A stretch of DNA of 63,059 bases, the filler included, from Dugesia japonica (lineage: Eukaryota), in the NCBI GenBank assembly GCA_001938525.1. It is 5 parts of 5 records of this genome, joined end to end, with 100 filler letters (N's around TTAATTAATTAA, not from the genome) between each part and the next. Parts side by side here need not be neighbours in the genome. Positions count along the whole stretch, not along the records: positions 33,931 to 50,179 come from MQRL01630877.1; 4 more parts are not named here. One strand, written 5' to 3'. The position numbers and the translations under genes are program-made. The notes under the pieces are model-generated. The model did no database searches. It saw nothing but the letters and a program-made list of their open reading frames with translations, and was not told where the DNA came from. The number at the start of each line of letters is the position of its first letter. The stretch's first letter is position 1. Shown piece after piece: positions 1-63,059 of this stretch.

Positions 1-1257
1 AAGCTACATCATCCAGTAAGTGATATTTTGCATTTCAAAGTTTCCCAACGTTTATCGCTAAGATGCAATACATAAAGAGTTGATAGGGCATGCGTACCTA
101 CTTTTTACAATGTGGGTTTTGCAACCTTATATTCATATAAGTAAAGCGTTCATGTCTCTTAGAGATTAATATTTTGGAAAATGTTAGAATTTAGAAATCT
201 TGCTATGGGTAGGAAGCTCGTTCTCCCAACCATCCCCTTGAGAATCTGCCCTTGAGTTTATGACACGATTTTAATATTTCTGAGAAATAAAAAATTTTTC
301 AAAATAGTTATATAATGGAATTAAAGTAAGAAAAAGATATTTTTACTACTTGAATAAATGAATTTTTTGGATATTTTTTTATTAAGGAAAAAGGTACTTT
401 TATCACTGGTCAATAATTGAGAAATTTCTACGAGAATATTGTAGAATTTAGAAAATATTATAATTACAATTATTGTGAGAATAATTGTTGGACTTAACNN
501 NNNNNNNNNNNNNNNNNNNNNNNNNNNNNNNNNNNNNNNNNNNNNNNNNNNNNNNNNNNNNNNNNNNNNNNNNNNNNNNNNNNNNNNNNNNNNNNNNNNN
601 NNNNNNNNNNNNNNNNNNNNNNNNNNNNNNNNAGAAAATGTTTTAATGGAATCATTGAAACGCAAAAATCGGCCTTTTTGACAAATAAATTTCTGTTTTG
701 TTTTTGTTTCCTTCACATGCACTTTTGTCAAAAGAAGAAACATCACTAGTAAGAAGATAAACTTCAAACGAAAGATCCACGCAAATATTAAACAAATAAA
801 TTGTCAAATTCATGGTTTTAGATCTTTTTTTATTTTGGTCTCAATACTTACATTTATATTTACAAAAGATTTTTTAAAAATAGTGATGAAATTTAGGAAA
901 TTAAATACATCTTTCAGAAATATCGGGAAAAATACGATGTAATTGTTTGAAATTAAATTTTACTAGAAAAAATTTATATTTTTTATAAATTGTTCTTAGA
1001 CGTTAATTTTCATTAATTATTTAATTAAACTCTGTTTTTAACTCTCAATAAATGAATTAAATCTGCAATAATGCAAGTTTCTAATATTTTCATATTTTCA
1101 ATAAATGATATTTTACAGGGCTATGCATAAACATAAAATATTTTATTAAAAAATATTACTGGAAATCAAATTATAAAAATAATAAGGATAAACAAAATGT
1201 TAAATAATATTATGTATTTTTAAACTTTATTAATAAAGTGCATTATAAGATCTAGAC

Positions 1258-1801
1258 CAGTGTTTCTCAACCGGTGGTCCGTAGAAAACTTTTAGTGGTC
1301 CGCTAAAAATTTTTATTATTAAACTTTTTCCAACAAACAAAAAGGTTTAACTAAAGAAGTTGTTGCATTTAATTATTATTATTATGTTTAACAGAATTAT
1401 TATGTTTGCCAGAACCTTCCGTACATGTTGCAGAAACAAATTTTATTAACGAAAAAATGCTTATTAAATTGTAAATTTCAATGCTAAATGCTTCTTAGAA
1501 TTGACAAATTCTAAAGTATTTCTTCTCCTTGGCAGGAGGTTCTTTTCCCGCATCCCTTTCCAATGATTCACGTAAAATTCATTTTCGCAAACAAACGTAT
1601 TTGTAGCTAAAATTTAGAACAACACCATTAAGCATAACCATTATGAGTAGTCCACGTTAGAAAGTTTTGCATTTTACTGATCAGCAGTTTGTTTTTGGTT
1701 GAGAAACACTGCCATAAAGCACTGTTTCTCACTCGGTGGTTCGCGTTAGAAATTCTTTGCAATTTACTGGTCCGCGGCGCTTTCGTGGCTGAGAAAAACT
1801 G
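1258..1801. mobile_element. Non-autonomous hAT (Charlie/Buster-type) MITE, tandem dimer
   Basis: Starts CAGTGTTTCTCAACC (1258) and ends GCTGAGAAAAACTG (1801). Identical 8-bp TSD ATCTAGAC at 1250-1257 and 1802-1809 (TCTAGA core typical of Buster/Charlie targets). Internal end GTTGAGAAACACTG at 1711 and internal start CACTGTTTCTC at 1720. Confidence 0.85.
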
Positions 1802-2089
1802 ATCTAGACCAAAAATCGATACATCAATTTTTTAAAAGAAATTTCAATATATTGTAATATACCATTTTTCAGTCAATTTGGATATTTTTCCAATGAATTT
1901 AGAAAATTTCCCGATGAATTGGGACAAAATATAATTTTAAAGAAAACGATATTTTAAATATAAATGCAAAATATAATGAAGTATAAAAATAAAACATAAA
2001 AAGTTTTTATTTCTACGAGAACATTGTAGAATTTAGAAAATTTCCTAGAAAATGTTTTAATCGAATCATTTAAAAATTTTATTGATGAA

Positions 2090-3050
2090 TATAAGGCAGT
2101 CCTGCTGCACAATTAAAAATGTTGCATTGTACATAACCAAAATATCCTGTACAATTTCTGGCTGTTATATTTACTATTTCTTGACGTATTAATATAGACA
2201 AATCACCTTCATATTCATTTCTCAATCTACATCTAACCAAACTTATAATTTTCAAAAATGCATTTTCTTTAGGGTTTTGCATGTACAAAGAAAAGGATAA
2301 AAATTTTAATTAAAATCCGAATTCATCTGTTATTCTTTGTAAATCACCTCTCTTATGAACTCGGACATTGTCCAGAAGTAAACATGCGTTTTTAAGTTGG
2401 CAAAATCGCGCAAATAAGCACACAATTCATTCAAATATTCTGAAAATTGCATCATTGACCGTGGACTGAGATATTATTTTAGAAAACCCCACTCCGTTGA
2501 TTGTAATGCTTGAAATCAATGAAACAAATTTTCCTGTAATTGCTGGAACAGATACGATAACTCGAGTTCCAATTTGAAATCTATACATTGATCTTTTAAT
2601 GTGTACGTTAAAAGATGACTCATCAATAAACACTGCATTTTCAAAGTTTCTATTAAAATAATTATTATACCAAATAGAGTACATTTTTCGTTCAGATATC
2701 TTATCAGGTTGATTGACTCTATAAATCTTCCTGTGTGATAATTTCATAGTGATTTCATATTGACATTTCCATAAGACCACTAATATTTATAATGCGACCA
2801 CAGTGAAATTTCACGTGAGAACCACTGTTCTAGCAGAACTGTAGTTTTTCTCTAGAAATTGTTATGCTTCTTTGATGATGAATCCCTTTTCATTAACAAA
2901 TNTTATTAGATTTGCTCGCTGTTCGTTTGAAACCTTCTTGTACCTTTGTGTTTCTTGATTTGAATTAAGCTTTTCGTCGCTCATATGGCTTTTAGACTTG
3001 AAATAGTAAATCAATAGTCTTAAAATTTAAATTTTAAATAGTAGCAACCT
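2090..3050 (-). pseudogene. Tc1/IS630-like DDE transposase remnant
   Basis: ORF 2427-2780 contains AVFIDESSFN (first D). Downstream frames give CLLLDNVRVH (second D) and MQNPKENAF (LNPIE-like E motif, ORF 2079-2288). Interrupted by stops and frameshifts. Confidence 0.8.
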
Positions 3051-3939
3051 ACATAATGTCATTCTTAAATTGGAAATAATTATATATTATAAATAAATAA
3101 ATCATTATAAATCTTTTCTACTATCACGATGTCTTTTCCTTCTGATAGCTACGATTACTCCATAATTATATTGACAATATTCATTATCACATCTTTAACT
3201 CTCTTTAAATATCTCTTAAAATNCAAGTGGCTCTCTTGGATGCCACAGTAATCATGGAACAACCCTGTAACACATTGTTCACATCTCCGTTCATTTGTCA
3301 ATCAAGATTTTGATAGTACATCTCTTGAGTTTACTGGTGTTGACTTTCCGATACTCATCCTGCACTTCTTTGACTAAGTATAGGTTTGCATTGCTCTAGG
3401 TTTTCTTTCAAACCAAATTTATTTTATCTTTAAACTTTCTTTTTTTCGACAATATCTCTGTTCAGGCTTTCTTTCAAGCCAAATCTGTTTTCCTGCTTAG
3501 CTTTGTTTTATGCTTATCTTTCTATTATATCAGACTCTTTCAAGTCCAATGTATTTCCAACATCTTATTATTTTAGTTCGAAACTAATTCCGCTAGAACT
3601 TTCTTTAAGATAAGCTTATTCCCGCCGAGTTTTGTTTTAGTCTGTTTCTTTTTTTCTCTTAGATTTTCTTTTAAGCCAAATTAACTCTTTAATTCCTTTT
3701 ATCCTTGATTATTTCCTTTTATTTTGCATAATATTTATCATGTTCACCAAAATTATCATTTTTCTCTATATCATTGTTTCTCCTATTTATTTATTTCCAC
3801 AATTATCATCATATTTATATGTCTATGGTAATTCTGTCATCTCCATCATTCGTTTAATTTGCTACATTCTAGAAATTAACAAAGATCATTGATTGATTGT
3901 GATTATTCAGAATAATGAGGATGTATTTATGGCGGTTAA

Positions 3940-5575
3940 ATAGGACTAAAAGGTCCAATCAACATAAAACCGTATCGTCAACCAATGAATCTAGATGAAA
4001 AGATTGAAGAGGCCGCCAAGAATCTATATGATAATGGTATCATCCGGATTTGTAATTCACAATCGAATACGCCATTAATCAGTGTTTTGAAAAAGGAAAA
4101 AAGGATATACGATTATGCTTAGACTTTAGACAGCTCAATGCAATAACAGAAAGATAAGCTTTTCCTATGCCAATTGTAAACGAAATGCTAGATGCTTTGG
4201 AAGGTACGCAGTAATTTAGTTCAACAGACTTGGGAAATGCATACTACCAAGTGGAACTCAATGAAGATTCTCAAGAAAAGACGGCTTTTTCGACCACACA
4301 AGAACAATTTTGTTTCAATAGAATGTCTTTTGGAATTACAGCAGCACCAAGTACGTTCCAGGAAATGATGAATAAAGTGATCAGGAAAATAAAAGGAGCG
4401 ATGGTTTATCTAGATGATATTCTCATATTTACCGAAACATAGGAACAACACTATGAAATAATCAATAAAGCATTAACAGAAATTAAGAAGGCTGGTCTAA
4501 GAGTTAATCCAGAGAAATTTCAATTCATGCGAAAGCAGATCAAATTTTGGGGACACGTTATCAGTAAAGAAGGTGTCAAAACAGATCCAACTAAAATAGA
4601 AGCAATTAAGAACTTTGGTAAACCAAANNNNNNNNNNNNNNNNNNNNNNNNNNNNNNNNNNNNNAATTACTATCGCAAGTTTATTAAAGATTATTCGAAA
4701 AAAGCTAGATTGCTAGAAAAACTGTGCAGTGGGCCAATTAAAAAGAAAATTCAATGGGCGAATGAATTAGAAGAAGTTTTTAATGGAATAAAAGAAGCAC
4801 TAATGATNTCTCCAATATTATGTTTTCCAGATATAAATAGAGGATTTATTTTGGATACGGATGCGAGTTTTGATACGATTGAAGCAGTGCTATCTCAAAA
4901 GGACAACACTGGGCAAGAAAGAGTAATTGCATATGGGTTACAAGCAATGACGAGTCATGAGAAAGGATATTGTACGACACGAAAGAATTACTCGCAATTT
5001 ACTACTTTTGTATTCATTTCAAACATTACTTTTTTGGAAAGAGNNNNNNNNNNNNNNNNNNNNNNNNNNNNNNNNNNNNNNNNNNNAATACCAAGAAGCC
5101 GATTACATCACAGTTTCAAACCTGGATTAATTATTTGAGCAGTTTAGATATAAAATTGGAATATAGAAAGGGATCGCTTCATACAAATGCGAATATTTTG
5201 TCAAGAAATAAATGCGATACATGTGCAAAATGTCTAATGACACATGAAAATCCCAAAAGTGGAAAATTAAAAACAAGGATGTTAAATGCAGTAGATATTC
5301 AAGAAAAACAAGGCAACCTTGGTAAGAACTATGAAGGAACATGAATACCTGATGATAAAGTAGAAGAAGTTATAATGAGNNNNNNNNNNNNNNNNNNNNN
5401 NNNNNNNNNNNNNNNNNNNNNNNNNNNNNNNNNNNNNNNNNNNNNNNNNNNNNNNNNNNNNNNNNNNNNNNNNNNNNNNNNNNNNNNNNNNNNNNNNNNN
5501 NNNNNNNNNNNNGTGTTGACAACAAAAACGAAGGAAGAAACGAAAAAGACGCAGCCAGCCGAAATGTTTGAACTG
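3940..5575 (+). pseudogene. Ty3/Gypsy LTR retrotransposon pol fragment (RT, RNase H, start of integrase)
   Basis: RLCLDFRQLN, EKTAFST, RMSFGI..APSTFQ, VYLDDILIF (YxDD), FILDTDAS, GYCTTRKELLAI, LEYRKGSLHTNA.LSR. Multiple stops and frameshifts. No LTRs seen. Confidence 0.92.
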
Positions 5576-6800
5576 TCATTTATAAATTATAAATTACATT
5601 ATTTTACCTGAACTGAAATACCTGATATTGATTTTCCTTTTTTATCATTCTTATGGTTATTTCTTATTATACATGGCTAGAGAAACAGAAGTCAGTTCGT
5701 TTTTTCGCTGACCTTCTGCTTCGTTCAACACAATTTATTCGAATTTTTCTAGTTTCTTTATTCCTGATGTTCAAGCAAGATCTCTCTCCGACTGTCGAAC
5801 TAACTTTTGAAATCAATGTTATTTACAGGTAGTCTACAGACAGCCAAAACCAATTCATGTTTAAATCAACTTCTGAATCTTTAACTAATAGTCGTAATAT
5901 GGATGTTTATTGACGGTTCCTCAAAGCAAACAACTCGAATTAGCCATCATCTGACCCCTTGACTCTCATTTGAAATTTTATCCTTTTCTTACCCGCAATT
6001 ATTATGTTATTGCTTTATCACCTGTTGTCCGCTTTTCTATTGCATCAGTGTCATATCCTTTAGATAGTTAATCAGAGGTTGATTTCAGAAACAATGTTGC
6101 ATGCTTTCTTGATTTTCTTTATCATGGTGTTCGTTGTCTCTGTCTCATACCGTCGTTTTAAGTCTCCTTCCCTTTATATCACCCTTAATATCGTTGTTAA
6201 TAATGACTATATCTCGTAGCCTGACTTTCAATAGTTCTGATTTTCTGACTTTCACAAGTTCTGCAACTGAACCTTATCATTTCTCTTCAATTTGAAATTT
6301 ATATTTCAAAATTTATCACTCAGACAAACCAATTAGCATTCGCTTTCTCTTGTTATTGAGTTGGATGGAGCGGAATATCAGTACATCTCTATTATTGCAT
6401 TCGAGGTTCATGATAGTTCTTTCCCATTACCTCCATTTTGCAAGCTTCTCAGCTTAATTACGAGAAAATTGTGATAGATTCTGAACTTGTCTAATGTTCA
6501 TTAATATGCAAGGAAAACTCTTCATCTATTACTCTACCATTTTAATACAATTCGTTTTAATCGTTTGTCATTGTTGTTTTTTGTTGTCTATTATCATATA
6601 CCTCGCACTGTGTGTGCTCATTGTCCAACTGCAAATTTTTATCGTGACTCTTTAATGTGCTCTGTGATATAGTATTAATATCATTTCATCTGTTCGATAT
6701 GTATTTTTCCAGTCATGATTTTATTTCCCTTAATGTAAATTCAAAAGTCCTAATGTTGATTCAGCAATCCTCATTTTAATACTAGGTCAGCTTTTTATAA

Positions 6801-9102
6801 TCATTTTGAAAATGATTGCTCTGCAGAACCCACGGTGGCATGCATCGTCAACAATATTTGTAGACTTGTAATTAAATTCGGATAAATTTCCGACAAGTTG
6901 TTTTTAATAATATATTTTAATAATTCTAAAGCAGTTCTATTTTNNNNNNNNNNNNNNNNNNNNNNNTTAATTTCTTCATATAAATCCATAGCATCTATAT
7001 CTCCTTCTATTGCTAGTTGTAAGTCCTTACAGCAATTTAAAATGTAACTATCATCTTTCAATTTTAATTTATTTAAATCGTATAAAAACACAAAAATATT
7101 GTTGTTTATCATAGCATTCGAATTTTTTTAAAGCAGATACGTGCAGTATCAACAATTTTTAAAAACTAGTTTATTCTGTTACTTTCCTTAGGATCATCAA
7201 TTGGTTCATCTTCCCTTTCATACTAAAATAATTTCCTATTTCGTCTGCGACGTGTTATTTCAAATTCTGAAGATATTTTCAACTCACCTGAACTCTCTTT
7301 AGTTTTCGTTAAACATGGTTCAAAACCAGATTTTCTAAATTCTTCAAAATATACTAAAAGCTCTCTTAGATGAGAAACGGCTATATCTATCTGCATTTTG
7401 ATGACGAAATTGACTTCTGATAATAAATCATACCAAATGGTGAGGCTAATATTAAATTCAAATTTGGTGAGTTTCTACTCAATGGAAATTATTTCACTTT
7501 TAATTGTATTATCAGTTGCTGCATTTGAAATCTCAACTAAAGCAGTTTGATGCAATATTGCTTTACACTTTCTGCACTACATTCCAAACGTGTTTAAGAT
7601 AGAGATTTTGGGGGAAAACGTTTAACGTGTTTTTTCAATATGTCCCAGCGTGATGTCAATGCCGCAAATATATTGTAGATCATTTGCAAGGTGCAAAAAA
7701 ATTAACTGCTATGACTGAACATTTCATTAATTCTTCTAAGAGTAAATTCAACTTATGGCTACAAAGCTTTTGGATTTTCACGTGAAATACATGCCTCCAC
7801 TATTTTATATACTACTTTCATATTGGCTCNGTTGTCTTATCCTTGGCCTCGGCAATCAGATAGCTTTAGATCTATGATATTTAAAATATCCTTTATTGTC
7901 TCAGATAAGCCCTTTTCCGTAGTGTCGTACATTCTAACAAATGCTATAACATATTCCAGAATTTCTACTTCCCTTTCTTTTATATCAACACAGCGTAAGA
8001 CAACTGATAGTTGCTCCTGATGACTTATATCAGGAGTGCAATCAAGTAATATAGAATAATAATTGCAGTGCTTCATCAATTCCATTATTTTGTTTTAAAC
8101 TTTATTTCCCAAAGAATTAATTAATTCATTTTGAATTAAATGAGATAAATAACAGTTTTTCCTTTTTTCTTTCCATTTTGAATGCTAGTACGATTAAGAT
8201 GATCTTTTAAAATCAGTTCTAATAAAACTAAAAAGTTGCCATTGTGCGGTGAATACAGTGTATCACTATTTCCTCGGAAAGTTAAATTATGTTCAGATAA
8301 ATATAAAATTGCTACGATTATACGTTCAAAAACTTTTTTCCAACAAAAGGTTTCAATACCAATTATCCGTTCATGTTCTTGATCTATTGTATTACCAATG
8401 TTCAGTTTATGTTCAGTTTGAAGCCAAGTCAGCATAGATTTTATATGATGCACTGATCGCTCATGCGCTTTAAGTCTTTGACTCAAATGAATGCAATCAT
8501 TAAAACCATTAATGTATAATGATACATCAATTTCGGTATTCATAAACAGTTTACATGGAAAAACCATACTTTGTTCATAGTTTTCTAATATATTAGCCAT
8601 CGTCTTTTTAGAGTTTGGCGGTTTGTACCTTTTCTGTTGTAATATTTTATAGAAAAAGATGTTGGTTTTTTGTATATAGGAAAATCGAAATTATTTATTT
8701 GAACAGGACCACGTCGAATTAAAGCAATTCTGATATGTTTCGATATTTTACTTGGCCATGTACCAGGGTCTTCAAANNNNNNNNNNNNNNNNNNNNNNNN
8801 NNNNNNNNNNNNNNNNNNNNNNNATTCAAAATCATTACAGGGTTTTCTTCTTGTGGATCACTTTCAAAAATAATATTATTACTCGCCTCATTATTATTTT
8901 CTTCAAGTTTGTCACCAGCACCATCAGTATCCGTATCTACAACTTCCATATTGCGACTGTGAGCGAATGCAGTATTAGACACGTTGACGACATATTTTAA
9001 CATACTATTACTTTGTTTTTTCTCCAGTAATTCACGCTTTAATTTGTTAAGTTTTTCACTTCCACTTAAATATTTTCTTCCTCGATCTCGATCTCTTCCC
9101 AT
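6801..9102 (-). pseudogene. hAT transposase remnant (Blackjack/Tip100, ZMYM1-like; DUF4371 and hATC dimerisation domain)
   Basis: GFNDCIHLSQRLKAHERSVHH, LTFRGNSDTLYSPHNGNFL, YSILLDCTPDISHQEQLS, CRGQG, and C-terminal LQILLTMHATVGSAEQSFSK, spread over four ORF fragments. Confidence 0.88.
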
Positions 9103-10019
9103 TTTGCCAACTTAAATGGATACAACATATAAATATAGATAAATCTGCTATTTATACCAAATGACTGAGTATATATTTACCTATTTACCAATAAGAATTA
9201 TAATATCTATTATATTATAAACACAAACANNNNNNNNNNNNNNNNNNNNNNCAAATTTAGCAAGTTCAATTTAAATGCAAAAAAGTTAAATACAGGACAC
9301 CAACCAATACTGTAGAATTCTCATAATGTATTGGCAAAAATACATAGTTGGATTATTCTTTGGTTTTTCCAATATTTTTAAAAACAAAGCCAACTGTAAC
9401 TTTAAATTTTCTTTAAAAAAAGTTTGAATTTCCATCAATAGGGAGCGACTAAATTTGTTCAATTTAAATTAACAAAAATAATAATGTATACATTTTTTTA
9501 GGTTTAAAAAAGCATTTAAAATCTTGTAAAGAAATTGTTTGAATTCAAGGAAATTTTAATGTATTGTGTAAATTTTAAATTTTTTTCTTGTATTTAATAA
9601 TAATATTATATAAATTTTCTAAAGTGCGAGGCCAGGTGCATATATCTCATGAGTATAGAAATCTGAAAGATTATAACATAGCTCACATTCTCCATTAATC
9701 CGGCGATTACTACATTTTACATTAATTTCCTAATTCATAAAGTTTAAGCAGATGATATATGGTCAATTAAATTTTTCGAGTGAAAAGGAAAAAAGCATGT
9801 TTANNNNNNNNNNNNNNNNNNNNNNNNNNNNNNNNNNNNNNNNNNNNNNNNNNTATTGTGTAAATTTTAAATTTTTTTCTTGTATTTAATAATAATATTA
9901 TATAAATTTTCTAAAGTGCGAGGCCAGGTGCATATATCTCATGAGTATAGAAATCTGAAAGATTATAACATAGCTCACATTCTCCATTAATCCGGCGATT
10001 ACTACATTTTACATTAATT

Positions 10020-11056
10020 TNCTAATTCATAAAGTTTAAGCAGATGATATATGGTCAATTAAATTTTTCGAGTGAAAAGGAAAAAAGCATGTTTATAAAT
10101 CGGCACTCTATCTAGGTCAGGTTTCATTATTGTTATATGGATTACAGGAATTGAGATAAAAAACAGAATTTTTATCTTATTATGTCTAAATGAAATACTG
10201 GAAATTTTCCATGTACTACACCTATGATATCATTTTAATAAATTTGCTAAAAATAGTTGAAATTTAAATTGAATAAATAATCACATCAAGTTTCATTTTA
10301 TTTCAGTTATTAAATTCGATAGAAGTGTATAGATAATATTAAATATTGATATTAATAAATAGGCATTTTTGGAAATTATCTAAATTTAATTTTAAGTTAA
10401 TCCAATATTAACAATAACAGATTTCAAAAGAGATCCAATTAGCGAAATTCAATAAGTCTTTCCAAATATTCAAAATTCAAGGATGATTTTTTCATGTGTA
10501 TCAGAGCATTTACAGAAAGGTTGTCGAGTTAGGATTAAAACAAATAGTTCATTTAAAAAGACAGTTCTTAGTTTGGCAGAATGTGTGTATTTAAATGCAG
10601 ATGAGATTTGTACTACGTTCTTCAGACTTGGAAATGATTCCGACTTCAGAACTAAAACAAGGAATCTGTATGATTACTTCTTTAAAATATATATTAGAGA
10701 GAATAACAGTTAGCGAAATAAAATGGAAGAACCTATATTTAAAAGTGATCTTTGGAAAATTAAGGGAAATCTAATGAAAATTTTTTGAAGGACAAATAAT
10801 GCCATTGAAGGTTGGCAAAACTTCTTCAAAAACAATTTTCCCAACGTTCATATTTCTTTCTACAAGTTCGTTGGAGTAATAAAGCAAGAACAAAAAATAT
10901 TTATATTAAAAAAGTCTGTTTACAACATCATATGAAACTTTCAGTAAATAGAAAATAGGCTCAGCTCAAAATACTAATTCTTGAATGTATTCACTCAAGA
11001 GGAAACCTAGATCCAATAGATTTTATAGAAGTTATATCAGATTTGATATGGTTTTA
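10020..11056 (+). pseudogene. MULE/Mutator-like transposase remnant
   Basis: Manual translation gives TITDFK (~10410), IQG*FFHVYQSIYRK (CxFH motif, ~10475), YDYFFKIYI, RTNNAIEGW (~10790) and FYKFVGVIKQEQ. Confidence 0.75.
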
Positions 11057-12329
11057 GAGTTAATATTTAATTTAAATATATTATTAGTGTCTTTTATTCT
11101 TAAGTCTTTTGAATTATTTTGCTATTTATTCTTATTCTCGAACCCTGATTTATTTTGATTTTTTGAAGTATTTGATTATTATGAGTATTAGTTATATTCA
11201 AAACTTCAGAACTCTCCATAAGTTTTTATTTATTATCACAAGTTTTTTGATTAAAGTAAAAAAGATGAANNNNNNNNNNNNNNNNNNNNNNNNNNNNNNN
11301 NNNNNNNNNNNNNNNNNNNNNNNNNNNNNNNNNNNNNNNNNNNNNNNNNNNNNNNNNNNNNNNNNNNNNNNNNNNNNNNNNNNNNNNNNNNNNNNNNNAA
11401 ATATTTTTTTTAATGATAAATTAAAACTTTTTGAGTAAACGGAAATTTGTCTTAAATCTTAAATAAATAAAATTAAATTGGGAAATAAATTAAATTAACT
11501 TAACTTTAAATAAATTAAGTTTCAATTTAAAAAAATTCAAAAATGATGATTGGATAATAAAGTAAGTTTTCAATAAATAAAATTGTTAAACGTGAAGGAA
11601 AATTTGTCTTAAATTTTAAATAAATAAATAAAATGTTTGAAATAAATTACATTAAATTTAAATAAATAAATTACAGTTTTCGATTTCGAAAAATGATCAC
11701 CAATGAAAACACAGGATTTTAATTTGTTTAAATAAACCAAATAGTGTAAAGCATAGTTTTTATTTTAATAAATTTATTGAGTTGAATTCTGAAGTTTTGA
11801 ATGAGTTTTTTGATGAGTTTTCCAAACTCACCTAACAGTATTCAAACAAATAATCTGAGAAATTTAATTTCAATTTTAAATAAAATATTTTAAAAATATC
11901 GATTTTAATTTTACAAAATATTTTAACTTTAATTATTTTTCAATATAATTTCTTTAAATAATTTTATACTTTTATAATTTTGCTTAATATAATATATAGA
12001 AATTATTTAAATTAATTTGCCTTTAAAAAATGTTTTATATTGAACAAAAAATATTTTCAATTAAATTTTTTAAAATTTCCATGTTATAAAATTTTATAAT
12101 TAACAAAAAATATTTTTAATTACATTTCGAAAAATTTCATTAAAAATGATTTTAATACAAATTAAATTATTTAGACGTTTATTATAAAAATTATTCCAAA
12201 AAATTAAATTTTAAAATTAACGCAACAAAATTTATTTTATTGACTTCAAAATTAATTATTAATGCTTAATTTCCAAATATTGAAATTTTAAATTTCCTAA
12301 CTTTATTCTATGAAGTTAATTTTATTTTT

Positions 12330-13973
12330 CATTTAACTATTTTCGTTAAAAACTTCGGTCGAACTATCAAAAAGTTTAACTGTCTCATACTTACAGTGTA
12401 TTAACTCTGTCCAATTTTTATTCTTTTTATCTTTTAATGTTGCATTGATGTAATCTAAGATCGTTCTGAATTGACGTTCTACTATTCCGTTTGTATTATG
12501 ATGACATTGACTTAAAAATCAAATCGTTATATAAATTCAATCCGTCATCTCTTTAAAGGCTTTCGATTCAAAGATCTCCCCACAATTTACATGTATCACT
12601 TTTGTGGCATCAAATCTCAGTATCCATTTATCTATAATCACTTTCTTTATTGATTCCTCATCTTGTTTAACTAGGGCTGTTAAGCATATTTATCTGTTAA
12701 ATTTATCTATTATGGCACATATATATCTTTTTCTTCCTACGATTTCTTGGAATGGTCCACAGATATCAATATAAATACTCTCAAATGATTCATTAGCCTT
12801 TAATTTTAAAGTTTCCTCGTTTATCCTAACTGTTGTTACTTTGTTCATTTGGAACGCTGTACATTCTTTAAATACTTTTGACACAGTTTCTCTAAAATAT
12901 TCCATATCATATTCATTTTTCAAATAATTTATCACTTTTTCCGTGCCTGCGTGCACCAATAAATTATGCATTTCTTTTACCACTTGAATTTTCTTTTCTG
13001 ACAGGATCCATATTTGCCATCCTTTGTTTTTATTATATCTTCTATTAATCGAAACTTTTTACATGTTTCATTTTTATATCATTCTTTATCTGTTCAATTT
13101 CTTCTACGTTACTTTACTATTAATATATTTTCTGAACCTGATAAACCATTAATTATTCTTGTCTTTATTTTCCTTCCTTTGGATTCTCATGATCTGTTAA
13201 GCATTATACACACGTAACACAATTCATTCTCGACAGCATATCTGCATTCGTGTGTTTTGCACCTTGTCTAAATTCCAATACCATATCTAGACTACTGAGA
13301 CAATTCATCCAAGTCTGAAATTACGGAATAATTGAATTGTTTGTCTTTTTCATAAATGCTTTCGCCTTGTAATCTGTTCTCACAAAAAATCTTTTTCCAT
13401 ACAAATAAAGTTTAAAATGGTCACAAAAATAGCCAATAATTCTTTTCTTGTTTTATAATATCCTTTTTCATGAGCTAACATTGCATGTGACCCATATGCA
13501 ATGACTTGTTCTAAACNNNNNNNNNNNNNNNNNNNNNNNNNNNNNNNNNNNNNNNNNNNNNNNNNNNNNNNNNNNNNTACAAACATCTTTTCGATATCTC
13601 GAAAACTCAATATCGGTGCTTTTGTTAATGCCTCTGTAATCTCATTAAAAGCTTCATCACAACTTTCAGACCACACAAGTTTTGTATTATTACTTCCACA
13701 TAGCTCTTCCAAGCTTCTAGCTTTTTTTGAGTAATTATTGACAAACTGTCTATAGTAATTGCCTATTCCCATAAAGCTTCTCAAGTTATTAACACATTTA
13801 GGTGTTCCGAAATGTTTTGTCGGATCAGTTCGAACTCCATTCTTATCTATGACATCTCTTAGAAATTTGACTTCTGCTCATAATAAATGACACTTTTCTG
13901 GATTAATTCTCAATTCAGATTCTTGAATTCTTTTAAAAACTTGGTCTAAAATTTTATAGTGCTGCTCTAAATT
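12330..13973 (-). pseudogene. Ty3/Gypsy pol fragment (end of RT, RNase H, integrase), related to 3940-5575
   Basis: LRSFMGIGNYYRQF, VIAYGSHAM.AHEKGYYKTRKELLAI, integrase H-H Zn region (EMHNLLVHAG) and IYIDICGP...IIDKFNR core. Truncated at the contig linker. Confidence 0.9.
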
Positions 13974-14017
13974 NNNNNNNNNNNNNNNNNNNNNNNNNNN
14001 NNNNNNNNNNNNNNNNN

Positions 14018-14029
14018 TTAATTAATTAA
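14018..14029. other. Artificial contig linker TTAATTAATTAA inside N runs
   Basis: 12-mer with stops in all six frames, flanked by 44 N on each side. The same construct recurs three more times. Confidence 0.95.
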
Positions 14030-14607
14030 NNNNNNNNNNNNNNNNNNNNNNNNNNNNNNNNNNNNNNNNNNNNGAAAAGAAAATATGAACTTTTAGTTAG
14101 AATTATTAATAATTTCGATTAAGAAAATATTCATATATATATATATAATATTAAGATTGCCCGTTCTCTTGCAAAAAAAAACAATACTGGCCAATCTCAT
14201 AAATATCCAGACTGTTCAAACAAACATATATTTTTCCAAAAATCATTAGGCCACCCCGACCTTACAGAAAACCATTATTTCAATCTTATAATGACTATTA
14301 ATTAATTCCCTTTTCAGGCATATACCTTCCCAACGAAGGAAAAAGTTTTTAACACCTATATACTGCCAAAATTAAACTAACCAAATTATTGATTAAAAAA
14401 TCTCTTATTAATCTTCACCTTACCACCACCACCATATTTCCAAATACTTTACCTCTTCAACAAATTATTATCCACCAAAATCCAAAAAATACCCTCAGAC
14501 CTGTACTCTTTCAAAACAATGAGCATGCAATAACTCATCAGGTGATCTAGTGTGCTACCACCCCTTGTAGATCAAACCATCCATGCTATTCCATATGTAC
14601 TTTAGAC

Positions 14608-14680
14608 CAGGGGTCCCCAATATATTTTTGACCACAAATCGGTCAGCGTTCAAAATTTTTGTCATGGGCCACTAAAGTTT
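14608..14680 (+). mobile_element. hAT-type left end (CAGGGGTCCCCAA), partner end not found
   Basis: CAGGGGTCCCCAA preceded by CTTTAGAC, a Buster/Charlie-like target. Confidence 0.4.
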
Positions 14681-15399
14681 TTTGATATTAATTTATTGAC
14701 AAACTGAATTTATTTGAGGGAATTTGTAAATTTTTGGATTTTATAAAAGTAAAAAATAAACGTTTTTTCAACCACTTTATATTCATGGGAAGACAGTAGG
14801 TGAATTTCTCAAAAGCATATTAATGAATTAAATTGAGACGTTAAAATCAATACCTACACGCCACTTTCGAGTTCTCTTTTACTTTTAGACACACTTCTTC
14901 GCTACCAAACGAAATTCAAATTACCCGCCACAATCTTCAAAACACACATTTTAAAAATCAAAATTCCCCCAACCCTCACACTCAGGATCAAAAATCATTG
15001 ATGACAATTAAAATAAAAATGATTCGATCAAAAGTTTTATCTTCCTTGAAATCTCTAAAAAACCCTACTTGGATATTAGCATCACAGTTAGTTAATAATG
15101 ACATCGAATAATTTCTATACACCCTTACCGATTAATAGTTGTCCTTTTGTTCAACTGGATAATAATGCTAGCAATTTTATTGCTGATCTTTAAAATACAA
15201 TTTATATGGATGGACAGTGTGAAGAAGCATTATTACCTTTGTATATCAAAAATGTCTATTAAATAGCAAGTCTAAAATTCAATACATGTCAACACAAATG
15301 AAATGTTAAATGAAATAACTGTCATAATTAATTCCAAAGCAAAATCCTTGAGTGACAGGGAAAATGACAACATATCTCTTAAGGGTTTTTTAACTTTTA

Positions 15400-15915
15400 G
15401 TTTTATTTATATCCATATGTTATCATATTTGAATATGAGAAAATCGCAAATAGATTTGAATTCCCATTTAAGACTGACAAAATGGATACTGGTTATTTTA
15501 TTATTAAATTTACATTAATTAAAGATTATCCAATGAAATTTGTAAAATTTAAATTAGATTATTTTAAAGTAAATTATCATATTATACAGTTGAAAGATGA
15601 ATAATACATGACATAATTAAAAAAATTAAGTAAATATTTAACAGAAAGTAGTTGTGAATTATTTAATACTATTTCTCTCAAAGCAAATAATCTATTTAAA
15701 TTCTCACTAAAAGAGAATATCAAAACTGTTACATTCGATAAAGTCTTGACAAGAACATTAGGATTAGAAAAACAACCATATTCACATGCAGATATGAAAA
15801 ATGGTTCATAACAAGGTTCTAAAAATCCGAAAATAATTAAGTTACATCAACAAATGTTCATCTATAGTAGTATTGTTAACCCTATACTTGTAAGAGATGT
15901 AAAGTTCCTCTTTTG
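15400..15915 (+). pseudogene. Polinton minor capsid (penton) remnant
   Basis: QMFIYSSIVNPILVRDVKFL at ~15850-15912 resembles the Polinton penton motif (M/L)(F/Y)IYxDIVxPxxVGDxxxPLL. The upstream part is heavily degraded. Confidence 0.45.
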
Positions 15916-16349
15916 AAGCAATTTTACCTAAATCACCCAAAAATCATCAATGCCGAGGATAAATTTGACCAAAACACCCAAAAATTACCCAAACCAACCA
16001 ATCCCGAGGAAATAAGTAACCAAATTCATCTGAATCAACCAAAAATTGACNNNNNNNNNNNNNNNNNNNNNNNNNNNNNNNNNNNNNNNNNNNNNNNNNN
16101 NNNNNNNNNNNNNNNNNNNNNNNNNNNNNNNNNNNNNNNNNNNNNNNNNNNNNNNNNNNNNNNNNNNNNNNNNNNNNNNNNNNNNNNNNNNNNNNNNNNN
16201 NNNNNNNNNNNNNNNNNNNNNNNNNNNNNNNNNNNNNNNNNNNNNNNNNNNNNNNNNNNNNNNNNNNNNNNNNNNNNNNNNNNNNNNNNNNNNNNNNNNN
16301 NNNNNNNNNNNNNNNNNNNNNNNNNNNNNNNNNNNNNNNNNNNNNNNNN

Positions 16350-16646
16350 CCACAGGAAAATATGTAGCCACTTAATCCTATTACGTAAAAGTTTCACCGA
16401 TGAAATTAATCTCATGACATAATATGTGTGCAAATAATTTTCCCAAATAAATACACAGGAAAAATGTAGCCACTCTTACGCAATATTGTCGCGACGAAAT
16501 TAATTACATTATGTAATGCACACAAATGTGTGCCGCCGCTTATTTACATTAGAAAATGATAGCCATACTTATGTAATAATCCGATTACGTCGGGGGAGAG
16601 AGGTCACTAAATATGTGCTGGCTACGACTCCTACTATCCGTCTACT
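16350..16646 (+). repeat. Probable orphan Polinton right terminus with subterminal repeats
   Basis: Repeated CACAGGAAAA..TGTAGCCAC units (16350, 16454, degenerate ~16550), CGGGGG at 16591, and terminal CTCCTACTATCCGTCTACT. Same layout as 24441-24675. Confidence 0.45.
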
Positions 16647-16779
16647 ATTATTTACTACTTAAAAAACCTTAATAATTTACTAATTATAAAAAATAAATAA
16701 AAGACAATTATTATCCAATGAAAGTTTTATTAACATAACATTTAGTTCTCAAAGTCGTCAGCCATCTTCAGAATATTTG

Positions 16780-19700
16780 CGATTAGATAATGTTTGCTAA
16801 AATTGATATGACTTTGAGTAATGATTGCATCATTTATTTTTCCGTTGATTAAACTGAGTTTTGGAATGATATCTTTATACAGCTTAACTTGCAATTGTGT
16901 CAGTGATTCATGAACAATTGTACAGTCAAGTTTTCTATTGAATAATACCTTTTCTATTTGTAATATGAATTGAGCAGCATGATAGATTAGATCAAGAGAA
17001 TGAAACTGAATATGGGTGAAACCATGGTTCTTTTTAAAGTTTACATTTTTGTGAGGAGAAATTGATTAATATAATCAGTGAGATTTTCTCCAATTGCAAT
17101 TAGACGGTCATTATATTTTGAATTAGAGAAGTCAAAGATGTTACAGCTTTTGAGCTCTAAGGAGTAGATAAATATACACCAGTTATTGTTGTTTGGAAAT
17201 ACACAGACAAGACTGTCAAGAAATTTGAACTGTTTAGAGGAAACGTTTTCAATTATAAAAATATTGTTCTGAGCGATGAGATTAGAAGTGGTATCTAATG
17301 ATAGAATGACAATATTTGAATGTTGAAGATACTATTTTTCTAATAGAGTTGNNNNNNNNNNNNNNNNNNNNNNNNNNNNNNNNNNNNNNNNNNNNNNNNN
17401 NNNNNNNNNNNNNNNNNNNNNNNNNNNNNNNNNNNNNNNNNNNNNNNNNNNNNAACCTGAAATTACAGTAGCAGGTTCATTGGGAATCTTAAGAATTTCG
17501 TTTCGAATTTCTTCAATGAGATTTTTTGGAAGAATTTGCAATTTATTATCAATAAGGACTGCTTAGGCGCAAGTGTACGCTCCACAGTCGTAATTATTGT
17601 CCTGCTAGTCCAAATCGTTGTAAGAATGTTGAATGTATTTTGCATTCAAATTAAATAAAGTATTGAAAGCCGAGGTTAAGTTTTCTCAGACAGTTTTGTT
17701 TGATAAATTATCTTTTAAATCAAAAATAGGATCAATAAAATATGATAAATTTTCTAACTTGTTGTAAGCAAAAAGAATCCAATGAAAATTGTCAATATTG
17801 ACAGGACAGAGAAGGATTTGAGCTTGGTGAATATCGTTAGATGAGAAGATCTGATGATCATTAGGATATTCGAGGATCAGTTGTACAATACTTGGTGGGA
17901 TATGTTTGATGAATGGATTTGTCAAGTGTTTACAAAGATAATGATTAATGTCTTCATCAGTAAACCAGTATTCTACAGTTTTATTAGATGAAAGTGCACA
18001 AATGGTGTCTTTTTCGTTTCCTGCATCAGTAGATTTCGGTGAGTTTGTAGAGATGCAGACTGATGCAGGTATATCCCGTCATTTGTGGTTTGCTTTCAAG
18101 GCCTTTTGTATAGCAGAACGGGTTTGTGATGAAATTAGAGTGTAAGTATCAATTATTGGAGAGTCAGATAAATAATGAAGGTCAGTTTCAGGTTGATTAT
18201 TTAGTGAGTTGATATTGGATGAATCAGTAACAGTTTCGTCAGAAAGATTCATATTGCTTATAGTAGAAAGAAAATCAGACTTTTCTGCATTACTAATTGG
18301 ACGTTTTGATGGTCCGAGAAAAGATAAATAACTAAGGTCAGTTTCAGGTTGATTATTTAGTGAGTTGACATTAGATGAATCAGTGATAGTTTTATTAGAA
18401 AGGTTCATAATGTTTATCGTAGATGGAAAATTAGACTTGCTTGCATCATTAGTTCGGCTATTTGATGATTTGTGAACAGATTCAGAATTTGTATTAATTA
18501 TATTGATTTATTTTTAATTAATTTTATGTTCAACAGCTCAGTGAGATAAAAGATGAGTAATTCAATATCCTTACTGGTTTCGTTGCTGCACTTCTTTCTT
18601 GAATTAAAAGAGATAGTAAATTTTGAACGGTTATTTTTTACAAATCAAAGTCTGTCCCAAAGAATCCAGTAAAAAAATCCTTTGCATTTGTTATTGTCAT
18701 ATTTAGATGACGGTTCATTTGTATAGTAATTATTCGTCATTTCCATCAATTTTGGAATAATTTCTAATTGTGATTTACATAATTGAAAATTTGTTTCAAT
18801 CGTTTGGATAAATGAGTTAATTAAGAGAATAGTGTTTGATGAAATTTGAAAAGTCTTTCTTGACAACTCTTGTGATAATAAGATTAAGAAAGAAATTTTG
18901 CTATAATTGTAGGAGCTCAAGTTTCTATCAGTTCAGACAATAGATCCTTTGCATCATCAATTGTAATAATTGAATTTATTATTGCACAATTTTTAAAGTA
19001 ATTATAAACATAATTCTGATAAGATTGATTATAATTGAATTGTAGTTCATTTTTGAGTTTGAGATAATTCAAGAAGAATATGGATTCAACTAGTTTTTTG
19101 TTTGTATTATGGATGGAGATAATATCTCGAAAGATTGTATTGCTAGTAAAAATATCGATGAGATCAAATTGACCTAGATCGAATATTATATCACTTAAAT
19201 TTCTATTAGGATTTGGTGATTCACATATAGTTGATCGTTTTTCATTAATGACAAAATTCCCATGATCATAAGATATATTCTTTGAGAAATCTTTTTCTGC
19301 TTGTAAACTTTTGATGTGCTCATTTATAGAGACACTTTTATTTGACGAGCTATCAATGAAATTTAGCTCGGCAAGTGATGGCAATCAACTGAAAAGTGAT
19401 TTTAGTTCCGAGCGAGAAATGTCAATAGATTTGTTTTCATTTAAGTGACTAGATGCATTTAGATTGTTGACACTTAAAATATAATTGTAAAAACGACTGC
19501 CATTTTCGAATGCTAAATCTCATTTCAATTGAAAGTCTGGGAGCAGTTTGTTTTGAATGAGAGCTGTGATGACTGAGTTTGACTTTTCTGATTTCTGTTT
19601 GACNTTCTTTATGGAGGAAACTGAATTGAATTCATTACTAAGTGAAAATAAAAATAGTTTAATTGAAATTGGTGCTTCAACTCGGTCGCTTGAATTACAT

Positions 19701-20472
19701 ACTGATATTATGTTAAATTTAGGATCAGACATGTAGACTTCTTTATTTCTATTACTAATTTCGGTCTTATTTGGTTTAGAGCTCGAAGTCTTTCGGAAAG
19801 TTTTGGAAATGCTGTTATTTTCAAAGGTGAGATTTTCAAGATTTTACAACTGAAAAGAGACTTTAAATTGATTTTCATTAATTCTTGATTAATTTTCTGC
19901 GATTTTGAGGCACTGTAATTGGTTTTCAATAATTTGAGAATATTTGGAAAATTCGATAATAGAATTTTTTGATCTGGTGTAGAAAATTTCATCGAAAATA
20001 AGTTTGATTCATCTAGAATTCGAGAGGATAAGTCTATGGTGACAGGTGCATTTTTAGAATTTGGCACCATTTTTGAAGTTTGAACACCAGGTTAGATTTG
20101 TTAACAGTGACTTTCAAATTATCAGAAATCACAGAATGAAAGATAAATATGGAATTCATTAATTGAGAGTTCATTTTTTGCTGCTAATCTAGCAATAAAT
20201 TTATTTAAATTACTTTTATTTTGTGTGTAATCAAATATACTTTTTTGTACATTTTTTGTAATTTATCTGTTGTGGTTTCTTCTAAATCTTCAAGAGTCTT
20301 TCTTGATATTTTCAACAAATTAATTTCATGTAAATTTTTTAAATGACTTATTAAACTGCTGGTAGATTATTCCTTGTATTTCAAATATTTCACACATTTT
20401 TTACATTTAGCTTTCTCTTGGACATCGCATTTTTAATAATATTTCAACAATTTAGAACTTTTCTTAATACAT
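16780..20472 (-). pseudogene. Degenerate long ORF with BED zinc finger and C48 (Ulp1/SENP8-like) protease domain(s); likely transposon-borne
   Basis: KAKCKKCVKYLKYKE*STSSLISHLKNLH (BED-like, ~20325-20420). EYWFTDEDINHYL...IPPSIVQLIL...LCPVNIDNFHWILFAY...YFIDP (17690-17975). Second degenerate copy VCVFPNNNNWCIFIY...IFDFS (~17125-17215). Confidence 0.6.
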
Positions 20473-21929
20473 TTTGAGAGAAAGGTGTTTTTTAAACAAT
20501 TTTAATTTAAATTTAATTGAATAGTTTAAATGTAATTAATAAATCAAATTTATTAATATAAATATAAAAATTTTTTAAATAAAAAGTGTACTATGTAGCA
20601 TAGAAGAATGTGAAAAAAAAATAATATCTTTTCTAGATTCAGATATTTTTTTAAAAAATAAAAATATATTAGTGTAGTAGGTTTGGGAATTATGGTTTTT
20701 TTTTATCTAGTTTGGTCTAAACATTCATTCAGGAATTTTTTCCCTTGTACAAATTTTAAATTCTAGTGATAGAGTTGTCAATTGTCAATATAGAGGGGAA
20801 ATATTTGTTAGTATTTAGTGTTTTCAAAATTTTCCTGTGCGAATTTTAATTGCAAAAATTAATATTCAATTTATTTTAGTAATAGAATAAAAGCGCACCA
20901 AACCACATACCTCCGTTTGTAAAAGGTTAGTAGAAAGTGGTTTGAAAAATTCGCTATTTAAATAGGTGGCGAACATAATTTATGTGCAATTGCATTACTT
21001 TTACTCGTACGTTTTTTGTGCCTGGTTAAAAATATTTAGATTTTTTCAAAATATTCAATCTTTTATCATCTTTTTTTATAAATTTACTTGAAAATTATTT
21101 AAATTTATATAAGGAATTTTTCCTTGTTTAAAAATATTCAATTTAATTTATTGTAAAAAGTAATTTTTCAAATATTGATTATTGTTTGGCTAATTCTTTT
21201 ATAATTAAATGAAAATCATATTTACTACCATTATGAAAAAATATAGGAATATATAGGTTTTCAATTTAAATTACAACTGATATGAGCAGCACCTATATAT
21301 GTACTATTAAAGTGATCATGATCTAATACTTTATCAATAAATACACTATTATTATTAATATGTAATGATTTTGGATCATACTTAAAGAATGACCTCAAAA
21401 GTGCACTATTCCAATTATTTAAATTTTAAATTTGCATTGAAAATCTTCAACTAATAAACATTGATTTTAATAAAAACCTTATTGCATTAAATTTTAAAAA
21501 TATTAAAAAATTTACGAATTTTTAAAATTACCTAATAATGTCAATACAAACGATAGATATGATGAAGTATATTAAAGTGATTTCGAAAGGCAGTACCTAA
21601 ACGTCAGGGCTTCACCAGAGGAGGATTTGGTTGAAGCCATCTATTGTTAAAAAAAGAAAGTAATTACCCTCAAAGAGTCGAAAAGTAGTATGATTTCGGG
21701 AAAGTTACAAAATTATTATACAGGTTCCTAAAGAGGGCAATCAATGAACTTAGAATCTAAAATTAAAGAAGCTATCTAAACCCTTATCGAGAATAAATCT
21801 TATTTTGATTAACAATCCGAACGAACTTTCATGATTACTTGATATTTTATAACCCAAAACATAAATGATATAAGAAAAAAATATGCATTCAAATACCATT
21901 CATAAAACCACCTTACATTTCAAAAAAGT

Positions 21930-22452
21930 AATACTCTTCATTTGGTGAGATTGCAAAGGAGTAATAATAATGAACATCTTCCACAAGGTCAGTCCTTGAA
22001 TCCACAAAATACTACTCTCAATTGGTTCTGTTAAAAGTAACGTACATTGACTAATACAAATGATATTTTTTTCCACAAGGATAATGCAGAGTTTACGTGT
22101 CTTTGACGAATCAACAAAGTATTGCTAAGTTTAGTTGGGAACAAATAAGTCACCCTTCATATTCACCCGATTTAAAACCTTCCGCTTTTCATTTATTTAG
22201 ATATCTACACATTTCTCCAAATGAAACAACTTCAAAACCCCACAGACATGTAAACACTACACTAACCTATTTTTAGCCTAAAAAGATAAAAGAAAATTGG
22301 GAGGATGGCTTCGTGAAATTTCTTTAAAGATTGCGACGAGTAGTGTAACAAAATGGTGCATATTTGACTGATTAAATATATGTATACTCGTTGAAAAATT
22401 GTGTTTAATTTTCACTTAAAAACTCAACAAACTTTTGTTCTAACCCCATAAT
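21930..22452 (+). pseudogene. mariner transposase C-terminal remnant with right TIR
   Basis: FHKDNA and WEQISHPSYSPDLKPSAFHLFRYL (YSPDL motif). Terminal ACTTTTGTTCTAACCCCATA resembles a mariner TIR. Confidence 0.8.
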
Positions 22453-22859
22453 AAAAATTGAAATTTATTTAATTCTTAAATTTTTTTTGAATAATTTTAT
22501 ATGATATACCGTTATTATTACGATGAGAAAAAATAAATGAGTTACGTCACATTGTAATGTCACTTCTGCTTCAGTCGTTATTTTTATCATTTCTTATAAT
22601 TATTTTATATTTGCAATGTTTGCTTGTACTTTTCATCAGATATTGTATTCACACACTCAATTCATCACTTCCAAACACAAAAATTTTCAAAGTCAAAATC
22701 CACCCCCCCACAGGATCAAAAATCCACGATCTAGATAAAAAATGATCCTATGAAAAATCTGATCACCCCTAAATTCTTTAAAAACTTCACGATAAACCAT
22801 ACCAAATTTATAGCACATCGTTATGATTTTTTGCAGGGAAGAGAGCTTGACAACTCATA

Positions 22860-23830
22860 GTGTGGCAATGCTCTACTATTTACATACTCGTGTATTAGCA
22901 ATAACGTGTTGATTTTACTGTTTCAAACTGATTGTTGTTCCGTAGCAAACAGATGATTGCTCATATAGTCAAAAAATACACCCAAAATCACTATGTCTAC
23001 TTCTACCGTTATCCATACTGTAGTGTTCCTAAATCTATAGATTTACATTCCTTCAAATTTGACCCAAATCAGTGTAAGTTAACTTCGTGCTCAATGCTCA
23101 TCAGATATAAATTATTAATGTCAATGTACAGTAACTCTGTATTTTCATCACTAACTACATAATGATTTTTGACAAATGGGAGACCTCCTCTGATTCTACC
23201 ATCAAATACATGTCGTTGTCTGTTAGTAACTCTGATAATTCTCTTAAGATCATTAATGCTGAATCCCTGCTCATGCCATAAATATCAAATAAACTTAATG
23301 GTTCTAGATTGTTGTCTTCCAATACAATATGTTTTTGGAGCTTGTGATTTCAACATAGATACAGCTTTCTCATATTATTCTTCCCTAACTTTAACCCATT
23401 TTTAGACAAACATATTGCTTCAATCAAATCTTCCAAACTTGTTTCATAATTGTATGAGGAAATCCACCTTAACTTTATTATCTTCAGATCTCTAGATTTA
23501 TTTGTTCTCACTTGTGCTGATTTTAAGGATTTTACTGCAAAATCCAATAAAGGATAATTAAACTGATACAAGTGAATGAATCTGATTGTGGTTTTCTTGC
23601 TGTGGACTATAAAACATAGGAAGTATTCACTAGTTGTTAGAATGCATATTCCAACTTGAAAATATGCTAATGAAAATTTGCGGACATGATAAAGATCATA
23701 TTCTCTAAGATTGTGAAAAACATCAGACAACGGTACATTTATTCTTCTGCTAAGATTGTATTGGTTACACGCTACTCCTTCGAATTCTCCGGTAAAGGGA
23801 TCATAGTCAGATACCAGGTTAACTATAGGT
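22860..23830 (-). pseudogene. Second Polinton protein-primed PolB remnant (EndoVII-type)
   Basis: DYDPFTGEFEGVACNQYNL (decayed EndoVII), VFHNLREYD (exonuclease FHNxxGYD), IRFIH, FDGRIRGG and ELLYIDINNLY (motif A). Confidence 0.75.
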
Positions 23831-24383
23831 TGGTTACATAAATACTATGATGTAACAGTAGAAAATGATATTTCTTCATTGAGTGTAATTAAATTATTCT
23901 TTTCTTCATTATAATTATAATATGACAAAATATGAGATTGTCTAGTCAATACTACTTATACTGAATATCAGATGTCTATAATCATAAATCTTCATTTTTT
24001 AAAATTTTTAAAAAATTTTTCTCTTATAAATTTTTTATTCTAATAAATATTTTTATGCTAATTTTATATTAAATTATTTTTAGAATTTTAAAACTGATAA
24101 ACATTAACACAAAAACATTTTTCAAATATTTAAAAACAATTTAAATTTCAAATGTATGAAATAATATAAATCCTAGCGTTTTAAATTTACAAGCTTTATT
24201 TTCAACAAATAATATAAGTATGAATAGTAACGAACAATTAATTAAAAAATTAAAATTAAATGACGATTGTGAGGTAAATTAAATAGACAGGTTGATTCGG
24301 GGAATTTTTTGTGGCAAATTAATAAAAGAATAATAATTTNNNNNNNNNNNNNNNNNNNNNNNNNNNNNNNNNNNNNNNNNNNN

Positions 24384-24395
24384 TTAATTAATTAA
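24384..24395. other. Artificial contig linker
   Basis: TTAATTAATTAA inside N runs. Confidence 0.95.
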
Positions 24396-24440
24396 NNNNN
24401 NNNNNNNNNNNNNNNNNNNNNNNNNNNNNNNNNNNNNNNT

Positions 24441-24675
24441 ATGGTAAGCAATGACCTTGACTTACTTTTTTTGGAAACGACCTTGACCTAGTTTCCGTTG
24501 CTAAGGACGGTTGCCAGGGTAACCAATGACCTAGTTTCCGTGCTAAGGCGGTTGCCATGGTAACCATTAACCTAGACACTGTTGCTAAGGTGGTGGCCAT
24601 GGCAACGGTTACCATGGCAACGGGGGGTCCCGCCCTTTGACCTACTTTGTCTTCGTGTCCTCCTATCTATCTACT
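24441..24675. repeat. GC-rich tandem ~41-bp repeats with X-box palindromes; probable Polinton terminus
   Basis: GTTGCCAGGGTAAC (24510), GTTGCCATGGTAAC (24551), GTGGCCATGGCAAC (24593), GTTACCATGGCAAC (24608), TGACCT(T/A)G repeats, then CGGGGGG and terminal CTCCTATCTATCTACT. Confidence 0.6.
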
Positions 24676-25114
24676 TACGACGAGTACGAATAACACGATT
24701 AAAAATCAACAAACATTATACATAAAAAGTTGTATAGAAAAAACAAGTACTTTATATGGGAGTCCCAAGGAACAGAAAATAGTTTAATAATTTACTCGAT
24801 TCAGCTTATTTTAGGATGGTTTTAGATGAATTTGGTTGATAATTTACTCTTCATTGATCTTTTCACTCACTTCTTTGTTTTTTCACACATTAATAGTCCT
24901 CAGTTATCAAAGATTTGTTCATTAGTGCGCAGACACTAAAACTCTGCGAGCAGTGCACTGATCATTAATTATCAATGGTTTTCTCACTCTGCATTTTTTT
25001 TCTATCATTTTATGATTTTCTTCCACTATTTGCAGGTTTTTCTAATTTACTGGTTTTCTTTCACTATTTGCAGGTTTTTCTAATTTACTGGTTTTCTTTC
25101 ACTATATGATGGTA

Positions 25115-28100
25115 TTCACTCTTCATTAGTGGTAAATGTACTGTTTAATTAATATTTAATTATTTAACCTATTCTATATTTTTACCTGCTAATTTTTTAA
25201 ATTAAATTAGATATCGTGTGTATTTTAATTTGTGTTCTATTTCTATCGCAAAACTTTAATTAAAGTTTAATTTACATTAGGAATTTTTTATTAAGATTGA
25301 ATCCATAAAATAATTTCTAAACATTTATTGGAAATAATCCATATAATTGATTGAATAAATTAAGTATGGTGAATTGATTAATTTTCAACGTGTAATTTGA
25401 TTAAAACTATGCTTTTGAAGGTAAATTGAATTATGTTTTGAATAAATCTTTAAAAGTAATTTTAAAAATAAATTAGATTTCATGTATACATTTTTATGAT
25501 TAAATTTAAAATTTTTATGGTTAAATTAAAATTATAATAGAAAAATATTTATTAAGTATTGATGAAATTTTGAAATATTTTAAAATCGAATTAGATTTCT
25601 CGTGTATTTTTTTAAATTAATGTTTAATTTATAATAGAAAATTTTAATTAAGATTGATTCATTGAAATAATTTCTAAACATTTATTGAAAATAACCCGTA
25701 TAATTGACGGATTTAATAAATTTCAAATAATTATCAGTAAAAGTACATACAACTTGAATTTATGTAAAACACGTTAATTTTAGACAAATATTTCAAATAA
25801 ATAGTTAAAATCATGCTTTTTTAAATAAGAGTAGAGGATTAATAAAAATAAATATTTAACTCAAATTTAAGCATCAAAGTAACTATTAGATAGAGAATTT
25901 TATGCTAAGTAAGAATAACACGGTTAAAAATCGAAAATCTTTAATCTTAATGAAAATAGTTAATTTCAAACTTTAATTTATAATAATTGAAATCTTTATT
26001 AAGCATTAGATAATTTGAAATAATTTGAAATATTTATTGAAAATAACTAAAATAATTGATTGAATAAATAATCTTCAAATAATTATGAAGAAAATATCTA
26101 AAACATTAATTTTAAGTGTAAAATACAGTCACATTAGACTTTTTAAAATAATAAGTGAAATTTAAGCTTTTACAATTATAATGAAGAAAAGACTTTAACA
26201 ATTTTTTTTTCAATTAAGATATTACAATAAATAAGAATAATTTTGAAATTAAATTCAATGAATCAAATTAGTTACTCAAATAGTTATTGATTTGTTTATA
26301 ATTTTACTTTGAATAAAATTTCTTTGAAAATTTAACTAATTAATTAAAAACGTTTTAAATAAATAAATCAAGTGATTTGAAAGGATAATATGGAAGGTTT
26401 ATGAATAATTGGTTAAATTTTTAATGATTGAATAAATTTATATGTTCCAAGTAGGTGATTAATTGGTTAATAAACACATTACAAATTTTATTTTTAATGG
26501 ATTTTACTATATTAATCGGTTTATTCGAGTTATTAGTTGTAATGTATATATTCAGTATGTATTAGAGTTGACTATATTGAATAAACTATGAAAACATTAA
26601 ACCATTAACTGAATAATCAGTAATTAAATGTTGATAACGAGCATTGTGTATGTTATTACTTGTTGATAGCGAGTAATCTGTATTTTAAGACTTAATGATA
26701 GTCAGTATTGTGTATTTTAAGACTTGATGATAGTGATAGTAGTGTTTGTTAAGAGCTGTTGGTAATGAGTATTGTGTGTGTTTAGATACTTTGTTTAGAT
26801 TATTTTCCAATTCTTTTACATAGGGCTTTTGAAAATAAAAACGTTTATGTCATTTTTCAACAATGATAAAAACGTTCCTGCCATTTTCAACAATTTTTTA
26901 AAAGATTTGTGTCATTTTTACTATTTATAGTCTCTCTCATCATCTCTAATTCTTAACCTCTCGCACTTATCCTTTTTTACTTGATCCTTCTTAATCTTGT
27001 TCTTACTTATCATTTCTCTAACTTAAAGCAAAGAAACATCCTAAAGAATAAATTGAAACCTAGTTTGAATAAGAAATAATTGAATTTTTGCTTGATTGTC
27101 TATGTATTGGTCCAAAAGATAAATATCAATAAATTATAATGTAGTAGATGGCATACTTACAACAATTGGTTTATTGAAGAATAGAAAATATAGATAAATT
27201 TAGTTAAATAGGAAAAAATGATGGTAATTAGTGAAGAATAAGCAAAATATAGCTAAATATGGTAAAATATGGGTATATAATGCGAAATGACTTAAAATAT
27301 GGCGAAATGAGGAAAAAGGCGAAAATGTACCAAACGTAGACAAATTAAGCATATTAAATGACTATTTATAGAATAAATGCAGTATAATTAGTGATTATTT
27401 TTACTCTATTAAATATTTTCTACCTTCAAACTCATATTTTCCAACGGTAAAACTTGTAATTTTTATAAAAAGTCTATAATTTTTCAATGAAAAGTCTTTA
27501 GTTTTCCAATGATGAACCATTATTTTCTAATATTGAAAATCATATTTTCAATCAAAACAAATAATTCATTCAATCATTCAAGTACTTTTCATCTTAATAT
27601 AATATAATCCTTTGACAATATAGGTTCATTTAATCTAATGTGCATTATTCACCTATTAATCATACTTAGTATAATATTCGATATCATATAGTTTAAGTCA
27701 TAGTACACAACTCTCCTATCATCAAGTCTTAACATACATAATACTCACTATCATCAGCTCTTAACATACACAATATAAGCTATCATCATTTACATATTGA
27801 TTATTTAGTTAATGGTTTAATCTGTTCATTACTTGTTCCATATAGTCAGCCCTAAACTTCAGCCTGAATATATACTTAACAACAAATAACTGGTTAATTA
27901 TTTGCCTAAATATAGAAAATTCCTTTGAAAATAGACCTTATAATGTGTTTATTAACCAATTAATCATCAATTTAGAACATATAAAATTTATTCATTGTGA
28001 TCTAATCATTCTACCTAATTATTTATGAACCTCTTTAAAATAAAGAAAAAGCTTCAATCAAAATAAAATGTATTTGTAAAAAAGTTCAAATTTTCGACAA

Positions 28101-30925
28101 TAGTCTTCNNNNNNNNNNNNNNNNNNNNNNNNNNNNNNNNNNNNNNNNNNNNNNNNNNNNNNNNNNNNNNNNNNNNNNNNNNNNNNNNNNNNNNNNNNNN
28201 NNNNNNNNNNNNNNNNNNNNNNNNNNNNNNNNNNNNNNNNNNNNNNNNNNNNNNNNNNNNNNNNNNNNNNNNNNNNNNNNNNNNNNNNNNNNTTAATGAA
28301 ATCTCAAATGCGATCAATGGTTAAGTCCAACAATTATTCTCAGAATAATTGTAATTATAAAATTTATGAACCTATTATTAAACTTTAAAATTAATTAATT
28401 AATTAAGACTTATCAGAAAGTTTATTCTATCAAAGTAAAGTTTAAAACCAACATATGCAACATTATAAATTAAACTTGAAAATAAAAATTATTCTTATTT
28501 ATTTTAGTATTTACCGAATGTAAAACCATAACTGTAAAGGTTTTTCCTCTTTATAATTTATTTATAATTATAAAAGCTTTAATTTAATCAACTAGTACCA
28601 ATAATAAGCATTTATTTATTTTCACTTCATATTTAAATTGTCTAAAGTTATTGTATTTTACACTTAAAGTTAAAGTTTTAGATATTTTTCTGATAATTAA
28701 TTGAAAATTATTAAATTCCTCATACTTAATTTAATCAATCAATATTATTTGCAATATTTTCAAAGAATAATTACAAATTATTTCAAACTTTTCAATACTA
28801 AATGAATTTGCTATTATAAATTTAATTTAACCATAAAAATTTAAAATTTAATCTTAAAACTATATACATGAAATCTAATTTATTTTCAAAATTACCTTTA
28901 AAATTTATTCAAAACATTATTCAATTTACCTACAAAAGCAAAGTTTTAATTAAAGGATCAATAAGCAAAGTGCGTCAACATAAACAAAGGCTGTCTTTAA
29001 AGCCAGAAAATCCTCCCCAAGACTTTTAGTCTTGGTTTGGACAGATAATAGCTGTATATAAAATAGCAAAAAAAAGAATACACTGATAGGAGAGGGCGCA
29101 AAGATCATAACCCGGATTGAGAATCTTTAAACTCATTTATCCACAATAGGCTCGCTATCATTCAAGTCTTTGATTGCGGGAAAATCAAAGTCTTCACAGT
29201 TAGCTAGCCCAATGTGAAATCACCAGTTCTTGGTGATGAGATTTAGACCACCATACTTCAGGACAGAAACGTTTTTAACACACCACGATCATAGACATCC
29301 AACTGAGATCGTTTCAAGGTAAGCAGTCTAATTTGAAAGGTTTCTTTTGATGTCTTCCTTGAGACCCAGTCAGTGAGAGGGTCATTTACAGCTTTCGACT
29401 GGAAATAATCTTCAAGATCAGCCTAAGAAGGATAACAATCAGCAGTAACCTCGTTAGTTATCAACTGAAAAACTACCTTTTGTGAAAATTTGAATTGATC
29501 TCTTACGCTCAGATCCATCTCATCGCACATGTTGTTTTCTCCCTCTCTCCCAATTTTAAAATTAATATTTTTAGGTTTAATATTACGAACAGAGTGAACA
29601 AAGCTGTAGACAGATTCCACAGAAGTGTTCATGTCAGTACTGTCCATTGATTTTATTAAAATATTAAATTTAGTTTCTTTTTCTGTAATTTTTCTTTCTG
29701 AAACATTCAAAATTAATAAATTCATCATGCTTGATTCATTCAATAAATTATTTTCAATAAAGGTTTAGAAATTATTTTAACGAATCAATCTTAATAAAAA
29801 ATTCATATTATAAATTAAACTTTAATTAGATTATTTACGATAAAAATGAAACAATTTAACTAAACGGTGGTTAATTAATGTAACGCTAATTTAATGAACT
29901 TTACGCTAATAAGTTTTAATGAATTTGACGCTAATTTTTAATTAATTTTTAAGTAACATATTTATAAAGTTATCACTGAAAGACTTTAAAGTTCTTATAA
30001 GTCATCGATTAAATATTGGTTATAAAGTAAAATTAACAAGAAAACAACTAATAAATATATATTTATTAAAATTTTATTTACAAATTACGAGTGATTTGTA
30101 TTATGTTTTTCTTTTTTAGGTCTCTCAATTCCCCGATTTGGCACCAGAGGAAAATTGATGTAATTGAGCAAGGTTTCTTTTTTCAATACATCATAGACAT
30201 GAAAACATTGTTTTTCTTATAAAAAACGTAACAAGTGCAAAACGCATCTCTAAACGTTGAAGGGGTTTCCGATGAATAAACACAAATATTTTTACTTAAA
30301 AACTTAGCAGAATCATCAAATAACTCTATGGATATTTTAAATAATTTAATAAAATTCAATTTTTCTAATTGCTCAGTAGTATTAAACAACTGATAAAAAG
30401 CAGTGTTGCCGTTTTGGTCAATAGTCTTCCGAATCCTGTAATCTTAAAGCTGTTGTGCACATTGGTAAGTAAATACATTACATTTCTTATTTGTTTTGAA
30501 ATCTCTTTGTCTCCATAAGCCATTTTTAAGCCACTTTTCTTCATAATTACAGGCTATCTAATTGATTTTCATTCTCGATTTTTTTCAAACATTGTCTAAA
30601 TTTGTTATTAAAAATTCAAATATTTTCTAAATTCTTAATAAAAATCTTACTTTTTTCTATAATTTTAAAATTATTATCATAAATGGCTATTTATAATATT
30701 AAAACGAAAACATTTTATATTTAGCGTAAAATTTATTAAAAATTATTAACGTAAAGTTCATTAAATTAGCTTAAGGTTCATTGAAATAGAGTAAATTTAA
30801 TTATTATTTCTGAACTAAATATACACTAAATCTTACTTAATTTATAAATTAAAAGTAAAAATATAGAATAGGTTAAATAATTAAATATTAATTAAACAGT
30901 ACATTTACCACTCGTGAAGAGTAAA
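25115..30925. mobile_element. Large imperfect palindrome / foldback-like element
   Basis: Nested inverted matches: 25115-25190 vs 30855-30925, ~25400-25560 vs ~28790-28950, ~26100-26150 vs ~28635-28690, ~26420-26500 vs ~27930-28000, ~26600-26780 vs ~27710-27830. Confidence 0.7.
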
Positions 30926-31019
30926 GACCAATGAAGAACAAAGACCATTAAGTGAGAGTAAAGACCAGTAAACAGTGGGAAACCATTTATAACTAAAGAA
31001 CAGCTCACAGTACACAATG

Positions 31020-31980
31020 TGCAGATTCTCTATCTAATAGTACACTGATCATTAAATTTGGATGAAAATTATAAAAAATAATACTTAAACTAAATAGTAC
31101 TTAAACAATAATTAAATTATTATTTTATTAATACTTTTTATTTTTAATTAATTATTAAGAATTAAAATCTTTTAACTTTTTTCAAAGTAATTTGGTTTGG
31201 CAATTTTCTACCGTATATATTCTTGATCAGCGAAAGATTCTCTATCTAATAACACACGAATCATTAAATCTGTATGAAAATTATAAAAAATAATTTTTAT
31301 TTGTGTCCGTTAAGCATAAACGGAATTTTTGTCCGGGTTTTTTCAATTTCTCTCAGTCAAAATTAAGGTTGTCGCTTTGAAGTGATGTTTTTCTTGATCA
31401 GTGAAAAATCCTTTATCGAATAATGTATGTTTTTTACGATTAAAAACAAACTTTAAAAATTTTCACAAATTCTTGGTTTTATCCCATTTTCCTAAGCTCC
31501 AGACAAGATTTGGGGATTTTTAACTAAGTCAGTCATGATCAGCAGAAAAGTTTCTATCGAATAGGTACTTTGATGTTCAAATTTGAGTTACGTTTTTATT
31601 TTTTGGAAAAGTTACAAAATCCCGGAGAACAGCGAAATATCTTCGTTAGGAAGCATTTTCTCGAGACAATATTTTAACTTTGTATAGTCTTTTTTTCCTC
31701 TTGAGTTAAATAATAACAAATTTGAGTCCATACGAGTTATATGCACAAAGAGAATTGAACGTCAAAATTCAAAATTTGAGATTTTTCGATACAAAACTTC
31801 ATTTATTTCATGTAGTATTAACTTTGTCGATTTTAGATTATAACAAATTGTTATCAACCATCATCAATATCGGCTAAATTTTCTCTATCTAATAGACATA
31901 GTTATTTTATAAAAAAATGAAAATAAAATTTTCGAAAAATTTTAAGTTTTGAAAAATTATCTCAATCGAATGAATTCTGC
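31020..31980 (+). repeat. Spaced array of the motif GATCAGxGAAAxxTTCTCTATC(T/G)AATA
   Basis: Copies near 31025, 31225, 31395, 31537, 31880 and a degenerate one near 31960, all in the same orientation. Confidence 0.6.
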
Positions 31981-33099
31981 ATAGATTGTTGTAAAAAATC
32001 TCGACAAAAATATTTTGAAAAATTTTCGAAATTCGGATTGTTTAACTGGATTTAAAAAATTAAAAAACTTTAAAATTTAAACGAGGATAACCTAATTTCA
32101 CCGATTTTCATTAAAAAATGCTATGAAAAATTTTCCTAACGAAAAAACTTGTAAATAATGTCGCTTAAAAAGCTTGAAATTTACAAAAATTCGGTAAACT
32201 ATTCAAAAATACGAAGGAAAGTTATGTAATACTCACAAATGAGTGCCACCAAACTATTTACATTAAAAATTTCTGAAACACAAGGAGTGGTGGTTTATTG
32301 AATGTGGACTGCTCCGGTGCGTCAGTATCCCCCTACTATCAGACATGCCAATTAGATTGGATAATATTCGAAAATTCGAAAGAAAAAATCCTGCTTGTTG
32401 AAGATCTGAAGTTGAATAAAAACGTAACCATAAAAGAAATTAATGTTTTTCTGAAGCTCGTCAAACAAATAATTGCTATAATCAACTAAATCGATAACGT
32501 CTTTGTTTAGGTTTCACATTTTACCTTGACAACTCCTTTGTATGTTTTGCTTAAAGATTTTGATTTTATAAACTAAATATATGGAAAATAAGATATTTGA
32601 AAAACTATTTTTGCAAAATATAGTCAAGTAATAAGCGAGTCATCGTGATTTCTGTTTGTTTTTTAATAAGATATCGATGTGGTCTGGGCAAAGTTCTCTC
32701 ACGGACAAATTCTTATTTTATTTATATAATAAAGGTCTGATGGAAATCCGAATAATCATTCTGTCCCCCTGTAAATTGAATGCAATTAGAAATAGTTTTT
32801 ATAAAAACCTTTGCTTAAAAATAAGAATAAATCAATAAAAATGAATTAAATATTTCTGTTCTTTGTTGAAATACCTGATCAAATATAATAAAATATAAAA
32901 TTTCATATAACAAAAATCCAGAATAAAATCGAGAGCTGAATCAAAAGAGTTATTCCTTTCTAAATATAAAAAAAAGTTATACTAATATAAATTATAATAA
33001 TAGAAAATTATAATAAAATAAATTATAATAATATAAAATAATAATAATATAATGATAATATAAAATATTAAAAAATATTATAATAATATAAAAATTTTG

Positions 33100-33700
33100 G
33101 TCAATTCTTTACACATGTCATCATTAATTCCACAAAAGACACGAATAATGTTGGTTTTCAGGTCGTGGAGTGTTTGTGGTTTTTGGTGTAAACAAAGAAT
33201 TTAATCTAACCTCAGAGAGAGACCTCCAATAAAACCACATTTTTTTCAAATCAAAATCTTGTAATTTATGCCATAAAAATCGGTAATCATGTTCTATTAG
33301 TATTTTCCATCTCCAGTAACTGCGTCGCCATTTTTATTTTCAAAAAAGTGGCGGCCAATTACACCTCTTGATCATAAACCACGCCAAACTGTTACTTTTT
33401 GTGTATGTAAAGATAGTTCAAGAATAGCATGAGAGTTTTCTATACTCGACAAATTTGCTTATTTAATTAAAAATGAGGTTCATCGTTAATAAGTTCTTTT
33501 TTTTAATGAAATAGTGGATTACTTGGAAGTTACTCTAAAGACTAATCTGCAAAATTTCTACGCAGTAAATAGTCATCTGGTGTTGTGCAGTTCTTGAGTT
33601 AACTGAATCTATGAAGTGCAGATCTTTATGAATAATATTCCATATTGTGCCATACAAAAGTCCACGTTTTTCAGAACAACGTTTTTATTCATTATGATTT
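33100..33700 (-). pseudogene. Tc1/mariner superfamily, rosa/DD41D-like transposase remnant
   Basis: QKVTVWRGL*SRGVIGRHFFENKNGDAVT and MITDFLWHKLQDFDLKKMWF match the rosa-type VWCGL..GIIGPYFF...MWFQQD region. Confidence 0.65.
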
Positions 33701-33874
33701 CCTCATGCTGTGCAACTGTGTATATTTGTATGAGAATTTGACAAACAGTGCTGAAGACAAATATCAATTTTAGCGGGTTTCTATAATCCAGAAGTAAAAA
33801 CTTAAAAAAAAACAAGATATATATATATATNNNNNNNNNNNNNNNNNNNNNNNNNNNNNNNNNNNNNNNNNNNN

Positions 33875-33886
33875 TTAATTAATTAA
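33875..33886. other. Artificial contig linker
   Basis: TTAATTAATTAA inside N runs. Confidence 0.95.
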
Positions 33887-35616
33887 NNNNNNNNNNNNNN
33901 NNNNNNNNNNNNNNNNNNNNNNNNNNNNNNTATATATATATATATATATATATATTTCGATGAATCAGAAGTGATTATATTTTGATATCTAATAAATATT
34001 TGTAGTAAATTGTTGTTGTATCATAACCTAACAATTATGTATATTATTATTATTATTTGTAGGGAGATAAGATTATTATTATACAAGTTTATTATTGTGT
34101 ATATTCATTACTGTAATGTTATTATTTACAAATGTCATATTCGTTATTTTAAATAAAATGTTCAATTTTTCAAATGCAAGCTTGAACCAACATTATAAAA
34201 GTTTAGATTTTCCAAAATTTAAATTTGAAATCACCAGCACCGACATAGTTTGTGCGTAATAATAAAAAGCGGGATCATTAACAGCTCGCATAATGTAAAC
34301 CTACGATATCAATTATAACAATAGGTTGTCATCTTATAGAAAAGTGGTATCGCTTATATCAATAAACCGCTGCCACCTATCGATTAATGTTTAAATTTAA
34401 AATAGCTCAGTAAGAAGAATTATACCAACGTGCGAAGCGCGCAAATAGAAAAACATGACAACTAAAATAAAAACGTACATCATTATTATTGTTTTCATCG
34501 CGGCAATTATCGCGTGATAACGAGTGAATAATTATGATGCAGCAAAGAAATGATTGCTACAAAATTAGAAAATCCACGAAAAGTGATCTTTAAACAAACG
34601 ATGAAACTGCAATAATAATCATAATCTTCAATCTTCAAAATCAATTTTAAAATGGTAATTGGTTAATTAGTTATTGTTTAGGATTACCTAAACTCTATAT
34701 TGTAAAGCTCATTACTGAGAAACATAGATTTACGTTGATCAGTTATAAGAACGCGAAATAAATTTAACAATATTTGCGCCATCATCTAAAGAAGAAGCAC
34801 ATTACCAATTATTAATAAATATTGCATATTTAAAGTTGAACTATTTCTCATACCATCTGAGAGCATCCACAGACGGATCACAAATAAGACAAAAAACGTA
34901 AAAGTTTTCTATTGTAATAAGCAGCGTGGATAGGAAAATAGATGAAATAAAATTGTGATGACGAAAATATGAATCAAATCGAAAATGTTTGGTCCTAACT
35001 GGAGAAGCTAGGGATGATTGAGCAATGAAATTTTATGCATATGTCGTAAAATTGTTCTTGGTTTTATGTACCGTAGTAATAGTTATAATTTTATATTTTT
35101 CGTTTTATTGTATTCACTCATTAATGATAAATTTTCATTAATGTTTGAAGATTAAGTTAAAAATTTTTAATATATTAATGACTTTTGATTATCATCGACG
35201 TTTTAGTAAATTTAGACAAAGATTTTATAAATTTAATAAACTGATTAACGATAATATAGGGTATTTCAAAAAACAGGAATGATGTACTACAAACAACTAC
35301 AACAACTCGCGATTGTGAGCAACGGAACGGTTAATAAGCAGATCTGAGAAAATTGGAATTGGATAAGAGTTGGTTTGTTGGAAAGAAGGTGATAGTGTTT
35401 GGGAGGTATTGATTTTTTGTAGAGTTAGGGGTTAAGGGTTAGTAGGTAGTAAGAAAGGGCTAACATAATTTATTTTTCTAAAATTACTCACAAAAACCTT
35501 TTATACTCCAAACGCGTGACAACCCATTTTGTTGATCTAGTGCACCTACAATTTTAGAACTTCCTGACCTATTATCATCCTTAGTTACCTTTACAAACAT
35601 ATATAAAACTTTCAAG

Positions 35617-35953
35617 AGTAGTGGTGAAAACACGCTTTTAACTCAGGGAGTAGCTCCGAATTTGTGCAAAGGGCATAAACGATAATAGTACAACAAAGTT
35701 CATTACCACTGGAACAGAAATTAAGCACTGATTACATAGGAAAAAAAGGGTCATCGTTACCAGGGGAACAGAGTTTGATACCACTACAACAACCTTAATA
35801 AACAATGGGTTTGTTATTTGAGTTGTGTTTTTCAGTTGTATTTTAGCTTGTGTTTTGTTGTGCAGCTGCTAACGCACATTTCGGATAAAAATGCCCTGAG
35901 TTAAAAGCGTGTTTTCCCCACTACTCATAATTAGTTATTTTTTCTTGAATTTT
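35617..35953 (+). repeat. Polinton left TIR
   Basis: Reverse complement of 49144-49424, with about 10 mismatches in the first ~124 bp by manual count and a ~56-bp extra segment at ~35764-35820. Confidence 0.93.
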
Positions 35954-36059
35954 GATTATTTTATTGGTAAAGAAAATGGATAAAAATAATTAATCTTGAT
36001 TTTATATTAATATTAATTAATATTATTAATATTAATTTTCAATATTTTATTTTTGAAAA

Positions 36060-37299
36060 ATGATGTTTTGACAATTTCACCTTGATCTGGTTCAATTTAT
36101 AATTTAATGTCTACTGGAGATATAGTTTTTCAATCTTTACAATCATCAAATTCATTAGATATTTGTAATTCAATGTTATACTTTAGAATAGAGATTGATG
36201 TTCAAAATGGAGATAAAATAACTTTGGAAAATAATTGGTTTTCAAGTTTATTTAAATCAATGAGATTAACTTTAGGATCTTCAGATGTGGAAACAATCAA
36301 TGACTCAGGAATTTCATCAACAATATTAAATTTTGTAACAACTAGTTCAACTTATAAAAAAATATATGGTAAATTATCAGGATGGATTCCTGATGCAAAT
36401 AATAGTGATTTAGATGCTACTAGTTTGGGGGCAAATACAGGTCGTTTTAAAATAAATAAACTTTATTACTTAAAGAAGAAATTTGATGGTTATTTTCCAA
36501 TAAAAGATTGATTTGGTTTTATGCAATGTTACAACAGATTATTATATAATACAAATATTGAATTTATATGTAATTGACAAATAGAAGATAAATTATTATT
36601 CGTTGGAGATAAAGATAAAACAGCAACTTTAAAACTAACAACTCTAGAATTACATATACCAGAATTTAGATTAGTTCTAAAAATGGAGGTAAATGTATTA
36701 GAAAGAATTAACACAAATAAATCTATTCAAGTTTCATTTTTAAATAGAATTACCTCCAAAACAACTTTGGATTAAGGAAATTATTATTCGGTGAAACTAA
36801 GTAATTTAACTTATAAATCAAGATATATTTTTATTGTAATAACAGATTTAGAAATTTCATATCAAAAGAATAATAATATATTTATTAAACAAATTAATAA
36901 AACTGTTGAAAATGAAACAAAAGAAAAAATTACAATAAAACATTCTCTCAAAAGTATTCAAGTACAATTTAATAATACACATTATCCTATAAATGAATCT
37001 AAATTTAAATGACTTTACCCTATTTAAATTATGCAAATTGTTGTAAAGACTTTTTCATTGAACCTCAGTTATCTTTACAAGAGTTTGGTAATTCGTATCC
37101 AATATTTTGTTTTGACATTAGTTCCCAAGATGATAAATTAAATATTAACACTGTGGATATAACTTTACATATAACTAAAGATCCTGATTTTAAAGGATCT
37201 TTATGTTGGTGCATTTTAGAAGAAAAACTTATTGAAATAAAATTATTTAATTTTAAAATCCTCATGATTGAAAATAAACGAAATGAAAGCTATGTTTAA
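36060..37299 (+). pseudogene. Polinton major capsid protein (double jelly-roll, hexon-like)
   Basis: ITLENNWFSSLFKSMRLTLGSSDVE, D*FGFMQCYNRLLYNTNIEF, LELHIPE, IQVQFNNTHYP and YPIFCFDISSQDDKLNINTVDITLHI follow the Polinton/adintovirus MCP motif order. Broken by stops and a frameshift. Confidence 0.8.
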
Positions 37300-37325
37300 T
37301 ATTCTCTAATTCTTAAATATATAAA

Positions 37326-38639
37326 ATGGATAAAAATAATAAAAGTATTTGTGAAAATTGTAACAAAATATTACTTAGAAAAAATAAAGCTAGACATTTT
37401 AAAATTTGTGAAAAGACTCCTTCCAGTCGTGAGCGAGAGCGAACAAGAAGAGATCTTCAATTTTCTAAATCAACTTTTGCAATTTTAAAACCATTTATTT
37501 GGAAAAAGTATCCAAGTGAAAGACATTTGTTTAAACCTAATTATACAGGTCCAAGAACAAGATTAGATTTAAGATTAAATTCTGAAGGTAATCCTAAACC
37601 AAGAGAAGAACCAATTAATAGAGTTGATGAAGCTGCTTTAAAACATGATTTGTCTTATAAATCAGAAGATTTAAGAGATTGACATTTAGCTGATGTAAAT
37701 TTAATTCATGATTTGAATAATATCCAAAATTCAACTACTTCTGAAAAAATACAAAGAAGTTTAGTAAAATTAGCAATGAAAGGTAATATTATTTTAGGTG
37801 CTGGAACGAACGAAGTGAGTTCCATGCCTATTGATAATAAAGAAATATTATCAAATCAATTACATCACGAATATAGAAAACCAAAACATTTCCTAAAAGT
37901 TATTATTAATGAAATTGATGAAACTTGGGGTTGTGATATTATTGATATGGTTAAAAAATCTATTGATAAATATAGATATATTTTAGTTTGTATTGATTTA
38001 TATTACAGATTTGGTTCTTGTGTTCCAACGATTAATAAAAATCACGAATCTTTATGAGAAGCTTATGAAAATATATTTGAAACTAGTAACAGAGTAACAA
38101 GTAAAATTAGGTTTGATAAAGAGTCAGCAATTAGATCCAAATATTTTGATAAATTTCTTAAAGAAAATGATATTATATTATATCACACAAAAAATGAAGG
38201 TAAATCGGCTTTTGCTGAAAGATTTATTAGAACTTTAAAAAATAAAATGTTGAAATACTTTACATTAGTTAGAAACCAAAAATGGAATAAAACATTGTTA
38301 GATAAAATTGTAAATGAATATAATAATACAATTTATTCTATTATAAAAACCACTCCAAATGAAGCATCAGAAAATCCTGAAACTATAAAAGGTTTAATCG
38401 AAGATCGTAATCATGAAATTGATAACTTTAGTTTTAAACAAAAATTTAAAATTGGAGATACAGTTAGAATCTTTAAATATAAATATAAATTTGAAAAAGG
38501 TTTTACAGCTAAATGGACAAATGAAATATTTGAAACAAAACCATTTATTTATGGAATTACTGATTTAGAAAATGAAAAGATTTTAGGCAGATTTTTTAGC
38601 AATGAATTACAGAAAACTGTTTTAAAAATTTTAATTTAA
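37326..38639 (+). pseudogene. C2HC Zn finger, parvovirus-type phospholipase A2 and retroviral-like DDE integrase in one reading frame
   Basis: ORFs 37326, 37713 and 38247 share one frame, separated only by TGA at 37680 and 38055. Motifs: CENCNKILLRKNKARHFKIC; NYTGPRT...PINRVDEAALKHDLSY...*HLAD; LHHEYRK...WGCDIIDM, RFDKES, AERFIRTLK, YNNT.YS, FKIGDTVRI...FEKGFTAKWTNEIF. Confidence 0.88.
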
Positions 38640-38649
38640 TAAATTAAAA

Positions 38650-39009
38650 ATGAGTGAAAATTCTTTCAATTTTATTTTAAAAGGCGCTCTAAATGAGGAA
38701 TCAAAAAATATTTTAAAAGAAGAAAATTCACAAGAATTTAAAGAAGAATTTAAAAATGAATCAGAAGAAAATAAATATTTAAAAAAATCACTCGCAGCTG
38801 TAAATATTAAAAATTCACCAGAATTATTTTGGAAGTGGTTAACTATAGATACTATTGAAGATAAAACAGATGAAGAAACTTCTCATTTGATTAATTACTT
38901 TAAAATTTTTATTTTTTATAATATGGATCCGTATAGTATGAGTATATTAAATCTAGTTAGAAATAAATTAGATAAAGAAGATATGACTGGTAGTGTATAT
39001 AAAATATAA
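38650..39009 (+). CDS. Polinton hypothetical protein
   Basis: 119-aa ORF starting 11 nt after the integrase stop with an AAAATG start. No motif recognised. Confidence 0.5.
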   Translation: MSENSFNFILKGALNEESKNILKEENSQEFKEEFKNESEENKYLKKSLAAVNIKNSPELFWKWLTIDTIEDKTDEETSHLINYFKIFIFYNMDPYSMSILNLVRNKLDKEDMTGSVYKI

Positions 39010-39080
39010 ATAGAAAGATTCTTTGATAAAAAAATAACTTCTGATAATGAAAATAAGTAATTATTTTTTATTAAATAAAT

Positions 39081-39845
39081 ATGTCTCAACTAATTTGGAA
39101 TAAAAATATCTTTAATAATAAAATCTTTCCATCTAATTTCAGATTATTAATAATTGGATCTTCTGGATAAAGTAAAAATCTTTTGTTAATGAAAATTTTA
39201 TTAACTCCAGAGTTTTTAGATTTTGACACTTTAATAATTTGTTCCACAACTATAAATCAATTTGAATAACAGTTTATGGTTTATCATCGTTTTGAAAATG
39301 GTTTAACAAAACAAGATATTATTTTTATTTTTGAAAACCAAAATATAGTTCCTGATTCTTTAAATACTCCTTTGCCAGTTATTGAATGGTTTATAAAAAA
39401 GTATTTAATAAACAAACCAAGAATGATAAATGTGATTTTAAGTAATAAACCAAATGAAATTATTCCTTGTGATAAATTATCTAAACAGAAAAAGAATTTA
39501 ATAATTTTTGATGATGTTGTAAATGTCAAAGATCAAGAAATTCAAAAAAGTTATTTTTCTAGAGGAAGACATGTAAATTTAATGTTATTTATATTTCTCA
39601 AGCATATTTTCATTTAGATAAAAACTCTATTAGAAATAATTATAATTGTTTTACATATTTTTTAAATTAAATAAAACAGATAAAGATAATGTTTATTATG
39701 ATTTGTTTAGTAATATATTTTCAAGTAAAATGTAATATGATTAGAATGTAAATTTACATTAGAAAACTAAATATAATTATTACTATTTAGATAGAGAAGC
39801 CAAAGTTTTAATGGAAGATTTTTTTGAAGAGGAGAAAAAGGTGTA
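39081..39845 (+). pseudogene. A32/FtsK-like DNA packaging ATPase
   Basis: FRLLIIGSSG*SK (damaged Walker A), LIIFDD (Walker B), YFSRGRHVN, and YLSQAYFHLDKNSIRNN after a frameshift. Confidence 0.88.
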
Positions 39846-40009
39846 ATTTATGGGGCCTTTTGGGTTGCTCCTCTTTTAAAATCCTCCTACATCTTAAATT
39901 GATAGGTAAAAAAAGGAGATGAGAGGTAAGAGGTAAAAGGTGAGAGGAGAAGAGTATTTAATTTTCAAAAGAGGAATTGAATTATTTTTTCAAATTACAA
40001 GTAAATAAA

Positions 40010-40510
40010 ATGTCTTTAGTATCAGAACAAGAATTAATTGATTTGGTAAATTCAAGTAAATGTAAATCTGTAAAAATTAATAAAAAAATTGGATTGGAGA
40101 ACAAATTAAAGAAGAAATAAAAAAGAAAATGGGTAAAGAACATGAAGGCGGTTTTGCTTTTCTAACTGCAATACCAGGTATAATTGCTGGTTTAGCATCT
40201 ACAGCTAGTATTGTTTCAAGTGTTGCTAGTACAGTAAGTAATTTTAGAGATGCAAATAAAAAACAAAAAGAAACTGAATTAGTTGAATAACAGAAAAAAA
40301 ATTTAGAAAATAAAATTAAAAAAGAAGAATTACAAAAAGAAGGTTCAGAACTTTACTTAAAATCTTATCAAAGTTCTGCAATTCATAAATATTTAAAAAA
40401 CAGTTTACCTAACTCATAGTTGAAGATGATTACTAAATATTTTTAAAAAGGAGTACAAATAAAAACTAGTGGGGATGGTTTATATTTAAAACCATATAAA
40501 AATGGATAGT
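40010..40510 (+). pseudogene. Membrane-lytic / protein VI-like virion protein ('Cupiennin'-type)
   Basis: HEGGFAFLTAIPGIIAGLASTASIVSSVASTV amphipathic segment after GGF, a coiled coil, then GSELYLKSY and GDGLYLKPYK repeats. Confidence 0.65.
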
Positions 40511-40516
40511 GTACAA

Positions 40517-40948
40517 ATGATAGAAAGAATAAAACTTTTGAAACAATTAATTAAAGCTCAAGATGATTATGATAATTTATTTACTGGTAATATAATTGAA
40601 TCAAAAACTTTATGAGATGTTTTAACTACACAACAACAACCCATTATTAAAGCTATTGAAAACGTAGTTACAAAACCTAAAAATCCATTTAAAAATAGAA
40701 TTCCATTCTTTCCTAAAATTAATTTAAATGTTGATAATTTGTCTAAAACAATTATACCTATATTTGAAATAGAAAATATTGATAATAAAATCTTTCAAAA
40801 GATAATTTACCCACATAAAGAAAACTTTTATTGAAGAAGATGGAAAGATGAAGAGGATGTGTTTATATCTTTTATATTCACTTAGTTGTAAACCTTTTGA
40901 TGAAATTATTAATGAATTATTTACATCCTTAATTCAAAATGAGTTATA
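40517..40948 (+). pseudogene. Polinton hypothetical protein remnant
   Basis: MIERIKLLKQLIKAQDD...QQPIIKAIENVV; broken by a stop and a frameshift. Confidence 0.4.
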
Positions 40949-40979
40949 AAAAAATATACAATATCTTTTTAGAAAATAA

Positions 40980-52330: not shown

Positions 52331-54096
52331 TTTTTTATCTACTTGGTTATTTCTAAAAGCTCTAAGATTTAAATAAAATTTATCGACATTAAAAAATTAC
52401 TGAGATTTTGTAGAGCACAAAAAGACATTTCAAATAAATGTTATTTTTCAATAATAAAAATGGTATGGTTAAACAAACTACAATTTATAATAATATAATA
52501 AATTACGTAAAATTATGTTACAAACCAAATGTCGTTATTAGATACTAAACACGTATTCGTCACTATACAAAAATGTCGATTTTAATATCAGTTGAAAATA
52601 GAAGCAGAGAAACTCTCATCATTATCATTTTATCTTTTAGCCGGAATCAACTATTATTTCAGATTATTGGAGGTCTTATCAAAATTACAAGCTGAATTAT
52701 GTTCATCTTGAATATGAATTAGTTTCTAATAAAACCATTGAATATTTGTTGGTCCCATGCAACAAATCGTTTAATAATTTAATATGGTACGTAACCACAC
52801 CTACTTGAAGAATATCTAATGGGTTTATTTATTCAGTTACTTATAAAACAAAATTTTTTAAATATTCTCCAATAAACTTGGTTAAATCGCATTAAATTGA
52901 TTATTATTCAATTGTTAATATACATGTTAATATACATATAATATAAAATTATTTAATCTTAAAATTAGTAATTATTTTTACAATAGTCTTGCTTAAACAT
53001 AATTAATATTTTTTTAAGGTCTTATTTCAGTAAATATCTATACTTCCATTAGTATTTAGTCAATTAAAACAAATCAATTGAAAATATTGAATAATTTTAC
53101 TATTGGTTTATGATATTTGAAATATCTCAGCAGCTACATTATTAAACATTAATATTTCATTGTTTAAACTGTGGTTTTATTGTTTTTTTTTCAATATTTA
53201 TATTTCATTACAATTGGTAAAAAAATTGAAACTGAATTATTTATTTTATTTTTATTCGATTATTTTTTTTTGTAAATTTTCAATATTTATTAATTTTACT
53301 AAACAAAATCAATTTTATAATAACTGATGTTTTCTTGGATTACATTATTTCTTTAATTGAAAATTAAATGAAACTAAAAAGATGTTTAAATTTTTTATTT
53401 ATTTCACTAATAATTCTGTGTTAACGTTATTTAATTTTTGAAGCCATTAGCAGCACTATGATTGCATCAAGTCAATAAGAGTTCACAGAATATTTAATAA
53501 TTATAACTTCTTTTATCTTCATTATTATTAAAAGTAATGTCAAAACTTTATTAATATACATAGAAGATTCCCGTTAAATTTTTTATAATTGAACATATTT
53601 CTTTAATTCATTAAAATAAAAACTTCAATCAAAATTNNNNNNNNNNNNNNNNNNNNNNNNNNNNNNNNNNNNNNNNNNNNNNNNNNNNNNNNNNNNNNNN
53701 NNNNNNNNNNNNNNNNNNNNNNNNNNNNNNNNNNNNNNNNNNNNNNNNNNNNNNNNNNNNNNNNNNNNNNNNNNNNNNNNNNNNNNNNNTGAAATCTGAA
53801 AAAGAATCAATGGTTACTTCCAACAATTATTCTCGCAATAATTACAATTGTAAAATATTTCTTTAAATTAAAACAAAAAAGTAATATATCAAGATTCAAA
53901 CTAAACGACTTATTAATAGCTAACGCCCTTTGGTTTTGAAACAAATATATTTACGTTTTATTAAGAAATATTTAGAATACATGATTACAAACTATTTTTT
54001 AACATCTTGTGCCTATGAGAAATAAACTATTCAAAATTTAATGGGCGTATTTATTTAATTTATATAAGCAACGTTAATATTTAAACTTGTTTTAGA

Positions 54097-54162
<66 letters not shown>

Positions 54163-54220
54163 NNNNNNNNNNNNNNNNNNNNNNNNNNNNNNNNNNNNNN
54201 NNNNNNNNNNNNNNNNNNNN

Positions 54221-54285
<65 letters not shown>
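54097..54285. repeat. (ATT)n microsatellite with gap
   Basis: Directly visible. Confidence 0.95.
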
Positions 54286-54287
<2 letters not shown>

Positions 54288-54508
54288 TTGATATATTTCC
54301 TTTTAAATGTAAAAATCTTTGAAACTATACGGAAAATAAATTGAATTAATCCTTCTCCACGAAAAATGATTACACGAAAACTAAAATTGTGATCAATGCA
54401 TTATTTTTATCATTATATTATATTATTATATTATGATATTATAGTAAAAGTATTTTTTATTTGAAAAACTCTAGTTTAATGAGTAGTCTTTTAATTAATT
54501 AATTAATA

Positions 54509-54554
<46 letters not shown>

Positions 54555-55419
54555 TATAAAATTTCTGTAAAAATTAATTTCATAAACACCAAAATAATGA
54601 ATTCAACTGAACTTTGAATAAATAATAATCGTATGTATTTTTGTTTTGTTTCATTTATAATTACATTATTTCATTGTCACGTCGGTTTTTAAAGTCTACA
54701 TTACGTTTCATTTTAATTTACTATAATATTTATTTTAATTTGATATTTTTTTTATTTAATATAACTTTACTGAATTTATGCTAATTTTATCAAAATAATC
54801 TTTAATCATTTTTTATTTTTATCGACGAAATTATTATGGAAATATTTTGATTTTAAGAAACGTTTACATAAAGATAAGGAAATTCAAATTATAGAGTTTA
54901 TCGATCCAGTTAATAGTTGTTGCTCCCATTTAATAACAGTTGCATTAATTTAACGAACATCATCATTATACATGCNNNNNNNNNNNNNNNNNNNNNNNNN
55001 NNNNNNNNNNNNNNNNNNNNNNNNNGGATTTCTTCTCTAATAGAGTAATGAACCAAACAACCAAGAATTTTACAATAAAACGAAGATCCATTTTCAGTTC
55101 TTCAGTTATTTCGTAAAATTTACTCACAAATAAACCCCGCAATTAAGTTTCATTAATTGCATCTTCTCTAATTCCATTATTCTTCCAATCTGAAGATACA
55201 TTCATAATTTCAATGTTTGTTAAAATATATAATACCAATTTTAATTAATATTTATTTCATTAGTTGATTAATTTCAGTATTTTCATTTAAAGATGATAAT
55301 TGCGATATTATTTTCGAGATATTATTTTATTTCCCAATTTTCAATTTACAGTAATTATTTAAATCAGTTCTTTTTTCTCCATAAGATTTTAAATGGCTTG
55401 TATTAATTGGGCTTCAACA

Positions 55420-56540
55420 ATAGAGGTTTTANGTTTGTTTATTATTTTTCTAATTTGAAATTTTGTAATAATTATGTCATATTATGTCATCATATTATCT
55501 TCAATATTGAAAATTTATCTTATAGTAATTATTAGATTTATTTGTCCTTAAAATCTGATATTTACATTAACTAAAAAAATGAACTTCATAGTAATCTGAT
55601 ACAGATTTGTTCTTTTCATTTCAAGTTACCCCTGAAGAAAGATTTCAATTAAATAAATCAGTAATTTTATAAATTATTGATTTTAAATGGTTAATATTTT
55701 AATGTAATGAAGATCTGCGAAAATGACTCGATAACTGTTTTGCTTAAAAATCATCTAACTTCTATCGCAAAGGCATTTATCATCTACCCAATAAATGGTA
55801 AAAAAAACCATAGATAGTAATGGCGAATATTTCGATTATTAATCTTTGTAATTCAATAAAGTTGAATTTGACAAAAAACAGATTTTCTACTTGCACACCT
55901 AATAGTATTACTAAAATAGTTATATTGATTTTTACTCAAATTTCTCTATGAGTACCATTAGTTCGTTTACACATAAGCGTACTATGCGCGCGCCCAGGGT
56001 CCCCAATTGAACGAATAAAAATTTTGAAATTATAAAAAATATATTTTTATGCTTTTTTCACTAAAATCAAGTCGCATCACATTCTTTGAAAATAGTTTCC
56101 ATAAACAATCATAATTACTATCACTCACAAAACGGCTTTTTGTTTAAATTCGTGTTTTTGGGCAACTTATTGCATATTGGCTAAGGCTACACACCACCAA
56201 TCTACTCTCAGCGTATATGTTCAAAAGTGTGCACCTAGGACCTCATTTTCTGTGAAATTAGTAATTTTGAATTTTATAAGTTTAGTTAAATTAATTTATT
56301 AAATTTCTATTAGAATTTTATAGTAAATTTCAAATCTTTCTTCAGGTGTAACTTGAAATGTAAAAATAAAATCAATATTAGATTATTATGAAGTTAACTT
56401 TTTTAGTTGATGTAATTATCAGATTCTACGAACAAATAAATCTAATAATTACAATATGAAATATAATAAAATACGAAAATATATAATTATTACCAATTCT
56501 AAATTAGACAAAGAATAAACAAAGTTAACTTCTATCGATG
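55420..56540. mobile_element. Foldback/MITE-like element with ~230-bp diverged inverted arms
   Basis: 55420-55655 matches the reverse complement of 56325-56540 (e.g. CATTTCAAGTTACxCCTGAAGAAAGATTT, GTAATTATTAGATTTATTTGT). Confidence 0.7.
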
Positions 56541-56978
56541 ATATAATTTTCAAATAATAAAATCATATTTTTCATTGTATATTTTTAAATAAAGCTGTTT
56601 TGCCGTCATGGAAACTTAAATGTTAGTTACATGTATATTTAAATTACCAGTAGCAAGTTTAGTTTCATGCACAACCTGATAAGTGAAATTAACCAGTAAC
56701 TATAGTTACTTGAATCGGTCAAGTACTATAGTGTTAATGATGTTGATTTGCTATTGGATTTAAGGCCAATTCAGGCGATTTATTGTTTGTTGATTATTTA
56801 ATGATTATGAAGTATCAAGAACTTTATTACTACCAATCGATATAATGTACAAAAAAATTATTCACAACTAATTACTAATAATTATTATACTTGAAAATGA
56901 ATTTAATGCTTTCTCTCAAAATTATTTTCATCACATTTTTCAGAAGTTCAACTTTGGCATCCTAAGTATTTAATTTTC

Positions 56979-57128
56979 ATAAATTTCATAGAATAAAAAC
57001 TGTAGAATATATTATAGAATATATTATGTAGAATATAAATTTCATAGAATAAAAACTGTAGAATATATTATAGAATATATTATGTAGAATATAAATTTCA
57101 TAGAATAAAAACTGTAGAATATATTATT
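56979..57128. repeat. 56-bp tandem repeat x ~2.7
   Basis: AAAACTGTAGAAT recurs with a period of 56. Confidence 0.9.
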
Positions 57129-57632
57129 GGTACTTCTTTTTTAATTTACCGAAATTAATTTTTCTACAAAAATCTTTAAGAATTTAAAACAAAATATTTT
57201 AAATTTAATTAAGTTGAAAATTTTTTATTTAATAACAATCAAAACAAAAAATCATTTAGTTACATAACTAGTAACTTGCAACTTTAAACGATGTTGGCCA
57301 AAACACAGCTATAGCATGCAAAATATTTTTCGAACGCACTTGTCTGTATGTTCGTTACCCCTGCAACCACGTCACTTTTCGAACAGGGTTGTTTTGCATA
57401 CAAGTATCTTGATGACATATCCAACAATCTTGTCGATCTGTTACCGATATATCCATGAGATGATTGTTTGCATTGTGAATAATACCATGCTGTTGTAAAA
57501 ATTTTACACTGCTTTCTTTCTCATGGACCACAGCTGACAACCAGGAAAAATTGATTTCTTTAACATTTATATTGAAAATAAAGAAAAACTATATTTAAAA
57601 ATTAATTCCGGTGAATTAAAAAGGAAGTATCC
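57129..57632 (-). mobile_element. Merlin/IS1595-like deleted element
   Basis: Inverted ends GGTACTTCTTTTTTAATTTACCGAAATTAATTTT / AAAATTAATTCCGGTGAATTAAAAAGGAAGTATCC. ORF 57355-57540 (VKFLQQHGII...WICHQDTC....VRKVTWLQG) resembles the Merlin transposase N-terminus. No TSD seen. Confidence 0.6.
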
Positions 57633-59561
57633 AAGAGATTTTTCCAATATTAAACATCTTCTATAAAAAGTAGTAAATTCGAAGGACGAATAAAAATCCA
57701 TTGAAATATGTTACCAGTCTATTGTGAAAAAAAACTATAAATAATATCATTTTTGATTAATATAACAGTAATAATATGATATAATTAATCCATTAAATAA
57801 AAACTTACATAATAATAAACCAATATTTCGATTTGAGGCGCTGCGAACCAAAAAAGTTTGTGAACTGCTGATTTAAGGCAATTTTTTTTATCTCTAAAAT
57901 TTTTTTAATATTAAAGTGACCTTACAGTCTCTTAAAGTGAGTTATAAGGTAAAAGATTACACTATAATGATGGGTTATATCAAAGAGAAGCATTAATTAT
58001 TCCTTAAAGTCAATTTTTTGCAAAATTCTAAATTTTAATTTAATTATCCCGTAACTTCCGTATGCTCAGAGCATTTTGTGTATTTTACTGGCGGCTTGAA
58101 ACACTCACTTAAAAGTGTTGTACTTTCAAAAAAACTTTATTATTTTTATTATCATGATGAATTTACAGTAAACTGTCTAGTATCCGCCAAAGTTTGAATT
58201 TTGTAAAAAGTGGTAAATATGGGAAATAGTTCAATGATAATTTGATTATAAACAGTCCGATTGACTACAGCAGATTTAATTATTTCCAATTTTTTCTTTA
58301 AGCTCAAAATATTTTTCTTTTATGCATAGTTAAGGTTAAAAAATTTAATAGAAAGAAATATATAATTAAAAAATACTTTTATTTGTATAGAAAGGCGGAT
58401 ATTAGAGGGTTTACTGTAATAATAAACTATCAATTTTTATAATTTTTTTTACATTTATTAATACATTATATTTTTTAAAATTTTATCAAATATTCAAAAA
58501 TAAAGCAGATTATTTTCCATTTTTTATTTAATAACAAATTTTAATTAATTATAGTCATTACTCTATTTTCTAACAAAACTTTTTAAAAAATATTTTAAAA
58601 AAATTGTAATGAAAGTTATTTTAATTTATTATTTTAAGTTATTTTCATTTGTCTATCTAATTAATCTAATTTTTACATGAAATATTTTCTCAAACGTTTT
58701 GTCTGTTTATATTTCATATTGAAGTTTTATGGATTTAAAAATAAATTTGTAATTCAATTTAACACGTTGGGTGCCGTGTGAATCACGTACGATTCACAGT
58801 ATATTTGTAGTAGGCCGCGTGGTGCTCAGGTGATTCAAGGTTGAAAAACATAATTAAACACAAAAAATAAATAAAATTAATGTAGCATTATTTTTTTACT
58901 TTATTTTGAGTTAATTAAAATAAAAGAAAACAAGGTAGCTCTGGAAGTAAATATTTTTTAACATATCGTCACACTGTGTTAATGAATAGGTTTTGTTGTA
59001 TATTTTCCTACTAACCTTTAATAACACTTATTGTATGAGGACAATAAATTAAATCACTTAATTTACATATTTATCGAAATTATTTTTTCAATTTAATAAT
59101 TAAATTTTCTAGAGCAGGATTTTTTGATAATATTCAAAAATTAATAATACATACCCATATATATCATTATTAAAGTTTCATTGATTTTAGTTTGTTAAAA
59201 ATCGGCCTCGTTTAATTCTTTAAAATTAATTAAGATCCATTGGAGAAATTATTTGAGGTAATAAAAGAAACTTGGAATAAATAAATTGAAATGAATAAAG
59301 TTGTTCGTTTAAAAATGTGTTCTTGAAACGTATAATAGGGTCATTTTATTGGAATTGTGCACTTTTGAGGTCATTTTTTAAATATGATACCTTTATTTAT
59401 TCAAATAGTAAATTCCATTTTATTTAATTAATATTTTGATTCAATTGTTCTATTTGTATTTTTTAAATTTCATATACACTTCATTATTTGTTTTCTTTTT
59501 CGACTATATAAAAATGAATTTCTAAATCAATTAGATTTGTGATTAATTTTTTAATTAAATA

Positions 59562-59890
59562 GATGGGATAATGAAAAATGCCAAATAACTACATCAATCA
59601 GAGGTGAAATGCTTGGTACTCTTCCTATCATGCATATGATGCCAAAAATGGATTATGAGCCGGAATCTAATAAATATATTGCTCCTTTATATAAAACAGA
59701 AGAAAGAGCCGGTGTTTTATCTACTACAGGTGAAATTTTAATATATTATCTATATTTTTTAATCGCAACATATTTATTAGGCATGTCAACTAATTTTGTG
59801 GTGTCTGTGCCTCTTCCGACTAATCAAGATTCAAGTTTCTGGATAAATATGGGAGCTGCATTGATTTGTGAAAATTCTAAGGCACTTTAA
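59562..59890 (+). CDS. Probable host gene 3' exons, weakly scramblase/tubby-like C-terminus
   Basis: Higher-GC coding-like sequence after an AAATAG acceptor. AT-rich GT..AG intron candidate at 59730-59780 (51 nt). Ends TNFVVSVPLP...NMGAALI. Confidence 0.45.
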
Positions 59891-61432
59891 TACCAATAGG
59901 GACTGTGATCATAATTTATAACTTGTTACATATCAGAAGAATTATTAAAGAAATGTATTAATAAATAATTATTGAACATTTGATTATTTTGATTTTGAGA
60001 AATATTAATTATGATTAATCATATAATAATTTAATAATTATATTTGTATTATTTCATTTGTTGAAATCTATCCCCTAACTAGGAGTTATGAAAGACTAAT
60101 TAAAAGGTTTAGTTTTGATATTATATTTTCCTAGATGATTATTCGTATATAGATTTAATAAATGTTTATTTACGATTGAATAAATAACAATTATTGAAAT
60201 TATCATACATTGTTAGAACTGGTTTTCTACAATTTACAAACTAGAATATTTTAATATTAATCTATATTTATCAAGAATTATGGAAATTTATTGATAAATG
60301 AAGTCTTTTTTGATTTTATTAGCCTTTCAAATATCGAAATATTTTTTTAAGAAATCCAGTGAAATGAAATAATAATTACTTGAGAAATAATTTTGCAATT
60401 TTAGATATTTTTTCAGACATTTCAAATTCAATATAGAATAAAAAAAATTTAATATTATCTCTCTGATGTTATCCATATGAAAATTGGAATGATCGAGTGA
60501 AATTAAGAAAAGAATAACTTTTCTAATCAAGCGAAAAATCCAATTTATTTATACATTTAAAATTGCATAGCTTATTACTGAATTTTTAATATTTTTTCTT
60601 AATTCTATCGTATACGAAGAAATCCCTCTTAAATTTCTCGTAGCAATCTATAAAATTGACGATAATAACAGTTTTGTTTTTATTATTAATATTCATTCAA
60701 AGTGAACTATTAAAATAACTAAAAATGTATCTAAAACATTTTTAGAATATGAAATTAAATTAGTAATTTTTTGTATGATTGTTTGATACATTGATTTTAT
60801 AATTAAAATTGACTATGAAAATAGTTTTTAATTATCAAACTGAGAGTAATGCATTTCAAATTATATTTACCATTGAATTTTGATTTTTAAAAATTTATAA
60901 ATTTGAGACAGTGAATTAAATAAAATCTTCATTTCATTGGATTTATCTATTATTAAATAAATTCCTTTTGAAGAATTTAAAATTGAAACAAAAAAAAAAC
61001 AATCGTTATTAATTACTATTTTAGAAAATTAGCACCAAATTAATATGTTGACAAATAGCAAAATATTTATTTAATCAATCATTTATACAAATTGTGAAAA
61101 ATTTCACACACACCAACGAAAGAATTCAATGTAAAGTCCGTGAGATCTTATAATAATTTCTTTGTTATTGAATTTTTATTTCTGGAAATTTCGGTGATTT
61201 ATATTTCTAGATAATTTCACAAATTTTAGAGAAGGTTTTGAACGAAAATAAAATGATGAAAATAAAATAATCCTTTTGATGTGCAAAAGAATTTGAAAAT
61301 ATTTTAAATATTATTTAATGTAAAAATTGTTTTTAAAAAAAAAAACTCAACTTTAAGGTATCAACAGTAAATTTTATAAATCCAATAAATCCATAATATT
61401 AGTGTGAAGAATAAAGAGCAAGCATTTTAATG

Positions 61433-61932
61433 TTAGGATTGCGGATTAGTATTATTATCAAATGTAAATGCAGGATTCGTAATTCCATTTGTATCATTAA
61501 CTTCTGGAGTAGAAACATTATTTCTTTCTACATTTTCAGAAGGCTCCGCTATTTCAATTTCATCTGGTTGGCAATAATCATAATTATTATTTTCGCTGTT
61601 ATCAGCTTCATAGCTTGGTACAACAATTGAATCATAGTCTGGAGGCAAAGTCATTTTATCCTTCATGATACTATCATAAGAACGTAAGTTTCTAACATCC
61701 AAATTGGCGAGATTTGGAGACATATTCAATTGAGCAACGATATCTGGTGGCAGAGATTCTAGAGCAGAATTTTGGTTCATTTGCCTGCATTGATCAGCTC
61801 TATAACAGGGACTGGATCGATTTCGATGGCATACAATAAGAATAATAATTATTCCTACGAGTATTATAAAGATTATAATAGCGGCTATTATTAAACCGCT
61901 ACTTTCAAAGTCTGTCATATTCTGGAAGGCCC
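61433..61932 (-). CDS. Probable host single-pass membrane protein (last exon) with PY motif
   Basis: Intact 161-aa ORF: TM segment GLIIAAIIIFIILVGIIIILIV, basic stop-transfer CHRNR, cytoplasmic LPPDY (PPxY), PSYE and GITNPAF. Confidence 0.7.
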
Positions 61933-62654
61933 CTTTGAAAATAATGTTAAATTAATATTAAACATAAGGCACATAGGTGTGCTCTAATAACAATATAGCA
62001 CACTCAACACAAATTGGTTAGTTAATTTAAAACAAAAGAAAATCGTGAAACATACTATTTTATACTCTCATAACAATAAATGTTTATTGGAGTTCAGTTG
62101 TAATATTTGTATGGCCAAATGTAGGCAAGACAACTAGATACTACAATTACATACATACTCACTAAAAGGCATACACGCAATGAGCTAATTTTAAAGAGAG
62201 AAAAATTCCGATCATAGTTAAAATAGACTTTACAACATAAATGCTCATGAAATAATACTTTTATACTTATTAACCGTTGCTACACAACAAGAGTGAAGAT
62301 TTCAACTTGAAATTAGATTAGACTTTAGAATTTGACAATTTTTATTTAATAATTTGTTGTTTAATATCATAATTTGGTGCTAATTTAATAAGTACAAAAC
62401 TCATGATTTTTATGTGAACTGGATATCAACGATTAATTGTACAAAATACAATTTAAAAACTGAAAAAAAACTTGTAAGTGTTACTAGTGATTTATTAAAA
62501 ACTTAATTACAATTTTGATTGTCGATCTTATTAGAAATCGAAGAATTCGATAAATATAATTAAATATAATTACTTTATTTATATATATATATATAAATAT
62601 AGATAATAGACGTAATAGACAATTAAATTAAAAGTCCAATAAAATCATTTTTTT

Positions 62655-62890
62655 ATTTAAATGAAATAGTCACCATTATACTCTACACATTCTTGCCATC
62701 TAGAGACAATATTCAAAATGCCATTAGCATAAAAATCGAGGAGGAGGAGGTCGCAAAGTTTCAATATTTAAGTCGATCAGGTTTTGCAACGTCTCCTTTG
62801 CAACATGTGGGCGGACATTGTTATGCAACAGGATGATTCCTTTCCTGTTGACCAATGATTATTGTTAAATGCATAACTTTTTATACATTA
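62655..62890 (-). pseudogene. mariner transposase C-terminal remnant
   Basis: LVNRKGIILLHNNVRPHVAKETLQNL..LNIETL, a deletion, then FYANGILNIVSRWQECVEYNGDYFI*. Confidence 0.85.
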
Positions 62891-62983
62891 TTTCAATTTC
62901 AGAACAATATTTGTCTGAGTTAATAGTTTCACTTTGTTTTAAGAAAGAGTAATGTATAACACCGGCCATAGACCACCAAACTG

Positions 62984-63021
<38 letters not shown>

Positions 63022-63059
63022 AAACATATCGAACAAATTGCTTCGATCTATATACAATA

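Follow-up and report, generated by a model that had tools for sequence, protein, structure and literature searches.

The element and its genes

The window is the whole analysed stretch of DNA, 63,059 nucleotides, filler included, from Dugesia japonica. Within it, terminal inverted repeats (TIRs) flanked by TTCAAG at both ends define an integrated Polinton of 13.8 kb, which carries the following features.

35611..35616 (no strand): left copy of the 6-bp target site duplication TTCAAG; identical hexamer at both ends
35617..35963 (+): left TIR, beginning AGTAGT and sharing about 92% identity with the right arm
36056..37299 (+): major capsid protein (MCP) gene, broken; weak matches to PF21738, tblastn against the MCP of locus L016 with E 9e-70
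37326..38639 (+): fused frame of zinc finger, phospholipase A2 (PLA2) and rve integrase; 437 codons, two internal TGA
37350..37409 (+): N-terminal zinc-finger-like motif of the form CxxC..H..C; U1/matrin-like in relatives, and present in a subset of the family only
37515..37787 (+): parvovirus VP1u-type PLA2 domain, containing the first stop (37680-37682)
37791..37805 (+): junction motif ILGAG (aa 156-160), a predicted adenain-type GX/G site (the slash marks the cut)
37854..38636 (+): rve integrase, interrupted by the second stop (38055-38057) and with a short deletion close to its C-terminal end
39078..39825 (+): A32/FtsK-like packaging ATPase gene, broken; tblastn against the ATPase of L010 with E 4e-42
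40084..40500 (+): stand-alone pX-like core protein gene with a GG/F motif; E 5e-5 against L014
43224..46186 (-): protein-primed PolB (pPolB) gene, broken; PF03175, tblastn against the pPolB of L024 with E 3e-128
49134..49424 (-): right TIR, paired with the left TIR
49425..49430 (no strand): right copy of the 6-bp target site duplication TTCAAG; identical hexamer at both ends

A target site duplication of 6 bp is a mark of the Polinton/Maverick family. The element combines this duplication and the TIRs with a pPolB, a DDE rve integrase, a double jelly-roll (DJR) MCP and a packaging ATPase, and thus belongs to the Polintons/Mavericks (Polintoviricetes), as a first, sequence-only reading of this DNA had assumed. 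The pX module, which is joined to PLA2 in PLA2X elements, is a separate small gene here.

Profile searches of the element found neither an adenain-like protease (profile from 24 adenains, best E 2.1) nor a minor capsid protein (profiles from the minor capsid proteins of about 27 loci, best E 0.04). Among related loci, L001, L008, L022 and L025 have the protease, and L001 and L016 have the minor capsid protein; both genes have likely been lost from the D. japonica copy. A likeness seen by eye between 40850-40946 and a protease or minor capsid remnant was unsupported by the profile searches. Directly after the integrase gene there is an unclassified ORF (38650-39050), whose coverage is far thinner among host copies and which one contig skips; in L008, L022 and L025 it is the protease that sits downstream of the integrase.

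The element is heavily decayed, and this copy is dead. In two runs of the matching species, about 10,000 contigs per run fall on the region 36700-40000 with a likeness of at least 80%, so the element family has many copies. One contig among those listed crosses the PLA2-integrase junction (37712-37941), but it is gapped and its frame is not readable. Two raw RNA runs placed 24 and 153 reads on the stretch, mostly less than 90% alike and only partly aligned, and these reads are nearly absent over the junction.

The flanks of the element are AT-rich and full of transposons. Inside the element, its right part contains a 14-nt tandem repeat (48155-48406), and one short repeat occurs both near the right TIR (48959-49078) and outside the element (28244-28363), the two being 98% alike; this repeat is probably a later insertion. 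Also outside the element, 21167-21335 and 23560-23901 resemble the endonuclease VII region of Polinton pPolB and, judged by this resemblance, are older Polinton fragments, and nested inverted repeats form an imperfect palindrome of several kilobases (24999-31603), perhaps a foldback element.

The fused reading frame

The sequence-only reading described three fragments in one frame separated by two single TGA codons, and regarded the first TGA as lying inside a domain rather than at a gene end. The analysis agrees on both points: 37326-38639 is a single frame of 437 codons with exactly two internal stops, at codon 119 (37680-37682) and codon 244 (38055-38057), and intact relatives read through both of these alignment columns. 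As was also claimed, the fragment between the stops (37683-38057) is open over its whole length and links the end of PLA2, ILGAG and the first part of the integrase.

The translation of this frame was scanned against Pfam with X in place of the stops. PLA2 (PF08398) is matched at amino acids 66-145 with 28.7 bits (cut-off 23.9), and the catalytic residues H107-D108-x-x-Y111 and D123 are present; the Ca-binding loop deviates from that of relatives, and the match to the VP1u of the AAV capsid is weak (E 0.035). With PF08398, HDxxY and the distal Asp, and with a deviating Ca loop, this part is, by its sequence, a parvovirus-type PLA2. Such PLA2s form group XIII. The rve domain is matched at amino acids 199-288 with E 1.9e-6 and 28.5 bits, which is below the cut-off of 32.6. 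Its residues D204, D264 and E298 are intact, and this integrase has no chromodomain.

The zinc finger that the earlier reading placed at the front of the fusion is less general than the other parts. Its residues (C9-x2-C12-x11-H24-x3-C28) are in place, and AlphaFold2 models this start as a beta-beta-alpha unit, but the Pfam scan of the D. japonica frame gave no match there and a finger is found in only 7 of 51 dereplicated fusions. In two of the seven finger-bearing relatives scanned (P0006 and P0008), zf-U1 is matched just under the cut-off.

The AlphaFold2 model of the whole frame, calculated from an alignment of 32 rows, has a mean pLDDT of 68 and a pTM of 0.45; behind the beta-beta-alpha start, it has a helical PLA2 part, linkers of low confidence and a confident integrase core. 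In a Foldseek search with the full model, the matches listed were integrase-type folds only, including foamy-virus (PFV) integrase (E 4e-12) and MELD-virus integrase (E 2e-13), and the PLA2 fold was not recovered.

The fusion in related elements

With the profiles built here, both domains were found in 43 of the 101 homologs, and among the best 150 representatives at 50% identity there are 31 PLA2-integrase proteins. These proportions cannot be taken as frequencies for Polintons in general, as 28 of the fusions served as seeds for the profiles and proteins with both domains come first in the search ranking. P0144 and two proteins with internal deletions are among the 31; the other representatives are 116 proteins with integrase only and 3 with protease plus integrase. 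Precomputed annotations assign PF08398 and PF00665 together to 20 of the 101 homologs (240-765 aa). Among longer forms (929-2650 aa), there were 12 matches (11 retroelement polyproteins and one coral protein), none annotated with PF08398. In P0144, the order is inverted within one protein: integrase, chromodomain and then a C-terminal PLA2.

In 80 metagenome loci (of 163), the two domains lie in one stop-free segment in 29 cases and are adjacent with a break in 36; the remainder have integrase only (8, of which 5 are at a contig start) or PLA2 only (7). Of 27 IMG/VR loci, 17 show integrase only, 9 carry PLA2 in a gene of its own, and a single one is fused. The fusion described in the sequence-only reading is thus confirmed, but the layout is not peculiar to the D. 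japonica element: as far as sequence data reach, it is widespread and common to dozens of intact relatives. Its statement that PLA2 and integrase are normally separate genes also holds, both for loci L004-L007 and L088-L091 and in the accessible text on described Polintons (PMC8502044, PMC5803895).

The intact fusions number in the dozens, are independent and share 33-62% identity. Dereplication at 70% identity reduced 68 fusions with a complete junction to 51. In these fusions, the three DDE residues of the integrase are kept in 51/51, 50/50 and 49/50, and HDxxY of PLA2 is kept in 45 of 48 relatives. Pairs of intact loci gave dN/dS ratios of 0.08-0.34 for PLA2 (6 informative of 8 pairs) and 0.07-0.34 for the integrase (5 of 8), the pairs left out being saturated or near-identical. 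Both domains are therefore under purifying selection, and these results support the view that the fusion is a genuine architecture maintained by selection rather than a by-product of decay. Distances in the two domains show a modest correlation (rho 0.29-0.32).

In a FastTree tree of 174 integrases, that of D. japonica lies within a set of 24 rows that is fused throughout (support 100; one long-branch row is included). Over the whole tree, the fused state changes 17 times, at least 8 of the changes being forced by well-supported branches, so that either several gains or many losses have to be assumed; these counts carry no rooted test, and some unfused rows may be truncated gene calls. The integrase end without a chromodomain, remarked on in the sequence-only reading, is a trait of the clade: a C-terminal extension is present in 0 of 16 scorable members of the D. 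japonica clade versus 5 of 12 in other fused lineages.

In terms of gene content, all 13 loci of at least 10 kb in which PLA2 adjoins the integrase have just one PLA2 region, and pX has a gene to itself in L001, L010 and L014 as in the D. japonica element. Of the 66 loci in which PLA2 adjoins the integrase, many of them short, 31 have adenain; among the 13 fused loci of at least 10 kb, 10 have it and the other 3 gave no adenain match. In L001, an insert of about 300 nt (3279-3579) interrupts the region coding for the PLA2 Ca loop. It folds well (z -3.06) and contains what we take to be the P, Q, R and S motifs of a group I intron, while Rfam gave no match in L001; it is possible that this insert is a self-splicing intron in a Polinton gene.

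The junction motif

A glycine motif (GxG or GG) occurs at most 14 residues after PLA2 in 44 of the 51 dereplicated fusions, in a scoring window that was chosen after the alignment was viewed; in integrase windows the background rate is 0.5%, and of the linker windows further on, 30 of 524 contain the motif. Within the 40 residues before the integrase start, the motif is present in 39 of 51 fused integrases versus 10 of 59 that stand alone. Of the 51 fusions, 8 fit the strict adenovirus consensus (M/I/L at P4), or 12 when V/F is allowed, and ILGAG of the D. japonica frame fits its (M/I/L)XGX/G form. A G-rich site also lies upstream of PLA2 in 19 of 27 fusions (strict GG in 12), although the D. 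japonica frame has none there. The proposal that LGAG is an adenain-type site gains from this conservation and from agreement with the GX/G specificity of mavirus, and cleavage itself remains a prediction.

In stand-alone PLA2X, the PLA2 domain ends in the same K-x-GxG, followed by a basic stretch and pX, so the motif may be a structural domain end. As sequence, the shared K-x-GxG can be read either way, as an inherited cleavage site or as such an end.

In L003 (2740-4248), P0116, P0138 and P0168, an adenain-like protease is in frame with an rve integrase plus chromodomain. The protease part matches the adenain profile, of which L003 is one of the seeds, and Pfam Peptidase_C5 is matched in two of these proteins, below the cut-off only. 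By their sequences, they appear to be a second virion-protein-integrase polyprotein. All four have GxG at the junction and the upstream domain is not PLA2, so that, at the level of sequence, they serve as an independent test of the junction motif.

For most stand-alone integrases that neighbour the fused clades, the start lies about 8-35 residues upstream of the conserved ELH segment, which is approximately the start expected of an enzyme released at GxG. Most fused integrases begin directly at ELH and do not have the helical N-terminal region of many stand-alone ones. The linkers between PLA2 and integrase are of low pLDDT and range from about 7 to more than 60 residues.

Frame shifts at the junction

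Among 49 distinct junctions, D. japonica included, 33 are in frame. The remaining 16 are out of frame (11 at +1 and 5 at -1), and some copies are split. In L051, a start codon for the integrase frame overlaps with the stop of PLA2, and this locus is a split and possibly translationally coupled version. No Met for the integrase is found in 14 of the 15 out-of-frame junctions parsed (the parse omits 4 loci, and 2 rows are mis-anchored).

The density of shifts at the junction (20 in 2413 codons) is about 4.7 times that elsewhere (36 in 20507 codons; 59 loci). The shifts cluster in one lineage with A runs (L052, L054 and L059-L087), where +1 is the commonest state; several of its junctions have slippery heptamers. 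The sequences are compatible with either recoding or homopolymer decay, as the out-of-frame copies are related to each other and often decayed, and A runs mutate easily. We rejected programmed -1 frameshifting as a rule for the whole family, as shifts go both ways and many copies have other lesions.

A possible role for the fused protein

The accessible text of two reports has PLA2 acting in entry (PMC8502044, PMC4642659). The account that we prefer, with somewhat more confidence than doubt, is that the D. japonica frame is a decayed copy of a conserved PLA2-integrase gene whose product would be a virion precursor polyprotein that is packaged and then cut at glycine motifs by an adenain-type protease. 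PLA2 usually forms the first part of the core protein PLA2X; in the fusion, this module would direct the precursor to the capsid. Once packaged, the precursor would be cut by the protease, freeing PLA2 for endosome escape or membrane penetration and an integrase whose start matches that of stand-alone Polinton integrases; the released integrase would then insert the incoming genome. For the protease and the minor capsid protein, the D. japonica copy would have depended on another element or on a part that it has since lost. For this model, we draw on the observed fusion, its conservation, the selection on it, the motif and the protease in most large related loci, from which, together with analogy, we infer cleavage and packaging. 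Against the model stand the small number of strict adenovirus sites, the same motif at the end of PLA2 in stand-alone PLA2X, the two uncut GXG sites of mavirus, the lack of adenain and minor capsid matches in the D. japonica element and of adenain matches in 3 of the 13 large loci, the out-of-frame junctions and the separate start in L051, the modest correlation of distances and the near absence of RNA reads over the junction.

Three other explanations have to be weighed against this polyprotein model. A chance in-frame junction, produced by deletion, decay or mis-assembly in one copy, might be suspected in an element so decayed and with no detectable protease or minor capsid genes, but dozens of intact independent fusions already refute it, and the selection on both domains and the contig from another host copy that crosses the junction speak against it; we give it practically no credence. 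More serious is the idea that the protein stays uncleaved and bifunctional, the attached PLA2 being a capsid- or membrane-targeting module that replaces the helical N-terminal domain of other Polinton integrases, and GxG being simply the end of the PLA2 domain. The same motif at the end of stand-alone PLA2X, the small number of strict adenovirus sites (8/51), the direct start of most fused integrases at ELH and the lack of a detected protease in the D. japonica element all speak for it. On the other hand, GxG is present at all four protease-integrase junctions, a second G-rich site precedes PLA2 in 19/27 fusions (strict GG in 12/27), and linkers of such variable length, with low pLDDT and a pTM of 0.45, give no sign of a fixed interface in the model. 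We consider an uncleaved protein unlikely.

The fusion may alternatively reflect gene economy with no packaging role, the parts acting separately and the integrase being made by internal initiation, re-initiation or frameshifting. Such a loose association would suit the 17 changes of state on the integrase tree (at least 8 forced), the separate start in L051, the 16/49 out-of-frame junctions and the excess of shifts there. It is harder to reconcile with a 24-row clade that is fused throughout with a support of 100, or with the missing integrase Met at 14/15 parsed out-of-frame junctions, and economy alone does not predict that the recurrent upstream partners should be virion proteins (PLA2 and adenain). 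We regard this explanation as quite unlikely.

The integrase of retroviruses is the C-terminal part of a virion precursor, Gag-Pol, and is released by the viral protease. The polyprotein model can be extended to a similar way of loading the integrase that has arisen or been reshuffled several times, in which the integrase is placed behind a virion protein (mostly PLA2, in others the protease) and freed at GxG, and in which one sister lineage sets the dose by recoding at its A-rich, mostly out-of-frame junction. We put this extension forward tentatively, our doubts outweighing our confidence.

If the polyprotein model is true, a conserved precursor that links the integrase to an entry enzyme and contains a predicted site of maturation would be evidence, at the level of sequence, that the infectious cycle includes integration upon entry. 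In the accessible parts of the literature compared, how a Polinton integrase would reach a new genome is not shown. Many integrase annotations hide an N-terminal PLA2 or protease domain, and the question of mechanism could be reduced to a simple protease assay on natural proteins.

Comparison with known systems

Full-text literature searches returned no description of a PLA2-integrase fusion; Repbase, subscription journals and bioRxiv supplements lie outside their scope and could annotate one. The word "fusion" does not occur in the accessible text of PMC8502044, and the accessible text of PMC3671162, 10.64898/2026.06.19.733378, 10.64898/2026.10.13.758929, 10.1101/2024.03.25.586562, PMC11161782, PMC11296320, PMC4642659, 10.1101/2023.08.22.554363 and PMC8097293 mentions neither a PLA2-integrase nor a protease-integrase fusion. 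In the portions available, Buck et al. note possible hexon-adenain fusions made by frameshift. Within these sources, then, we found no prior description of the PLA2-integrase layout, separate PLA2 and integrase genes being already known. Polinton virions are described as unobserved in the accessible parts of PMC8097293 and 10.64898/2026.06.19.733378.

According to the accessible text of Starrett et al. (2021, PMC8502044), adintovirus PLA2X is a PLA2 with a C-terminal pX, and the integrase, with a chromodomain, is a separate gene; likewise, INT and the PLA2 "CAP" of the Sf Mavericks are given as separate ORFs in that of PMC5803895. The D. japonica protein resembles PLA2X and "CAP" in its VP1u-like PLA2 with HDxxY and a K-x-GxG end, and the element resembles adintoviruses in holding a PLA2 together with pPolB, MCP, ATPase, TIRs and an rve integrase. 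It differs from PLA2X in that the integrase takes the place of pX after PLA2 and pX has its own gene (40084-40500), and from adintoviruses (Starrett 2021; Buck 2024) in that the integrases of the D. japonica clade have no chromodomain, other fused lineages having one in 5 of 12.

Mavirus offers a precedent for virion maturation. In the accessible text of Born et al. (2018, PMC6048507), its virions contain integrase and two lipase fragments with a GK/G site between them, and its protease cuts GG/X and GX/G, two GXG sites being uncut. A related adenain-like protease and an rve integrase are common to both systems; mavirus virions were seen to hold the integrase and the processed lipase. Unlike the fusion, the mavirus integrase (MV02) and lipase (MV13, an alpha/beta hydrolase) are separate genes, and the lipase is of another family.

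Retroviral Gag-Pol serves as a working analogy only. Polintons are dsDNA viruses that have a double jelly-roll capsid and a cysteine protease and lack reverse transcriptase, and the upstream partner is PLA2 or adenain, not Gag; the likeness lies in an integrase that stands behind a virion protein and whose fold matches that of the PFV integrase.
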